Below are positions 1-64,000 of a DNA stretch of 64,000 bases, one piece after another. The translations under genes and the position numbers were made by a program. Position 1 is the stretch's first letter. Every line of letters starts with the position of its first letter. Source of the stretch: an uncultured delta proteobacterium (lineage in GTDB: Bacteria; Desulfobacterota; Desulfomonilia; UBA1062); NCBI GenBank assembly GCA_963798485.1, contig CAWCTR010000010.1, positions 61,411-125,410 of the forward strand, in the 5' to 3' direction. Under the pieces are notes generated by a model that was given only the letters and a program-made list of their open reading frames with translations, had not been told where the DNA came from and did no database searches.

Positions 1-3
1 CTC

Positions 4-1617
4 ATGATGTTCAATTTTCTTGTAGACGAGAATATCGGGATGGCCAAGTTTGCGAGCATCGGGAACAAGCTCGATCTTGACGAAGTAGACTTCCTCGAAT
101 ATTTCATTTCCGACCCGGATACGAAGATCATCTGTCTGTATCTGGAGAGCATCGAAAGGGGGCAGAGGTTCATCGAGGTTGCCATGCAGAGCCCCAAGCC
201 CATTGTTGTCCTGAAATCAAATACGACGAGCGCCGGAAGAAAGGCCGCCATGAGCCATACCGCTGCGCTCAGCAATGATGATGCAATCATCGATACGGCC
301 TTTGAGCGCGCTGGTGTTATCCGAATCCACGACTACCATGATTTCTTTGCTATAGTGAAGGCATTCGAGCTCCCTCCCATGAAGGGAAGGAGGGTCATGG
401 TGATGAGCCCTGCCGGAGGGTTTTCCGTCATAACTACAGACCTTTGTGAGAAGGCGGGTTTTACCTTTGCAGACCCTGGCCGCGATTTCTATGACAGCTT
501 GCAGAAGTTTTCCAATGCAGGCGTCATAAAGTTCTCAAACCCGCTGGATATGGGGGATATCTATGATCCGCAGCTTTCAGCCCATGTGATCTATTCCGTA
601 ATGCACAGCGATCAGGTTGATGGCGTGCTCTTTGTCGGTCAACGCCCACAGATGCCGGCCGGGGAAAATGTCTTTTACCGTATGTTCCTCACCGATATGT
701 CGAAGGAGGCCTGGGGCACGATCCTCTCCTCGGGAAAGCCTCTCGGGATATGCCTTTTTGGACCATCCAGGATGATCCTGCAGACAAAGCGGACAGTGAA
801 CTTCCCGGTTTTCAACAGCGCTGAGGAGATGGTCCGGGTCATGGCCATGCAGATGAATTTTTATGAGCACAGGTCGCGGCCTGCTTTTAAAACTGAGATG
901 CCGACAGCGGTCCGGTTGCGTAAAGCCGACTCGTGGATTCAGGACAAGTCCGGTGACATAGGAGAAGAGACTATAGAGCTTTTGGAGACATTCGGGGTGT
1001 CTGTAGCAAAAAGCATGGTGATTCAGGATGCCAATCAGGCTGCAAAGTATGCTCAGAAGATAGGATTTCCTGTTGTGATGAAAGTTGTCTCTCCGGATGC
1101 ACTCCACAAGTCCGAAGCAGGGGGTGTTGTGCTTAATGTCAGTGATGTGGGCCAGGTAAGGCAGTCATATAAGGGGCTCCGGGATAATCTCTATGCTTAC
1201 AAGAGGGATGCACGGTTCAAAGGAGTAAGGATCGGACCAATGGCGCCTGATGGATGCGATATGTTCATCGGTGCGAAATATGATGCATCGTTCGGGCCGG
1301 TTGTGTTCTTCGGAATGGGTGGTGTGTATATTGAGATCTTAAAAGATGTTGCATCTGCATTGTGCCCGACAACGCCACAGGAGGTGATGGAAAAACTGGA
1401 AAGATTGAAATCCTTCGCTTTGCTCAAGGGATACCGGGGACAAGATCCTTATGACATCGATGCGTTTGTTGATTGTGTGGTGAGGGTATCCCATCTTATG
1501 AGCAGATTCACCCGGATAGAAGAGCTTGATGTCAATCCGGTCAGGGTGTTCTCCGGAGGCAAAGGTCTCCTTGCGCTGGATGCACGAATGAGAATCAGAA
1601 AATCATCATCCGCTTGA
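4..1617 (+). CDS. Acyl-CoA synthetase (NDP-forming)/acetate-CoA ligase family, CoA-ligase plus ATP-grasp domains; N-terminus probably lies upstream of the window
   Basis: SIGNKLD, AAMSHTAAL (phospho-His), NPLDMG, GFPVVMKVVSPDALHKSEAGGV, ELDVNP motifs. Confidence 0.85.
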   Translation: MMFNFLVDENIGMAKFASIGNKLDLDEVDFLEYFISDPDTKIICLYLESIERGQRFIEVAMQSPKPIVVLKSNTTSAGRKAAMSHTAALSNDDAIIDTAFERAGVIRIHDYHDFFAIVKAFELPPMKGRRVMVMSPAGGFSVITTDLCEKAGFTFADPGRDFYDSLQKFSNAGVIKFSNPLDMGDIYDPQLSAHVIYSVMHSDQVDGVLFVGQRPQMPAGENVFYRMFLTDMSKEAWGTILSSGKPLGICLFGPSRMILQTKRTVNFPVFNSAEEMVRVMAMQMNFYEHRSRPAFKTEMPTAVRLRKADSWIQDKSGDIGEETIELLETFGVSVAKSMVIQDANQAAKYAQKIGFPVVMKVVSPDALHKSEAGGVVLNVSDVGQVRQSYKGLRDNLYAYKRDARFKGVRIGPMAPDGCDMFIGAKYDASFGPVVFFGMGGVYIEILKDVASALCPTTPQEVMEKLERLKSFALLKGYRGQDPYDIDAFVDCVVRVSHLMSRFTRIEELDVNPVRVFSGGKGLLALDARMRIRKSSSA

Positions 1618-3267
1618 TCAACCCCCGTATTTCCGGGCGTACTGTTCCACCATCCTATACTTCTGCACCTTGCCGCTCGCGGTCATGGGCACTGATTCCA
1701 CGAATTCCCAATATCTTGGTATCTTATGACGGGCTATCTTTCCCTGACAGAAGGAGATAAATTCATTGTCCGTGGCCTTCTCTCCCGGTTTTAACATAAT
1801 GGCGGCAAGGACCTGCTCACCATATTTTTTATCAGGGATGCCGACTACATAGACATCCATCACCTTTGTGTTTTTACGGAGATACTCCTCGATCTCTCTG
1901 GGATATATGTTTTCACCGCCACGGATGATCATCTCCTTGATCCTGCCGGTGACCTTAAAATAACCATGTTCATCAAGGGTGCCCAGGTCGCCGGTATGGA
2001 GCCATCCATCTTTGTCAATTGCATAGGCAGTTTCATCTTGCATCTTATAATAACCCTTCATTACGCATGAGCTCCTGGTGACGATTTCACCTTGAACATT
2101 GGGGGGAAGATCCTCTCCTGTCGCCGGGTCTATGATTTTGCCCTCTATGTCAGGCAGCAGCCTCCCAACGGTTGCAACCCTCAAGTCGATAGGATCACCC
2201 CTCCTTGTCATGGTCATCACCGGAGAGGATTCGGTCTGACCGAAAGCGATCACGACTTCAGGACAATGCATTATCTCTATTACCTGATTCATCGTCTCAA
2301 TCGGGCAGGGTGCCCCGGCCATGATGCCTGTCCTGAGGGACTTCATTGAATACTTGCTGAAATCCGCATGACCAAGGATAGTGATGAACATGGTGGGGAC
2401 CCCGTTAATCGCAGTGCACTTCTCCTGCTCGATGTATCTCAATGCCTTTGCAGGATCAAAATACTCCACAAGCACCATGGTTGAACCGTGCACCATACAG
2501 TTAAGCGAGCTCATGACGCAGCCGAAGCAGTGGAAGAGGGGGACCTGTATAAGCAACCGGTCTTTCTCGGTCATACCCATGACATCGCCGACCATCCGTG
2601 CATTATTGATGATATTGTAGTGGGTGAGCATGACACCTTTGGGGAAGCCGGTGGTACCGGATGTATACTGCATGTTCACAACATCATTGAAGTGAACCAT
2701 GTTCTCGCGCCTTGCAAGCTCATCATCAGATATATCCTTGCCCATGGCAAATATCCGATCAAATGAAAACATCCCGGGGATCTCTTTCCTATTACCGATG
2801 TAAATCACATTCTTGAGATAGGGCAATTTCGGTACGCCCAGTTTCCCCGCCTTGGCAGTATCCAACTCAGGGATAACCTCATGGGCGGTTCTGTAAAAGT
2901 TGGTGTCCCTGTATTCCTCCATAAGCACCAAGGTTGTGGAATCGGATTGGTTGAGGATATATTCGAGTTCATTGGATTTATAATTGGTGTTCACGGTCAC
3001 AAGTACGGCACCTATCATCCCGAGCCCGAACTGCATGTATACCCATTCAGGTATATTTGTCGTCCACACTGAGACGTGATCACCCTTCTGTATACCCAGC
3101 GCCATGAACCCCTTTGCGACCCCTATAGTTTTTTCGAGCAATTCCTGATAGCTCAGCCTGAGGTTGATATCCGGATATACGAGGGCGTCGTTGTTCGGAA
3201 ATTTCGATGCGGTCTCTCTGATGAGTTTACCCATGGTGATCTCTCGGAAGGCTGTCATGGCTGTCAT
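1618..3267 (-). CDS. AMP-binding fatty acyl-CoA synthetase
   Basis: QYTSGTTGFPKG, FGQTES, WLHTGD, GRIKEMIIRGGEN, PMTASGKVQK; start set at ATG 3267 behind AAGGAG (ORF track starts at 3306). Confidence 0.9.
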   Translation of the reverse strand: MTAMTAFREITMGKLIRETASKFPNNDALVYPDINLRLSYQELLEKTIGVAKGFMALGIQKGDHVSVWTTNIPEWVYMQFGLGMIGAVLVTVNTNYKSNELEYILNQSDSTTLVLMEEYRDTNFYRTAHEVIPELDTAKAGKLGVPKLPYLKNVIYIGNRKEIPGMFSFDRIFAMGKDISDDELARRENMVHFNDVVNMQYTSGTTGFPKGVMLTHYNIINNARMVGDVMGMTEKDRLLIQVPLFHCFGCVMSSLNCMVHGSTMVLVEYFDPAKALRYIEQEKCTAINGVPTMFITILGHADFSKYSMKSLRTGIMAGAPCPIETMNQVIEIMHCPEVVIAFGQTESSPVMTMTRRGDPIDLRVATVGRLLPDIEGKIIDPATGEDLPPNVQGEIVTRSSCVMKGYYKMQDETAYAIDKDGWLHTGDLGTLDEHGYFKVTGRIKEMIIRGGENIYPREIEEYLRKNTKVMDVYVVGIPDKKYGEQVLAAIMLKPGEKATDNEFISFCQGKIARHKIPRYWEFVESVPMTASGKVQKYRMVEQYARKYGG

Positions 3268-3405
3268 TCTCCTTTGGTAGATGGTCTCATTTTTTACTAT
3301 GTACACCTAGGTAATACGAATAATTACAAAGAGATAAAATTGACTTAATTATCAAACTAACACGAGTATAAATAATCCTGATCCGTATGTCAATAAGAAT
3401 TTGTC

Positions 3406-4173
3406 TTAGAACATGATAGCGGTGAGAACGTAATCTGCAATCAGGATGCTTACCGAAGAGAGTACTACTGATTGTGTAGCAGCCTGCCCGACGCCTTCCG
3501 CGCCCCCGCTTGTGCTGTATCCCTTGTAGCATCCGACTATTGCCAAGATTGCCCCGAAGAAGGCGCCCTTGATCAATCCGGAAAACAGATCCGTGTACCC
3601 GACATACTCGATAATGCGGGACATGAATACCCCTTTATCGATACCAAGTATTGCTGTTCCAACAAGGTAGGATCCGATCATCCCGATACTATCGAAGATA
3701 AGGGTGAGCATGGGCATCGTAATGATAGTAGCGACAATCCTCGGAATGATAAGGTATTGAAAAGGGTTAACACCCATAACAACCAGCGCATCGATCTGTT
3801 GTGTCACACGCATGATCCCGATCTCGGCAGTCATTGCGGAGCCGGCTCGGGCTGTCACCATTAAAGCTGCAAGAACCGGTCCGAGTTCTCTTAGTAGGCC
3901 CAGGGCAGTTGTAGATCCGACAAGAGACTCTGCCCCGAAGAGGCTGAACCCATGATAAGTCTGCAACGCGCTCACCATGCCGGAGAATATGCCTGTGAGC
4001 ATTACAACGGGTGTTGAACGAATGCCGATAAACTCCATTTGTTTAAAGAGCTGCTTAATAAACACTGGGGGTTTTACAATATGGGTTATTACCTGGAAGA
4101 AGAAGATGAAAAAGGCGCCCAACTCCTCCACAAAGGAGATTGTTATCTTGCCGATGTACTCTAAGATATTCAT
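3406..4173 (-). CDS. mlaE: MlaE-family ABC transporter permease
   Basis: LRELGPVLAALMVTARAGSAMTAEIG, QIDAL..MGVNP, GGAEGVG motifs. Confidence 0.9.
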   Translation of the reverse strand: MNILEYIGKITISFVEELGAFFIFFFQVITHIVKPPVFIKQLFKQMEFIGIRSTPVVMLTGIFSGMVSALQTYHGFSLFGAESLVGSTTALGLLRELGPVLAALMVTARAGSAMTAEIGIMRVTQQIDALVVMGVNPFQYLIIPRIVATIITMPMLTLIFDSIGMIGSYLVGTAILGIDKGVFMSRIIEYVGYTDLFSGLIKGAFFGAILAIVGCYKGYSTSGGAEGVGQAATQSVVLSSVSILIADYVLTAIMF

Positions 4174-5666
4174 GTATTCCTGTGGTTGGATATCACCCTA
4201 GCCACAATCTCCTTCCAGCCCGAATACATTTTTTCCCTGGTGTCTCCATCGATCTTTGGTAAAAAGATATGATCAGAACCTCTTAAAGACCTGATTTCAT
4301 CTCCCGGGTTCCAGAAGCCCGTTGCTATGCCTGCAAGATAGGCCGCCCCCATACCGGTTGACTCTATATGATTGGATCTGTCTACCGGACAACCCAGGAT
4401 ATCGGACTGGAACTGCATCAAAAAATCGTTTCTGCATGCACCCCCGTCGACTTTCATGTCTGAGAATGATGTACTCGTGCACTGTTCGAACGCGCTGATG
4501 AGATCCTTTACCTGATAGGCTATGCCCTCAAGGGCTGCACGTACAATATGCGCCTTTGTGGTGCTTCGGGTAATCCCCATGATGGCGCCCCGTGCATACA
4601 TATCCCAGTAGGGTGCACCTAATCCTGCAAAGGCAGGAACCATGTATACCCCGTGAGAATCGCTCACGCTCTCGGCAATCTCCTGGCATTGTGCAGCATC
4701 GGCAATCAGTCCAAGCCCGTCGCGCAACCACTGTATCGCAGCCCCTGCAATGAACACAGATCCTTCGAGTGCATAACAGGGTTTTCCTGTATCATCGCAC
4801 GCCAGTGTGAGGATAAGACCGTTTTTCGGCTCAATCTTTTGAGTTCCGACATTCAGCAGGAGAAAACAGCCTGTTCCGTAGGTGTTCTTTGCCTGTCCCG
4901 CATTAAAGCACCCCTGGCCGAACAGTGCCGCCTGCTGATCGCCTGCAATGCCCGCAATGGGTATGGCAACCCCCGTGACATCAGGATCGGACTTGCCGAT
5001 GATTTCTGCAGATGACACAACGCGGGGAAGCATGGCGCGGGGAATATCGAGAATTTCTAAGAGTTGATCATCCCAGGATCTTTCATGGATATTAAACATC
5101 AAGGTCCTGGATGCATTGGTGTAGTCCGTTACATGGAGCCTACCCTTGGTGAGCTTGGCTATAAGCCAGGTATCAATAGTACCAAAGGCGATCTCCCCGG
5201 ACTTCGCACGGGACCTTAAGCCCGGGATCGTATCAAGAAGCCATTTGACCTTGGTGCCTGAAAAATATGCATCGAGAACGAGGCCTGTCTTTTCTTGGAA
5301 AAGGCCTTCATTCCCTTCATGTTTTAATGCATCACAGATCTGTGCTGATCTCCTGCATTGCCAGACAATGGCGTTATGCACGGGCTTTAATGTGTCTCTG
5401 TCCCATAAAACGGTTGTCTCCCTCTGGTTTGTGATCCCAATGGATATAATCTCTTTGGGCTGGACATAGGCAGCATCAAGGGCCTTTCTCATGACACCCA
5501 AGGTTGTCTCCCAAATCACCTCAGGGTCATGCTCAACCCAACCTGGCCGGGGAAAGATCTGGGGAAATTCAGAGTAAGCCAATCCCACCACCTGACCCTT
5601 GTGGTTAAGGATCATAACCCTGCTTCCTGTTGTCCCCTGATCAATTGCCAGTACATAGCCGTTCAT
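4170..5666 (-). CDS. glpK: Glycerol kinase
   Basis: AIDQGTTGSR, ITNQRETT, GDQQAALFGQ, KNTYGTGCF, YALEGS, PAFAGLGAPYWD. Confidence 0.97.
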   Translation of the reverse strand: MNGYVLAIDQGTTGSRVMILNHKGQVVGLAYSEFPQIFPRPGWVEHDPEVIWETTLGVMRKALDAAYVQPKEIISIGITNQRETTVLWDRDTLKPVHNAIVWQCRRSAQICDALKHEGNEGLFQEKTGLVLDAYFSGTKVKWLLDTIPGLRSRAKSGEIAFGTIDTWLIAKLTKGRLHVTDYTNASRTLMFNIHERSWDDQLLEILDIPRAMLPRVVSSAEIIGKSDPDVTGVAIPIAGIAGDQQAALFGQGCFNAGQAKNTYGTGCFLLLNVGTQKIEPKNGLILTLACDDTGKPCYALEGSVFIAGAAIQWLRDGLGLIADAAQCQEIAESVSDSHGVYMVPAFAGLGAPYWDMYARGAIMGITRSTTKAHIVRAALEGIAYQVKDLISAFEQCTSTSFSDMKVDGGACRNDFLMQFQSDILGCPVDRSNHIESTGMGAAYLAGIATGFWNPGDEIRSLRGSDHIFLPKIDGDTREKMYSGWKEIVARVISNHRNT

Positions 5667-5686
5667 GAATCGAGCCCCCTTCTAAC

Positions 5687-6259
5687 TCATTCGCCTTGCA
5701 ATTGTACTCCGAATTTTTTCAAGTCTTTGTAGAGATGAGAAAGCGGCAAGCCAATGACATTGGTGTAGCACCCATGGATTTTTTCTATGAACAATGATCC
5801 AATGCCTTGTACTGCATACGCCCCTGCCTTGTCCATGGGTTCACCGGTTGAGACATACCAGGAGATCTCTTTTACAGTCATGGCCCTGAAACGGACCTTT
5901 GTTTTTACCACCTTTGATAGAGAACGATTCCCTGATGCTATAGTATACCCAGTGAGAACATCATGCATTTTATCTTGAAGGAGCATGAGAAAATCATAAG
6001 CTTCACTTGGGCCCCGAGGTTTGCCAAGGATCGTTCCATCAATCACGACAATTGTGTCTGCCCCGATGACCAGTGCATCAGGATATTTCTGCGACACTAG
6101 AATCGCCTTTTCCTTGCTGACCCGCAAGCAAAATGATCGCGGTGTTTCATCCGGTAGCTGAACTTCAGGTATGTTGGGGGCTACTACTTGGAAGGGTATT
6201 CCAAGCAGCGAGAGCAGTTCTTTTCGCCTCGGAGAGCCCGATGAGAGTAACATCTGCAT
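5687..6259 (-). CDS. maf: Maf-family nucleoside triphosphate pyrophosphatase
   Basis: SGSPRRKELL, GADTIV, GEPMDKAGAY, NVIGLPL. Confidence 0.95.
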   Translation of the reverse strand: MQMLLSSGSPRRKELLSLLGIPFQVVAPNIPEVQLPDETPRSFCLRVSKEKAILVSQKYPDALVIGADTIVVIDGTILGKPRGPSEAYDFLMLLQDKMHDVLTGYTIASGNRSLSKVVKTKVRFRAMTVKEISWYVSTGEPMDKAGAYAVQGIGSLFIEKIHGCYTNVIGLPLSHLYKDLKKFGVQLQGE

Positions 6260-6332
6260 AGCCCCACAGACTAAGAGAAATTATTGCGTCTGTCAACTTA
6301 TCTGGGGTGAGGGGCATCGAAGGTGAGGTGTG

Positions 6333-6701
6333 TTAGGTGCGTTCATTCATGTAACGGGGCGAAGTGGAATTTTTCTGTTTATAGCCCTTGAGTGAGACTT
6401 GGCTTTTTCTTAAAGTGCCGATCTCTTGTGCGAGCTCTTCAGTCTGGGTCTTTAGGGACTCGATGAGCTTTTCCTGCTCCTTGTGAAGCCCCCCGATCAT
6501 GATAGAGATATTCTTGTCTTTTACAAGGGAGTTTGATGCTGCAAACACATGGCTGAGCCGTTGCTGAATTGTTAAGGTCATTTGAAAAAGCCTTTCCAAC
6601 TCATGGATGTTTCCCTGGGATAGGGCTTCACTTCCTTTGTTCAGGATAACCCGCCACGACTTGAGGAGTTTCAGTGCTGTTTCAGGATTATGGTCTGCCA
6701 T
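6333..6701 (-). CDS. Hypothetical helical protein, possibly a FliT-like chaperone
   Basis: Coiled-coil-like 122 aa ORF overlapping the fliS 3' end; function inferred from position only. Confidence 0.5.
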   Translation of the reverse strand: MADHNPETALKLLKSWRVILNKGSEALSQGNIHELERLFQMTLTIQQRLSHVFAASNSLVKDKNISIMIGGLHKEQEKLIESLKTQTEELAQEIGTLRKSQVSLKGYKQKNSTSPRYMNERT

Positions 6702-7051
6702 GATTCCCTGAGCTCCTGTAGATAACCGATTACCTCATTGAGAGGGTCGATAGTATTATGGTACTGGGCGTCTATGAGCCGTCTGATCATGTAGTTGTAA
6801 AGTGAATCGAGATTATATGCGATTTCACCTGCCTCAAAGTTCAGGCCGTTAATCAACTCCCACAAGACGTTTTGACTCTTGGTGAGCAATTCGCTCATGG
6901 CATCAACATTCTCCTCCTTGTGAGCCTTAATAGCCTGTCTAATGAAGTTTATGGCGCCGTCATAGCACAAGAGGATAAGATTTCCCTGGTCAGATGTCTG
7001 GATCTGGGTCTTCTTGTATGCTTGGTAACCGATTGTATTTATATTCATCAA
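6671..7051 (-). CDS. fliS: Flagellar export chaperone FliS
   Basis: AYKKTQI, LILLCYDGAINF, GEIAYNLDSLYNYMIRRL, LRESW. Confidence 0.92.
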   Translation of the reverse strand: MMNINTIGYQAYKKTQIQTSDQGNLILLCYDGAINFIRQAIKAHKEENVDAMSELLTKSQNVLWELINGLNFEAGEIAYNLDSLYNYMIRRLIDAQYHNTIDPLNEVIGYLQELRESWQTIILKQH

Positions 7052-7134
7052 AGAGCCCCCCCCAACTCCTTTTCTACTAATACTATCGGTGTCGTCAGAT
7101 ATTTCTTTAGAGTATTCTTAAAGATCTTCATGGA

Positions 7135-8313
7135 TTACTTCAGTGAAGAAAGGGCTTCCTTGATTCTTGCAAGACCCTTGGTAATGTTTTCTTCCGAGGT
7201 GGCAAATGATAATCTTACATGGTTCGGCGCGCCGAACTCTCCACCAGGGACAAGAGCCACCAAGGCCTTCTCGATAAGGTATTCCGAGAAGGCGGTTGCA
7301 TTGCCGAACCGTTCCATGTAACCGTTAATAGAGGGAAATGCATAGAAGGTCCCGTCCGGGGGTATGATATCGATCCCCGGGATCTCTCTGAGCTTGGCAA
7401 CGATAAGATCCCGTCGTTTTTCAAAGATCTTTCTTCTCTCCTCCACAACCAACTGGGTTTGATCACTTGTGAGAGAGGTAATGGCGCCATCCTGGGCGAA
7501 GCTGGTAGGGTTGGATGTGCTCTGACTTTGTAGCCTCTCCATGGCCTTGATAACCTTGCTGTCTCCTATGCAGTAACCGATACGCCACCCGGTCATGGCA
7601 TAGGTTTTTGAAGACCCATCTACGATGAAGGTTCTTTGGGCGACCTCGGGGGAGATCATGGCGGTACTGGAAAACTTAAGCCCATCAAAGATGATCTTGC
7701 GGTAGATATCGTCTGATATGATCACAATATCATGCTTCACACATAACTCGGCAATCCTCTCAAGCTCCAACTTATCGATGATACCTCCTGTGGGATTAGA
7801 GGGAGAATTGATTATGATGCCTTTTGTGCGCGTGGTGATTGCCTCGGCTACCATTTCTGCATGGAGCTTCATGCCGGTAGGCCTGGTGTCGATGGTTATT
7901 GGGGTGGCGCCTGTCATCTCCACCATGGGCGGGTATGATACCCAGTATGGACCAGGGCAGATTACCTCATCCCCTTTTTCGAACAGGGTGAGGAATAGGT
8001 TATAGAGGCTGTGTTTGGCCCCACAAGAGACAATCACATTTTCAGGGGAAACGCTCAAGGCGTAATCCTTTTTGATATTCGCACAGACAGCCTCCTTGAG
8101 CTTGGGGGTGCCGCCGACCGGTGTGTATTTCGTGCTTCCCCTTTTGAGTGCTTCAATGGCAGAGGTTTTGATATTCTCAGGGGTATCGAAATCGGGTTCT
8201 CCTGCAGTGAATCCGATAACATCCTTTCCCTTTGCCTTGAGCTCATTGACCTTGGCGGTCAAGGCGAGGGTCGGTGAACCTGGGATCTTGGAAACGAGTT
8301 TAGATATCTTCAT
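7135..8313 (-). CDS. aspC: PLP-dependent aspartate aminotransferase (class I)
   Basis: GEPDFDTP, PYWVSY, NSPSNPTG, SDDIY, SKTYAMTGWRIGY. Confidence 0.92.
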   Translation of the reverse strand: MKISKLVSKIPGSPTLALTAKVNELKAKGKDVIGFTAGEPDFDTPENIKTSAIEALKRGSTKYTPVGGTPKLKEAVCANIKKDYALSVSPENVIVSCGAKHSLYNLFLTLFEKGDEVICPGPYWVSYPPMVEMTGATPITIDTRPTGMKLHAEMVAEAITTRTKGIIINSPSNPTGGIIDKLELERIAELCVKHDIVIISDDIYRKIIFDGLKFSSTAMISPEVAQRTFIVDGSSKTYAMTGWRIGYCIGDSKVIKAMERLQSQSTSNPTSFAQDGAITSLTSDQTQLVVEERRKIFEKRRDLIVAKLREIPGIDIIPPDGTFYAFPSINGYMERFGNATAFSEYLIEKALVALVPGGEFGAPNHVRLSFATSEENITKGLARIKEALSSLK

Positions 8314-8325
8314 AGCAAATCCTCC

Positions 8326-8835
8326 CTAGTCGTGGTGCTTGGTATTCATATGGGGGAACTTCTCAAGGAGTTTATCCAATGCAGGCTGCGGTATCAGGCC
8401 TTCGACCCATCCGCCTGCTGCGGCTGTTGCCTTGACGATGGTTGAACTGACAAAGAGATGGTTGTAATCCGTCATAAGGAAAAACGTCTCTGCCTCATCA
8501 CAGAGCCTCCTGTTCATGAGGGCAAGTTGCATCTCCAGCTCAAAGTCGGAGATGACCCTGAGGCCCCGCAGGATGGCGCAGGCGCCGACCTTCTTGATGT
8601 AGTCAACGAGCAGACCCTCGAATGAATCAACTTCTATCCTTGGGTTCCCCTCTACGGATTTCTTGATCATGTCGATCTTTTCCTCCGTGGTGAACAGATC
8701 CTGCTTCAGGGGGTTATGACCCACTGCAATTATCACCTTGTCGAAGACACAAAGGCCTCGGCGGACGATATCAAGGTGTCCATTGGTGATGGGGTCAAAG
8801 GAGCCGGGGCAGACGGCGATCTTTTCCCTTTTCAT
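8326..8835 (-). CDS. coaD: Phosphopantetheine adenylyltransferase
   Basis: PGSFDPITNGHLDI, RGLR..SDF, VSSTIVK. Confidence 0.96.
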   Translation of the reverse strand: MKREKIAVCPGSFDPITNGHLDIVRRGLCVFDKVIIAVGHNPLKQDLFTTEEKIDMIKKSVEGNPRIEVDSFEGLLVDYIKKVGACAILRGLRVISDFELEMQLALMNRRLCDEAETFFLMTDYNHLFVSSTIVKATAAAGGWVEGLIPQPALDKLLEKFPHMNTKHHD

Positions 8836-9362
8836 TCCTCACTCCTCACAAAATATGAAACGGCGGTGTCCCCATACCTTTTCGTTTTCCATGCAGACAA
8901 TGGGATCTCCTCTTTCGTTGAGTGTTCCACCACCAATATCCCTCCAGGGTTCAGGAGGTTATATACATGAGGCGCCAATTGCGAGGCAAGACCTTTATGG
9001 TAGGGAGGGTCCATGAATATGAGGTCAAAGGAGGTGCTGCATGTATTGATATAGGTGCGGGCATCGATCTTGATGATGATCGCAAGCTGATTCGCATCTA
9101 TGACATGGATATTCCGCTCAATGACAGTGATGCACTCCCTGGCATTCTCGACAAAGGTGACCCGGGCCGCACCCCTGCTTATGGCCTCAATCCCCAGGCC
9201 GCCGCTGCCTGCAAAGAGGTCTAAGACTACGGAATCTTGAAGATGATGGATCAGTGTAGAGAAGATCGCTTCCTTCACGCGATCGGTTGTCGGCCGCACC
9301 TTTGAAGCAGGGCATTCAAGACGAATAGAACGGTATCTTCCGCCGCATATCCTGGTAGACAT
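8832..9362 (-). CDS. rsmD: 16S rRNA m2G966 methyltransferase
   Basis: RPTTDRVKEAIF, LDLFAGSGGLGIEA, DPPY; start moved to ATG 9362 (MSTRICGG). Confidence 0.92.
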   Translation of the reverse strand: MSTRICGGRYRSIRLECPASKVRPTTDRVKEAIFSTLIHHLQDSVVLDLFAGSGGLGIEAISRGAARVTFVENARECITVIERNIHVIDANQLAIIIKIDARTYINTCSTSFDLIFMDPPYHKGLASQLAPHVYNLLNPGGILVVEHSTKEEIPLSAWKTKRYGDTAVSYFVRSEE

Positions 9363-9668
9363 GGACGGTAGGATAAGGGAGAACGCCCGGGAGGTCAATA
9401 CGACTGTCGAACGAATATGAGAGAGCATGGAGGGGTGGTATGTTGAAATAACATACAAAGATGAGACCAGAAATGGAATTCAATTTCCGCTGAAGAAGAA
9501 AATGTTTATACCAAGGTGCCTCTTGCAAAGCATTTCAATTTTCTAATTTATTGAAATCATGCGCAACAGATATTTGCATAAGTTTTGCATGCAATAATAT
9601 CTTAATAATTAATTCTTTGTTATGATTTTCCTCCTTTATAACTCTACATAGTTTAGAGGAGGTTTCTT

Positions 9669-12600
9669 GTGATGAACAACACTTGCAAAAGGTTTTATAG
9701 TGGGTCTTTGTATGGCTTAATATCCGTATCTCTTCTATGCAGAGTACTTCTATTCCTGATTCTGCTCAACATTGCATCCATCCCTCTCATTAATAATGTC
9801 GCAGCCTGCCCGCCGGACCTCAAAGGGGATGTGGTTTTCGACAAGGACCGGCCCCTGGGGAGCGAGATCACGCTGAACAGCACGCTGTTCAATGTCTCGG
9901 GCAACCCCCTCTTCTATCAATGGTGCGGCCCTTTCTCCACGGTGATGGACCCCGGACCGATTGTCTTCCTACCCGAAGGCACCCATGCCATAACACTGTT
10001 CGCCTATGAGGGCATTCAGCGCTCCGGCCCGTTTACGCTCTATTTTGCAGTTGACCCTGAGTATTACATCCTGCCCATCGCCCTGAAAGGTAAAGTGTTT
10101 GTCGGCTGGCTGCCTGTAAAAGATGCACAGCAGTATCAGCTATACCGGGCGATTGAGACAACCCCCTCCAGTTTTGTAAAGATAGCTGATCTCCCATCAA
10201 GCTCTATCACCTACACTGACCCCAATCTCAGGGATGCAACATACTTGTATGTCCTGGGCGCACTGGTGAACGGTAAGTGGACTTTTTCCCACATAGCTAG
10301 CGCGCACCCGTTTACCAGCCTCCCCAAGCTGAACTATCCACCGGTCATATACTCGCAGCCCGTCATCCCGGCTACGGTGGACGTGCCGTATACCTACAAT
10401 GTCCTGGCGATCGACCCGCTGCCCGATATCCTCACCTACAGCCTCCTCAGCTCACCCCCGGGAATGACCATAAACAACCTGACCGGTCTCATCCAATGGA
10501 TGCCGCCCGCCATGGGCGATTACGAGGTTATTGTCAAGGTCAAGGACTTGAAGAACACCTACATGATCCAGACCTTCATTGTGGAAGCTGATGAATTGAA
10601 GGCCCCCAACAGACCTCCCGTCGCCCATGCAGGCGGGCCGTATACCGCGGATGTCGGCAAGGCAATGGTCTTCGACGGCTCTGCAACATACGACCCGGAC
10701 GGTGATACCCTGCAGTATGCATGGAACTTTGGTGACGGCAATAATGGAACCGGTGTATCTCTCAGCCATACCTATAACACCGTAGGTGCGCATCAGGTCA
10801 CACTCGTGGTCACGGACGGCAAAGGCGGGGTTTCAACCGATGCCACAACTGTAACAGTAACCTGTCAACAGCCCATGGTGGAGTTCTCAGCCGACCCGAA
10901 TTCCCTACGCCCAGGCGACCCGTGCACCCTCGTATGGTCTTCGGTAAACGCACAGAATGTAAGCATCGATGACGGCATCGGGCCTGTCAATGCATCGGGA
11001 ACCATGACAATACACCCCCAGAGCACAACGACCTACACCATCATGGCCGCAAGCCCTTGTGATAGCGCCACAAAGTCCGTTACGGTGATCGTGAACCAGC
11101 CGCCCGTTGTAACCATAGACGCCTCCCCGAAATCCATTATCCTAGGCCATTTTGCAACACTCACCTGGACCTCCGCCAACGCGGCTGCCATCACCATCGA
11201 CCAAGGCATTGGCTCGGTTATGCCGAATGGCTCCTTGTCGGTATCTCCGGCAACAGCCACCAACTATACCATTACCGCCCAGGGCCCCGGCGGGACCGCC
11301 ACTGCCAGCGTCGAAGTAAAGGTAAGCCCTCCACCGGCTCCCACAGTAAGTTTAACTGCAAACCCCACATCCATAATCCAAGGCGCATTTTCCACCCTCA
11401 CTTGGACCTCCGCCAATGCCGACACCCTGAGCATCAGTAGCGGCATCGGCCCGGTCAACCCGAACGGCTCCACTATTGTAACTCCCACTCAGACCACCAC
11501 CTACACCATCACTGCCCTTGGCCCTGGCGGGACTGCTACTTCGAGCGCTGCAGTCACGGTAACGCCTGCAAACGGCCCTCCCAGAATCGACAGTTTTACT
11601 GCCGCCTGCGGCGATAACCCTATCCTTAGAGGTTCATCCACTACACTAAGCTGGCGTTGCTCCAATGTGGATAATGTCACAACAGTCTACATCGAACCTG
11701 TAGGCTCGATTAATATCAGCGCATCTCCTCTTACAGTCTCCCCCCAGGTGACCACCGCCTATAACCTCACGGTTTCGAACCAGTGGGGTTTTGCGAGCGC
11801 GCAGGTCATCGTGAAGGTAACGGTTCCCCGTACGCCGCTGCCCGACGGGTCCTTCGGGAAACAGTATGAAGGGTTCATCCCCATTGATTCTACAGTGCAG
11901 CAATATAATACCAACCGGTTTTCTGTGATCACCGGCATCATGCAGGACAATACCAACGCCCCGCTGCCCGGGGTATCGGTCACGATCCTCGGACACCCCG
12001 AGTACGGCACGGCACAGACAGACAGCCAGGGGAGATTCGCACTGCCTGTTGAAGGCGGCAGCCTCATGACCGTGGTATACAGCAGGAATGGCTTTCTCAT
12101 AGTGCACCGGAATCTCAATGTACCGTGGAATGAAATAGCTGTTGCCGAGACCAGCGTGATGATCCCACGGGATACGGCGGCGACTACCATCACCCTTGAC
12201 GGGAACCCTCAAGCATCCTTTGTTCACCAGAGCGGTATCTCATCGGATAAGGACGGCACAAGGTCATGCACCCTGGTATTCAAGGGAGACGCCATTGCAA
12301 CAGCCGTAGATGCCGCAGGTAACACCACCAAGACCCTGCCAAGCACGATGTCGGTCAGGGTAACCGAGTTCACCGTGGGTCCTAATGGGAACCCAGCCAT
12401 GCCCGCTGAGCTTCCGCCCCAATCGGCATACACCTTCTGCGCCGAGTTCCAGGTAGACGGCGTCGAGAGGGTCAGGTTCAGCAAGCCCGTGGTTGCATGG
12501 GAGGATAACTTCCTCGGGTTACCTGTCGGCACCATAATCCCGGTAGGTTACTATGACCGGGATAAGGGTGTATGGGTACCCCATGCCAATGGTGTGGTTG

Positions 12601-14381
12601 TCAGACTACTCGATACGAATGGCGACGGCATTGTGGATGCCATCGATGCCAAAGGGAGTGGTCAGCCCACCGACCTCAATGGTAATGGTGATTTTTCAGA
12701 CGAAGTGGCGGGTCTCCAGCAGAACACATCCAGGTTCCAGGTCGGTAAAACATACTGGCGGGTGGAGATGTCTCACTTCAGCACAATGGATTTTAACTTA
12801 GCATATCTTGTCCCCAATGATACCCAAGAGCCTAATCCGAAGTATGATCCTCTGCTGCAGGGAGGAGAATACAATAAAGAGAATGTTCATCAGTGTTATC
12901 AGGTCCCTAATGCAGCATGTTCCGTAGAGGACAGGTCACAGAGCGTACATGAGGACATCCCAGTCCCCGGTACGGATATAAGCCTTCATTATGCAAGCAG
13001 CAGGGCACAGGGTAACAGGTACACCATCACCGTTCCTGCGAGCGGGGATACGGTATCGTCAAGTCTCTCATATATTAGTGTCCAGATGAGCATTGCCGGG
13101 AAGGTGTATTCCAATACACTAACCGCAGGGCCTAACCGCGTTGCAACATTTGTATGGGACGGGCTGGATGCATGGGGGAACCAGGCCTGTGGGAGAATTC
13201 TGGCAGATATTAAAATAGGTTTCGCTTACCCCGCACACTATGCTTCCATTGCAGAAGCGGTAAACAATCCTTCCCTCATGGTCTTTGGAAGAAACGGTGG
13301 TGGCTCAACCTGGACGCTTGGCTCCGCCACACGTTTGGAGACGATTGTATGGAAACAGTTCAGGATTGTTATTCAGAAGGAATCACTCGATAATTCCATT
13401 GCACATGGATGGTCGGCCAACATTAACCACCATGTGACGCCATATGATCCGAACATAATTTACAAAGGTGATGGGTCTATTGTGGATAATGAGAGTGTGA
13501 GGATGATCAGCACCTTTGCAAATTTCTCAAGCAGCCCCGGAAGCATTAGAGATGTTGCATGCGATTCTCAAGGGAATGTTTATGTAGCCCTTTTAAGCGG
13601 ATCTTGGGGGCTCTATAAATTTGACAAGAATGGTGTTCGCACTACGTTGGATACAAGACCTATAGCTGCAGTAACGGTTGATAGTCATGATAATATCTAC
13701 TATTCGGTACACCCGGGCCATTGCGTTGGGAACATTTCCACGGACTGCGGGGATATGATTTATAAAATAGGGTCTGATGGAATACCAGCCTATGTTGCAG
13801 GGACGCAATATGGCAACGGGAGTGAATCGGATAATATACCAGCAACACAGGCCTATCTGCCCATCACAAGCCTGGCTGTTGATAAAGATCAGAACATCTA
13901 TTTCGGTGCAGCATTCTATAACTACTCAGGTGAGGCAGGACCTCGTGTCCGTAAGATTGATACAAACGGGATTGTTTCAACAGTAGCGGGAAGCGGCTGG
14001 ACTTGGATGCATGGTGGAAATTACAATTATCCCGGGCCGGCCCGGGGGATTGATCTTGAAGGTGCTTATGCTGTCACACTTGACGCACACGGGAACATAT
14101 ATTTTTCAGGTGGGTCAGCAATTTTCAAGGTGGATACAAGCGGGTGGCTCACCTGTATTGCAGGAGGGAGGTATGCATCATCTTTTAATGACGGCATACC
14201 TGCAACAAGCGCAATTGTAGGAGCTGCCGGGTTAAAGATTGATGGATCCGGGAACATCTTTTTTTCAGAAACAAGTAGTTATAAGACTGGAATCATGAAA
14301 ATTGATTCCAGAGGCATTATATCAACTATAGCAGGCGGTGTTACACCAGGATTTTATCGGAGACGGTGGTCCTGCAATTAA
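9669..14381 (+). CDS. N-terminal part of a secreted teneurin-like protein (Ig/PKD repeats, carboxypeptidase-regulatory-like domain, FN-plug, NHL repeats); frameshifted at about 14352
   Basis: Hydrophobic N-terminal segment; PKD motif YAWNFGDG; EDIPVPGTDISLHYASSR and HGWS resemble the teneurin FN-plug; NHL repeats (D..GNIY); last residues go out of frame. Confidence 0.8.
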   Translation: MMNNTCKRFYSGSLYGLISVSLLCRVLLFLILLNIASIPLINNVAACPPDLKGDVVFDKDRPLGSEITLNSTLFNVSGNPLFYQWCGPFSTVMDPGPIVFLPEGTHAITLFAYEGIQRSGPFTLYFAVDPEYYILPIALKGKVFVGWLPVKDAQQYQLYRAIETTPSSFVKIADLPSSSITYTDPNLRDATYLYVLGALVNGKWTFSHIASAHPFTSLPKLNYPPVIYSQPVIPATVDVPYTYNVLAIDPLPDILTYSLLSSPPGMTINNLTGLIQWMPPAMGDYEVIVKVKDLKNTYMIQTFIVEADELKAPNRPPVAHAGGPYTADVGKAMVFDGSATYDPDGDTLQYAWNFGDGNNGTGVSLSHTYNTVGAHQVTLVVTDGKGGVSTDATTVTVTCQQPMVEFSADPNSLRPGDPCTLVWSSVNAQNVSIDDGIGPVNASGTMTIHPQSTTTYTIMAASPCDSATKSVTVIVNQPPVVTIDASPKSIILGHFATLTWTSANAAAITIDQGIGSVMPNGSLSVSPATATNYTITAQGPGGTATASVEVKVSPPPAPTVSLTANPTSIIQGAFSTLTWTSANADTLSISSGIGPVNPNGSTIVTPTQTTTYTITALGPGGTATSSAAVTVTPANGPPRIDSFTAACGDNPILRGSSTTLSWRCSNVDNVTTVYIEPVGSINISASPLTVSPQVTTAYNLTVSNQWGFASAQVIVKVTVPRTPLPDGSFGKQYEGFIPIDSTVQQYNTNRFSVITGIMQDNTNAPLPGVSVTILGHPEYGTAQTDSQGRFALPVEGGSLMTVVYSRNGFLIVHRNLNVPWNEIAVAETSVMIPRDTAATTITLDGNPQASFVHQSGISSDKDGTRSCTLVFKGDAIATAVDAAGNTTKTLPSTMSVRVTEFTVGPNGNPAMPAELPPQSAYTFCAEFQVDGVERVRFSKPVVAWEDNFLGLPVGTIIPVGYYDRDKGVWVPHANGVVVRLLDTNGDGIVDAIDAKGSGQPTDLNGNGDFSDEVAGLQQNTSRFQVGKTYWRVEMSHFSTMDFNLAYLVPNDTQEPNPKYDPLLQGGEYNKENVHQCYQVPNAACSVEDRSQSVHEDIPVPGTDISLHYASSRAQGNRYTITVPASGDTVSSSLSYISVQMSIAGKVYSNTLTAGPNRVATFVWDGLDAWGNQACGRILADIKIGFAYPAHYASIAEAVNNPSLMVFGRNGGGSTWTLGSATRLETIVWKQFRIVIQKESLDNSIAHGWSANINHHVTPYDPNIIYKGDGSIVDNESVRMISTFANFSSSPGSIRDVACDSQGNVYVALLSGSWGLYKFDKNGVRTTLDTRPIAAVTVDSHDNIYYSVHPGHCVGNISTDCGDMIYKIGSDGIPAYVAGTQYGNGSESDNIPATQAYLPITSLAVDKDQNIYFGAAFYNYSGEAGPRVRKIDTNGIVSTVAGSGWTWMHGGNYNYPGPARGIDLEGAYAVTLDAHGNIYFSGGSAIFKVDTSGWLTCIAGGRYASSFNDGIPATSAIVGAAGLKIDGSGNIFFSETSSYKTGIMKIDSRGIISTIAGGVTPGFYRRRWSCN
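10870..11825 (+). repeat. Four tandem about 80-aa Ig-like repeats inside the teneurin-like protein (approximate ends)
   Basis: Repeated P..I..G...TL.W.S.NA....I..GIG.V...G...V.P..TT.YTITA units in the translation. Confidence 0.75.
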
Positions 14382-17300
14382 CGCAATGTTCAATTACCCG
14401 GAGGGACTGGATATTGACCCCCTGGGTAATATTTATGTTGCTGATCAGGGCAATTACCGGGTACGGAGGATCACTACCAATACCAGTATCAGTTTGTTGT
14501 TATCCCAAATGACACAGGATGATATCCCTGGAGTCGAAGAGGGGTTGGGTTATATCTTCGACTATGCCGGTTATCATAAAAAGACTCTTGATCTGCAGAC
14601 CGGCTCCCAGCTCTATGCCTTCGGGTATGACAGCAACAGGAACCTCACCTCGGTCATTAACCGATTCGCCGAGACAACCACCATCGAGTATGCAGGCGGG
14701 GTTCCTTCAGCCATAGTCTCATACGACGGCATCAGGACAGCGCTGGCTGTCGATGAGGGACGCAATATCACGGATCTCACTTTCTCCGACGGCAATGGGT
14801 ATCATTTCGATTACAACAACGGTGGCTTCATGACCCGGGAACGAGATCCGAGGGGCAACGATTTTATTCATAACTTTGACGACACAGGCAAGGTCATGGA
14901 CGTGACCGACCCTGAAGGAGGCCACTGGGTCTACACGCGGCAGGTCAACCAGGCAACAGGGGAAACGGATTATGCCATAACCTCGGCCGAGAACAACACA
15001 ACAACCTATGCAGACACCACTGATTCCGCAGGGTTCCATTCCGTCATCACCGGCCCTGCAGGGGATCAGACGAACTACTTCCAGACCTCAAGCGGTCTGC
15101 ATGTGGAGAAGACGTTCTCGTGCGGCATGGGCCTCACGAGCGACTACGGCCTGGATGCGGCATACAAGTTCAAATTCATGAATAAGCTTGTGGAGAACAC
15201 GGGCAGTCTCTCCCGTACAACTACCTTTGCCAGGATCTATGCTGACTCAAATTCAGACGGCATACCCAACGACACCAATGCCGACGGCGTGCCCGACCTC
15301 ATCACCGAGACCTCGGTGCTGAACAGCAAGACTGCAATACTTGCAACCGACACCATCAACCACACCCATACCCTTACGAGCCCGGAGGGCAGGGGGACCA
15401 CGTTCACGTATGACCCTGGCACGCTGCTGACCACCCTGCTGCATGTGCCGGGGCTCATTGACACCTCCTACCAGTATGACAACAGAGGCAGGCCCGTTGG
15501 CGTTACGAGCGGCAGCCGCCCAACGAGTTTTGCGTACAATGACGCGAACGTGAATGACCGGACATCTGCAATCACAGACCCGAGGAATTTCACCACAATC
15601 TATCACTACAACAGCCGCGATCTCCTCTTCCAAGTGGACCGTCCGGATGGCAGCGGCATAAACTTTGACTATGACGCCGACGGCAACATGACTGTGCTGA
15701 GCAAGCCCGGGCCGACTTTAAGCGCCATGGTTGATCACGACTTCGGCTACAACCGCGTCAACCTGCCGGCATCGTACCAGACCCCGCTGAACAACACCTA
15801 TGCCTACACCTACAACAGGGACAGGCAGCTCTTGGGCATCAGCATGCCTTCGGGAAAACAGATCAGCAACACTTTTGCGTTCGGCCTGCTCACCCGCGTG
15901 CAGGCGCCCGAGGGTAACATAGACATCACGTATTCCTGCCCGTCCAAGATCAGCACCCTGACCAGAGGCGCACAGGGTATTTCTTATGGATACAACGGCT
16001 CGCTGCTGAGCTCCGAGACCATGAGCGGCTCCCTGAGCCAGAGCCTGAATTACACATACAACAACGACTTTGACATGAGCGCAGTGACCTATGCAGGCAG
16101 CGCCATGAACCTCACCTATGACAAGGACCGCCTGCTCAAACAGGCAGGCGCATATGCAATCACCCGTGATGCGGGCAACGGCCTGCCCACGGCAGTATCC
16201 GACGGAACTCTCACCATCGGCCGCACCTTCAATGGCTACGGGGAGCAGGCAAGCCTGTCATTCTCGGCCGGAAGCAGCGGGCATTCATGGAGCCTCACCT
16301 ACGATAACACAGGCAGGATAACAGGAAAGACCGAGACCGTGAACGGTACCACGAATACGTATGCCTATGCATACGACTCGCTGGGCAGGCTCCGCACCGT
16401 AACGTTGAACAACAGCGTGGTGGAGGATTACAGCTACGGCAACAATGGTGCCCGGATCTCGGAGATGAATGTGTACAAAGGCATCACAACATCAAGGACC
16501 CTGAGCTATTCCAATGACGACCAAGTGATCACCGCTGAAGGATCATCATACGCATACGATGCGGACGGGTTCCTGCATACAAAGACACAGGGTTCTTCCA
16601 CAACGACCTACACATATTCCAGCCGTGGTGAGCTGTTGAGGGTTAACCTGCCCGGTGGGACTGTGATAGAATACGACTACGACCCGCTGGGGCGGAGGAT
16701 AACGAAGAAGGTCAACGGCTCGATCACCGAGAAATATCTCTGGCAGAGTTCCACTCGTCTCTTTGCTGTGTACAATGGAGATAACACCTTAAGATACCGT
16801 TCCGAGTATGCAGACGGAAGGATGCCTGTAGCCATGACCGACGGCAGCAGCACTCGATACTACCTGAGCTATGACCAGGTGGGGAGCTTGAGGCTGGTGA
16901 CGGATACTGCGGGGCATGTGGTGAAGAGGGTGGATTATGACACCTTCGGGTATGTGGTGAATGACACGAATCCATCAATGACCATGCCGTTTGGATTTGC
17001 AGGCGGTCTGTATGACGGTGACACCGGAATCATCCGCTTCGGTGCCCGCGACTATGACCCTGACACCGGGAGATGGACGGCAAAAGACCCCATCCTCTTC
17101 AATGGCGGGGATATGGATCTGTATGGGTATTGTCTCAATGATCCGGTGAACCTGATTGATCCAGTTGGATTATGGAATCTTAGCCTATCAGTTTACTATG
17201 GATATGGTGGGTCTTTAACTCTCGGGCATGATAGTGGAAGGTTTTCCTTAAGGGTAGCCGGTGGCTTTGGTGTTGGAGGTGGAATTAGTTTTAAACCAAC

Positions 17301-17568
17301 TGGAAAATTTCCAAAATCTCCCGATGCACCATGTAGTGGACCTCTTGGATTTATTGGCGCAAGCGCTTGGGCAGGTGCCTCATTAGGTCCCATATCTGGT
17401 GGGTATAACTCCTTAGCAGGATTATCAATTTATCAACAAAGCGATGGGCGCCCGGATATGAGTTATATAGAACAGAGTGGACCATATGGAAGTTTAGTAG
17501 GTAAATCAGGCTGGGGGGTCAAATTGGGAGGTGGAATCAATATTGTAGATGTCGGAGTTGCATGGTGA
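14338..17568 (+). CDS. C-terminal part of the teneurin-like/RHS protein: last NHL blade, YD-repeat shell, RHS core and C-terminal putative toxin
   Basis: GDGGPA..FNYPEGLD, many YD repeats, PFGFAGGLYD..TG..RFGARDYDPDTGRWTAKDP, Y.Y..NDPVN.IDPVGL. Confidence 0.88.
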   Translation: MLHQDFIGDGGPAINAMFNYPEGLDIDPLGNIYVADQGNYRVRRITTNTSISLLLSQMTQDDIPGVEEGLGYIFDYAGYHKKTLDLQTGSQLYAFGYDSNRNLTSVINRFAETTTIEYAGGVPSAIVSYDGIRTALAVDEGRNITDLTFSDGNGYHFDYNNGGFMTRERDPRGNDFIHNFDDTGKVMDVTDPEGGHWVYTRQVNQATGETDYAITSAENNTTTYADTTDSAGFHSVITGPAGDQTNYFQTSSGLHVEKTFSCGMGLTSDYGLDAAYKFKFMNKLVENTGSLSRTTTFARIYADSNSDGIPNDTNADGVPDLITETSVLNSKTAILATDTINHTHTLTSPEGRGTTFTYDPGTLLTTLLHVPGLIDTSYQYDNRGRPVGVTSGSRPTSFAYNDANVNDRTSAITDPRNFTTIYHYNSRDLLFQVDRPDGSGINFDYDADGNMTVLSKPGPTLSAMVDHDFGYNRVNLPASYQTPLNNTYAYTYNRDRQLLGISMPSGKQISNTFAFGLLTRVQAPEGNIDITYSCPSKISTLTRGAQGISYGYNGSLLSSETMSGSLSQSLNYTYNNDFDMSAVTYAGSAMNLTYDKDRLLKQAGAYAITRDAGNGLPTAVSDGTLTIGRTFNGYGEQASLSFSAGSSGHSWSLTYDNTGRITGKTETVNGTTNTYAYAYDSLGRLRTVTLNNSVVEDYSYGNNGARISEMNVYKGITTSRTLSYSNDDQVITAEGSSYAYDADGFLHTKTQGSSTTTYTYSSRGELLRVNLPGGTVIEYDYDPLGRRITKKVNGSITEKYLWQSSTRLFAVYNGDNTLRYRSEYADGRMPVAMTDGSSTRYYLSYDQVGSLRLVTDTAGHVVKRVDYDTFGYVVNDTNPSMTMPFGFAGGLYDGDTGIIRFGARDYDPDTGRWTAKDPILFNGGDMDLYGYCLNDPVNLIDPVGLWNLSLSVYYGYGGSLTLGHDSGRFSLRVAGGFGVGGGISFKPTGKFPKSPDAPCSGPLGFIGASAWAGASLGPISGGYNSLAGLSIYQQSDGRPDMSYIEQSGPYGSLVGKSGWGVKLGGGINIVDVGVAW

Positions 17569-17631
17569 TAGTCTTTTTTGCAGGCCATAAACAAGAATTG
17601 TATGCTTTCAAGCACGATTATTTTGGAAATG

Positions 17632-17664
17632 AAGAGGTATCCTTTATCTATGAGGATACCTCTT
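17632..17664 (+). terminator. Perfect 12-bp hairpin after the RHS gene (possible terminator or processing site)
   Basis: AAGAGGTATCCT-N9-AGGATACCTCTT. Confidence 0.45.
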
Positions 17665-17673
17665 TGTGAAATA

Positions 17674-17958
17674 ATGAGAGCAGAAGAATACTCTTTCGTA
17701 GACCTTCTAATATTTTTAGGCATAGTTGCCAGCTTTATCATCTTCGGGCAATCCATTGGATGGAGATTGGTGGGTATATATCAGCTCTTCTTTACATTTA
17801 ATATTTTTCGAGAAAAAAAGATTGGCTTAGGGTATCTAGGTTTTATTCCGTCTACCTATATTAAAGGATATCTCTCAATATTGCTCGGCTTAATCAGCTT
17901 TTGCATAGCTGTAATGCTGATAATATTTCCGGAAAAGACAGTAATGAGATTGTTCTGA
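17674..17958 (+). CDS. Small membrane protein, candidate RHS immunity protein (start uncertain; ORF track starts at 17578)
   Basis: AT-rich, hydrophobic helices, directly downstream of the RHS C-terminus. Confidence 0.5.
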   Translation: MRAEEYSFVDLLIFLGIVASFIIFGQSIGWRLVGIYQLFFTFNIFREKKIGLGYLGFIPSTYIKGYLSILLGLISFCIAVMLIIFPEKTVMRLF

Positions 17959-17986
17959 TTTAAAGCAAGTTAAAGGGGGCTGTAAA

Positions 17987-18361
17987 ATGCCAACACCATT
18001 ATTTTATGAAAATGTGGCCGTTAAATTGAAACGATATATACCCTACTTTACAACTTGCTTTGTCATGGGCATCATTTTATGTCTTCTTTCCGCTGTGTTT
18101 ATTAAAACCGTTCCAAACGGATTTTTAATTTTTGGAATAGGTATATTACTCATCATTTGGGGCTGGGGTTTATTCCTAGTTTGTAAATGGTTTAACCCTT
18201 CTGCTAGTATCTTCAAAATAGATCAAGATAATCTACAGAGTGATAATAAAATGTTAACGGTATTAAAAGCAGGTGGAAGATGGAGTGCATCAATATTTCT
18301 AACAATATGGTTTTTATCAACCATTGGTATTCTTTTTTTCATTTTAAGTAGGTTGAGATAG
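17987..18361 (+). CDS. Small membrane protein, candidate (orphan) immunity protein
   Basis: AAGGGGG RBS-like motif, three hydrophobic segments, AT-rich, downstream of RHS. Confidence 0.6.
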   Translation: MPTPLFYENVAVKLKRYIPYFTTCFVMGIILCLLSAVFIKTVPNGFLIFGIGILLIIWGWGLFLVCKWFNPSASIFKIDQDNLQSDNKMLTVLKAGGRWSASIFLTIWFLSTIGILFFILSRLR

Positions 18362-18474
18362 AGAAAACCGATAGGGAAAACGAGGGAAGAAAACGGATTT
18401 AGAGACGAATAAAAATAAAGACGTCCGAAGCCTGTATGACGCTCGCCCGCTGTCACGTGTGCTGCAAGTTATTT

Positions 18475-18588
18475 ACATAACACAGCTCAGTTATCGATCC
18501 GGCACGGTCATGCCCTGTGCAGGTCAAGGAAGCCGGAGCAAGGAAGCGCACAGGCCACGCCCATGCCGGCCGCTAACCCGTGTTATGC
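18475..18588. other. Imperfect long hairpin with attC-like ends
   Basis: ACATAACAC...GTGTTATGC outer arms; inner CCGGCACGG/CCATGCCGG and CCTGTGC/GCACAGG pairs. Confidence 0.35.
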
Positions 18589-18751
18589 AAAAAACAGCAG
18601 CCCCCGCGCCAGCGGGCTTTTGCCCAGTCTCCCGCTCGGTACTTCGTAGCACGCCCGGGGTGCAAACCCCACGCCCTGCGACAATTGCCCGCCCTACCGC
18701 AGCACCTCCGCCCCCTGGGTGCCATGCCACGGCAGGTGCTCCATTGCCCGG

Positions 18752-18839
18752 GGAAACGGGGTCAGGTCTTGCTTTTTGCTTTTTTATAAACTGTGTATGT
18801 ACCAATAAGCAAAAAACAAGACCTGCCCCCTCGCTTTCC
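18752..18839. repeat. Miniature inverted-repeat element (REPIN/MITE-like)
   Basis: GGAAAC-GGGGTCAGGTCTTGCTTTTTGCTT ... AAGCAAAAAACAAGACCTGCCCCC-TCGCTTTCC. Confidence 0.75.
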
Positions 18840-18840
18840 G

Positions 18841-19193
18841 CAGACGGCATACCCAACGACACCAATGCCGACGGCGTGCCCGACCTCGTCACCGAGACTA
18901 CAGCAGTGAACGGCAAGAGCGCAACCCTTGCAACCGACACCATCAACCACACCCGCACCCTCACGAGTCCTGAAGGCAGGGCGACCACGTTCATGTATGA
19001 CCCGGGCACCCTGCTGACCACCCTGCTGCACGTGCCGGGGCTCACTGACACCACCTACCAGTATGACAACAGGGGCAGGCCCGTTGCCGTTACGAGCGGC
19101 AGCCGCACAACGAGCTTAGCGTACAATGACGCGAACGTGAATGACCGGACATCTGCAATCACAGACCCGAGGAATTTCACCACAATCTATCAC
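18841..19193 (+). pseudogene. Orphan 353-bp RHS/YD fragment, diverged copy of 15254-15606
   Basis: Colinear with 15254-15606 (DGIPNDTNADGVPDL...NFTTIYH) with several substitutions; no start or stop of its own. Confidence 0.9.
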
Positions 19194-19256
19194 GAAGGGA
19201 AAAGAAAGGAAAAGGGTGAAAGGAAAAGGAAAGAAAGGAAAAGGGAAAGGAAAAGG
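19194..19256 (+). repeat. Purine tract of tandem, variably truncated copies of GAAAGGAAAAGG
   Basis: GAAGG GAAAA GAAAGGAAAAGGGT GAAAGGAAAAG GAAA GAAAGGAAAAGG GAAAGGAAAAGG. Confidence 0.9.
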
Positions 19257-20084
19257 GAAAGGAAAAGGGGACGTTTCTATTTTTTCTTGGAAGATGATTT
19301 TGTGGTGTATCTTGGCGATGAAATGAACTTGCCAGAAGGACTGATTTCATGGATACATGGGATGATTGTTATGATGTGGAATGGAGGAAGTTATGCCAAG
19401 GAGTCACCGACCTATTCCGCCAGATGGTTGTTTGCACATTATGTGCCGAGGGAACAACAAGCAGCTCATTTTCAATTCTGATGAAGATTTTCAATATTAC
19501 TGTGAACAACTCTGTGAATTGAAAGAAGAGAATCAAATAGAAATCTATCATTATTGTTTGATGAGCAATCACGTTCATTTAATAGCGAGAATCCGTGCAG
19601 GCAGCACATTGCCGAAGTACATGAAGCAAGTAAATTTGAGTTATTTTTATTATTTCAAGAGGCAGCACGCATATAGCGGACATCTATGGCAGGGCAGGTA
19701 CAAGAGCTGCATAATAGAGAAGAACAATTATCTATTACAATGTGGCAAGTACATAGAGCTGAATCCAGTAAGGGCAGGGATTGTAGAATCACCAGAGCAG
19801 TATAAGTATTCATCCTTCGAGTATTACTCAAAGGGGACCCCAGATAAACTATTAATAGAGAACCCTTTGTATCGAGAGCTTGGATCAACGGAAAAGAGGA
19901 GAAGAGAAGTATATATAGATTTTGTTTTGCCGGAAAGTATCAAAATCCGGTTAGGGATGGAGAGATTTATTGGGACAGGAGGTTTTATCCAAATGAATGA
20001 GGCAGGGTTTCACCTTAAAAATACAAGACTCAGACGAGGACGCCCTCGGAAGGAGGAAAAATAGAAACGTCCCCTTTTTCTTTC
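19257..20084 (+). mobile_element. RAYT-type element bounded by about 31-bp inverted repeats
   Basis: Left GAAAGGAAAAGGGGACGTTTCTATTTTTTCT (19257-19287); right AGGAAAAATAGAAACGTCCCCTTTTTCTTTC (20054-20084). Confidence 0.8.
19393..20064 (+). CDS. REP-associated tyrosine transposase (RAYT; Y1 HUH, IS200-like superfamily)
   Basis: MPR start behind GGAGG; HIMCRGN, MSNHVHL (HUH), LWQGRYKS, YIELNPVRAG, YSS motifs. Confidence 0.9.
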   Translation: MPRSHRPIPPDGCLHIMCRGNNKQLIFNSDEDFQYYCEQLCELKEENQIEIYHYCLMSNHVHLIARIRAGSTLPKYMKQVNLSYFYYFKRQHAYSGHLWQGRYKSCIIEKNNYLLQCGKYIELNPVRAGIVESPEQYKYSSFEYYSKGTPDKLLIENPLYRELGSTEKRRREVYIDFVLPESIKIRLGMERFIGTGGFIQMNEAGFHLKNTRLRRGRPRKEEK

Positions 20085-20096
20085 CCTTTTTCTTTC

Positions 20097-20561
20097 CATG
20101 AAGCAAGTAAATTTGAGTTATTTTTATTATTTCAAGAGGCAGCACTCATATAGCGGACATCTATGGCAGGGCAGGTACAAGAGCTGCATAATAGAGAAGA
20201 ACAATTATCTATTACAATGTGGCAAGTACATAGAGCTGAATCCAGTAAGGGCAGGGATTGTAGAATCACCAGAGCAGTATAAGTATTCATCCTTCGAGTA
20301 TTACTCAAAGGGGACCCCGGATAAACTATTAATAGAGAACCCTTTGTATCGAGAGCTTGGATCAACGGAAAAGAGGAGAAGAGAAATATATATAGATTTT
20401 GTTTTGCCGGAAAATATCAAAATCCGGTTAGGGATGGAGAGATTTATTGGGACAGGAGGTTTTATCCAAATGAATGAGGCAGGGTTTCACCTTAAAAATA
20501 CAAGACTCAGACGAGGACGCCCTCGGAAGGAGGAAAAATAGAAACGTCCCCTTTTTCTTTC
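20097..20561 (+). pseudogene. Tandem duplicate of the 3' two-thirds of the RAYT gene plus right inverted repeat; lacks the HUH motif
   Basis: Copy of 19620-20084 with about 4 substitutions seen by eye. Confidence 0.9.
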
Positions 20562-20897
20562 GTATCATTACATTAGCTACAAAACGTTGTAAAGATCTAA
20601 ATGATATCATTAGATATAAAAGTAATTTTAAGTTAATAAACCTAAGATTTTTTGTGCCAACTCCTAAAACTAAGTTTGGATAATACGCACCATAGATTAT
20701 AACTCAAAATCATCACAATACTTATTGTGAATATTCCTGCGATAACTCATCAATCCTATCTTCAGGAGATCAATCGTTGATTTCAGGTTGAAATCTTCAG
20801 TAATCCAATAACATTCGCGGATCGTTCGCGCGGCACTTGTATAGCATGGCATAGCAAGATACTGAACAGATTCAAATCCTATGCGATCTACCATAAC

Positions 20898-20932
20898 AAA
20901 AAACAGCCGGCTGATTCCATTCAGCCGGCTGT
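20898..20932 (-). terminator. Rho-independent terminator of glgP
   Basis: ACAGCCGGCTGA-N6-TCAGCCGGCTGT stem followed by a T-run on the minus strand, just after the glgP stop. Confidence 0.8.
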
Positions 20933-20952
20933 ATCACTTGTAAAATAAACCC

Positions 20953-23100
20953 TCACCCCAGTATCCCGGTCTCGGTTGATGTCGCGCTGGCTGCGGGCAT
21001 GTAGAAACGCTCGGCATAGTCCTTGACCATGCGGTCTGCAATGAAGCGCCAGCCAAGGGTCTGCATGGCGTGTTTCATGCGTTTGACCCACTGGGAGGGG
21101 ATTCCGTGGATGTCCCTATGGTAGTAGAGCGGGATCACCTCTTTTTCGAGTGTCTCATAGAGATATGCAGCGTCCCTTGCGTTCTGCACGGCCAGGTCGT
21201 TGTGCATGCCCCCGTGGCCTACGGCAAAACCGTTGTTGCCGTCGTACGCCTCGTTCCACCAGCCGTCCAGCACCGAGAGGTTGAGGCCACCGTTCAGGAC
21301 GATCTTCTGCCCGCTGGTGCCGCATGCCTCAAGCGGTCTGCGCGGGGTGTTCAGCCACACATCCACCCCCTGTACGAGGTGGCGTGCCACGTTGTAGTCG
21401 TAGTTCTCAACGAACACGATGCTGCTCCTGAAGTTCTTTGTATAGCTGAGCTGGGCGATTTTCTGCAGGAGCAGCTTGCCCTCGTTATCCATGGGGTGGG
21501 CCTTACCTGCGAAGATGATCTGGATGGGGCGGCGGGAGTCATTGATCATCTTGGTAAGGCGGTCCATGTCCGAGAGAATCAGGTCCCCGCGCTTATAGGT
21601 GGCAAACCTGCGTGCGCAGCCTATGGTCAGCACATCCGGGTCCAGGATGTGCTCGACCTGTTTGGCCATATCCAGATCTCCTCTGCGCTCGGCCTGTATG
21701 CGCAGGCGGCGCCTCACAAATCGGATCAGTCTCATCTTCAGGCTCTGGTGCGTCTCCCACAGCTCCCCGTCTTCGATGTCTTCCATACCCTCCCAGATAT
21801 CCGGGTGCACCATGCGCGTGGCCCAGTCCTGGCCGAGGCGTGTCTGGAACAGCTGGTACATCTGGGGCGCCAGCCAAGACAGGACATGCACCCCATTGGT
21901 GATGTGGCCGATAGGCACCTCTGACTCAGACCTCCCAGGCCAGAGGCTGTTCCACATGAGGCGGCTCACCGAGCCGTGGATGGCCGAGACGCCGTTTGCA
22001 TGACGGCAGCTCTTCAGCGCCAGCACTGTCATGCAGAAGGGTTCTGTCTTGTTGCCAGGATCAACGCGGCCAAGGGCCATGAAATCATCGTGGGACAGCC
22101 CCAGCCTTTCCCGGAAAAGACCGAGATGCTCATCGATCAGTTCGGGCGAGAAGCGGTCATGGCCTGCAGCAACAGGGGTATGCGTGGTAAAGACCGTATA
22201 CAAAGATACGCGCCGGTGTGCGCGATTAAAGGGGATCTGGTCATACTCCATTATCCGGCGCACCTCTTCAAGGATGGCAAAGGAGCTGTGTCCTTCATTC
22301 AGGTGGAGTACACCGGGGAAGATGTTCAGCCCCTGTAGTATGCGTGCGCCCCCAATACCCAGCAGCAGCTCTTGCCGGATGCGGAGCTTAGTGTCGCCCC
22401 CGTACAACCGGCAGGTCAATTCGCGGTCCTCGGCTGAGTTTCCTTCCATGTTGGAATCGAGCAACAGCAGGCGGATGCGTCCCACCTGAACCTGCCAGAC
22501 ACGGGCCAGCAGAGGGGTGCTCCTGGTATCTACCCGTACAACCAACGGCTGTCCGCTTGAATCCATAACCTCTTGCAGCGGCAGCTTTTTTATGTCGATG
22601 TTGAGGTATTCTTCTTCCTGCCATCCCTCCTTGTTCAGGCGCTGACTGAAATAGCCCTGCTGGTAGAGGAGCCCGATACCGATCAGGGGAATTCCCAGGT
22701 CAGAGGCGCTTTTCAGGTGGTCGCCCGCCAGGATGCCCAGGCCCCCGGAATAGATCTGCAGGGATTCATGCAGGCCGAACTCGGCAGAGAAATAGACCAC
22801 CGGCCGGTTGTTCAGATTGCCGCAGTGAATGGCGCCCCAGGTCTTCTGCAGCTCAATATACTCATTGAGCCGCCTGAAGGCATAGTTTATACGACTGTGG
22901 AGTACCAGCTCCGAGGCCCGGTCCTCCACCTGTGAAGGGGTGATCTGATTCATGAAGGCAACCGGATTATGTTCCACCTGTCGCCACAGATGGGGGTCCA
23001 GGTCGGTGAAGATGCTGATGACCTCAGGATGCCATGTCCACCAGAGATTATCGGCCAGGGTGCGGAGACGTTTATGGAGATTGATGTTTGTGTCTGTCAT
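20953..23100 (-). CDS. glgP: Alpha-glucan (glycogen) phosphorylase, paralogue 1
   Basis: YFSAEFG, YSGGLGILAGDHLK, HLNEGH, ARRFATYKR, EACGTSGQK; start set at ATG 23100. Confidence 0.95.
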   Translation of the reverse strand: MTDTNINLHKRLRTLADNLWWTWHPEVISIFTDLDPHLWRQVEHNPVAFMNQITPSQVEDRASELVLHSRINYAFRRLNEYIELQKTWGAIHCGNLNNRPVVYFSAEFGLHESLQIYSGGLGILAGDHLKSASDLGIPLIGIGLLYQQGYFSQRLNKEGWQEEEYLNIDIKKLPLQEVMDSSGQPLVVRVDTRSTPLLARVWQVQVGRIRLLLLDSNMEGNSAEDRELTCRLYGGDTKLRIRQELLLGIGGARILQGLNIFPGVLHLNEGHSSFAILEEVRRIMEYDQIPFNRAHRRVSLYTVFTTHTPVAAGHDRFSPELIDEHLGLFRERLGLSHDDFMALGRVDPGNKTEPFCMTVLALKSCRHANGVSAIHGSVSRLMWNSLWPGRSESEVPIGHITNGVHVLSWLAPQMYQLFQTRLGQDWATRMVHPDIWEGMEDIEDGELWETHQSLKMRLIRFVRRRLRIQAERRGDLDMAKQVEHILDPDVLTIGCARRFATYKRGDLILSDMDRLTKMINDSRRPIQIIFAGKAHPMDNEGKLLLQKIAQLSYTKNFRSSIVFVENYDYNVARHLVQGVDVWLNTPRRPLEACGTSGQKIVLNGGLNLSVLDGWWNEAYDGNNGFAVGHGGMHNDLAVQNARDAAYLYETLEKEVIPLYYHRDIHGIPSQWVKRMKHAMQTLGWRFIADRMVKDYAERFYMPAASATSTETGILG

Positions 23101-23247
23101 AGTAAACCCCTCAAAAGTTAATGTGTTGAAAATCTGGTAAGACAGCTTAAACATACTTTAAGCATCATAGGTAGTATTTAGCATTAAGGGCATGGGACAG
23201 GAAACGGTAAAATATAATTTATTCAGTATTCATCACCGTGAAAGAGT

Positions 23248-23487
23248 GTGATAATAAATGCCTCCATGATTGAAAAGATCCCCTTCATGCACCGGCAGAA
23301 GACATATAACATCATCATCGAGGATGACATCGCCTTCACGGCCCTGCATTCCATCCTTGACGATCTCATCAGCCGGGGGGCCTTCCCTGCAGAGGAAGGC
23401 TGTGCAGATCTTTATGATGTGACCCACGAAGAGATGTGCTATACTATAGGCGTTGACGGCACTGATGTCATCATTGCGGTAAAATAG
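23248..23487 (+). CDS. Small hypothetical protein
   Basis: 79-aa ORF in line with the downstream operon; no recognised motif. Confidence 0.55.
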   Translation: MIINASMIEKIPFMHRQKTYNIIIEDDIAFTALHSILDDLISRGAFPAEEGCADLYDVTHEEMCYTIGVDGTDVIIAVK

Positions 23488-23498
23488 CGGTCTGGTCC

Positions 23499-24311
23499 AT
23501 GGTCGATATCCACCTGTGCCAGCCTGACGCCCAAAAATCATGCGCTGCTTGCTGCGGGATCTATAATTACACGGACAACACCAGGGACTCCCTGGAAAAA
23601 CGCTTTCTCTCCCGCACGAATCTTTTCTCCCGGGTGAGGGGAAACACGCTTGCCATCAAAGACTATCAGGCCATTATCCGTCACAAGGAGAACTCGAAGC
23701 GCATCTATTCCACCATCTACACCTGCGAGTTTGTGGGTTTCTTGGATGAGGGCTTCAAACGGGTAGGGTGCATGCTCCATCCCCTGATGAATTACGGGGA
23801 CGACCTGCGCATTATCAGTTTCTATGGCAGGGATATCTGTGAAGGCCACTTCTGTCCCAGCTACCAGAAGCTTGATGCCCATGAGGCGCGCATCCTCCTG
23901 GCTGCGCTCGATGACTGGTACCTCTACGGCAGCGCCATTACGGATATCGACTTTGTGAAGACCTTTTTCAAGATCATCCAGGACCGCCTGGGCGGGACGC
24001 TGGACGTGAAAAAGGTCAGGTCTGCGCCAGGGCTCCTTGGCATTATCAGGCGCTATTGCGGCCTGAAGGTGACCTGGCCGTTCCGGGATAACAGTAGGCC
24101 CCGGTTCGGAAAGTATTACTTCGTGGGAGAGGAATATGATATCGCCCGCATCGACTATGCATCGCTCTCTGCCCCTGTCTCTGTCTATGACGCCATCTTT
24201 GTGAGCCTGTCCTCCCTGTTTAAAAGCAAGGTTGAGCTGGACAAGGCCGCCCGGATGATAGATGCTCTGATCGAGGAGTTCTGTTGTGGATACAGCCGAA
24301 CTGATGGATGA
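23499..24311 (+). CDS. Cysteine-rich hypothetical protein (possible metal or Fe-S binding)
   Basis: CQPD..KSCAACCG, CEFVGF, GCMLHP, CEGHFCP; overlaps nadC start. Confidence 0.7.
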   Translation: MVDIHLCQPDAQKSCAACCGIYNYTDNTRDSLEKRFLSRTNLFSRVRGNTLAIKDYQAIIRHKENSKRIYSTIYTCEFVGFLDEGFKRVGCMLHPLMNYGDDLRIISFYGRDICEGHFCPSYQKLDAHEARILLAALDDWYLYGSAITDIDFVKTFFKIIQDRLGGTLDVKKVRSAPGLLGIIRRYCGLKVTWPFRDNSRPRFGKYYFVGEEYDIARIDYASLSAPVSVYDAIFVSLSSLFKSKVELDKAARMIDALIEEFCCGYSRTDG

Positions 24312-25119
24312 TATCATTCAACTGGCGCTGGATGAAGATGGAATAGACATCACCACCGAGGCCATCTTTCCCGAAGAGTGCACGCTACAGGCCGTCATGA
24401 AGGCAAAGGCGGACGGCATCATTGCCGGCGTGCAGGTGGCAAAAAGGGTCTTCAGCCTTGTAGACCCCGGCATTGCATGCTTATTCGAGGTCCACGATGG
24501 ACAATCCGTGGTTGCAGGTTCTAAGATCGCTGTTATCTCCGGGCCTGCCAGGGGCATACTCAAGGCGGAACGGGTGGCGCTCAACTTTTTACAGCGCATG
24601 AGCGGCATTGCCACCGGCACGGCACGATATATGAAATGCCTCGAAGGGACCAAGGCGCGTATCCTGGACACACGAAAGACCTCGCCGGGTCAGCGCGTAC
24701 TCGACAAGATGGCCGTACGGATGGGGGGCGGGAATAATCACCGTATGGGGCTCTTTGACATGGCACTCATCAAAGACAACCACATCGATGCGGCCGGGTC
24801 CATTACAGAGGCGGTTGACAGGGTCAGAAAGGCTTCCCCTGGTGTTGCCATCGAGGTAGAGGCCAGGAATCTTGATGACGTGAGGACACTGCTGGGATTG
24901 AATGTCGATCGCGTCATGCTGGACAACTTTTCCATCAAAGAGATGAAACAGGCCGCCAAGCTCGTAGCAGGCCGCATACCGCTGGAGGCCTCGGGCGGCA
25001 TCACGCTGGAGACCATCCGGGCAGTGGCCCTGACCGGGGTGGACTATATCTCTGTGGGCGAAATCACCCACTCGGTCAAGGCCCTTGATATATCCATGAT
25101 CATCGAGGTGGGACAATGA
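24286..25119 (+). CDS. nadC: Nicotinate-nucleotide diphosphorylase (carboxylating)
   Basis: AERVALNFLQRMSGIAT, LDTRKT, NHRMGLFD, LIKDNH, LEASGGI. Confidence 0.96.
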   Translation: MDTAELMDDIIQLALDEDGIDITTEAIFPEECTLQAVMKAKADGIIAGVQVAKRVFSLVDPGIACLFEVHDGQSVVAGSKIAVISGPARGILKAERVALNFLQRMSGIATGTARYMKCLEGTKARILDTRKTSPGQRVLDKMAVRMGGGNNHRMGLFDMALIKDNHIDAAGSITEAVDRVRKASPGVAIEVEARNLDDVRTLLGLNVDRVMLDNFSIKEMKQAAKLVAGRIPLEASGGITLETIRAVALTGVDYISVGEITHSVKALDISMIIEVGQ

Positions 25120-26150
25120 CGGACCAGGAGGCCCGCGATATAATAATCAAGGTGAAACATGACCTCGGCAACAGGCTCGTCATCCTGGGCCACCACTACC
25201 AGAAAGACGAGATCATCGCATTCGCGGATTATGTGGGCGACTCCCTGGAGCTTGCCAGGAAGGCCTCGCAGATCGATGCGGCCGAGTACATCATGCTCTG
25301 CGGTGTGTACTTCATGGCTGAAACGGCCGCCATCCTGGCGCCCAAAAAATCCGTGTTTATCCCGGAAATGGCGGCTGGCTGCCCCCTGGCCGATATGGCG
25401 AAGATCGAAGACGTGAACATTGCATGGGATGCCATCACGTGTATAAGCCCTGACGTGATACCTGTCACCTATGTAAATTCCTCAGCCGAGCTCAAGGCAT
25501 TTTGCGGACGGAACCATGGCGCTGTCTGTACCTCGGCCAATGCAAAAAAGGTTGTTGCCTGGGCCTTGGACAAGGCCGCGAAGGTGTTCTTCATGCCTGA
25601 TATGAACCTTGGCAGGAACACGGCCGGAACCATGGGTATAAAAGATGAAGAGATAGCAACCTGGGACCCTGGTCTGCCAAGCGGAGGGCTCCAGGCAGCC
25701 TATATAAAAAGGGCGCGGATGATCCTGTGGAAGGGCTGGTGTCCGGTGCATTGCCCGGTGTTCACCGTGGCGGATGTTCAGAGGGTGCGTGCTGAATACC
25801 CCGGCATCACGATCATGGTGCACCCGGAGACAGACCCTGCAACCCTCAAGGCGGCCGCGTCATCGGGCTCCACATCCCAGATCCTGGAATACATAGCAAC
25901 GCTGCCCAAGGGGGGGCGCCTGGCCGTGGGCACCGAGGCAAACATGGTCCTGCGTGCTGCAAAGAAAAATGCCGGTCGTGTTGAGATTATCCCTTTAAAA
26001 GAGGTATACTGTGACGACATGGCCAAGATTACTCTCTCGAAACTGGCCGTGTCTTTAATGGGTATGACGAGCGGGCAGGGCAACGTCGAGCTGCCCAAGG
26101 CCGTTGCGGCAGAGGCCAAAAAGGCGCTGGATGCCATGTTGAGGATATAG
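25116..26150 (+). CDS. nadA: Quinolinate synthase
   Basis: ILGHHYQ, GDSLELA, CGVYFMAE, three Fe-S Cys (GCPLAD, WCPVH, YCDDM). Confidence 0.95.
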   Translation: MTDQEARDIIIKVKHDLGNRLVILGHHYQKDEIIAFADYVGDSLELARKASQIDAAEYIMLCGVYFMAETAAILAPKKSVFIPEMAAGCPLADMAKIEDVNIAWDAITCISPDVIPVTYVNSSAELKAFCGRNHGAVCTSANAKKVVAWALDKAAKVFFMPDMNLGRNTAGTMGIKDEEIATWDPGLPSGGLQAAYIKRARMILWKGWCPVHCPVFTVADVQRVRAEYPGITIMVHPETDPATLKAAASSGSTSQILEYIATLPKGGRLAVGTEANMVLRAAKKNAGRVEIIPLKEVYCDDMAKITLSKLAVSLMGMTSGQGNVELPKAVAAEAKKALDAMLRI

Positions 26151-26152
26151 CT

Positions 26153-27784
26153 ATGAGCACCAAACGCAAAGAGACCGAATGCCTTGTCATCGGCACGGGT
26201 ATTGCCGGCACCACGTGCGCGCTCATGGCCGCAAAGATGGGTATCAAGGTCTGCCTTATCACCAAGCGTTCCGACATCTATGCCACTAACACCAACCGCG
26301 CCCAGGGGGGCATCGTATATAAGGGGAACGGCGATTCGTCTCAATTGCTCGTGGACGACATCATGCGGGCGGGCAGGGATATCAACTCGGTGGAGGCCGT
26401 GGAATTTCTGGCGAGAAGGGGCCCGGAGGTGGTCAAGGAGGTGCTCATCGACGAGCTCATGGTGGACTTCACACACTTGACCGGCGCGCAGGACGAGGAT
26501 TTCGACCTCACCAGGGAGGGGGCGCACTCGGTTAATCGCATCCTCTATTCGGCGGACAACACGGGTGAGGTGATCGAAAAGGCCCTTATCAAGGCGGTGA
26601 AGGCGCATCCTAATGTCGAGATCATCACCGAGGCCACTGCTATCGACCTTATCACGCTCCACCACCACTCTATTGATATCCAGGCATCCTACCAGCTCGA
26701 TAACCGCTGCCTGGGCGCGTATGTGTTCCTGAACCGGAAGAAGGAGGTTCTGGCCATCCTGGCACAGAACACCGTGCTCGCCACAGGCGGTCTTGGGGAC
26801 ATCTATTTGCACACCACCAACGAGAAGGGAACGGTGGGCGACGGCATGGTCATGGCACAGCGCGCAGGCGCCCGCATGATCAACATGGAATTCATGCAGT
26901 TTCACCCCACCACACTCTACATACCAGGAGCCCGGAGGTTTCTCATATCCGAGGCGGTCCGGGGCGAGGGGGCCAGGCTCAAGAACCTTCGCGGCGAATA
27001 TTTCATGGAGCGGTATAATCCCGAGTTTAAAGACCTGGCGCCCAGGGACGAGGTGGCCCGCGCCATCTGGGAAGAGATGCTCCACAATTCCGAAGACCAT
27101 GTTCTGCTGGATGTTGCGAATTTTGTCCATGAGGATATCCCTGCCCGTTTCCCGACCATATATGCCACATGCAAAGAGGCGGGAATCGATATCACCAGGG
27201 AACCTGTTCCCGTAGTCCCTGCGGCCCATTATTTCTGCGGAGGGGTGCATGTGGACATCAGGGGACGGACATCGTTGAAAGGGCTTCACGCAGTGGGAGA
27301 GGTATCCTGCACCGGGCTCCACGGCGCGAACCGGCTTGCCTCCACCTCGCTGCTCGAAGGCCTCACCTGGGGATACTATGCGGCCATCGACATCACCGAG
27401 CGGATCAATGCAGGCAAGACCGTGAGCGCATCCGTGCTCGGCTCGGCCCGTGACTGGATCCCTGCAGGCAACGTCGAGAATGAAGACCCGGCGCTCATCG
27501 CCCAGGACTGGATGGCCATCAAAAACACCATGTGGAATTATGTGGGCATCGTCCGAACGCCACCCCGGCTTAAACGCGCCATTGAAGACATGCGGCACAT
27601 GTACCTGAGGATCGAGGAGTTCTACAAGGAGACCCCGGTATCCAAAGACATCATCAGCCTGTTCCAGGGCACCCAGTCGGCCATCATGGTGGCAGAGGCC
27701 GCTCTGAGGAATCGCACCTCCATCGGGTGCCATTACATCGCGCCCTCGCGGGGCCTGGAAGGCAACTTCCCGGCCATCAGGTAG
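26153..27784 (+). CDS. nadB: L-aspartate oxidase
   Basis: IGTGIAG, AQGGI, REGAHS, QFHPT, ISEAVRGEG, PAAHYFCGG, GLHGANRLASTSLLEG. Confidence 0.96.
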   Translation: MSTKRKETECLVIGTGIAGTTCALMAAKMGIKVCLITKRSDIYATNTNRAQGGIVYKGNGDSSQLLVDDIMRAGRDINSVEAVEFLARRGPEVVKEVLIDELMVDFTHLTGAQDEDFDLTREGAHSVNRILYSADNTGEVIEKALIKAVKAHPNVEIITEATAIDLITLHHHSIDIQASYQLDNRCLGAYVFLNRKKEVLAILAQNTVLATGGLGDIYLHTTNEKGTVGDGMVMAQRAGARMINMEFMQFHPTTLYIPGARRFLISEAVRGEGARLKNLRGEYFMERYNPEFKDLAPRDEVARAIWEEMLHNSEDHVLLDVANFVHEDIPARFPTIYATCKEAGIDITREPVPVVPAAHYFCGGVHVDIRGRTSLKGLHAVGEVSCTGLHGANRLASTSLLEGLTWGYYAAIDITERINAGKTVSASVLGSARDWIPAGNVENEDPALIAQDWMAIKNTMWNYVGIVRTPPRLKRAIEDMRHMYLRIEEFYKETPVSKDIISLFQGTQSAIMVAEAALRNRTSIGCHYIAPSRGLEGNFPAIR

Positions 27785-28071
27785 TGGCACATGTTGACAT
27801 CGGATATTCTGACATCGAGAAAAATTTCGGACGAGTACCGATTGAAACAGGGCTAAACAACACAAACCAAAAACACTCTATTCATAAACAGGCTGGTGGA
27901 TTTAGATTGTTATGAATGCACATGGCCTGATGAATATTATCTCTGGAAATATTAGCTTGTGGTGATATTGAGTTGGTAAAAAACTGAAGATAACGTGATA
28001 ATCATCTAAAAGGCACCTCCGCCAACATCGCACGGCTATAATACAAGTACTAAGTCAATAGGAGGTGTGTC

Positions 28072-29097
28072 ATGAGAGAGCTGCATGCCGGGTTGGATCT
28101 ACATTCAGGGAACACTTACATCGGACTGATCGAGAAAGGGACAATGAAGCGAGTTTTCGAGAAGCGGGTAAGGAATAACCTGGACGAGGTTGTCTGGACC
28201 CTGGCCCCTTACCGTGAGGAGATCAGGGGGATAGCTGTCGAGAGCACTTTTAATTGGTATTGGTTAGTAGATGGGTTGAATGAGGCTGGATATGACTGTG
28301 TGCATCTGGCCAATCCTGCAGCAATACAACAGTACAAAGGACTCAAGTACGCTGATGACAGGCACGATGCGTTCTGGCTGGCGCAGATGCTGTCTCTTGG
28401 GATCCTCCCCGAAGGATATATTTATCCCAAGGAAGAGCGACCGGTTCGGGACCTGCTGAGGAAGAGATCCTTCCTGGTAAAGCAAAAGACAGCCCATATC
28501 ATCTCGCTTCAGTCGATGATCGAGCGAAACACTGGCGTGCACATGAGTGCGAATGCCTTGAGGAAGGTCAAGGCAGAAGACATTCAGCAGATACTGAAGG
28601 AAGAACACCTCGTGCTCCTTGGGACAACGAGCCTTGAGACCATAACCTTTCTCGGGAAGAACATCAGGAATATCGAGAAGACGGTCAAGAGAGAAGTGAA
28701 GATAAGAGATGCTTTTGAGAAGCTGCACATGGTTCCCGGGATCGGTGATATCCTAGCCATGACGATCATGCTGGAGGTGGGGGACATCTCACGATTTTCA
28801 TCAGTGGGTAACTTCTCTTCGTATTGCCGGTGTGTCCCTACCGGCAGGTTATCCAATGGGAAGAGCAAGGGCAAAGGCAATGTAAAGAATGGGAACCGGT
28901 ATCTGGCCTGGGCATTTATCGAGGCGGCGTATCTCTCAATGAGGCAATCCCCCAAGATCTCCGGCTACTACAAGAGGAAGGCTTCGAAGACTCACAAGAT
29001 GGTAGCGGTCAAGACCATAGCAAGTAAGCTGGCCAGGGCCTGCTATTATATCCTCAGGGATGGGGTTGAATTCAAGGAAGAGCTGCTCTTTTGCTGA
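28072..29097 (+). CDS. IS110-family DEDD transposase/recombinase
   Basis: GLDLHS, VESTFNWYW, DDRHDAFWLA, VPGIG, LSNGKSKG, GNRYLAWAFIEAA; GGAGG RBS. Confidence 0.93.
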   Translation: MRELHAGLDLHSGNTYIGLIEKGTMKRVFEKRVRNNLDEVVWTLAPYREEIRGIAVESTFNWYWLVDGLNEAGYDCVHLANPAAIQQYKGLKYADDRHDAFWLAQMLSLGILPEGYIYPKEERPVRDLLRKRSFLVKQKTAHIISLQSMIERNTGVHMSANALRKVKAEDIQQILKEEHLVLLGTTSLETITFLGKNIRNIEKTVKREVKIRDAFEKLHMVPGIGDILAMTIMLEVGDISRFSSVGNFSSYCRCVPTGRLSNGKSKGKGNVKNGNRYLAWAFIEAAYLSMRQSPKISGYYKRKASKTHKMVAVKTIASKLARACYYILRDGVEFKEELLFC

Positions 29098-29549
29098 GCA
29101 GGGGAAAACGGCGAGACAGTGATTCTGGTGGCTAAGAACCCTTTTCGTGGTTGCTCCGCCGTTTACCCCTCTCATATAAACAAGAATCCAGCGGGGAAGT
29201 TGCTATGATTCAGATCTGCCTTTGCCATGAGTCTGTATGGTGTGGCCGGAAGAGCCTTTTATCGTGTCACTTACAATTGAACATGACAAGGAACCGATAT
29301 TTTTCTGGGACAGTAGATGCTGTCAGGGACGTACAGGTGGAGAGGGCTACTCTTCTGATTTCATCCTCTCAGTGTACAGTCTAAAGCCGGATGGGTGCCT
29401 GGTGCGGATCATTATCCGTCACCTGAGTATCGTGAAAAATAGGGCGCAGAAAGGGAGTCATTGGAATGGTCCTAGCTGGCTGTACGTTAGACCTGCAAAA
29501 AAAAGTGCGACGGTGAACTATGTTTTTGTTGACAGGGGCCTTTTAATGG
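29098..29549 (+). ncRNA. Candidate bridge/seek RNA region of the IS110 element
   Basis: Hairpin GGGGAAAACGGCG..CGCCGTTTACCCC; ATGGGTG (29391) and GATCATTATC (29407) match the two strands of the predicted circle junction. Confidence 0.5.
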
Positions 29550-29621
29550 GTGCCAGTATCGGCGCTCTGGTATGCTATACCTATTTGTGGAGATCATCTG
29601 TTTATACACATTTAAAATTAT

Positions 29622-29984
29622 TTATAGAGCCTTTTCGTAGATTTTCTGCCAGCGGTTATCATCGGATGTGCTAGTGATCTTAATTGCCCCTTCACCTTTT
29701 TTAAGATCTACCCAAGCAATAACTCCGTTGATTGTAATACCATCAGAGGGGATCATAAACTGGAGTGATCCGCCTATGTAATCTATGGCCTGAATTGTGG
29801 TCCTTGGTTTAAAAAGTTGAGGACACATAAGGCACATGCCATGCTGGTTGATATCTTTTGTAAAACCACGACTGTTAAACAACCTTCCTACTTTGATCAA
29901 AAATGTGATCTTAACTTTTTTCCGCTCCTGTTTCCTTCGCTCATGAACAACATTATTAATTTCCATCCTGAAATCTCCACCCAC
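29622..29984 (-). CDS. PilZ-domain protein
   Basis: ERRKQER (RxxxR) and DINQHG (DxSxxG-like) motifs. Confidence 0.7.
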   Translation of the reverse strand: MGGDFRMEINNVVHERRKQERKKVKITFLIKVGRLFNSRGFTKDINQHGMCLMCPQLFKPRTTIQAIDYIGGSLQFMIPSDGITINGVIAWVDLKKGEGAIKITSTSDDNRWQKIYEKAL

Positions 29985-30346
29985 TTTCTGTATAGGTCTT
30001 TCCTTGAAGTACTTTAAAAATATTGGCTTAAGTAATTATCATATAAAGTAATGGCCCTCTGAATATGTTGCAATGTCGATGCCATTAGAAAAATAACGAG
30101 ATATCATATGGTTAGAACGAGCAATAATAACCTTCTGTGCAGAGAAGTAATATATTACCATTTATATGGAAATAGAGTGCTGTTTTTAAAGTAGGCCGAA
30201 GTATAGGTGTGTGCCAGGTGCAACGCTCTGGCTTGAAGTGATAGGCTTCGTATGTTTCGAACCAAAATCTTCGGTTTTAGGGCTTTTCGAAAACGCCAAT
30301 TTATTGCAGAAATCTCTGCCTTAGACAACTTAACTATATCAAGTTA

Positions 30347-30913
30347 CTAAATGTCATTAGGTCTATCTTCAAAAGTACTCATAGGTTTCGCTGTTGACCA
30401 TTCTGCTAAGAGATCCTCAAGTTTCTTCACTTCGGGGTTTATACTAACATAACCTTCGAGTTCAAGAAGCTCCCCAAAACCTCTATCAGCAGTGACAACT
30501 TGTATTTTTGATATACCATTAAGAAAGCGGAGGTGATTAACTTTCGTTTTAATATAATCCATATCCCAATTATTTTTGCCAATTGTGAGTTTGTGGCGTT
30601 CTACTAGTTCATCCTCTGTAATGTCTTTATCTGGCAAACCCGGAAGCGAGGTGTCTCCACGAACATGAATCAATCGCTTAAACAAGTCTGTAGCCATGAT
30701 ATTTATTTGATCGGCCTGATCCTGTGAAATTTGACCAGACCGGCATTTCATGTCTATTACGTCAAAAAATTCCTGTCTAACCATTGGACTTGATGTACAA
30801 CACATTCCACATAGAAGGGCTTTCTTTGAACATAGCCAGCTTACAACCTCACTCCCCTTTTCGGGTAGGAAGTATTTTAGGATCGCACAAGTATCTAAGA
30901 ACAAGGTTCTCAT
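30347..30913 (-). CDS. PIN-domain (VapC-like) protein
   Basis: FLDTCAILKYF..E, later E, D and VTAD acidic motifs; GAGGAG RBS. Confidence 0.75.
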   Translation of the reverse strand: MRTLFLDTCAILKYFLPEKGSEVVSWLCSKKALLCGMCCTSSPMVRQEFFDVIDMKCRSGQISQDQADQINIMATDLFKRLIHVRGDTSLPGLPDKDITEDELVERHKLTIGKNNWDMDYIKTKVNHLRFLNGISKIQVVTADRGFGELLELEGYVSINPEVKKLEDLLAEWSTAKPMSTFEDRPNDI

Positions 30914-30926
30914 GACTATAATCTCC

Positions 30927-31259
30927 TCAGCTCACCAGACCCTTCACGGCTTCGATGACCGGTGCAGTGAACAGGGCAACAAGGACTGCATACAGGGCAA
31001 AAGAACCGACTGCCTCGGTGAGGTATATCTTCGGATAACGGTATTTTAAAGAGATGACGGTGAGCCCGCCTATTGCCAGGCAGCCAAGATGGAGGAAGGG
31101 GAAGTTCTCGGCACCGGAAGCTGTCGCCGCTGCGATGGCAAAGGTTGAAGTGATAAGAACTACGAAGACTGCCACGATCATTGTCTGGATTGTCCTTTTC
31201 ATTTTAACTTCATCCTTCATGTTTACTTGATGCTCTCTATAACGCATACAGTGTGCCAA
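30927..31259 (-). CDS. Small membrane protein (start uncertain)
   Basis: Signal-like N-terminus plus two hydrophobic helices. Confidence 0.6.
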   Translation of the reverse strand: MAHCMRYREHQVNMKDEVKMKRTIQTMIVAVFVVLITSTFAIAAATASGAENFPFLHLGCLAIGGLTVISLKYRYPKIYLTEAVGSFALYAVLVALFTAPVIEAVKGLVS

Positions 31260-31554
31260 CTATGGGGACTGATCGAAATTAACCATATAGTATCTTGTTA
31301 ATATTGATTATAAACTGAATCGCAGCTCACAGATTATAATGACTGTGCCTCCCCAAAACCTTGATCCATTCAATGGAATGTTCAAAGGGATTGAATGAAT
31401 CGTGCGAATCTCAGGGTTACTATAATCTAAGCTTGTGAATTACTCATGTGACCACGTGCCAGTTTTTACAATCTGGTATGATGAGATAGGTTCGTATGTT
31501 TTAACCCAAGATCTACAGTCTTCAGCCTTCATAATCCCGGAATGTGTTCACCGG

Positions 31555-31980
31555 GTGAACAAAGGACCAGGCCGAGGGGTGGTATGGATGCACCAACCCG
31601 AGGAGCGAACGGAAGCATTCAGTGCAGGAAACTGGCACCAAGGGTAACCAAGGTGCCGGTGACGGGCAGGGAGGAGTCGGAGTATCTCATAGTACTTGAG
31701 AAGGAGGGGAAGTCACCCCAGGCGACCCTCTGGAGGGAAGGGGATACCTGGATACAGAGCTTTTGGAGGGAAAGATGGCGGGAACATCGAGTCCCACAAC
31801 CGTCTCAACGAGACTTCAGAAGATAGCGGAAATGGCCAGAGGCCTATGTTCCTCGGAAATTGGGTGGGGATTGTATCTACGTCCTTAGCGAATCTGTATC
31901 CTGAGGAGCCGGATGCGGGAAATCCGCACGTCCGGATCTGTGGAGGGGCCGGGGAGAGTAATCTCCCTGGTCCCTCGACC
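31555..31980 (+). mobile_element. Group II intron remnant (5'-truncated, internally deleted, ORF-less); left boundary approximate
   Basis: Domain V GAGCCGGATGCGGGAAATCCGCACGTCCGGATC and domain VI ending CTCGACC; domain III-like AGTCGGAG..CATAGTAC; residual IEP start MAGTSSPTTVSTRLQKIAEMAR at 31775. Confidence 0.85.
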
Positions 31981-31998
31981 CAAAATCAAAGCTTTCCC

Positions 31999-32120
31999 GA
32001 ACCAATTGCAAAACTCGAAAAAAGCCGTCACCCCCGCGAAGGCGGGGGTCCAGAGATCCATGAAAAGACTGGATTCCCGCTTCCGCGGGAATGACGTTCC
32101 GGGAGTTTTGCAATTGGCTC
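31999..32120. repeat. REP doublet inside an outer inverted repeat (REPIN-like)
   Basis: GTCACCCCCGCGAAGGCGGGGGTCCAG...CTGGATTCCCGCTTCCGCGGGAATGAC flanked by CCAATTGCAAAACTC/GAGTTTTGCAATTGG. Confidence 0.8.
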
Positions 32121-32228
32121 TTCCCTATATTGAATATTACTCCGATTTCTTATCAGTTTTAAGATGCCGGAAAACTGAAGATCTTTAGGCAGAATATATG
32201 CATAGATCCTACAGCTCAGTGCCTGTTT

Positions 32229-33674
32229 TCATTTGCCGCGTTTGCGGAAATGGTGTAGTGCGGCAGCCAGGAATAAGACGCAGCGTCCCATCTCGTCAAA
32301 GACCGGAATCCCCAGATTTTCAAGGCCGGCCCTTAGCGTCTTCATTCTGTCTCCTACACCGGCAAGCCATGCCACTACAGGTTTCCCGAGCTCATCTTTC
32401 AGCCTGCCGAGGTTTTCAAACATAGAGGCCTCAGGCATACTGGCAAAGATGTGGATGATGACCGAATCCACACGGTCATCGTGCATGATGGATTCGGAAA
32501 CGGCGCTATAAACCTTTTGTAAGCCGCTATGCTCGATAGCAGGCCAGATGTCTGCAGGGTTTCCCGGGTCCATCCATGGGGGGTAGACTGCCTTTAAGGC
32601 GGTCAGGGTTTCAGGGCTCAATTCTGCGAGGCTCAGGCCTGACTCATACAGCAAATCGGATGTGACGATGCCGCCGCCGCCTGAAAAGGTTACTATAGCA
32701 GTACCGGCATTGTCATAGACCCTACAATGTCTGGTCTTGGAGAAACCCCTTAGGAAGTCCATAAGCTCGGTCACATCCGTAACCTCGACAATGCCTGCCT
32801 GTCTCATGGCCGAGCGCATGATCGTATGATCAACCGCCATGCTCGCTGTGTGGCTCATGGCCGCCTTTGCCCCTCCGGGGCTGCGGCCGCCCTTGAGCAG
32901 CACGATGGGTTTATCGGTTTCGGACGCCAGCTTGAAAAATCTCCTCGGGTCGGCGATGGATTCCGCATAGTGTCCGATAATCTTGGTAGAGGGGTCTTTG
33001 ATGAAAAACTCTAACAGCTCGGTTTCATCGACATCGCATTTATTGCCGATGGAGCACATCTTGCTTATATCCAGCCCGCCACGCTCAAGGATCATCATGA
33101 GAAAACCCGCGGAGAGCATGCCGCTCTGAACAGTCAAGGATACATCACCGGGTTTCATCAATGTCTTCCAGGCATCCGTATACATGAAAGAGAAAACATG
33201 ACCTTTGTGGGCATCCAGCAAGCCCATGCAGTTTGGCCCCCAGAGCCTTATGCCATGCCTCTTCGCAAGGGCAACACACTCCTCCTGCAGTTTGGCGCCC
33301 TCAGGGCCTACTTCAGCAAATCCTGCGGACTCGATGATGATGCCCCTTACCTTTTTCTTAGCGCATTCTTCGATGGTCTTCAGAAGGGAAGGTGCAGGGA
33401 TGAAGTAGATGGCAAGGTCAAAGTCCCTTGGGATGGATGATATGTCCGGATAGCATTGCCTGCCCAACAGGGATCCATAACGAGGGTTGACCGGGTAGAC
33501 CTCGCCCTTATAGCTTTGAAGGGTATTATTGAAGAGGTGAAACCCGCCCTTGGCCTTGTTGTCGCTGGCACCGATAACGGCGATGCCCTTGGGATTGAAA
33601 AAGAAATCCATAGAAGCATGATCCTCGCTGTATGCTGATAATAGCTGCATAGAGGATTTGGTATGCCTTGTCAA
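32229..33674 (-). CDS. Acetate-CoA ligase family alpha-type subunit (CoA-binding, no ATP-grasp)
   Basis: IAVIGAS, YPVNP, SAGFAE, GPNCMG, QSGML, SIGNKCD, AAMSHTAS, NPAD. Confidence 0.88.
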   Translation of the reverse strand: MTRHTKSSMQLLSAYSEDHASMDFFFNPKGIAVIGASDNKAKGGFHLFNNTLQSYKGEVYPVNPRYGSLLGRQCYPDISSIPRDFDLAIYFIPAPSLLKTIEECAKKKVRGIIIESAGFAEVGPEGAKLQEECVALAKRHGIRLWGPNCMGLLDAHKGHVFSFMYTDAWKTLMKPGDVSLTVQSGMLSAGFLMMILERGGLDISKMCSIGNKCDVDETELLEFFIKDPSTKIIGHYAESIADPRRFFKLASETDKPIVLLKGGRSPGGAKAAMSHTASMAVDHTIMRSAMRQAGIVEVTDVTELMDFLRGFSKTRHCRVYDNAGTAIVTFSGGGGIVTSDLLYESGLSLAELSPETLTALKAVYPPWMDPGNPADIWPAIEHSGLQKVYSAVSESIMHDDRVDSVIIHIFASMPEASMFENLGRLKDELGKPVVAWLAGVGDRMKTLRAGLENLGIPVFDEMGRCVLFLAAALHHFRKRGK

Positions 33675-33798
33675 TTATGGCCCGAAGACCAAACTATGGT
33701 GCAAAGGCATAAGGCATCAAAGGCATAACAAGGCCGGGTAAATTCTCATTGGACCACGCAATATGTTGATATTATAATGCCTAAGCCTAGTATGAAAC

Positions 33799-34146
33799 GT
33801 GGCATGGCATTCGCAATTACCTTCAGAAAAAACAATGCAGGGTTCTCTTATGGAAGCAGACAGCAAGGGCCTGAGATTGTGCGGCATCTGCAATGACAGA
33901 CAGGCCATCATAGAGTGCGATGGCTGCCTGAGGCCTTTGTGCAAGAAATGCAGGGGTATTGAAATATGGCGCACTGCAGATGAGGAGGTCACCATCAAGT
34001 CCTTTTGCCGCGAGTGCCGGGATAATCCTCAAGTGAATCCGCATGGCCGGGGGGGCAAGGTCTTCGGCCTCGGCCGGGTGACGGATATGGTCAACCAGGA
34101 ACAGCTCAAGTTTAACAAATTCAAGATCAGACTGAAGATCAGATAG
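33799..34146 (+). CDS. Small Cys-rich (zinc-finger-like) hypothetical protein
   Basis: Four CxxC pairs: CGIC, CDGC, CKKC, CREC. Confidence 0.6.
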   Translation: MAWHSQLPSEKTMQGSLMEADSKGLRLCGICNDRQAIIECDGCLRPLCKKCRGIEIWRTADEEVTIKSFCRECRDNPQVNPHGRGGKVFGLGRVTDMVNQEQLKFNKFKIRLKIR

Positions 34147-34571
34147 GAGAGGAAAACCATAAGGGTATGGTTTGCTGACCATAAATAACACATGATTTAT
34201 TGGGTGAAGCCACCAAACAGATGGAAGGCATAATAGTAAATTAAAATATAATCAGCATATTATAAGCACAGAGCCCGATGGCATGCATCTGGCAATACAT
34301 GTAACAAGAAAGACAGTAATGGTAACGGGAGCCAGAATAAATTTCAAGAGAATAGGAAGGTCAATACTAAAAAACAAAGTCTTAACTGAAACCTCCTTTT
34401 AATGCCAGAAGATGGGACACTCCATTCCGCAACCGTCCCCCACACCTAATTCTTCTGGCATATTTTTTTGTTTCGAAAACCCAATCTTTTACGGCCTTTT
34501 CCCTTGACAACACCCGGTACATTCATTAATAGCTCTTCATTCTTAGAACGACCATGTTTTCGAGGTGCATC

Positions 34572-34883
34572 ATGTATGCGGTTATAAGGACAGGCGGCAA
34601 GCAGTACAAGGTTGAAGAAGGCGATACTCTCCGCGTTGAGAAGCTGGAGGCCCAAAAGGGTGATACCGTCACCTTTGGCGATATCCTGCTCATCGGCGGG
34701 GAAGACTACACAATCGGATCACCTACGGTCAAGGGTGCCCAGGTCAGCGCTTCCGTGGTGCGGCAATTCAAGGACAAGAAGATCATCGTGTTCAAGATGA
34801 AGCGCAGGAAGAGATACCGCAAGACTATAGGCCACAGGCAAAACCTGACTGAAGTGCGTATCACCAAGATAGCGAAAGAATAG
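34572..34883 (+). CDS. rplU: 50S ribosomal protein L21
   Basis: [14 protein letters not shown]...GHRQ. Confidence 0.98.
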
Positions 34884-34898
34884 GAGGCGAGTCGAGCC

Positions 34899-37293
<2,395 letters not shown>

Positions 37294-37294
<1 letters not shown>

Positions 37295-38547
37295 TGTCGA
37301 GTCAGGAGATAACCGATATCGCAACCAATGCCAAGAGGGCTTCCCGCTCTCTGGCGGGTTTGTCCAGCCTGAAGAAGGCAGAGGTCCTCAGGCACATGGC
37401 AGACTCATTGAGGCAAAAGGCCGGATTTCTCAAGAAAGAAAATGCAAAGGACCTTGAACAGGCCAAAAAAACAGGCCTGAGCAGCGCCATGATGGACAGG
37501 CTCACCTTAAGCGACAATGTCATTGAAGGCATGGCCCTGGCGCTTGAAGATATAGCCGGCCAGGACGACCCGGTGGGCAGGATCACGGACATGGTCAGAA
37601 GGCCTAATGGACTTATGGTGGGCAGGATGCGTATCCCTATCGGGGTGGTGGCGATTATTTACGAGTCAAGGCCCAATGTCACCTCCGATGCAGCAGGACT
37701 GTGCCTGAAGTCGGGAAACGCCGTGATCCTCCGAGGCGGCTCCGAGGCCATTCACTCGAATACGGCAATCATAGAAGTCTTGAAAGCTTCTTTGACACAT
37801 TCCGGCATGGACCCGGATATGATCGGCTTCATCCCGGTTACTGACCGGCAGGCCATTCTGGACATGCTCAAGCTGGAAGATTTTATCGACCTGGTTATCC
37901 CCAGGGGAGGGGAGGGGCTCATCAGGACGGTTTCACAGAATTCGCTGATCCCCGTGCTCAAGCACTACAAGGGCGTGTGCCATATCTTCGTTGACAGGCA
38001 GGCCGATCTGGAAAAGGCCTTTTCCATCTGCCTCAATGCAAAGGTCCAGCGGCCCGGCGTATGCAACGCCATGGAAACACTGCTCATCGATGGGCCCATT
38101 GCAGGTATCTTCCTTGCCAAGATGGCCCAGATCTACAAGCAGCATGGAGTAGAACTCAGGGGTTGCCCAAGATGCAGGGCGTTCTTCCCGGAAATGAAGG
38201 CAGCTACAGAGGATGACTGGTATGCGGAATTCCTCGACCTGATCCTTGCCGTGAAGATTGTGGAAGACCTTCAGGAGGCCATTGACCACATCGAGAAATA
38301 CGGCTCAAACCATACCGAGGCCATTATAACGGAAAATTATACGAGGGCCATGGAATTCATAAACCAGGTAGACTCCTCCACGGTCCTGGTGAATGCCAGC
38401 ACACGGTTCTCCGACGGGGGCGAGTTCGGACTGGGTGCGGAGGTCGGCATCAGCACATCAAAGGTACACGCATACGGGCCCATGGGGATTGAAGACCTCA
38501 CCATCCGGAAATTCGTCTGCTTCGGGGATGGTCAGATCAGGCAATGA
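37294..38547 (+). CDS. proA: Gamma-glutamyl phosphate reductase
   Basis: IYESRPNVT, LRGGSEA, RPGVCNAME, VNASTRFSDG, EVGIST. Confidence 0.97.
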
Positions 38548-39185
38548 GGCTGGGAATCTTCGGCGGCACCTTCAATCCGATCCACATCGGGCACCTGCGC
38601 GTTGCAGAAGAGGTAAGGGAGTCGCTTGAGCTGGAAAGGATCATCTTCGTGCCTTCCTATCTTCCTCCGCATAAAGAACTCTCCCATAATGTAACAGGTG
38701 CAAGGCGGCTCGAGATGGTGAAGATGGCCCTGAAGTCGTATGCCTTTTTCGAGGTGTCATCCTTTGAGGTAGACAGCGGCGGGAACTCATATTCCATTAA
38801 GACCATCGAGCATATCCGGGAGTTGTACGGGTGTACACCCTATTTCATCCTCGGCCGGGATGCATTCAATGAGATATCAAGCTGGTATCAGGTGCAAAGG
38901 CTCTTAGGCCTCACCCACTTTGCCGTCATGTCACGCCCAGGTGCACCTGTTTGCCCGCTGAGTGATGTGCTTGGTGATGATGCGGCCCGCTTCCAGGCAA
39001 CCCCAAGAGGGTTCATTAATGAGCACGGCAATGAAATTTTATTTGTAGAAGTCACGGCCTATACGGTATCATCTTCCAGGATCCGCGAACTGTGTAAAAA
39101 GGGGAGATCCATCAGATATCTCGTACCTGAGGAGGTGCATGATTATATCAGAAAAGAAAGGATCTACAGCGAAGAAGCTACCTGA
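38544..39185 (+). CDS. nadD: Nicotinate-nucleotide adenylyltransferase
   Basis: FGGTFNPIHIGHL, PPHK, VSSSRIR. Confidence 0.95.
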   Translation: MRLGIFGGTFNPIHIGHLRVAEEVRESLELERIIFVPSYLPPHKELSHNVTGARRLEMVKMALKSYAFFEVSSFEVDSGGNSYSIKTIEHIRELYGCTPYFILGRDAFNEISSWYQVQRLLGLTHFAVMSRPGAPVCPLSDVLGDDAARFQATPRGFINEHGNEILFVEVTAYTVSSSRIRELCKKGRSIRYLVPEEVHDYIRKERIYSEEAT

Positions 39186-39492
39186 CTGGAATGCCTATGT
39201 TGCGGCATTGGAAGACAAAAAGGCAACTGATATTGCAGTGCTGGATGTGCACGGGGTTTGCTCCTTCACGGATTATATCATCATAGCGACCGGCATGTCG
39301 GACAGGCAGATCAAGGCCATGGCCGATCATATCATGGGTGCCTTCGGAAAGCCCTTTGGTAAGGAGGGCATCGAGCAAGGGCGGTGGGTGCTGCTCGATT
39401 ATGTGGATGTGGTCATACACATCTTCCAGGATGAATTACGGCGCTATTATGACATGGAAAGCATGTGGTACGAGGCCAAAAGGATCCGTTAG
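39139..39492 (+). CDS. rsfS: Ribosome silencing factor
   Basis: DKKA.DI, WVLLDY.DVVIHIF, RRYYDME..W. Confidence 0.92.
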   Translation: MIISEKKGSTAKKLPDWNAYVAALEDKKATDIAVLDVHGVCSFTDYIIIATGMSDRQIKAMADHIMGAFGKPFGKEGIEQGRWVLLDYVDVVIHIFQDELRRYYDMESMWYEAKRIR

Positions 39493-39902
39493 TGAAGATC
39501 GTCTTCTGTTTTTCCAACAAGACCCATCAGGGACCTATCAAGGAATCAATAGATGAATATAACAAGAGGATTCAGAAGTATGTCCCTACGGAGATCATTG
39601 AGGCCAAGGACCTTCATCCGCAGACCAGGGAAGGCAAACACATCGTTTTGGTTCCTGAAGGCAGCACGCTGACCTCTGAAGGGTTCGCCAAACTGCTGGA
39701 CCGTTACCAGCTTTCCGGCACCAAGCACATCTTCTTCTATGTCGGCGGTCCTGAAGGGCTCCCGAAGGATGTGCTGGAAAACGCGGATATGTCATTGTCC
39801 TTGTCATGCATGGTATTCAATCACCAGCTTGTAAGGGTTATGCTTCTGGAACAGATCTATCGGGCCTTCACCATCATACGTGGTGAGCCCTACCATAAGT
39901 AG
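39492..39902 (+). CDS. rlmH: 23S rRNA m3Psi1915 methyltransferase
   Basis: GGPEGL, LSLS, HQLVRVMLLEQIYRA, GEPYHK; GTG start at 39492. Confidence 0.93.
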   Translation: MKIVFCFSNKTHQGPIKESIDEYNKRIQKYVPTEIIEAKDLHPQTREGKHIVLVPEGSTLTSEGFAKLLDRYQLSGTKHIFFYVGGPEGLPKDVLENADMSLSLSCMVFNHQLVRVMLLEQIYRAFTIIRGEPYHK

Positions 39903-40060
39903 AGTAAAGGGTGCATAGGTACCTTCCTGCAGGGTAGTATGCCCGATTCTGCATGGAATTTTTGACCGTTGCTCTTTTGCAGAGAATCAATGTATTATAA
40001 GAAGAAAAAGACGGGTCTGAAAAGAGGCACACGTCTAGCATACAAGGGAATGGAGGAGTT

Positions 40061-40549
40061 ATGTTGTATTTGAAGGTCATGGAAGTATTGAAGACAGACG
40101 CAGAGATGTTATCCAGAAGGGTTGTCAAGGATTTGCTGAACAGGGGCGAGACGGATTACCATAAAAAGTATTCCGAAGATATTATGTATGAGCGGGTATA
40201 TGATGTGTATAGCACCCTGGGCTACTGGCTCGATAGGGCCCGACCCAAAGAGGAGATCCAGAAGCACTTCAAGGAAATAGGGAAAAAGCGCTTCGACGAC
40301 GGCATCCCGATGCATGAGGTAATCATGTTCCTGATGCTCATTAAAAGGCATCTCTGGCTGTATCTGCTGGAGAAGCACTTCTTTGAGTCTTCTTATGAAC
40401 TCATGAAGAGTCTTGAGATAAACAACCGTATCGTGCTTTTCTTTGACCGCGCCATCCTTGCATCGACCATCGGGTATGAAGAAGAGCTTGTCAAATATGT
40501 GAAGTCGAGCTCAGAGAGCCTGTTGAGCAAGTTTTTCAAGAAGAAGTAA
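40061..40549 (+). CDS. All-helical protein, RsbRD-N/globin-like sensor domain candidate, paralogue A
   Basis: G..RF..GIP..EV...L.LIKRHLW and FFDRA pattern; GGAGG RBS. Confidence 0.65.
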   Translation: MLYLKVMEVLKTDAEMLSRRVVKDLLNRGETDYHKKYSEDIMYERVYDVYSTLGYWLDRARPKEEIQKHFKEIGKKRFDDGIPMHEVIMFLMLIKRHLWLYLLEKHFFESSYELMKSLEINNRIVLFFDRAILASTIGYEEELVKYVKSSSESLLSKFFKKK

Positions 40550-40573
40550 GCCCGGATTATCCGGGGAGACCAT

Positions 40574-41056
40574 ATGATATCAGAGAAGCTTGTCGAAATG
40601 ATCAAGGAAAACGCTGAAACATTGACCAACCGTCTCTGCAAGGACCTGCTAAGCAGGGAGGAGACCAAGGGCTATAGGAAACTGAATAAAGACAGTGTCT
40701 ACGAGCGTGTGTACGATGTTTACAGCAGGCTCGATTCCTGGCTCGTGGGGGACAAGGTGCGTGGCGAGATAAAGGATCATTACATGAAACTGGGAAAACA
40801 GAGGTTTCATGAAGGCATTTCGTTGAGTGATGTTGTCATGGCCCTGCAGCTCATCAAAAGGCATCTGTGGCTCTATGTGCAGGAGGTGAATTACTTTGAT
40901 TCTTCCTTCCAGCTCATGCAGGCGCTTGAATTCAACAACCGGGTTGTGTGGTTCTTTGACCGTGCCATCTATTTCACCTGTGTGGGATATGAGGAAGAAG
41001 AGATCAAGACTCAGGGGAAACCACAAGGCAGCATAATAGCCAGGATGTTTAAATAA
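40574..41056 (+). CDS. All-helical protein, RsbRD-N/globin-like sensor domain candidate, paralogue B
   Basis: Clearly homologous to 40061-40549 (YERVYDVYS, LIKRHLWLY, FFDRAI, GYEEE). Confidence 0.65.
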   Translation: MISEKLVEMIKENAETLTNRLCKDLLSREETKGYRKLNKDSVYERVYDVYSRLDSWLVGDKVRGEIKDHYMKLGKQRFHEGISLSDVVMALQLIKRHLWLYVQEVNYFDSSFQLMQALEFNNRVVWFFDRAIYFTCVGYEEEEIKTQGKPQGSIIARMFK

Positions 41057-41063
41057 GGTATAT

Positions 41064-42299
41064 TCAGTACAGTTCGTACTTAACGAGCCTTCCATCCAGC
41101 TGGCCGTTTTTCAACGGCTTTTTCCATGCAGTCCTGAGCCCTACTTTCTTGATAAGCTCCCGGTTGCCGAAATACACATATGCGCTTGACCCGGTGCAGC
41201 GCTGCTTGAGGAAATCGCCGAACTCCGTCATGAACGCCCCTATGTCCTGGCTGTTCTTCATCCTCAAGCCATAGGGCGGGTTGCAGACAATGGTTGTGTC
41301 TTTGATGGATTTTATGTCCTGAAACTTAAGTTTTGAAAATCGGATATTCCTGCCCGAGGGGAGGTTACGGCTGTTCATCCTTGCCATTTCTATGGCCTGC
41401 GAAGAGATGTCACTGCCTGCAATGAGGCCATCTTCGAGGGGACGTATCTTCTCGTCCGCCTCTTTTTTAACCGAATTCCAGGTGTGCTCGTCAAAGTCGG
41501 GCATGAAGCGGAATCCGAATGACTCCCGGAAATATCCCGAAGGGATCGTGCAGTAATGCATAAGGGCCTCGAACAGGAGCGTGCCTGAGCCGCACATGGG
41601 GTCATACAGCGGTGTGAGGCCGTTCCAACCGCTCAAACGGATGATGGCGGCCGCAAGGGTTTCCTGCATAGGCGCATCAACCGCCTCCTGGCGGTATCCC
41701 CTGCGGTGCAGCGACCCGCCGGATGTATCGAGATAGATTGTGGCCTTGTTCTTGGATATGTGGAGGTTGAAGCAGATATCCGCGTTGATCCTTTCCACAT
41801 TAGGCCTGTCGTTATATTTGTCCCTGAAGCTGTCCACAATGGCATCCTTCAGGACGAGACCTGCATACTGGGAATGGCGGATTATGCTGTTGGATACGTT
41901 TGCAGAGATTACAAAGGTTTTGTCCAGGGAGAAGAGCTCGGTCCAGGGTATGGTCCGGGCGGTTTTATAGAGGTAATCGGTGCTGTGGCAGTCAAAGGTC
42001 AACAGAGGTGCAAGCACCCTGCTTATGATCCGGGCAGTGTAATTTATGCGGTAGAGCGCCTCATTGTCAGCGGAAAAATACAGCCCGCGGAATGTGGGCT
42101 TTACGTCCGTTGCACCGAGACCGGTCAGTTCTTCAACACCCAGTTCATCCATCCCGTCAGCGATCTGGGCGAAAAACCTGTTACTCATCTGATAGTTGTA
42201 TGTCACTTCCGTCTGGTTCCTTTCATCATGGCTTAATATTAGATCACATATTCCATTATATAACCATGATGAAGCAGGCATTGACAAAAGGCACGGCAT
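41064..42299 (-). CDS. THUMP-domain RNA methyltransferase (RlmL-like); true start probably downstream of 42299
   Basis: DTSGGSLHRRGYR, APMQETLAAA, DPMCGSGT, NPPYG. Confidence 0.9.
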   Translation of the reverse strand: MPCLLSMPASSWLYNGICDLILSHDERNQTEVTYNYQMSNRFFAQIADGMDELGVEELTGLGATDVKPTFRGLYFSADNEALYRINYTARIISRVLAPLLTFDCHSTDYLYKTARTIPWTELFSLDKTFVISANVSNSIIRHSQYAGLVLKDAIVDSFRDKYNDRPNVERINADICFNLHISKNKATIYLDTSGGSLHRRGYRQEAVDAPMQETLAAAIIRLSGWNGLTPLYDPMCGSGTLLFEALMHYCTIPSGYFRESFGFRFMPDFDEHTWNSVKKEADEKIRPLEDGLIAGSDISSQAIEMARMNSRNLPSGRNIRFSKLKFQDIKSIKDTTIVCNPPYGLRMKNSQDIGAFMTEFGDFLKQRCTGSSAYVYFGNRELIKKVGLRTAWKKPLKNGQLDGRLVKYELY

Positions 42300-42316
42300 T
42301 GACTACGACACCAACC

Positions 42317-44113
42317 ATGGAAGACATACGTAATTTCAGCATCATTGCCCATATAGACCATGGGAAATCGACCCTTGCCGACCGTCTGATTTTAAGGACC
42401 GGTGTCTGTGACATCAGGACCTATAAGGACCAGATGCTCGACAACATGGATATAGAGCGGGAGCGGGGAATTACGATCAAGAGCCAGGCCATCTCGCTTC
42501 CCTATAAGGCCAGGAACGGGAAAACATATTGCCTGAATCTCATCGATACGCCGGGCCATGTGGATTTTTCCTATGAAGTGTCACGCTCGCTGGCATCCTG
42601 TGAAGGGGTGTTGCTGCTCATTGATGCGGCCCAGGGTGTTCAGGCCCAGACCATTGCCAACCTCTACCTCGCCCTGGAACACAATCTGGAGATCATCCCT
42701 GTCATAAACAAGATCGACCTGCCTTCAGCGGATGTGGAACGGGTCATCGAGCAGATCGATGCCGAATTGGGGCTCGACCCGGATACGCACCTGGAATGCT
42801 CTGCCAAGGAAGGGATAGGGATTGACGAAATACTTGAGGCCATTATCGAGAGGGTCCCGCCACCAAAGGGCGACCCTGAAGCACCGCTGGCGGCATTGAT
42901 ATTTGATGCACACTATGACTCCTTCCGTGGGACGGTCATTAACTGCCGCATCTTCGAAGGGACAGTGAAGAGCGGCGATATGATCCGGTTCATGTTCAAT
43001 GATTCAATCTATCGCGTGGAAGAGGTGGGACACTTCCTCCTTTCCCGGGAGAAACGAGATCAGCTATCCGCAGGCGAGGTGGGCTACATCCTCGCCGGGG
43101 TGAAGACGGTCTCGAGCGTGAGCATCGGCGACACGATAACCCTGCAGGACCGGCCCTGCGACAAGCCCTTGTCGGGTTTTAAAGAGGTGAAGCCCGTTGT
43201 CTTCGCCTCCATTTACCCTATAGCCTCTGATGATTACGAGGACCTGGCCGTGGCCGTGGAAAAGTACAAGCTCAACGATGCCGCATTCATCTATGAGAAG
43301 GATTCCTCGGTTGCCCTGGGACAGGGCTTTAGGTGCGGCTTTCTGGGCCTGTTGCACCTGGACATCGTTCAGGAGCGCCTCGAGCGGGAATATGATCTGT
43401 CCATCATCCTTTCAGTGCCGAGCGTCCGTTACCGGTTCACCCTCAAGGATGGGACAATGCTCTATGTGGACAACCCGGCACATTACCCCAACCCCATAAG
43501 CATTGATGGTTCTGAAGAGCCATACATAAGGGCCACCATGATGATGCCCGACCGCTACCTCGGCACGGTCATGACCCTGTGCATCGAAAAGCGCGGCGTC
43601 AACTCAAACCTGCACTACACAAGCCCTGGCAGGGCCGAGCTCACCTATGAGATGCCCCTTGCCGAGGTGATTTATGACTTTTACGACCGCTTTAAATCCG
43701 TGACCCAGGGCTACGGTTCGTTCGATTATGACCTCATCGATTACCGGATAAGCAACCTCGTGCTTTTGGATATCCTTGTCAATGGCGAGAAGGTGGACGC
43801 CCTTTCCCAGATCGTCCACCGGGAGCGCGCCCGCGCCCGTGGCGTGCTGGCATGCGACCGCCTGAGAGATGAGATACCCCGGCAGATGTTCAAGATCGCC
43901 ATACAGGGTGCTATCGGTGGAGAGATTATCTCCCGCTCGACCATCTCGGCCTTCCGAAAGGACGTCACGGCAAAGTGCTATGGCGGTGATATCTCAAGAA
44001 AGCGCAAATTGCTGGAAAAGCAGAAGAAGGGCAAAAAACGGATGAAGATGATCGGCTCTGTCAGCATCCCCCAGAGCGCCTTCATGGCGGTGCTGAAGTC
44101 CGACACGGATTGA
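42317..44113 (+). CDS. lepA: Elongation factor 4
   Basis: IRNFSIIAHIDHGKSTLADR, ERERGITIK, KCYGGDISRKRKLLEKQK; start set at ATG 42317. Confidence 0.97.
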   Translation: MEDIRNFSIIAHIDHGKSTLADRLILRTGVCDIRTYKDQMLDNMDIERERGITIKSQAISLPYKARNGKTYCLNLIDTPGHVDFSYEVSRSLASCEGVLLLIDAAQGVQAQTIANLYLALEHNLEIIPVINKIDLPSADVERVIEQIDAELGLDPDTHLECSAKEGIGIDEILEAIIERVPPPKGDPEAPLAALIFDAHYDSFRGTVINCRIFEGTVKSGDMIRFMFNDSIYRVEEVGHFLLSREKRDQLSAGEVGYILAGVKTVSSVSIGDTITLQDRPCDKPLSGFKEVKPVVFASIYPIASDDYEDLAVAVEKYKLNDAAFIYEKDSSVALGQGFRCGFLGLLHLDIVQERLEREYDLSIILSVPSVRYRFTLKDGTMLYVDNPAHYPNPISIDGSEEPYIRATMMMPDRYLGTVMTLCIEKRGVNSNLHYTSPGRAELTYEMPLAEVIYDFYDRFKSVTQGYGSFDYDLIDYRISNLVLLDILVNGEKVDALSQIVHRERARARGVLACDRLRDEIPRQMFKIAIQGAIGGEIISRSTISAFRKDVTAKCYGGDISRKRKLLEKQKKGKKRMKMIGSVSIPQSAFMAVLKSDTD

Positions 44114-45249
44114 TGATTGTGGATAAAACCCCTGTCCCCGGGTTGTACATCCACATCCCGTTCTGCCAAACCAAGTGCGGATATTGCGACTTTTTTTCCA
44201 TCACGGACACCGGGCGCATCGATGGTTTTCTCCATGCACTGTCCAAAGAGATCGACGCCTGCCAAGAAGAATTCACGGAATTCGACACTATCTATCTAGG
44301 CGGCGGGACCCCGTCGCTGCTCTCTCCTGCCCAGATTGAAGCCCTGCTGGACAAGATCTACCGTGCCTATCGTATCCTGCCCGATACGGAAATAACCATT
44401 GAAATCAATCCGGCTGATTGGGGACGCAAAGAACTGGGTATGCTTCGCGGCCTGGGCATAAACCGTATCAGCATTGGAGTTCAGTCTTTTGAAGACAGCG
44501 AGCTGACCTTCCTGGGCCGCAGGCACAACAGGGCACAGGCCATACGCACCCTCGAAGACGCCATCAATGCAGGTTTCGGCAATATCAGCATAGACCTGAT
44601 CTACGGCCTGCCGGGCCGGACGCTTGAGCATTGGCATGTTTCCCTCATGGATGCCTTGCGCTTTGAGCCGGCGCACCTTTCCTGCTACGAATTGGAGCTG
44701 AAACCCCACACCCCCCTGGGCATCAGGTACGAGCAGGGCGAATTCCCTGTCCGCATGGAAGACTCCCAATATCATTTTTTCATGAACACTTCAGAATTCC
44801 TGGAGGGATCCGGATACATCCATTACGAGGTCTCCAACTTTGCCTTTGGCATGGAAAAGGCATCCAGGCATAACCGGAAATACTGGGACCATACGCCTTA
44901 TCTCGGGCTCGGCCCTTCCGCCCATTCCTTTAATAAGGCAACGCGCTGGTGGAACCATGAATCCGTAAAGGATTACATACGTGATCTCGATGCCCTGAAG
45001 AGGCCCATCAGTGGTTCGGAGACCCTCACCAGCGAACAGCTGCGCATGGAGGCCCTGTTCCTGGGCCTGAGGACCAAAAGAGGCATCGACATAGAGCAGT
45101 ACCGGGGCCGTTATGGTTTTGACCTCACAAAAAAAGAGGGCCGGGTGCTGGGGGAATTGGAAAAGACAGGTTTCATCGAGATCAAGGACGGCTTTATTCG
45201 TCCCACAAGGTCCGGCATGGCCGTGGCGGACAGCCTGGCGCAGCTGTAG
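44110..45249 (+). CDS. hemW: Radical SAM heme chaperone HemW
   Basis: LYIHIPFCQTKCGYCDF, GGGTPS, YEVSNFA, HNRKYW; follows lepA. Confidence 0.9.
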   Translation: MMIVDKTPVPGLYIHIPFCQTKCGYCDFFSITDTGRIDGFLHALSKEIDACQEEFTEFDTIYLGGGTPSLLSPAQIEALLDKIYRAYRILPDTEITIEINPADWGRKELGMLRGLGINRISIGVQSFEDSELTFLGRRHNRAQAIRTLEDAINAGFGNISIDLIYGLPGRTLEHWHVSLMDALRFEPAHLSCYELELKPHTPLGIRYEQGEFPVRMEDSQYHFFMNTSEFLEGSGYIHYEVSNFAFGMEKASRHNRKYWDHTPYLGLGPSAHSFNKATRWWNHESVKDYIRDLDALKRPISGSETLTSEQLRMEALFLGLRTKRGIDIEQYRGRYGFDLTKKEGRVLGELEKTGFIEIKDGFIRPTRSGMAVADSLAQL

Positions 45250-45290
45250 AAGCTTTAGGCCTGTAAAGGAAGGTTCATAAGGAAAAGGGC

Positions 45291-46217
45291 ATGCATAATC
45301 CACGAAATGAGATCAGGCCTGAAGCAGGGAAGGGAAGGCAGACCCTTCTGAAGGTAACCGGACCAACCGAGCTCATGAAATTCCTGATCGCCCGGATGCC
45401 GGATAAGAGCCGCAAGACCATTAAATCTCTCCTGGCGCACAACCAGGTTTCCGTAGACAATAAAATAACCTCACAATTCAACCATCCCCTTAAGGCAGGT
45501 CAACAGGTCGGGATAAACTTCTCCAAGGTGATTCAGGTAGATCGGGTCAAAGGGCTGAAGATCATATTTGAGGACCCCTGCCTCATTGTAATCGATAAGG
45601 AACCCGGCCTGCTTTCCATAGCCACTGATAAAGAAAAGGAACGGACGGCATTCCGGATATTAAGCGACCAGTTGAAAATAACTGACCCGACTGCCAGGAT
45701 CTTTGTGGTCCACCGTCTTGACAGAGATGCCTCGGGAATACTGATGTTCGCCAAGAGCAAAGAGATACAGCAGATACTCCAGAGTGCATGGAAGAAGGAT
45801 GTTATCGAACGCAGTTACGTCGTGGTGGTGGAAGGCAAGATAATACAGGACCAGGGTACCATCACCTCATGGTTGAAGGAAAACAAGGCCCGCCTCATGT
45901 ACTCAAGCCCTACGCCTGATGACGGTCAAAAGGCCGTTACCCACTACCGGGTGCTCAAAAGGAATGATGAGTACTCCCTGCTGCAGGTAAGGCTGGAAAC
46001 AGGACGTAAGAATCAGATACGTGTCCATATGAAAGACCTTGGTCACAGCATAATAGGCGACAAAAAATATGGCGCAACCCAAAACCCTGTCAACCGGCTT
46101 GGCCTCCATGCCCGGGTCCTTGTATTCCGTCACCCCGTGACCGGCAAGGAACTGCGTTTTGAGACCCCGACGCCTAAGAAGTTTTTACGTCTGTTCAGCA
46201 ATGAACAGGGAAATTGA
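45291..46217 (+). CDS. RluA-family pseudouridine synthase
   Basis: VHRLDRDASG, LETGRKNQIRVHM, IIGDKKYG, LHA. Confidence 0.92.
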   Translation: MHNPRNEIRPEAGKGRQTLLKVTGPTELMKFLIARMPDKSRKTIKSLLAHNQVSVDNKITSQFNHPLKAGQQVGINFSKVIQVDRVKGLKIIFEDPCLIVIDKEPGLLSIATDKEKERTAFRILSDQLKITDPTARIFVVHRLDRDASGILMFAKSKEIQQILQSAWKKDVIERSYVVVVEGKIIQDQGTITSWLKENKARLMYSSPTPDDGQKAVTHYRVLKRNDEYSLLQVRLETGRKNQIRVHMKDLGHSIIGDKKYGATQNPVNRLGLHARVLVFRHPVTGKELRFETPTPKKFLRLFSNEQGN

Positions 46218-46339
46218 TTTTTAGAGTTATTCGACATCCCTTGCTGAGAACTAACGAAAAAGAAGGTTTGAACATAATATCTGTAATAAAATAACCTATA
46301 GTTGTGGCGGTAACTACCCTTTCTCAAAAGGATTTGACC

Positions 46340-46369
46340 TTGACCTGACTCGTACTTTTCCATTATAAT
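46340..46369 (+). promoter_or_regulatory. Candidate sigma70 promoter of the lipid-storage cluster
   Basis: TTGACC-N18-TATAAT, overlapping repeated TGACC motifs. Confidence 0.5.
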
Positions 46370-46535
46370 AAAGGGGGTAAGATAGCGGGGTATGACCTCT
46401 GAGTCAGCAAGTGAGGCTTAAAAAGCCTTTATTATTCCTCCCTGACCTCAGTTATGAATACAGTTCGCTCCCCAAGTTCAATAGTGTACGAGAAAAGGTC
46501 GTTGACCTTGCTCTGCTGGGGGATAAGTATCGGCC

Positions 46536-48410
46536 ATGTTTCCTGAATATTTTGAATTCAGCCTTCCGACAAAACTGATCTACGGTATTGGGGTACTGGG
46601 CAAACTCGAAAATCTCATCAAGCCTTTCGGTCTGCGTAAAGCCATACTGGTGACAGATAAAATACTGGCCAAGGCTGGGCCTGTAGGTAAGGTCAAGGAA
46701 GGGTTCAAGGGCAGCAACATAGATATCGTATGCACCTATGACAAGGTCCCCCCGAATTCTACCATCAGGACCGTAGAGGATTGCGCTCTCATGGCCGGGA
46801 AGAACGGCTGCAACATGATTATTGCCGTCGGAGGCGGGAGTGTTATCGATACGGCCAAGGTAGCAAACATCCTCATGGTAAAAGGTGGGCGTGTCGAGGA
46901 ACATATGGGCGCCTACCTCCTTGACAAGAATGAAGTATTGCTGCCCGCCATTTTCATACCCACGACCGCCGGAACAGGATCCGAAGTAACAAAGGTCGCC
47001 GTCATTGCAGACCCCGACCATGACGTGAAGCTTCCTTTTGCAGAAGATCAGTTCTTGCCCGCCCTGGCTATCCTCGATCCCGAGGTCACGGTGTCCATGC
47101 CCCCGATGCTCACAGCCACTACAGGAATGGACGCCCTTACTCATGCGATTGAGGCATATGTCGACAAAGAATGGTCGCCTGCAGCGGATGCGATGGCGCT
47201 GCATGCCATTAAGCTCATCATCAACAATATTCTCTTGGCATGCGCTCACCCTGAAAACTTACAGGCCCGGGGGGGCATGCTGATCGGAAGTTTCCTGGCA
47301 GGGGTGGCATTCTCTCATTCCATGGTGGGAATGACCCATGGAATTGCCCATGCCCTTGGAGGTGTTTATCATATACCGCACGGGCTTGCTAATGCCTTGG
47401 TACTGCCTGAGGTTATGGAGTACAACCTGGAATCCCAACCGGAGCGTTTTGCCGATATCGCAATTGCGCTGGGTATCAATTTTCCGCAGGTGGTCACGGA
47501 AAGCAGGAATCTGCTCAAGGCCGACTCCATGGACATCTTTATTAAGCTCTTCCGGAAAATGGATTTTACCTACCTGAGGGATAAATTAATCAGCGCATCC
47601 TCCTGGTTGCGTGGCTCAGCGGCCGATGTTGTCGGTAACCTTGAATTTATTGACCATTGGTTTCGACACCAGGCTGCCCGGGCAGGGATTGAAAAGATCA
47701 GGATGCTGAACCGTCAGCTCGCCTACCTGACCAAGATGCCGCTTAACCTGGAACAGGCCGGCGTCGACGACGACCTGGCAAAGCTTGATCAGGTTGTAGC
47801 AACAGCCATGGAAGACGGCTCCATGCTCTACAACCCCATCGAACCGACACGAGAAGCGGTTGAGGATATCATCAGAAAGATATTTGAAGCAGAAGACAGA
47901 CCGCAGCATGTTTCAAAAAAGGATCTGCATCCCCAGGATACGACCCTTGGGGGAGGCGATATGGCCAATGTCTTTAAAGACTCAAAGATGCTCTACGACG
48001 TTCTTGTTGGATTCTACGAAGAACTTAAAGATGACCCGGACATCGGACCGGCTCTGGCTGGCACCAAAATGGTGATACAGTTCATTTATAAAAATCCTTC
48101 CGCCATAATTACCATTGATAGTACCGGAGACGATATTGTCATTCACAAGGGTGAGTTTGATGGAAAACCCGAGGTCAGCATGACCATGAATGCCGATTTC
48201 GCGCACAAATTCTGGCATGGCAGGGCCAACCTTGTGACGGCCCTTACCCTCAGACAGGTCAGCGCCAAGGGGAATGTTCCGAAGACAATAAAATTGTTGC
48301 CGATCTTGAAGCCGGCCTATGAAAAGTATCCGCGTTTCCTCAAGGCTAAAGGTCTTGAGCACCTCATCATGTTTTCGATGCAAGACGAGGAAGAGGATGA
48401 GGATCAATGA
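46536..48410 (+). CDS. Iron-containing alcohol dehydrogenase fused to a C-terminal SCP2-like lipid-binding domain
   Basis: AVGGGSVIDTAK, PTTAGTGSE, GMDALTHAIE, HGIAH, HGLAN; C-terminal FWHGRANLVTAL...VSAKGN SCP2-like pattern. Confidence 0.85.
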   Translation: MFPEYFEFSLPTKLIYGIGVLGKLENLIKPFGLRKAILVTDKILAKAGPVGKVKEGFKGSNIDIVCTYDKVPPNSTIRTVEDCALMAGKNGCNMIIAVGGGSVIDTAKVANILMVKGGRVEEHMGAYLLDKNEVLLPAIFIPTTAGTGSEVTKVAVIADPDHDVKLPFAEDQFLPALAILDPEVTVSMPPMLTATTGMDALTHAIEAYVDKEWSPAADAMALHAIKLIINNILLACAHPENLQARGGMLIGSFLAGVAFSHSMVGMTHGIAHALGGVYHIPHGLANALVLPEVMEYNLESQPERFADIAIALGINFPQVVTESRNLLKADSMDIFIKLFRKMDFTYLRDKLISASSWLRGSAADVVGNLEFIDHWFRHQAARAGIEKIRMLNRQLAYLTKMPLNLEQAGVDDDLAKLDQVVATAMEDGSMLYNPIEPTREAVEDIIRKIFEAEDRPQHVSKKDLHPQDTTLGGGDMANVFKDSKMLYDVLVGFYEELKDDPDIGPALAGTKMVIQFIYKNPSAIITIDSTGDDIVIHKGEFDGKPEVSMTMNADFAHKFWHGRANLVTALTLRQVSAKGNVPKTIKLLPILKPAYEKYPRFLKAKGLEHLIMFSMQDEEEDEDQ

Positions 48411-48664
48411 AACAGGGGGCAACATATTCAGTAATAATAAAGAGGATCAAAGAAAATGTCCCGGGCAAGTACTCTACTATTGAGAAGTGTATCGGTTGCT
48501 CGCTCTGCTATGAATTATCCCCGAGGAATTTCAGGATGAATCTGGATGAAGGGTATGATTTCGTATTCAAACAGCCTGATACGCAGGAGGAGGAAGCATC
48601 GTGCCTGAAGGCCATGCAATCCTGTCCTGCTGACGCCATAGTGATGACGGACGTGGACCTGTGA
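48407..48664 (+). CDS. Single-cluster ferredoxin
   Basis: CIGCSLC...CPADAI. Confidence 0.85.
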   Translation: MKQGATYSVIIKRIKENVPGKYSTIEKCIGCSLCYELSPRNFRMNLDEGYDFVFKQPDTQEEEASCLKAMQSCPADAIVMTDVDL

Positions 48665-48685
48665 AATAACAAAGGGGGGACAATC

Positions 48686-50893
48686 ATGAAAAAGATCATC
48701 AGCATCAGCCTTGGAACAAGCGAACGGGATTACGAGATCACCACGAAGTTCTTGGGTAAGGATTTCTTCATCAAGCGGATGGGCACGGACGGAGATGCGA
48801 ATGAAATGGTCGAGCTGCTTTATGACTGGGAACAGCATGCCGATGCCATCGGACTGGCCGGTATAAAGTTTCCCAGTGAACTTGGATTCAAGCGTAAAGC
48901 TGAAAAACGTGATGTTCGGATCAAAGAATTAAGTTCGGAACTCAAAATACCCGTTACCACAGGAGAGGCATTCAGACATGTAGCCCAGGAGTGGGTCGCC
49001 CGCTATGTTCAGGAAACACAGAAGAATTTTTTCACGAATGCCAGGGTTCTAGTCCTTTCCGGGATGACCGACTACAGTGTTGCCGCTGTCATTAACGGGT
49101 ATACGGATAATCTGCAGTTTGCCGACCCGATCTATGATCATGGAATTCCGAAATTTATCAACTCCTTGAAGGATATGGAACTCTATGGCAAGGGAATTCA
49201 TGACGTGCTTTCCCTGTCCCCGGCCAAGGTGATTTCCACCTCTTTGCCCTTGGTGAATGAGTGGAACAAGTACATCCTTCGGAAGGCCATGCAGAAGGCC
49301 ACGGTTATCGTCGTTCCCTATGAGGGTTTCTATAAGTATCTGGATAAGTGCACCCTGGAGGAACTGGGGGGGAAGATCATCCTTACTTCTACTGCATATG
49401 AGGATCGGGTCGAATTCCTGAAGAAGAGAGGCGTGGATGTCATAGTCGATGCCACGCCGCAGATCCTTGACCGGATGGTCCAGGTGGATGTTCTTGAGGC
49501 AATGGTTATTGCGGCCTTGGGAAAGAAGGAAGCCAAGTTAAACAATGATGATCTCCTGGAGGTGATCAGCGAACAGGGTATCCATCCGAGGATTGTTTAT
49601 CCTTCCGGCAAGGTCCGTCGTGTGAACCGCTTCTCTTTCGTTATTCACCCTTTGTCCCAGGAACACTTAAAAAAAGAAAAGGCCGTGGAGCTGATCGCCA
49701 GCATGACGCCTCGCGTAACCATGGACGCTGTCGAAAAGATTATCGCCTACGCCCCGCCTTTTGTCTACTCCAAGGTGACCGGGATCAAATCCCCTACCGG
49801 AGTAGAAGCGGAAGGATGGCTTATTACCGTCGGCGGAACGCCCAAACAGATGCTCTCCCATCCGCCCGAGTTCACCTACAAGCGATTACTAGAAGCGGCG
49901 GCCATGTCTAAAAGGATGGGTGCACAGATTATGGGTCTGGGTGCCTTTACCAAGGTCGTGGGTGATGCGGGTGTTACGGTGGCCAAGCTTGCGGATATCC
50001 CTATTACCACCGGGAACAGCTACAGCGCATCAGGAGCACTCTGGGCCGCTGCTGATGCCGTGCGTCGTATGGGACTGATAAAGATCGAAGAGGGGAAGAA
50101 GATCAAGGCAAAGACAATGGTCATAGGGGCGACAGGCGCCATCGGGTCAGTCTGCTGCCGACTGCTCGCTCTTGCCTTTGAGAGTGTCTACATGGTCGAC
50201 ATCCGTGATGCCAGGCTTCTCTCGCTGAGAGATTCGATATTGAAGGAGACCCCGGATGTAGATATCCATATCTCCACGAGGGCCGACAAGTATGTAGGGG
50301 ATATGGATGTGATTGTGACGGCTACATCGGCTGCAGGGAAGAAGATACTTCATATCGAGAAGGTCAAACCCGGATGTGTCATCACCGACGTGGCCAGGCC
50401 GTTGGACCTGTCTCCCGAGGATGTGGCCAAGCGACCGGATGTGTTGTACATCGAATCCGGGGAGATCCTCCTGCCGGGTAATCCGAAATTCAAGGAAATA
50501 GGCTTGCCGCCCAAGGTTGCCTTTGCTTGTCTGGCTGAAACCATAGTCCTTGCCCTTGAGGGTCGTTTTGAGGTCTTCACGATAGGTCGTGAGATCGAAT
50601 GGCAAAAGGTGAAGGAAATCTATAAAATGGGTCTTAAGCACGGCATGAAACTGGCCGCCATATCAGGTGTAAACGGGGTTTACAGCGACCAAGATATCAA
50701 AAAGGTAGTAACACTAGCCCTCAAAGAGAGAGCCAAGGGGAAAAAGGCAGAGAAAAAACCTTCCTTGAAGAAAGTTGCGACAAAAGGGGCTACCCCACCG
50801 AATAAACTATCCGGCAAGACAAAGGCCACTGCCAATAAAGCGGCGATAAAACGTAAACCGGCTTCTGGTATATCTCAAGAGAGAACCATATAA
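48686..50893 (+). CDS. Two-domain protein with C-terminal acyl-ACP reductase (AAR)-like domain
   Basis: FVIHPL, GLGAFT, ITTGNSY, VIGATGAIGS, FACLAE..LALEG resemble cyanobacterial acyl-ACP reductase; Lys/Ala-rich tail. Confidence 0.7.
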   Translation: MKKIISISLGTSERDYEITTKFLGKDFFIKRMGTDGDANEMVELLYDWEQHADAIGLAGIKFPSELGFKRKAEKRDVRIKELSSELKIPVTTGEAFRHVAQEWVARYVQETQKNFFTNARVLVLSGMTDYSVAAVINGYTDNLQFADPIYDHGIPKFINSLKDMELYGKGIHDVLSLSPAKVISTSLPLVNEWNKYILRKAMQKATVIVVPYEGFYKYLDKCTLEELGGKIILTSTAYEDRVEFLKKRGVDVIVDATPQILDRMVQVDVLEAMVIAALGKKEAKLNNDDLLEVISEQGIHPRIVYPSGKVRRVNRFSFVIHPLSQEHLKKEKAVELIASMTPRVTMDAVEKIIAYAPPFVYSKVTGIKSPTGVEAEGWLITVGGTPKQMLSHPPEFTYKRLLEAAAMSKRMGAQIMGLGAFTKVVGDAGVTVAKLADIPITTGNSYSASGALWAAADAVRRMGLIKIEEGKKIKAKTMVIGATGAIGSVCCRLLALAFESVYMVDIRDARLLSLRDSILKETPDVDIHISTRADKYVGDMDVIVTATSAAGKKILHIEKVKPGCVITDVARPLDLSPEDVAKRPDVLYIESGEILLPGNPKFKEIGLPPKVAFACLAETIVLALEGRFEVFTIGREIEWQKVKEIYKMGLKHGMKLAAISGVNGVYSDQDIKKVVTLALKERAKGKKAEKKPSLKKVATKGATPPNKLSGKTKATANKAAIKRKPASGISQERTI

Positions 50894-50925
50894 TGTGAAA
50901 TTAAGGGAATAGATGAAATATTCCG

Positions 50926-52806
50926 ATGCAAAAGGGCATGATGAACTATAACCTATCTCCAATGACCCTTTCAGAACAATCATTCCTTCCCGATCAAGAA
51001 TTAATATTCATCCCTGAGTTGGAAGAACGGGTCTTTGCTTTTATCAGCAAGATCTGGCACTCCTTTGTCAACAAGACCGTGTCCCTCACCTTCACTGAAA
51101 GGGATTATTGTTTCGACTATGGTTTATTCGAGGTTATCGACGGTGAAGCAACCCGTATAGCCGCTGTATCCAGCCAGGTCCGGCTTGGTGACATCGCGAA
51201 ACAAAAGATACCGAAGGAGTTTGCTCAATTCAAAAAGATGACCCGTTCGACACCAGTAAGCTACCAGACCAACTTAACATCGAATATCCTGCGGGAAGCA
51301 ATCATCAAAAGGGGAAAAGGAGAAAAACCTCCCATAGTCGTGGTTGATCTGAGAAAAGACAAGCGAATCCACCCCAAGCTGAAGGAAATTATTACTGAAG
51401 ATATGAACCATAGTGTGGGGATCACACTCTTTTTCGGCGATAATCCGATCGGAGTCCTGTGGGGTGTCCGCCGGGACCCATTAACTCCCAAGCAGAAAGC
51501 GCTTTTGTTTCCCCAGTTGTATTCCTTGAGTGGTGGTATCTCAACTATTATGGCCCTGGAATTCAACAGGGGTAAATATAATTTCAGATCTGTCAGGAAA
51601 ACCATCGAAAAGATCGATACCAACTCCAGCATCCTCAATCTCTTCTATACAAAGAAAGCCGGCCAGTCTACGCCGGTACGTACGATCATCGGCAGGTCAA
51701 ATCTTTTTAATTCAAAATTCCGCCTGGATGCAAGCTACATCGTCCCGACATCGCGTGGTTATTCCATCAGCTTGAAACGGTTTTTACCCGAACGTGAAAA
51801 CAATACAGGGAAAACACTGCTCATGATCCCCGGATTCTTTTGTAATCGTTCGATATTCGATCAGATGGCCAGGGAGATGGCATTCAAATACGGGTATAAG
51901 GTCATCTCCCTTGACTGCCGAGGAAGGGCCAAGAGTACACTACCGGCCGGCTGGTTCAATAAGGCCTGGTCAATTGACGATTTTATTAACGAAGACTTTC
52001 CGAAGGCATTAGCCTGGATACATGAACAGTATCCCGATGAGCGTATAGTGGTCTACGGCCATAGCATGGGCGGACTCATCGCCCGTTGTTACACGGGCTC
52101 ATATCAGGCAATTCAACAGATTACAAACCGCTATGATTTGCCCGACCCAGAGACCCACATAGCCGGTATTGTCTCTATTGCCTCACCGGATTATGTGGAT
52201 GTGAAGCTCGGGATTCCCGGTACTCATCTCATGAGATATTTTACGAAGCTTATTCCGGAAAGCTTCAACTTACATACTATGACCGGTAATGCCTTCAACA
52301 AGCTTCTTGCCCTGTCCATATCAAAGGTAGTCCCTACGATTAACCTGAAAAGCTTTTTTTCCCACCTTTTTGATTTCCATGAATCGATACGTCAACTTAC
52401 ATTCGATCTGAGCACCCGAGTCCGTTCTCTTCAAGACCTTATCGGTTTTCCGCAGATTACGCCCCCAGAGGTCTACCTGTTGATGGAAGACATCATCTGC
52501 GAGGAATCCACCAAGGTGATGATACAATTCTTACGCTCTCAGGTTTTCGGCAACAGCATCATGTCATTCGACGGGAAAATCAATTATACGGAAAATCTGA
52601 AAAACATCAAATTACCCGTCTTTCACATCATGGGCAGTCTCGATATAATTGCCCCTCCCGAGACCATCAGATATGGTTACGACGTAATTTCATCGACCAA
52701 TAAGCATCTGAAGGAATTCAGACAAGGACATATCGGACTGGTCATGAATCCAAAGACTGTCCGGGAAATTGCGAAAACCACTCATCAATGGATAGGCATG
52801 CTTTAA
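50926..52806 (+). CDS. Alpha/beta hydrolase with N-terminal GAF-like region
   Basis: PGFF oxyanion motif, GHSMGG, D in SLDIIAP, H in GHIGL; N-terminal I.L..GD.PIGVLW GAF-like strand. Confidence 0.75.
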   Translation: MQKGMMNYNLSPMTLSEQSFLPDQELIFIPELEERVFAFISKIWHSFVNKTVSLTFTERDYCFDYGLFEVIDGEATRIAAVSSQVRLGDIAKQKIPKEFAQFKKMTRSTPVSYQTNLTSNILREAIIKRGKGEKPPIVVVDLRKDKRIHPKLKEIITEDMNHSVGITLFFGDNPIGVLWGVRRDPLTPKQKALLFPQLYSLSGGISTIMALEFNRGKYNFRSVRKTIEKIDTNSSILNLFYTKKAGQSTPVRTIIGRSNLFNSKFRLDASYIVPTSRGYSISLKRFLPERENNTGKTLLMIPGFFCNRSIFDQMAREMAFKYGYKVISLDCRGRAKSTLPAGWFNKAWSIDDFINEDFPKALAWIHEQYPDERIVVYGHSMGGLIARCYTGSYQAIQQITNRYDLPDPETHIAGIVSIASPDYVDVKLGIPGTHLMRYFTKLIPESFNLHTMTGNAFNKLLALSISKVVPTINLKSFFSHLFDFHESIRQLTFDLSTRVRSLQDLIGFPQITPPEVYLLMEDIICEESTKVMIQFLRSQVFGNSIMSFDGKINYTENLKNIKLPVFHIMGSLDIIAPPETIRYGYDVISSTNKHLKEFRQGHIGLVMNPKTVREIAKTTHQWIGML

Positions 52807-52895
52807 TATTTGACTTTTAACATTTAATCCTTGACTTGAGTGGTTTTCACCCTTTAATATTAAAGTCTTTTCACATGCTTGCTGGAGGTATCTGT

Positions 52896-54377
52896 ATGGG
52901 GCGCACTGTAAAGCTTGAACCAATGTCGAGTATCGACAGTTTTTGGTTAAGCATGGACGAACCGACCAATCTCATGGTCATTACGGGTGTTATGGAATTT
53001 GATGAAATGCTCGATTTTTCTGCGCTCCGTGCACTTTTAGAAAAACGCCTACTTAGTTATGACCGTTTCAAGCAGAAGGTTGTATGGCCGACATCACAGT
53101 TGGGCAGGCCATTTTGGGATGAAGACCCCAATTTCGATATCCGAAACCACATTTCCCGTGTGGCCCTGCCGACCCCCAGGGACAAAGCCACCCTGCAGCG
53201 CATGATCAGCGATCTCTCTATTATCCCACTGGATAAGACAAAACCATTATGGCAGATTCACATTATTGAAAACTATGGCGAGGGATGTGTCCTATTCATT
53301 CGGATACACCATGCCATCGCCGATGGGATTGCACTCATACGTCTATTGCTTTCCATGGCCGACACGGAACCGAATCTGACCTATTTAGGTGCGGACGACA
53401 CGAGCGAAGAAGAGCGTATGAGACAGTTAAAGCGCAAGTCGGGAGTAACAGGGTCGTTAAATCTTTTCATGCGGGCGGCAGTGAACACCTTCATCAAGAC
53501 CACCGGGTTCGCGTACGATGAAGTCACGAAGACCATAGCATATCCCTCTCATCTGACAAAGTTGGCCAAGCTCTATGGGGAAATAGGCTTGGAAAGTACC
53601 ACGGTTTTAACAAAACTCGCGCTGATGCCCTCCGATTCGAAGACATCTCTTAAAGGAAAGCTGGGTGTCCAGAAAGGTGTTTGCTGGTCGTCCCCAATGC
53701 CGCTTGCCAGCGTCAAGGAGATCGGCGGATATTTTCGGTGCACGATCAACGATGTCCTGATGGCGGCCGTTTCCGGAGCGATCAGGAGATATCTCCTGGA
53801 ACGGGGCGATGATCTGGATGATGCGGAGGTTCGGGTGGCCATACCGGTCAATGTCCGTCCCGAAAGTCCGGATATTGAACTGGGTAATCAATTCAGTCTT
53901 GTGATATTGTCTCTTCCGGTCAGCATGGCTGATCCCGTTCGCAGATTGCGCGAGACGAGAAAGAGAATGCGATCCATCAAGGAGTCTGCCGAGGCCTTTG
54001 TAGGGTTCCAGGTCATGAAGATCATGGGCATTCCTCCCCAAGCCCTTTCGAGGAAGGGTGCCAGATTCTTTGCAAGTAAATTTACCGGGATTCTTTCAAA
54101 TGTCCCCGGGCCCAGGCAACCTCTCTATTTCACCGATAAAAGGATTAAAAATATGATGTTCTGGGTCCCCCGCTCAGGGGATGTGGCCATCGGTATCAGT
54201 ATCATCAGCTATGCCGGTGATGTAACACTCGGAATTGCCACTGATACGCGTGTTGCGCCGGATCCTGAAAAGATTACGGATTATTTCAGTGAAGAATTTT
54301 CCCAGTTGCTTCATCTGGCGAAGGAGGACGTTCTGCACAGATCTTCTGTGAGCGACCATGCTTCAGAACAATCATGA
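52896..54377 (+). CDS. Wax ester synthase/diacylglycerol acyltransferase (WS/DGAT)
   Basis: PLWQ, catalytic HHAIADG, TINDV, PVNVR, GNQ, SNVPGP, SYAG; ATG 52896 behind GGAGG. Confidence 0.93.
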   Translation: MGRTVKLEPMSSIDSFWLSMDEPTNLMVITGVMEFDEMLDFSALRALLEKRLLSYDRFKQKVVWPTSQLGRPFWDEDPNFDIRNHISRVALPTPRDKATLQRMISDLSIIPLDKTKPLWQIHIIENYGEGCVLFIRIHHAIADGIALIRLLLSMADTEPNLTYLGADDTSEEERMRQLKRKSGVTGSLNLFMRAAVNTFIKTTGFAYDEVTKTIAYPSHLTKLAKLYGEIGLESTTVLTKLALMPSDSKTSLKGKLGVQKGVCWSSPMPLASVKEIGGYFRCTINDVLMAAVSGAIRRYLLERGDDLDDAEVRVAIPVNVRPESPDIELGNQFSLVILSLPVSMADPVRRLRETRKRMRSIKESAEAFVGFQVMKIMGIPPQALSRKGARFFASKFTGILSNVPGPRQPLYFTDKRIKNMMFWVPRSGDVAIGISIISYAGDVTLGIATDTRVAPDPEKITDYFSEEFSQLLHLAKEDVLHRSSVSDHASEQS

Positions 54378-54436
54378 AAGATTGTTGAGTTGTTCTTGAT
54401 CCTTGTTAGACAAAAAAATATAAGAGAGGGGGGATT

Positions 54437-54919
54437 ATGGCTGACAAAAAAAAATCAACCAAAGCAAAACCAAGAACTATTGCAAAACCTGTAACCAAAG
54501 CAAAACCTACAACCAAGAGAGAAGATGTAGCTGATGCGGCAAACAAGATCTGGAAGGCCGGCCTTGGTGCTCTGCGTACAGCCGAGGAGGAGGGCTCGAG
54601 GATCTTCAAATCCCTTATGGAGAAGGGTGAAGATTTTCAGAACGCAAGTAGGAAGGGAAGCCAGAAGCAGCTCGACAAGGTGAGTAAGATTATTAAAGGG
54701 GGCGTAGGGTCCGTAAAGGGTAAAATCGATGACATCACGGATCAGAAGGAAGGCATTTGGGAAGTATTGAAGTTAGAAGATGCCTTCACATCAGTCATGA
54801 AAACCTTTGGGGTGGCCACGCATAAGGAGATTGATATACTGAAAAGGAAGATCGATGCAATCTCAAAGGCCGTCAACGAACTGAGAGGAGATCCTCAGAG
54901 GCCTTCTGTAAAGAAATAA
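54437..54919 (+). CDS. Phasin-family (PhaF/PhaI-like) granule-associated protein
   Basis: IWKAGLGA...EEGSRIFKSLMEKGE, GVATHKEID.L; Lys-rich N-terminus. Confidence 0.82.
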   Translation: MADKKKSTKAKPRTIAKPVTKAKPTTKREDVADAANKIWKAGLGALRTAEEEGSRIFKSLMEKGEDFQNASRKGSQKQLDKVSKIIKGGVGSVKGKIDDITDQKEGIWEVLKLEDAFTSVMKTFGVATHKEIDILKRKIDAISKAVNELRGDPQRPSVKK

Positions 54920-54941
54920 GCTGTGCCATGCAATTAAAAAT

Positions 54942-54993
54942 TAAGATGAAAGGGAAGTGACATTGTCGGCCCATGTCACTTCCTTTCATCTTA
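54942..54993. terminator. Long hairpin after the phasin gene
   Basis: TAAGATGAAAGGGAAGTGACAT-N9-ATGTCACTTCCTTTCATCTTA (one bulge). Confidence 0.6.
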
Positions 54994-55009
54994 TACCCTA
55001 TACAATTTC

Positions 55010-56077
55010 ATGGAACCGTTATCAAAAAGGGACTCGACGATGGATCATATAAGGAAATATAGTTATCTTTTGATATACGGGCTGTGGTTCATTATCCTCG
55101 CAGGTTGCGGCCTCATTCTCAAGATGTGGTTACATCGGCGCTTACGCCGTTTTGCCGGAGCAATCCCGGAAAGACAGATTATTGCGCCGACATCCGAGGA
55201 TCATTTTGTGAAGATTGGCCGAAGTTGCTACCACTACACGGAATATCCGGCAACCGGAAAGGCTCTCCTTTTCATACACGGCTTTGCCTCATCAACCTAC
55301 ACATGGGAGAAAGTGGCCCCGGTACTCAATAAGCTGGGATATCATGTCTGGGCCTTGGACATAAAAGGCTTTGGCTGGTCTGAGAAGCCAAAGGATACAT
55401 CATACGATATTTTAACATTGACTGAAGAGGTTTATCAATGGATGGAGGCTTTTGGTTTAGATGATGTTGTGCTTGTCGGTAATTCCCTCGGGGGTGGAAT
55501 TGCAACACTTATGGCCCTCCTGCATCCGGAAAAAGTCGGCCGCATGGTACTTATTGATGCTGCAGCCTACAATACAGAATTTCCTTTTATTATGGAACTG
55601 GCCCGTTTGCCGTTGTCTGCCGAAATGACGAAACTGTTCTTCAGCCATTGGGTGGTCCGGCAAACATTACGCGAAGTCTATCATCATAAGGACTGGATCA
55701 CGAGAGATCAGGTGGACGCTTATTACGACAGACTGCAAACAGATAATGCATTGAACGCCCAGATTGCCGTTGTGAGGGCCTTGGAGTTCTCCAGTGTTGA
55801 GAAATATGTCAATCGAATACCGGAAATAAAAACCAAGGCCCTTATCATCTGGGGCGAACATGACAGATGGATTCCCCTCAGTAGCGCTTACAGGTTCAAG
55901 GCAGAACTCCGGGACGCAACCCTTGTAATCATACCGGAGTGTGGTCACATGCCGCAGGAGGAATATCCGGATTTCACGGCAAACCTGATTGATGCCTTCA
56001 TTCAGGACAAGCCCGTGATAGATATTATTAAACCTAAAACAGCAGATGGTTCGCAAAAACAGACATCTCTCGGCTAA
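55010..56077 (+). CDS. Membrane-anchored alpha/beta hydrolase
   Basis: N-terminal TM helix, IHGF, GNSLGG, WGEHD, CGHMPQEE. Confidence 0.88.
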   Translation: MEPLSKRDSTMDHIRKYSYLLIYGLWFIILAGCGLILKMWLHRRLRRFAGAIPERQIIAPTSEDHFVKIGRSCYHYTEYPATGKALLFIHGFASSTYTWEKVAPVLNKLGYHVWALDIKGFGWSEKPKDTSYDILTLTEEVYQWMEAFGLDDVVLVGNSLGGGIATLMALLHPEKVGRMVLIDAAAYNTEFPFIMELARLPLSAEMTKLFFSHWVVRQTLREVYHHKDWITRDQVDAYYDRLQTDNALNAQIAVVRALEFSSVEKYVNRIPEIKTKALIIWGEHDRWIPLSSAYRFKAELRDATLVIIPECGHMPQEEYPDFTANLIDAFIQDKPVIDIIKPKTADGSQKQTSLG

Positions 56078-56110
56078 TCTGGGAATGCGCGATTATAAGG
56101 TGATTGTTGT

Positions 56111-56827
56111 ATGGTAAAAGAGCGCGGAAAAAAAATCGGCACAAAGCCGGTAATGTCTCGCAATGCTGCAAATAAGAAAATGACTCAGCTGCCTGATGAA
56201 GAACGATCCCTTGTATTACAGGTAGCCTCATTGGCGGCAAAGGCCTTTAGGCTTGCGGCAAAGGCTGGAGATGCATCGATAAAAGTCGGCAAGGCATTGA
56301 TTACATCTTCATCCATCGATACCAAGTTGATGCAGGAAAGTGGGGCCTATCTCAAAGATGTTCGCGAACTTGCAGGATTAACCCAGGCTGAACTGGCTGA
56401 AGCGCTTCATTTGTCGGACCAGTCTCTCTTGGCAGCCGTCGAGAAGGGTACGGCTACATTGTCGTTTGAATTGATCCTGCGGTTGGCTGCATTGCTCGCC
56501 AGGCACGATCCTGTTCCGTTTATCATAAAGTTCACAAGAACTTATAATCCAGAGGTCTGGGATGTTCTGGAAAAATGGGGTGTCGGCCGGCTGCCTGTTC
56601 ACTTTGAGAGAGAGCGGCAGTTCATCAACATCTACCGTGCTCATGATGCTGCACGGAAATTGACTGACAACGGTTTTGAGAAGGTGCTGCAATTTACCCG
56701 GACAGCCTTTGAGATGGCCTTGCATTTCGTCTCTGAACAGCAGAAACATGAAAGTCATAACAGCCGGAACAGGAAAGCGAAGAAGCCTTCAGAGAAAACC
56801 CCTAAAAAGCATCGTAAGGACATATGA
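56111..56827 (+). CDS. XRE-type helix-turn-helix protein
   Basis: LKDVRELAGLTQAELAEAL...VEKG. Confidence 0.75.
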   Translation: MVKERGKKIGTKPVMSRNAANKKMTQLPDEERSLVLQVASLAAKAFRLAAKAGDASIKVGKALITSSSIDTKLMQESGAYLKDVRELAGLTQAELAEALHLSDQSLLAAVEKGTATLSFELILRLAALLARHDPVPFIIKFTRTYNPEVWDVLEKWGVGRLPVHFERERQFINIYRAHDAARKLTDNGFEKVLQFTRTAFEMALHFVSEQQKHESHNSRNRKAKKPSEKTPKKHRKDI

Positions 56828-58510
56828 ATGCGATTTCGCAAAATAGGTATTATCCCCGGAACATACCATAACCTCGACCGCTATCGGCAGATTATCACGA
56901 TTCTCTTCAAGTACGGCTTTGACAGTGTGCTCGACAGGATCAACCTTGGCTCTTATCTCGGGACCGGCCTACAGAAAATTTCCCGAAACCACCGCAAGCA
57001 AATAGAAGATCTGAGCGACTATGAACGTCTTCGCATGGCCGTTGAAGAACTGGGCCCGACATTCATTAAAATGGGCCAGATCCTTTCCACAAGGTCTGAT
57101 CTTGTGCCGCTCGGTCTCATCAATGAATTAAGTAAATTGCAGGATGATGTACCTCCGTTTCCCATAGACCAGGTAAAAGAGATATTAAAACAGGAACTTC
57201 ACGCACCCATGGGAAAGTTCTTTGCAAGGTTTGATGATACCCCCCTGGCAGCCGCTTCCATCGGCCAGGTCCATCGTGCTCAGCTGGTTACCGGTGAAGA
57301 GGTTATCGTGAAGGTCCAGCGGCCGGGAATCAAAAAGATGATCGAAGTGGATCTTGAGATCCTCAATCACATAGCATTACTGATGGAAAGACACCTGGAA
57401 GAGGCCAAAATATACCAGCCGACCAAGATCGTTGATGAGTTTACCCGCAGCATTACGAAAGAAATCAACTATGAGATTGAAGCTCAGCACGCAGAGCGTT
57501 TTGCTAGGCAATTTTCCAAGAACAAACTCATATACATCCCGAAGATTTTCAGGGCTACGACGACCCAGCGTGTTCTGACCATGGAGTATGTTGACGGCAT
57601 AAAAGTCTCAGATGTAGCCCTCTTAAAGCATTCGGGCCTTGACTGCAAGACCATAGCCTCCCGCGGCGCATACCTAACCTTTGAACAGCTTTTCAAACAT
57701 GGGTTTTTCCATGCCGATCCCCATCCTGGAAACATCTGTGTCTTGCCGGGAAACGTCATATGCTATCTTGATTTCGGCATGATGGACTATGTCGATAAAA
57801 GGTCCATGGATACCTTCCTGGATATCGTCAGCGGCTATGTAAGTCGTGATAAAGCGACCATAACCGATGCTGCAATGAGGATCGTTGAATGGGATGAAGA
57901 TCCGGACCGAAAGGCCCTGGAGAGTGATATCGAAGGGTTCATTGATCGTTATCTCTACAAACCCCTTGATGGCATGCATCTGGGCGATATCCTCCGGGAG
58001 TCGTTGCAACTTCTTGCAAGGCACAACTTAAGGCTGCCGCCGGATATTTTTTTCATGATAAAGGCCGTATCTGAGGTTGAAGGCATCGGGCTCATGTTGG
58101 ACCCCGATTTCGATATAGTGACTAAAGTGACTCCGTTCATTAAGAAAATCCAGAAGGAGCGGATACATCCCGGTCGCTTCATAGACGATTTAATGTTGTT
58201 AAGCAGCAGTCTCAGGCAATTCCCCCTTGATCTCCATGACCTTCTGAAACAGCTTAGACTTGGGAAAGGCAAGATACGGATCGAGCACAGAGGGCTTGAA
58301 CCGCTGATTTTCGGTATCAACCGTTCTTCCAACCGCATCGCATTCTCATTTATTATCGCATCCCTTATCATAGGTTCCTCTCTGATCATTACGACCCATA
58401 CAGGCCCGACCCTTGACGGGCTTCCCTTGCTTGGCCTTCTCGGCTATACCATTGCAGTCATATTATGTTTGTGGCTTATTATTTTGATCAGGAAATCCGG
58501 CAGACTCTGA
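56828..58510 (+). CDS. ABC1/UbiB/AarF-family atypical kinase
   Basis: LGPTFIKMGQ, LAAASIGQVH, VKVQRPG, FHADPHPGN, DFGM, C-terminal TM helices. Confidence 0.93.
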   Translation: MRFRKIGIIPGTYHNLDRYRQIITILFKYGFDSVLDRINLGSYLGTGLQKISRNHRKQIEDLSDYERLRMAVEELGPTFIKMGQILSTRSDLVPLGLINELSKLQDDVPPFPIDQVKEILKQELHAPMGKFFARFDDTPLAAASIGQVHRAQLVTGEEVIVKVQRPGIKKMIEVDLEILNHIALLMERHLEEAKIYQPTKIVDEFTRSITKEINYEIEAQHAERFARQFSKNKLIYIPKIFRATTTQRVLTMEYVDGIKVSDVALLKHSGLDCKTIASRGAYLTFEQLFKHGFFHADPHPGNICVLPGNVICYLDFGMMDYVDKRSMDTFLDIVSGYVSRDKATITDAAMRIVEWDEDPDRKALESDIEGFIDRYLYKPLDGMHLGDILRESLQLLARHNLRLPPDIFFMIKAVSEVEGIGLMLDPDFDIVTKVTPFIKKIQKERIHPGRFIDDLMLLSSSLRQFPLDLHDLLKQLRLGKGKIRIEHRGLEPLIFGINRSSNRIAFSFIIASLIIGSSLIITTHTGPTLDGLPLLGLLGYTIAVILCLWLIILIRKSGRL

Positions 58511-58544
58511 TCTCCAATCGTTTCATTCCTTCAACAGCCGACCA

Positions 58545-60695
58545 TCAACCTAACATCCCTGTCTCCGTTGAAGTCGCGTTTGCTGCCGGCAGGTAAAAGC
58601 GTTCGACATAATCTTTCACCATGCGATCTGCATTGAAGCGCCAGCCAAGGGTAAGCATCGCATGCTTCATCCGCTTGACCCATTGTGATGGTACACCATG
58701 GGCGTCTCTCTGATAATAAAGGGGGATCACCTCATTTTCGAGTGTTTCATAGAGATATTCGGAATCCCTCTGGTTCTGCACCGCCAGGTCATTGTCCATT
58801 CCGCCATGGCCGATGGCAAATCCGTTTTTACCGTCATATGCCTCGTTCCACCATCCATCCAGCACTGAGAGATTGAGGCCCCCGTTGAGGATCACCTTCT
58901 GGCCGCTGGTGCCGCAAGCCTCCAACGGCCGCCTCGGGGTGTTCAACCACACATCCACCCCCTGAACGAGATGGCGTGCTACATTATAGTCATAGTTCTC
59001 CACAAATACGATACTGCTCCTGAACTTTTTCGAATAGCTGAACTGGGCGATACGCTGCAGGAGATGCTTGCCTTCGTTGTCCTGGGGGTGCGCCTTGCCG
59101 GCAAAGATGATCTGTATGGGACGCGCTTTGTCCTTGACCAGATGTGTCAGGCGTTCGAGTTGTGATAAGATGAGGTCTCCCCGCTTGTATGTGGCAAACC
59201 TTCGGGCACTGCCGATGGTCAGCACATCAGGGTCAAGGATATGGTCTATATTCTTTGCTATATCCTTTTGTCCCAGGCGCTCTGCCTGTATCTTAAGGCG
59301 TCGCCTCACAAAGTGGATGAGACGCATCTTGAGGGTCTGGTGTGTCTCCCATAGCTCTGCGTCGTCGATATCAGCCACCTTTTCCCAGACATCCGGGTGT
59401 ATCATGCGTGTGTCCCAGTCCTCACCGAGGCGCGTCTGAAACAGCTGGTACATCTGGGGAGCAAGCCAGGATAACATATGCACTCCGTTGGTGATGTGAC
59501 CTATGGGTACCTCTGATTCGGTTCTATCCGGCCAGAGACAGTTCCACATGAGACGGCTCACATCCCCGTGGATTGCAGAAACACCATTGGCCCGGCGCGA
59601 GCTCTTCAATGCCAAAACTGTCATGCAGAAGGTCTCTGAATTGTCGGATGGATTGACCCGTCCGAGCGCCATGAAGTCTCTATGGGACAGACCTAAATTA
59701 TCCCTGAAGAGACCCAGATGCTCCTCAATCAGATCCGGAGAGAACCGGTCGTGACCGGCCGCAACCGGGGTGTGTGTTGTAAAGACGGTATACAGTGAAA
59801 CCCGCCGGTGGGCGCGCTTGAATGGAATGTGGTCGTATTCCATAACCCTTCTTACCTCTTCAAGGATGGCAAAGGAGCTATGTCCCTCGTTCAGGTGAAG
59901 CACGCCCGGGGAAATATTGAGCCTTTGCAGGATTCGCGCTCCGCCGATTCCCAGCAGCAGTTCCTGGCGGATACGCCTTTTATGGTCTCCGCCGTAAAGC
60001 CTGGAGGTTAGTTCACGGTCTTCTGCAGAGTTGCCGTCTATGTTGGAATCGAGCAGCATCAGACGGATGCGGCCTACCTGAACCTGCCAGACCCTTGCCT
60101 GGAGGGGACTGGTCCGGGTATCAATCCGTACGACCAATTGCGATCCGCGAGAATCCATAACCGGCCGCAGCGGCAGCTTGTGGACATCGAGGTTGATGTA
60201 ATCTTCTTCCTGCCACCCGTCCTTGTTCAGGCGCTGAATGAAATAACCCTGGTGATAGAGCAGGCCGATCCCGATCAGTGGAATACCAAGATCTGAGGCG
60301 CTTTTCAGATGGTCGCCGGCCAGTATGCCCAGGCCCCCCGAATAGATGGGGATTGATTCATGCAGGCCGAACTCTGCGGAAAAGTAGACAACGGGGCGGT
60401 TGTTAAGATTTCCGCAATGGATGGCCCCCCAGGTATTTTGCTGTTCCACATACTCGTTCAGTCGCCTGAACGCATAGTTTATCCTGCTGTGGAGGACAAG
60501 TTCAGAGGCGCGGTCCTCAAGTTGTTTAGATGTAATCTGATTTATGAAGGCGACAGGGTTGTGCTCCACCTGGCGCCAGAGAAGGGGATCCAGGTCGCTG
60601 AGTCTGGTGCTGATAAGTTCAGGGTGCCATGTCCACCAGAGATTATCAGCCAGGGCACGAAGACGCTTATGAAGATCACTGGTTGTATCTTTCAT
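58545..60695 (-). CDS. glgP: Alpha-glucan (glycogen) phosphorylase, paralogue 2
   Basis: Same motifs as and highly similar to 20953-23100. Confidence 0.95.
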   Translation of the reverse strand: MKDTTSDLHKRLRALADNLWWTWHPELISTRLSDLDPLLWRQVEHNPVAFINQITSKQLEDRASELVLHSRINYAFRRLNEYVEQQNTWGAIHCGNLNNRPVVYFSAEFGLHESIPIYSGGLGILAGDHLKSASDLGIPLIGIGLLYHQGYFIQRLNKDGWQEEDYINLDVHKLPLRPVMDSRGSQLVVRIDTRTSPLQARVWQVQVGRIRLMLLDSNIDGNSAEDRELTSRLYGGDHKRRIRQELLLGIGGARILQRLNISPGVLHLNEGHSSFAILEEVRRVMEYDHIPFKRAHRRVSLYTVFTTHTPVAAGHDRFSPDLIEEHLGLFRDNLGLSHRDFMALGRVNPSDNSETFCMTVLALKSSRRANGVSAIHGDVSRLMWNCLWPDRTESEVPIGHITNGVHMLSWLAPQMYQLFQTRLGEDWDTRMIHPDVWEKVADIDDAELWETHQTLKMRLIHFVRRRLKIQAERLGQKDIAKNIDHILDPDVLTIGSARRFATYKRGDLILSQLERLTHLVKDKARPIQIIFAGKAHPQDNEGKHLLQRIAQFSYSKKFRSSIVFVENYDYNVARHLVQGVDVWLNTPRRPLEACGTSGQKVILNGGLNLSVLDGWWNEAYDGKNGFAIGHGGMDNDLAVQNQRDSEYLYETLENEVIPLYYQRDAHGVPSQWVKRMKHAMLTLGWRFNADRMVKDYVERFYLPAANATSTETGMLG

Positions 60696-61112
60696 ATATC
60701 CCCCTTCATTGAGTTGATTTGGAAATTCGCTAAGACAATGTAATGTAAAAATATATTATATATGCATTTATCTTACATAACAAGGAACAGCTTACGGTTG
60801 TGACTGACACCCAACAGAAAAGGTAGAGAGAACGATACGTAAAATGAGGGGGGATCGATTATCTGCGTTACTGAATTTAAAGTGATCTTACGTTTATCTG
60901 TAATTATAATTGTGCTGCAAGTTACCCTATATCTGAAAAGAATGTCTAATAAGAGCGCTCCACTGGGTACAGTTAACCATGTTGCCGAGCTTTGTCATTA
61001 TACCTTATGATGATTCATTCGATTTCATCACGGTTTAGAGAAACCGGAAAACTGAACATAATGTTTTCTGATATATGGTATTCGGGTAATAGGCTCAAAG
61101 CGCCACTCATGG

Positions 61113-61199
61113 CACCCATTAAAAGGCCCCTGTCAATAAAAACATAGTTCACCATCGCACATTTTTTTGCAGGTCTAACATATAGCCAGCTGAGAGCAC
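61113..61199 (-). mobile_element. Miniature remnant of the IS110 element (right end only) between two GTG cores
   Basis: 61110-61191 is the reverse complement of 29474-29555 with about 5 mismatches in 82 nt. Confidence 0.85.
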
Positions 61200-61206
61200 G
61201 TTATCT

Positions 61207-62025
61207 TCAATACTTAGCTTTCTTCACTGCCTCCAAGATTGCCTTCATCGTAACACATCGTGCTAACCCAGCGTTATATGGTAAACTTGCGCTTAGCTTT
61301 CCATTATCATCGAAAAGAGTAATTGTATCATTTTGAAATGATGTAACCATGCCAATTAGTTTATTCTCTTTAGCTTTGAGAGAGAACACTGGAGAACCGC
61401 TATTTCCATGGCTAGCTACCCCATCCAATAAAAAATAGTCCTTTCCCGTAAACTGAGCAACTATGCCGAATCGTATGACCGGATGATTCTCGTCGTTTTC
61501 TATCCCAAGGGCAAGTGGATAACCCGGTATTATTACACTTCTTCCCTCGACTAGAGAGCTGTTATCGTCAAATATTTCTTTAGGAAAACTAATATTTTGT
61601 AATTTTAGATCCTCTTTTGGGTCACGCTTCGGTACCAAAATAGCGATATCGAGTGCAGGGTCAACATATGCAATGTCGCATGGAGCTCTGTGATAACCTT
61701 TGTCAGTATCGATTCCTATATATATAGGCTTCTCCAATTTCTCTGCTAACTGAACAATATGTTTGCATGTTACTGCCAGTAAAACATTGGGCTCACCATT
61801 AATCAAGAATCCCGTCCCAAGAGGCGCCCAAACGATCTTTCCATCTTTTGTAATCTCGCTGGGAAATTGTACGGCACATACTGCTTTTTTGAGAGCCTTT
61901 GATGCGTCTTCAATCCCCAAGAAAGGTACGGCATCGGCATATGGAAATTCTCTGTCGGCGCTTGCAACTTGATTCAGGCTTAAAATGAAAAGCAGGCAAA
62001 AGATAAGAGTCGCGTATGTTTTCAT
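61207..62025 (-). CDS. Secreted trypsin-like serine peptidase
   Basis: Signal peptide; GTGFLI, TCKH, DIAIL, HGNSGSPV triad; ATG 62025 behind GAGGAG. Confidence 0.85.
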   Translation of the reverse strand: MKTYATLIFCLLFILSLNQVASADREFPYADAVPFLGIEDASKALKKAVCAVQFPSEITKDGKIVWAPLGTGFLINGEPNVLLAVTCKHIVQLAEKLEKPIYIGIDTDKGYHRAPCDIAYVDPALDIAILVPKRDPKEDLKLQNISFPKEIFDDNSSLVEGRSVIIPGYPLALGIENDENHPVIRFGIVAQFTGKDYFLLDGVASHGNSGSPVFSLKAKENKLIGMVTSFQNDTITLFDDNGKLSASLPYNAGLARCVTMKAILEAVKKAKY

Positions 62026-62157
62026 TTTGTAGTTCTCCTCATAAACTAGATTAGCTATTTTGTGATGTGGAATCAAAGGTGTGTAATTACTTAATTTATA
62101 TTCTATATCATGATCATTATTTCAGTTCCATATCAGATTAAATATTTCTGCGATTTC

Positions 62158-64000
62158 GTGCGCCACGAAGGCGCGAAGAGGTAGTCTGAAAAGGCTACAT
62201 TGGAGCAGCCATGCTGCATGGAAGATGAGGGGAGGCCCCTCGGGATCGGGTTGCAGGATCAGATCCCAAACCGCCTGGCGCTGCGTGGGGATAAGATCCC
62301 AGGTGGTAAGCGGACCAGGAAAAGGCGAGGCAAGATCTCGTCAGGTGAGGACCAGGAAGGCGAACGTAAGTGAACCACTGATGAGCTGTCGAAAAGATAC
62401 AGACGTCATCGAAACCGGGCTACTTTATCGGGTCCGGGACAGAGTCTGGGGGGAACCTGTTTACTGCCCAGATGGTGACCGGCAGAAAGGTGGCGCGAGC
62501 CTGGTTCAGGCTTCCATGCGGAACGTGGGAACCTGGCGCTCTGATGCTAAGGGAGAAGTCGAAGTGGAGGCCCCACGAAGACGAGAGTACCGATGCAGAG
62601 CGCAGGGACGGATCAGCCCGTAATAGTGATGAAGTCCGGTAATGTGGATGGAGCGAAGGGGCTGAACTGTCCGGTCTTGTTCATGAGTCAACCAGCAATG
62701 GGAGGAGCTTATGGATAAGGCGAAGTCGTTTTGTATTTCCAAGCGCATTGTATGGGAAGCATACAAACGTGTCAAAGCGAATCGTGGTGCGGCCGGGGTT
62801 GATGGTCAGTCACTGAAGGCGTTTGAGAAGGATCTGAAGAACAACCTCTATAAGATCTGGAATCGGATGTCATCTGGGAGCTATTTACCGCCGCCGGTGA
62901 GGCTTGTTGAGATCCCGAAAGGGGATGGGAGGATGCGGCCGTTAGGCATACCGACGGTAGCGGACAGGATTGCACAGACAGTGGTCAAGATGACACTGGA
63001 GCCCGTGGTGGAGCCGAAGTTTCATCCGGATTCATACGGGTATCGACCTGGAAAGTCTGCATTAGATGCAATCGGAATGGCGCGAGAGCGCTGTTGGCGC
63101 ATGGATTGGGTGATAGATCTCGATATCAAAGGATTCTTTGATAACCTGGATCATGACCTGGTAATGAAGGCGGTGAAGTTTCATACGGACCTAACCTGGA
63201 TACATCTTTATGTGGAGCGGTGGCTGAAAGCACCGGTTCAATTATCGGATGGGACGGTAAAGGAACGGGGAACTGGAACGCCACAGGGAGGGGTGATCAG
63301 CCCCTTGCTGGCAAATATTTTTATGCACCATGCGTTTGACGACTGGATGCGGCGGAATCAGCCCGGTGTCCAGTTCGAGAGATATGCTGATGATGTGGTA
63401 ATCCACTGTGTAAGTCTGAGGCAGGCCAAAGAGGTGCTTGAAGCCGTGAGGAATCGCCTGAAGCAATGTGGATTGGAATTACACCCAACCAAGACGAAGA
63501 TGGTCTATTGCAAAGACGATAGCCGACGAGAGAATTTTGAGCCAAATACGTTCGACTTTCTCGGGTACACCTTTCAACCGAGGCAAGCCAAAAGCAACAA
63601 AGGCAGGTATTTCATTAGTTTTCTGCCAGCGATGAGCAACAAGGCGGCCACAGCGATCAGGCAAACCATTCGAGGATGGAGTCTGTCTGTGAACTGGAAT
63701 AATCAAACACTGGAAGCATTGGCACGATTCATAGATCCGTTTGTGCGGGGCTGGATGAACTACTATGGCCAGTTTTACCGTTCGAGATGTGTGTGTACTC
63801 TGAGGCATCTGAACAGAGTTCTCGTAAGATGGGTGATGAGGAAATACAAGCGGTTTAAACGCAGGCAACGAGCAGCGACCCACTGGTTGGGACGTATTGC
63901 AAAGCGGAATGTGGATTTATTCGTTCTGTGGAGCCTGGGCATTAAACCATCGGCTGGACAGTAGGAGCCGGATGAGTTGAGAGGCTCACGTCCGGTTCTG
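62158..64000 (+). mobile_element. Group II intron, RmInt1-like (bacterial class D); 3' end lies beyond the window
   Basis: 5' GTGCG at 62158; domain V GAGCCGGATGAGTTGAGAGGCTCACGTCCGGTTC at 63965 directly after the RT ORF. Confidence 0.9.
62711..63964 (+). CDS. ltrA: Group II intron reverse transcriptase/maturase without endonuclease domain
   Basis: GAAGVDG, RPLGIPTVADR, DIKGFFD, GTPQGGVISPLLAN, YADD, FDFLG, RGWMNYY. Confidence 0.95.
   Translation: MDKAKSFCISKRIVWEAYKRVKANRGAAGVDGQSLKAFEKDLKNNLYKIWNRMSSGSYLPPPVRLVEIPKGDGRMRPLGIPTVADRIAQTVVKMTLEPVVEPKFHPDSYGYRPGKSALDAIGMARERCWRMDWVIDLDIKGFFDNLDHDLVMKAVKFHTDLTWIHLYVERWLKAPVQLSDGTVKERGTGTPQGGVISPLLANIFMHHAFDDWMRRNQPGVQFERYADDVVIHCVSLRQAKEVLEAVRNRLKQCGLELHPTKTKMVYCKDDSRRENFEPNTFDFLGYTFQPRQAKSNKGRYFISFLPAMSNKAATAIRQTIRGWSLSVNWNNQTLEALARFIDPFVRGWMNYYGQFYRSRCVCTLRHLNRVLVRWVMRKYKRFKRRQRAATHWLGRIAKRNVDLFVLWSLGIKPSAGQ

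Follow-up and report, generated by a model that had tools for sequence, protein, structure and literature searches.

Layout of the locus

The window, i.e. the whole stretch of 64,000 nucleotides analysed here, carries an RHS polymorphic-toxin island, and the locus under study is the far edge of this island. It contains an intact RAYT-type gene, a 465-nt partial tandem copy of that gene, a hairpin mini-element and a dead RHS piece. The main RHS/teneurin-like toxin gene lies on the plus strand at 9669..17568 and is read as two overlapping ORFs (9669-14381 and 14338-17568); its ortholog in genome G002 is one ORF of 2593 amino acids. Pfam assigns PKD, TTR, NHL, YD-shell and RHS_repeat domains and NCBIfam an RHS core domain, with scores of 130 bits for TEN_YD-shell, 88 bits for RHS_repeat and 71 bits for TIGR03696 (residues 867-945). 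The gene possesses the YD-shell repeats and the core in front of a variable tip which characterize an RHS toxin, and a tblastn search identified it as the sole RHS gene of the genome. Behind the tip follow two small ORFs of 126 and 124 amino acids (17578..18361, plus strand) without family match, which are presumed, by their position alone, to be immunity genes.

Starting at the stop codon, element E (18361..18503) opens with a purine stutter, and its repeat core is degenerate; copies exist at G000 C8:16560-16688 (84%) and inside the RHS array of G002. It is followed by a GC-rich stretch of 244 nt (18504..18747), for which no match was found in the rest of the genome, in 30 relatives or in Rfam. 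At the opposite border, an AT-rich flank (20562..20942) reaches a conserved phosphorylase gene on the minus strand (20953-23154); positions 20653-20920 of this flank constitute a repeat that is found in relatives, too. No second repeat copy occurs upstream of the RHS gene in the window or at the homologous loci L058, L079, L108 and L160, which ruled out the whole RHS island as a transposon.

The dead RHS piece, DR2 (18841..19193, plus strand), comprises 353 nt and is 91.5% identical to its source copy DR1 within the toxin gene (15254..15606, plus strand). The 30 differences preserve the reading frame and introduce no stop codon. DR2 corresponds to residues 306-423 (approximately) of the second ORF only and ends at the stutter of the RAYT element. 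An RHS orphan consists of a 3' core, an alternative tip and an immunity gene; downstream of DR2 neither a tip nor an immunity ORF is present. DR2 is an internal shell piece and, because both are missing, unusable as an orphan.

The RAYT-type gene (19381..20064, plus strand; alternative start at 19393) encodes a Y1 HUH protein of 227 amino acids with the HUH motif at H64/H66 and the tyrosine motif at Y124, three residues that are invariant among five aligned relatives. The protein scores 56.6 bits against PF01797 (cut-off 23) and 76.6 bits against the NCBIfam equivalog NF047646, which is below the cut-off of 80 and leaves it outside this equivalog. Its best solved relative is TnpArep (4er8), with a profile E-value of 1.4e-4 and an alignment spanning both motifs; a single-sequence search of solved structures gave no match. 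The gene is intact and apparently functional. It is present as one full and one partial tandem copy, and with paralogs of at most 35% identity it is single-copy in the genome; its nearest relatives among the matches listed are L029 (51%) and L108 (48%). A second RAYT, which is a paralog (35% identity), comes with a separate variant of the repeat, GGGGACAGATTTATTTTT. The paralog at C10:9597 neighbours ATPase, FRG and TPR genes and not toxins. Elsewhere, the genome harbours a classical GTAG-type RAYT with palindromic repeats (C21:255.5 kb) and IS200/IS605-type genes on C1 and C30 (PF01797, 125-130 bits).

Repeat ends and three junctions

The RAYT gene is enclosed by inverted ends at 19244-19287 and 20054-20097 (44 nt, 93%); a second inverted pair is formed by 19257-19287 and 20531-20561 (31 nt, 94%). 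The left end (19194..19287, plus strand) consists of a purine stutter (19194-19266) leading to the core GGGGACGTTTCTATTTTT (19267-19284), and the first copy of the right end (20054..20097) contains the 12-nt unit CCTTTTTCTTTC twice. The gene is thus flanked by inverted copies of a dispersed repeat, whose family is recognizable by its GGGGAC head and the stutter in its outer flank and occupies about 26 genomic sites, 10 of them within C10:5-27 kb. Single ends fold like shuffled sequences (z 0.0 to 1.3) and do not form a palindromic GTAG-headed hairpin.

The mini-element (18748..18840) belongs to a second, distinct family of GGGG-headed repeats. Its two inverted GGGGTCAGGTCTTG arms give a DNA fold of -22.9 kcal/mol (z -4.8), and the RHS fragment directly adjoins its right terminus CGCTTTCC(G). 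Copies exist on C8 and on further contigs; the cognate long RAYT is absent from the genome or degraded, and in relatives the motif also borders long RAYT-like genes. An Rfam scan of 17500-21500 yielded only sub-threshold, microRNA-like matches on this hairpin, which were dismissed as noise.

An earlier note on this DNA had placed three breakpoints of duplicated sequence at repeat termini, and all three are present in the sequence as described. At junction A, the mini-element ends with CGCTTTCC at position 18839, and after a single G the homology to the RHS gene sets in at 18841. At junction B, this homology stops at 19193, and at 19194 a 75-nt purine stutter opens which leads into the left inverted end. 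At junction C, positions 19620-20084 are repeated at 20097-20561 (plus strand) with 4 differences in 465 nt, so that the duplicated 3' part of the RAYT, a partial tandem copy, starts directly after a repeat end and brings along another right end (20531-20561). At this joint, the sequence is CCCCTTTTTCTTTC CCTTTTTCTTTC/C/ATGAAG; for this reason, one C is common to both sides. The RHS copies diverge by 8.5% and the RAYT copies by 0.9%; therefore, the two events differ in age or source. Moreover, the 5' joint of the fragment is occupied by the mini-element and not by the RAYT at 19381.

Contigs from four runs of one study (depth 2-6) do not span A, B or C and are silent either way; positions 20147-20895 are not covered by them. 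A contig of run X1 contains the fragment allele with one mismatch over 18911-19193 and then continues with more RHS sequence where the window has the stutter; therefore, a longer version of the fragment exists in the sample. Contigs of the runs X1-X3 show variants at two of the four positions separating the RAYT copies, which cannot be phased from contigs.

Recurrence of the junctions and relation to toxin genes

The same genome offers a second case: C4 141699-142097 is repeated at 142100-142498 (96%), with the repeat at the end of each copy. Altogether, 4 of the 26 sites of the repeat family, representing two events, have a boundary of a duplication of at least 150 nt located 4-45 nt outside the core, compared to about 0.4 boundaries expected as estimated from the boundary density.

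We surveyed 158 homologous RAYT loci (79 + 79) among the matches listed, which stem from at least 609 and at least 604 stretches. This set contains 71 direct-repeat pairs; the RAYT right end is the starting point of 10 of them, where 0.46 were expected. These 10 fall in 8 of the 158 listed loci and begin 20-120 nt past the RAYT stop codon. Three of the eight loci are unclean: L069 is a whole-gene tandem copy with no GGGG terminus visible at the joint, L107 is a paralog match of 77%, and L087 is a repeat with a period of 63 nt. In L059, a repeat of 101 nt terminates at the left end; it resembles an unrelated terminator-like repeat and was excluded from the count.

Clean joints between a terminus and an upstream point P number nine, in seven loci of six genomes (this one and five others). 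The Pseudomonas isolate L048 contributes two: CCCCTTTTGGTC is followed by a partial RAYT copy of 269 nt, and CCCCTTTTGGT plus one C by a cdiA-like orphan, with 359 nt of homology (92.5%) before a different tip and a small ORF. In L055, a single-contig chromosome, the joint opens a copy of 203 nt (97.5%); in L058, it precedes 300 nt copied from the 3' end of manC (91.7%), and an RHS gene, an immunity ORF and a RAYT lie between the repeats. The copies measure 103 nt in the Skermanella isolate L066 and 351 nt in L101. Partial tandem copies of the RAYT are seen in the window, L048, L066 and L101; in L055 and L058 it is the 3' end of a housekeeping gene whose copy begins at the terminus, and relatives possess the uninterrupted sites (G070 for L058; G089, G102, G093 and G090 for L055). 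The joints lie 7-12 nt beyond CCCC, which is the element/flank boundary in the last copy. Microhomology at P amounts to 0-2 nt, and the P sites have no common motif. Termini joined to unrelated upstream DNA were seen repeatedly, here and in relatives from other phyla; the earlier note had proposed that this RAYT subtype joins its repeat termini to new DNA.

The stutters recur as well. Tandem stutters were detected at 33 of 182 outer ends, compared to 6 of 182 control windows, and at 28 of the 91 loci with detectable inverted ends among the matches listed. The composition of the units varies among loci; examples are CCGTTTCAAC, CTTTACCTT and CTGTTGTTCTGC, which are not purine tracts. Because the units of relatives have mixed composition, slippage of polypurine (H-DNA) was ruled out as the cause. 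Solo repeats distant from any RAYT are likewise stuttered.

An enrichment of RAYT homologues beside RHS genes, for which the earlier note had suggested a test, was found: the succession RHS gene, small ORF, repeat and RAYT on the same strand and in fixed order occurs at 4 of the 158 listed loci (94 with enough flank), and the remaining 1.28 Mb of flank contained no RHS match. A polymorphic-toxin or T6SS-effector neighbour was present at 7 of the 98 listed loci with more than 1200 nt upstream. About 93% of the listed homologous loci lie away from toxin genes, most of them beside housekeeping genes. In a protein tree of 156 sequences from the listed loci, the seven toxin-adjacent rows placed are scattered; the gene of the window is not among them. 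Three of the four other RHS-adjacent loci (L079, L108, L160) have no duplicate at the terminus. The orthologous locus of G002 contains two classical orphans, and a RAYT is absent from this locus. The repeat was also considered as an attC-like cassette boundary of each orphan module; this was ruled out, as it occurs at only one of three boundaries in G002. The proposal that the RAYT builds or remodels the orphan array thus held in part: duplication at termini and the association with RHS genes stood; the fragment proved unusable as an orphan, the mini-element at its 5' joint is of a different repeat family, and the orphans of G002 exist without a RAYT.

Proposed mechanism, alternatives and known systems

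We assign a probability of about one half to the reading that the three breakpoints reflect a habit of this RAYT and repeat family, namely the joining of a terminus to an arbitrary upstream point P. That the enzyme itself cleaves and joins, and at which site and on which strand, we infer from the sequences. In this reading, P would be joined in direct orientation to the outer terminus, which on the outward-reading strand lies 7-12 nt past CCCC, giving the product [P...terminus][P...]. On a small scale, this would create stutters of 8-25 nt, on a middle scale partial tandem copies of the RAYT 3' part (103-477 nt), and on the kb scale units bordered by direct repeats. The RAYT might nick single-stranded DNA at the terminus and remain attached to the 5' end; a free 3'-OH, e.g. 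at the end of the growing strand in a replication fork, could then resolve the link, and the stretch from P to the terminus would thereby be copied twice. There is biochemical precedent for the resolving step, as an arbitrary oligonucleotide that was added resolved the 5'-phosphotyrosine link of a RAYT by means of its own 3'-OH (PMC8266576, in the passages drawn on here). Host recombination may excise the unit as a loop and integrate it by homology in a relative, where diverged direct repeats would remain. Inside a toxin gene, such an event would displace a 3' module and make it an orphan. For the window, one would assume that an RHS orphan arose from an event with its anchor on the mini-element, that the RAYT left end afterwards cut it to the stub of 353 nt, and that a second event duplicated the RAYT's own 3' part.

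It is possible, though doubtful, that the RAYT had no part in the duplications and that an old RHS orphan was hit separately by the mini-element and the RAYT element and trimmed by deletions. The coincidence of homology and element ends would then be the ordinary look of insertions, and RAYTs would collect behind toxin genes because the DNA there tolerates them. If only the window is considered, junctions A and B would be accounted for by an old orphan that received two insertions independently. IS or transposon genes disrupting orphan modules are on record (PMC3150448, in the part drawn on here), and this course of events agrees with a fragment without tip or immunity gene, with the longer version in the X1 contig, with the RAYT-free orphans of G002 and with the housekeeping genes beside most listed homologues. 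However, it does not explain why, in L055 and L058, the terminus is where copies of housekeeping 3' ends begin, given the intact empty sites of relatives, nor the partial RAYT copies in the window, L048, L066 and L101, the C4 case or the 20-fold excess of direct repeats at the right end among the listed loci; in L048 it would demand an insertion exact to 0-1 nt at the boundary of orphan homology.

Alternatively, the repeat DNA itself might stall replication or pair, and a template switch of the polymerase would make a RAYT nick dispensable. The ends in the window are long purine/pyrimidine tracts which can pair over 44 nt, and the stutters at solo repeats far from RAYTs point in this direction. 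REP sequences at the join points of duplications are an old observation, reportedly made by Shyamala in 1990. We nevertheless consider this explanation unlikely: the stutter units of relatives quoted above are not purine tracts, single ends fold no better than shuffled sequence, and the breakpoint keeps a constant distance to CCCC (7-12 nt), which matches the element/flank boundary in the last copy, as is expected of a site-specific cut. (Shyamala 1990 is cited in the passages of PMC7661048 drawn on here.) An assembly artefact is highly improbable. The metagenome-assembled genome has a contamination of 6.96% and many contig pairs of about 99% identity, the joints A, B and C are unbridged at depth 2-6, and the sole contig reaching 19193 proceeds into RHS sequence, as would fit mis-joins of redundant contigs. 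Yet the two sides of each joint have no common k-mer that could cause a mis-join, the same architecture occurs in the isolates L048 (Pseudomonas sp.) and L066 (Skermanella) and on the single-contig chromosome L055, and the unphased variants in X1-X3 at two of the four positions that distinguish the RAYT copies also argue against it.

Among known systems, the RAYT of the window is most readily compared with REPtrons (RAYT/TnpA-REP, groups 2 and 3; E. coli TnpArep, 4er8), with which it shares the Y1 HUH fold and motifs, one full copy per genome and inverted flanking members of a dispersed repeat family. In contrast to REPtrons, the head is GGGG(A/T)C and not GTAG, the single unit is non-palindromic, the outer flank is stuttered, the family has only about 26 copies, the gene resides on accessory islands, and duplications are anchored on the terminus. 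Unlike the REPs used in RAYT biochemistry, the inverted ends alone form no hairpins (z about 0). Compared by description, Group 1 RAYTs (Bertels et al. 2017, PMC5581495) are similar in their broad spread across Proteobacteria and beyond and in their signs of horizontal transfer, and the low abundance of their flanking 16-mers (12 occurrences) fits the clade of the window; the passages of this source drawn on here mention neither stutters nor captured DNA. In the literature searched, we found no description of duplications anchored on a RAYT terminus.

The capture by ISCR/IS91 elements resembles the proposed process in its one fixed end, the variable extent of adjacent DNA, the sufficiency of a single copy and the [P...terminus][P...] topology; ISCR1-linked integrons show 3'-CS duplications, i.e. 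partial copies of the neighbouring conserved segment (PMC3575428, in part). The resemblance is confined to this topology: the protein of the window is a PF01797 Y1_Tnp and its ends are inverted repeats, whereas ISCR elements belong to a different HUH family and have unlike ends (oriIS, terIS) without inverted repeats. Also unlike ISCR, events of the type seen in the window include stutters and partial gene copies of 10-500 nt. IS200/IS605 elements are of the same superfamily and share the cleavage of single-stranded DNA, the 5'-phosphotyrosine and the free 3'-OH (PMC8266576, in the same passages), but they are multi-copy, have subterminal hairpins in direct orientation and lack inverted repeats, traits which the element in the window does not show, and they insert without duplication. 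As in RHS/CDI orphan arrays (Poole et al. 2011, PMC3150448), a downstream fragment carries a conserved stretch of the main gene, and IS elements within such arrays are on record there; unlike an orphan, the fragment of the window is an internal shell piece without tip or immunity gene. The part of this account drawn on here does not link orphan boundaries to RAYT-type repeat termini.

Four traits make up the sequence signature: the breakpoint is fixed at 7-12 nt outside the repeat head, its upstream partner is arbitrary, the orientation is direct, and the sizes range from stutters up to the kb scale. This signature recurs in isolates and metagenomes of several phyla. The role of RAYTs in their hosts has been an open question since their first description, and the origin of RHS/CDI orphan modules is usually ascribed to unspecified recombination. 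The signature connects these two problems and makes both testable by assay; a direct repeat beginning at a RAYT terminus can serve as a screen for RAYT-mobilised cargo. Tentatively, GGGG-headed RAYTs might even be one-ended engines of duplication and capture, which would export units to relatives by way of host recombination and, behind RHS and CDI genes, regularly supply orphan toxin-immunity modules: after a nick at the terminus, any nearby 3'-OH would close the break, and 10 nt to several kb of upstream DNA would be copied. If this were true, RAYTs would gain a host-level role in generating the diversity of toxin loci.

Architecture and history of the RHS locus

In the source assembly (4.3 Mb, 32 contigs; the window is C10:61411-125410), the locus opens with a teneurin-like RHS toxin gene (9669-17568) that has PKD, TTR, NHL, YD-shell and RHS core domains. 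It is present as two ORFs of 1570 and 1076 aa that overlap at 14338-14381 and divide the NHL domain between them; the ortholog in the related genome G002 is one single ORF of 2593 aa, and the split reflects either a genuine frameshift or a mistake of assembly at low depth. Two small ORFs lacking a family match follow (17578-18361), and then element E, a stuttered, degenerate repeat (18361-18503), 244 nt of GC-rich DNA (18504-18747), a 93-nt hairpin mini-element (18748-18840), a 353-nt RHS fragment (18841-19193), the PF01797 gene for a RAYT of 227 aa (19381-20064) with 44-nt inverted ends, and a partial copy of the RAYT 3' part (20097-20561). The GC-rich DNA contains several short inverted repeats and gave no match in the source assembly, 30 relatives or Rfam. 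Position 20561 is followed by an AT-rich flank of 380 nt and a conserved phosphorylase gene on the opposite strand. The stretch 20653-20920, between the RAYT element and this gene, is a repeat also found in G002, G003, G004, G007, G011 and at C17:188186 of the source assembly; its 65-aa minus-strand ORF has no Pfam match.

Sequence comparison of the window placed all three breakpoints of duplicated DNA exactly where the earlier note had described them. The fragment differs from its origin in the main RHS gene (15254-15606) at 30 of 353 positions (16 third, 6 first and 8 second codon positions), and its reading frame is open throughout. The two RAYT copies are identical except for 4 of their 465 positions; a single C is common to both sides of their joint, and the 12-nt unit CCTTTTTCTTTC occurs twice in the first right end and once in the second. 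The further proposal, that this RAYT joins its repeat termini to new DNA and thereby builds or remodels the orphan array of the toxin, was supported in part. Terminus-anchored joints recur here and elsewhere, and from them we infer nicking and joining by the enzyme; the window fragment is a dead stub, and its 5' joint sits on the mini-element, which belongs to another repeat family than the RAYT's. Read support for the window junctions was not found in the contig sets of the runs. One contig, from run X1, has the same allele as the fragment and continues into RHS sequence where the window switches to the RAYT stutter; thus, a longer form of this allele is present in the sample.

The same RHS gene is found in G002, together with two classical orphans and an E copy after the first immunity gene. 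No RAYT was found in the G002 RHS locus; RHS orphans also occur without one. This array lies between two direct copies of another repeat (about 2560 and 14560 of locus L010, window orientation; 60-nt context only), which may be an IS or an island-flanking duplication. The window's left flank is contiguous with C8:16695 onward in G007 and G002, and a small membrane-protein gene (C8:16044-16526) adjoins the phosphorylase gene in G007; both pairs are separated in the source assembly (window 9405-9417 and 18361-20942; C8:16044-16700). The pairs are swapped, with E copies (about 130 nt, 84% identical) at both new joints, which we read as an inversion between E copies with E at the breakpoints. Contigs of runs X2 and X4 cover the end of the phosphorylase gene, and before 20945 their sequence departs from that of the window; consequently, the island boundary varies between strains of the same study. 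The assembly shows 6.96% contamination and many contig pairs that share about 99% identity across kilobases (C2/C3, C4/C25, C12/C19, C22/C29, C26/C27/C28, C19/C21), and the bin probably merges close strains.

The RAYT protein and its repeat families

An alignment showed the HUH histidines and the tyrosine motif in the RAYT protein, whose closest solved structure is E. coli TnpArep and whose score is slightly below the NCBIfam RAYT cut-off. The gene is single-copy in the source assembly. The core of its ends, GGGGACGTTTCTATTTTT, follows a purine stutter and belongs to a family of 26 sites; as single ends did not fold as hairpins in DNA fold analysis, they are not classical REPs. A paralog at C10:9597 (35% identical) has a variant of its own, GGGGACAGATTTATTTTT, at its boundaries. 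Around it, 10 of the 26 sites are clustered in 22 kb (C10:5000-27000), near genes for ATPase, FRG, TPR and PAS proteins and tandem repeats of 56 and 117 nt (C10:14766-14978 and 15454-15970). In relatives, a clade of longer RAYT-like genes has ends that match the mini-element arms (GGGGTCAGGTCTTG); the source assembly contains this clade as a degraded candidate only. At C7:191270-191800, a degraded RAYT-like gene with an internal 66-nt tandem duplication lies behind a GGGGTCGGACC motif and is truncated by another transposase gene. At C21:255400-256100, a classical GTAG-headed RAYT is flanked by palindromic repeats; its right flank also has a terminal stutter, CTCAACCCAACCTACAA twice and then CTACAA. 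Some genomes have clusters of 3-4 diverged paralogs within 6 kb (L047, L101, L107, L068), and in L107 a truncated paralog begins exactly at the stuttered terminus of another.

Duplications anchored at repeat termini

At 4 of the 26 repeat sites in the source assembly, representing two events, a duplication of at least 150 nt has its boundary 4-45 nt outside the core. The second event is a tandem repetition of C4 141699-142097 (399 nt, 96% identity) with the repeat at the end of each copy. Using an alignment of five relatives as query, we collected 79 genome and 79 metagenome loci among the matches listed; seven toxin- or effector-adjacent loci and then all 158 were compared with themselves. 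Of the 71 pairs of direct repeats (100 nt or longer) in these listed loci, 10 (8 loci) begin 20-120 nt past the RAYT stop versus 0.46 expected, with kin among the loci not being independent.

Three of the eight loci (L069, L087, L107) lack a clean joint. In L048, a partial RAYT copy of 269 nt stands right after CCCCTTTTGGTC; a second terminus precedes an ORF in which 359 nt of the main cdiA-like gene recur at 92.5% identity before the sequence diverges into another tip, and beyond this ORF come one of 128 aa and another solo repeat. In L055, the 3' end of an upstream gene is copied (203 nt), the copies enclosing an ABC transporter, two small ORFs and the RAYT; in L058, the copied manC 3' end (300 nt) encloses RHS, a putative immunity ORF and the RAYT. 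For both loci, uninterrupted sites were found in relatives. Partial RAYT tandem copies occur in L066 (103 nt) and L101 (351 nt). All joints break 7-12 nt after CCCC; at the partner site, 0-2 nt are shared and there is no motif. Clean cases are few. What the sequences show is a constant breakpoint at the end of the repeat, arbitrary upstream partners, direct orientation, a size continuum and recurrence across genomes.

Stutters were surveyed in 138 loci with both flanks, 91 of them with detectable inverted ends. A tandem repeat (period 7-30) adjoins 33 of 182 outer ends versus 6 of 182 control windows, although the detector misses stutters that have become part of the inverted repeat, which is the case in the window.

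Polymorphic toxins upstream of RAYTs and a possible mechanism

At least 1500 nt of upstream sequence was present in 94 of the 158 loci. Searched by tblastn, the window's RHS protein matched 2 of 79 genome and 2 of 79 metagenome loci among those listed. All four (L058, L079, L108, L160) have the order RHS gene, small ORF (96-131 aa), stuttered repeat and RAYT on one strand, with housekeeping genes beyond the unit. These matches all fell in the 308 kb of upstream windows, and none in the other 1,275 kb of flank. Pfam annotation of 185 upstream ORFs from 97 loci added CdiA-type neighbours in L048 (DUF637) and L150 (PT-VENN) and a T6SS Tle1 neighbour in L033; the remaining neighbours were mostly housekeeping genes, with a DUF1415-methyltransferase neighbourhood conserved in about ten loci. 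The toxin-adjacent RAYTs other than the window's own are scattered across the RAYT tree. RAYT loci are in excess behind polymorphic-toxin genes. In the literature excerpts retrieved, we found no paper linking RAYTs to RHS/CDI loci, and none on stuttered or duplication-anchoring RAYT ends.

Judged from the joints, the RAYT may nick at the terminus, after which a free 3'-OH would close the link; according to an excerpt of PMC8266576, an arbitrary oligonucleotide resolves the RAYT-DNA link by its 3'-OH in vitro. At a replication fork, a leading-strand end could be joined to the cut lagging-strand template, which would duplicate the stretch between. The nearest known analogue of such RAYT-anchored duplication is one-ended capture by ISCR/IS91, as outlined in part of PMC3575428. 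Recombination between the two copies of the duplicated stretch would release a circle, which could enter a relative by homology; such entry fits both the 92-97% identity of the repeats and the occurrence of empty sites in relatives.
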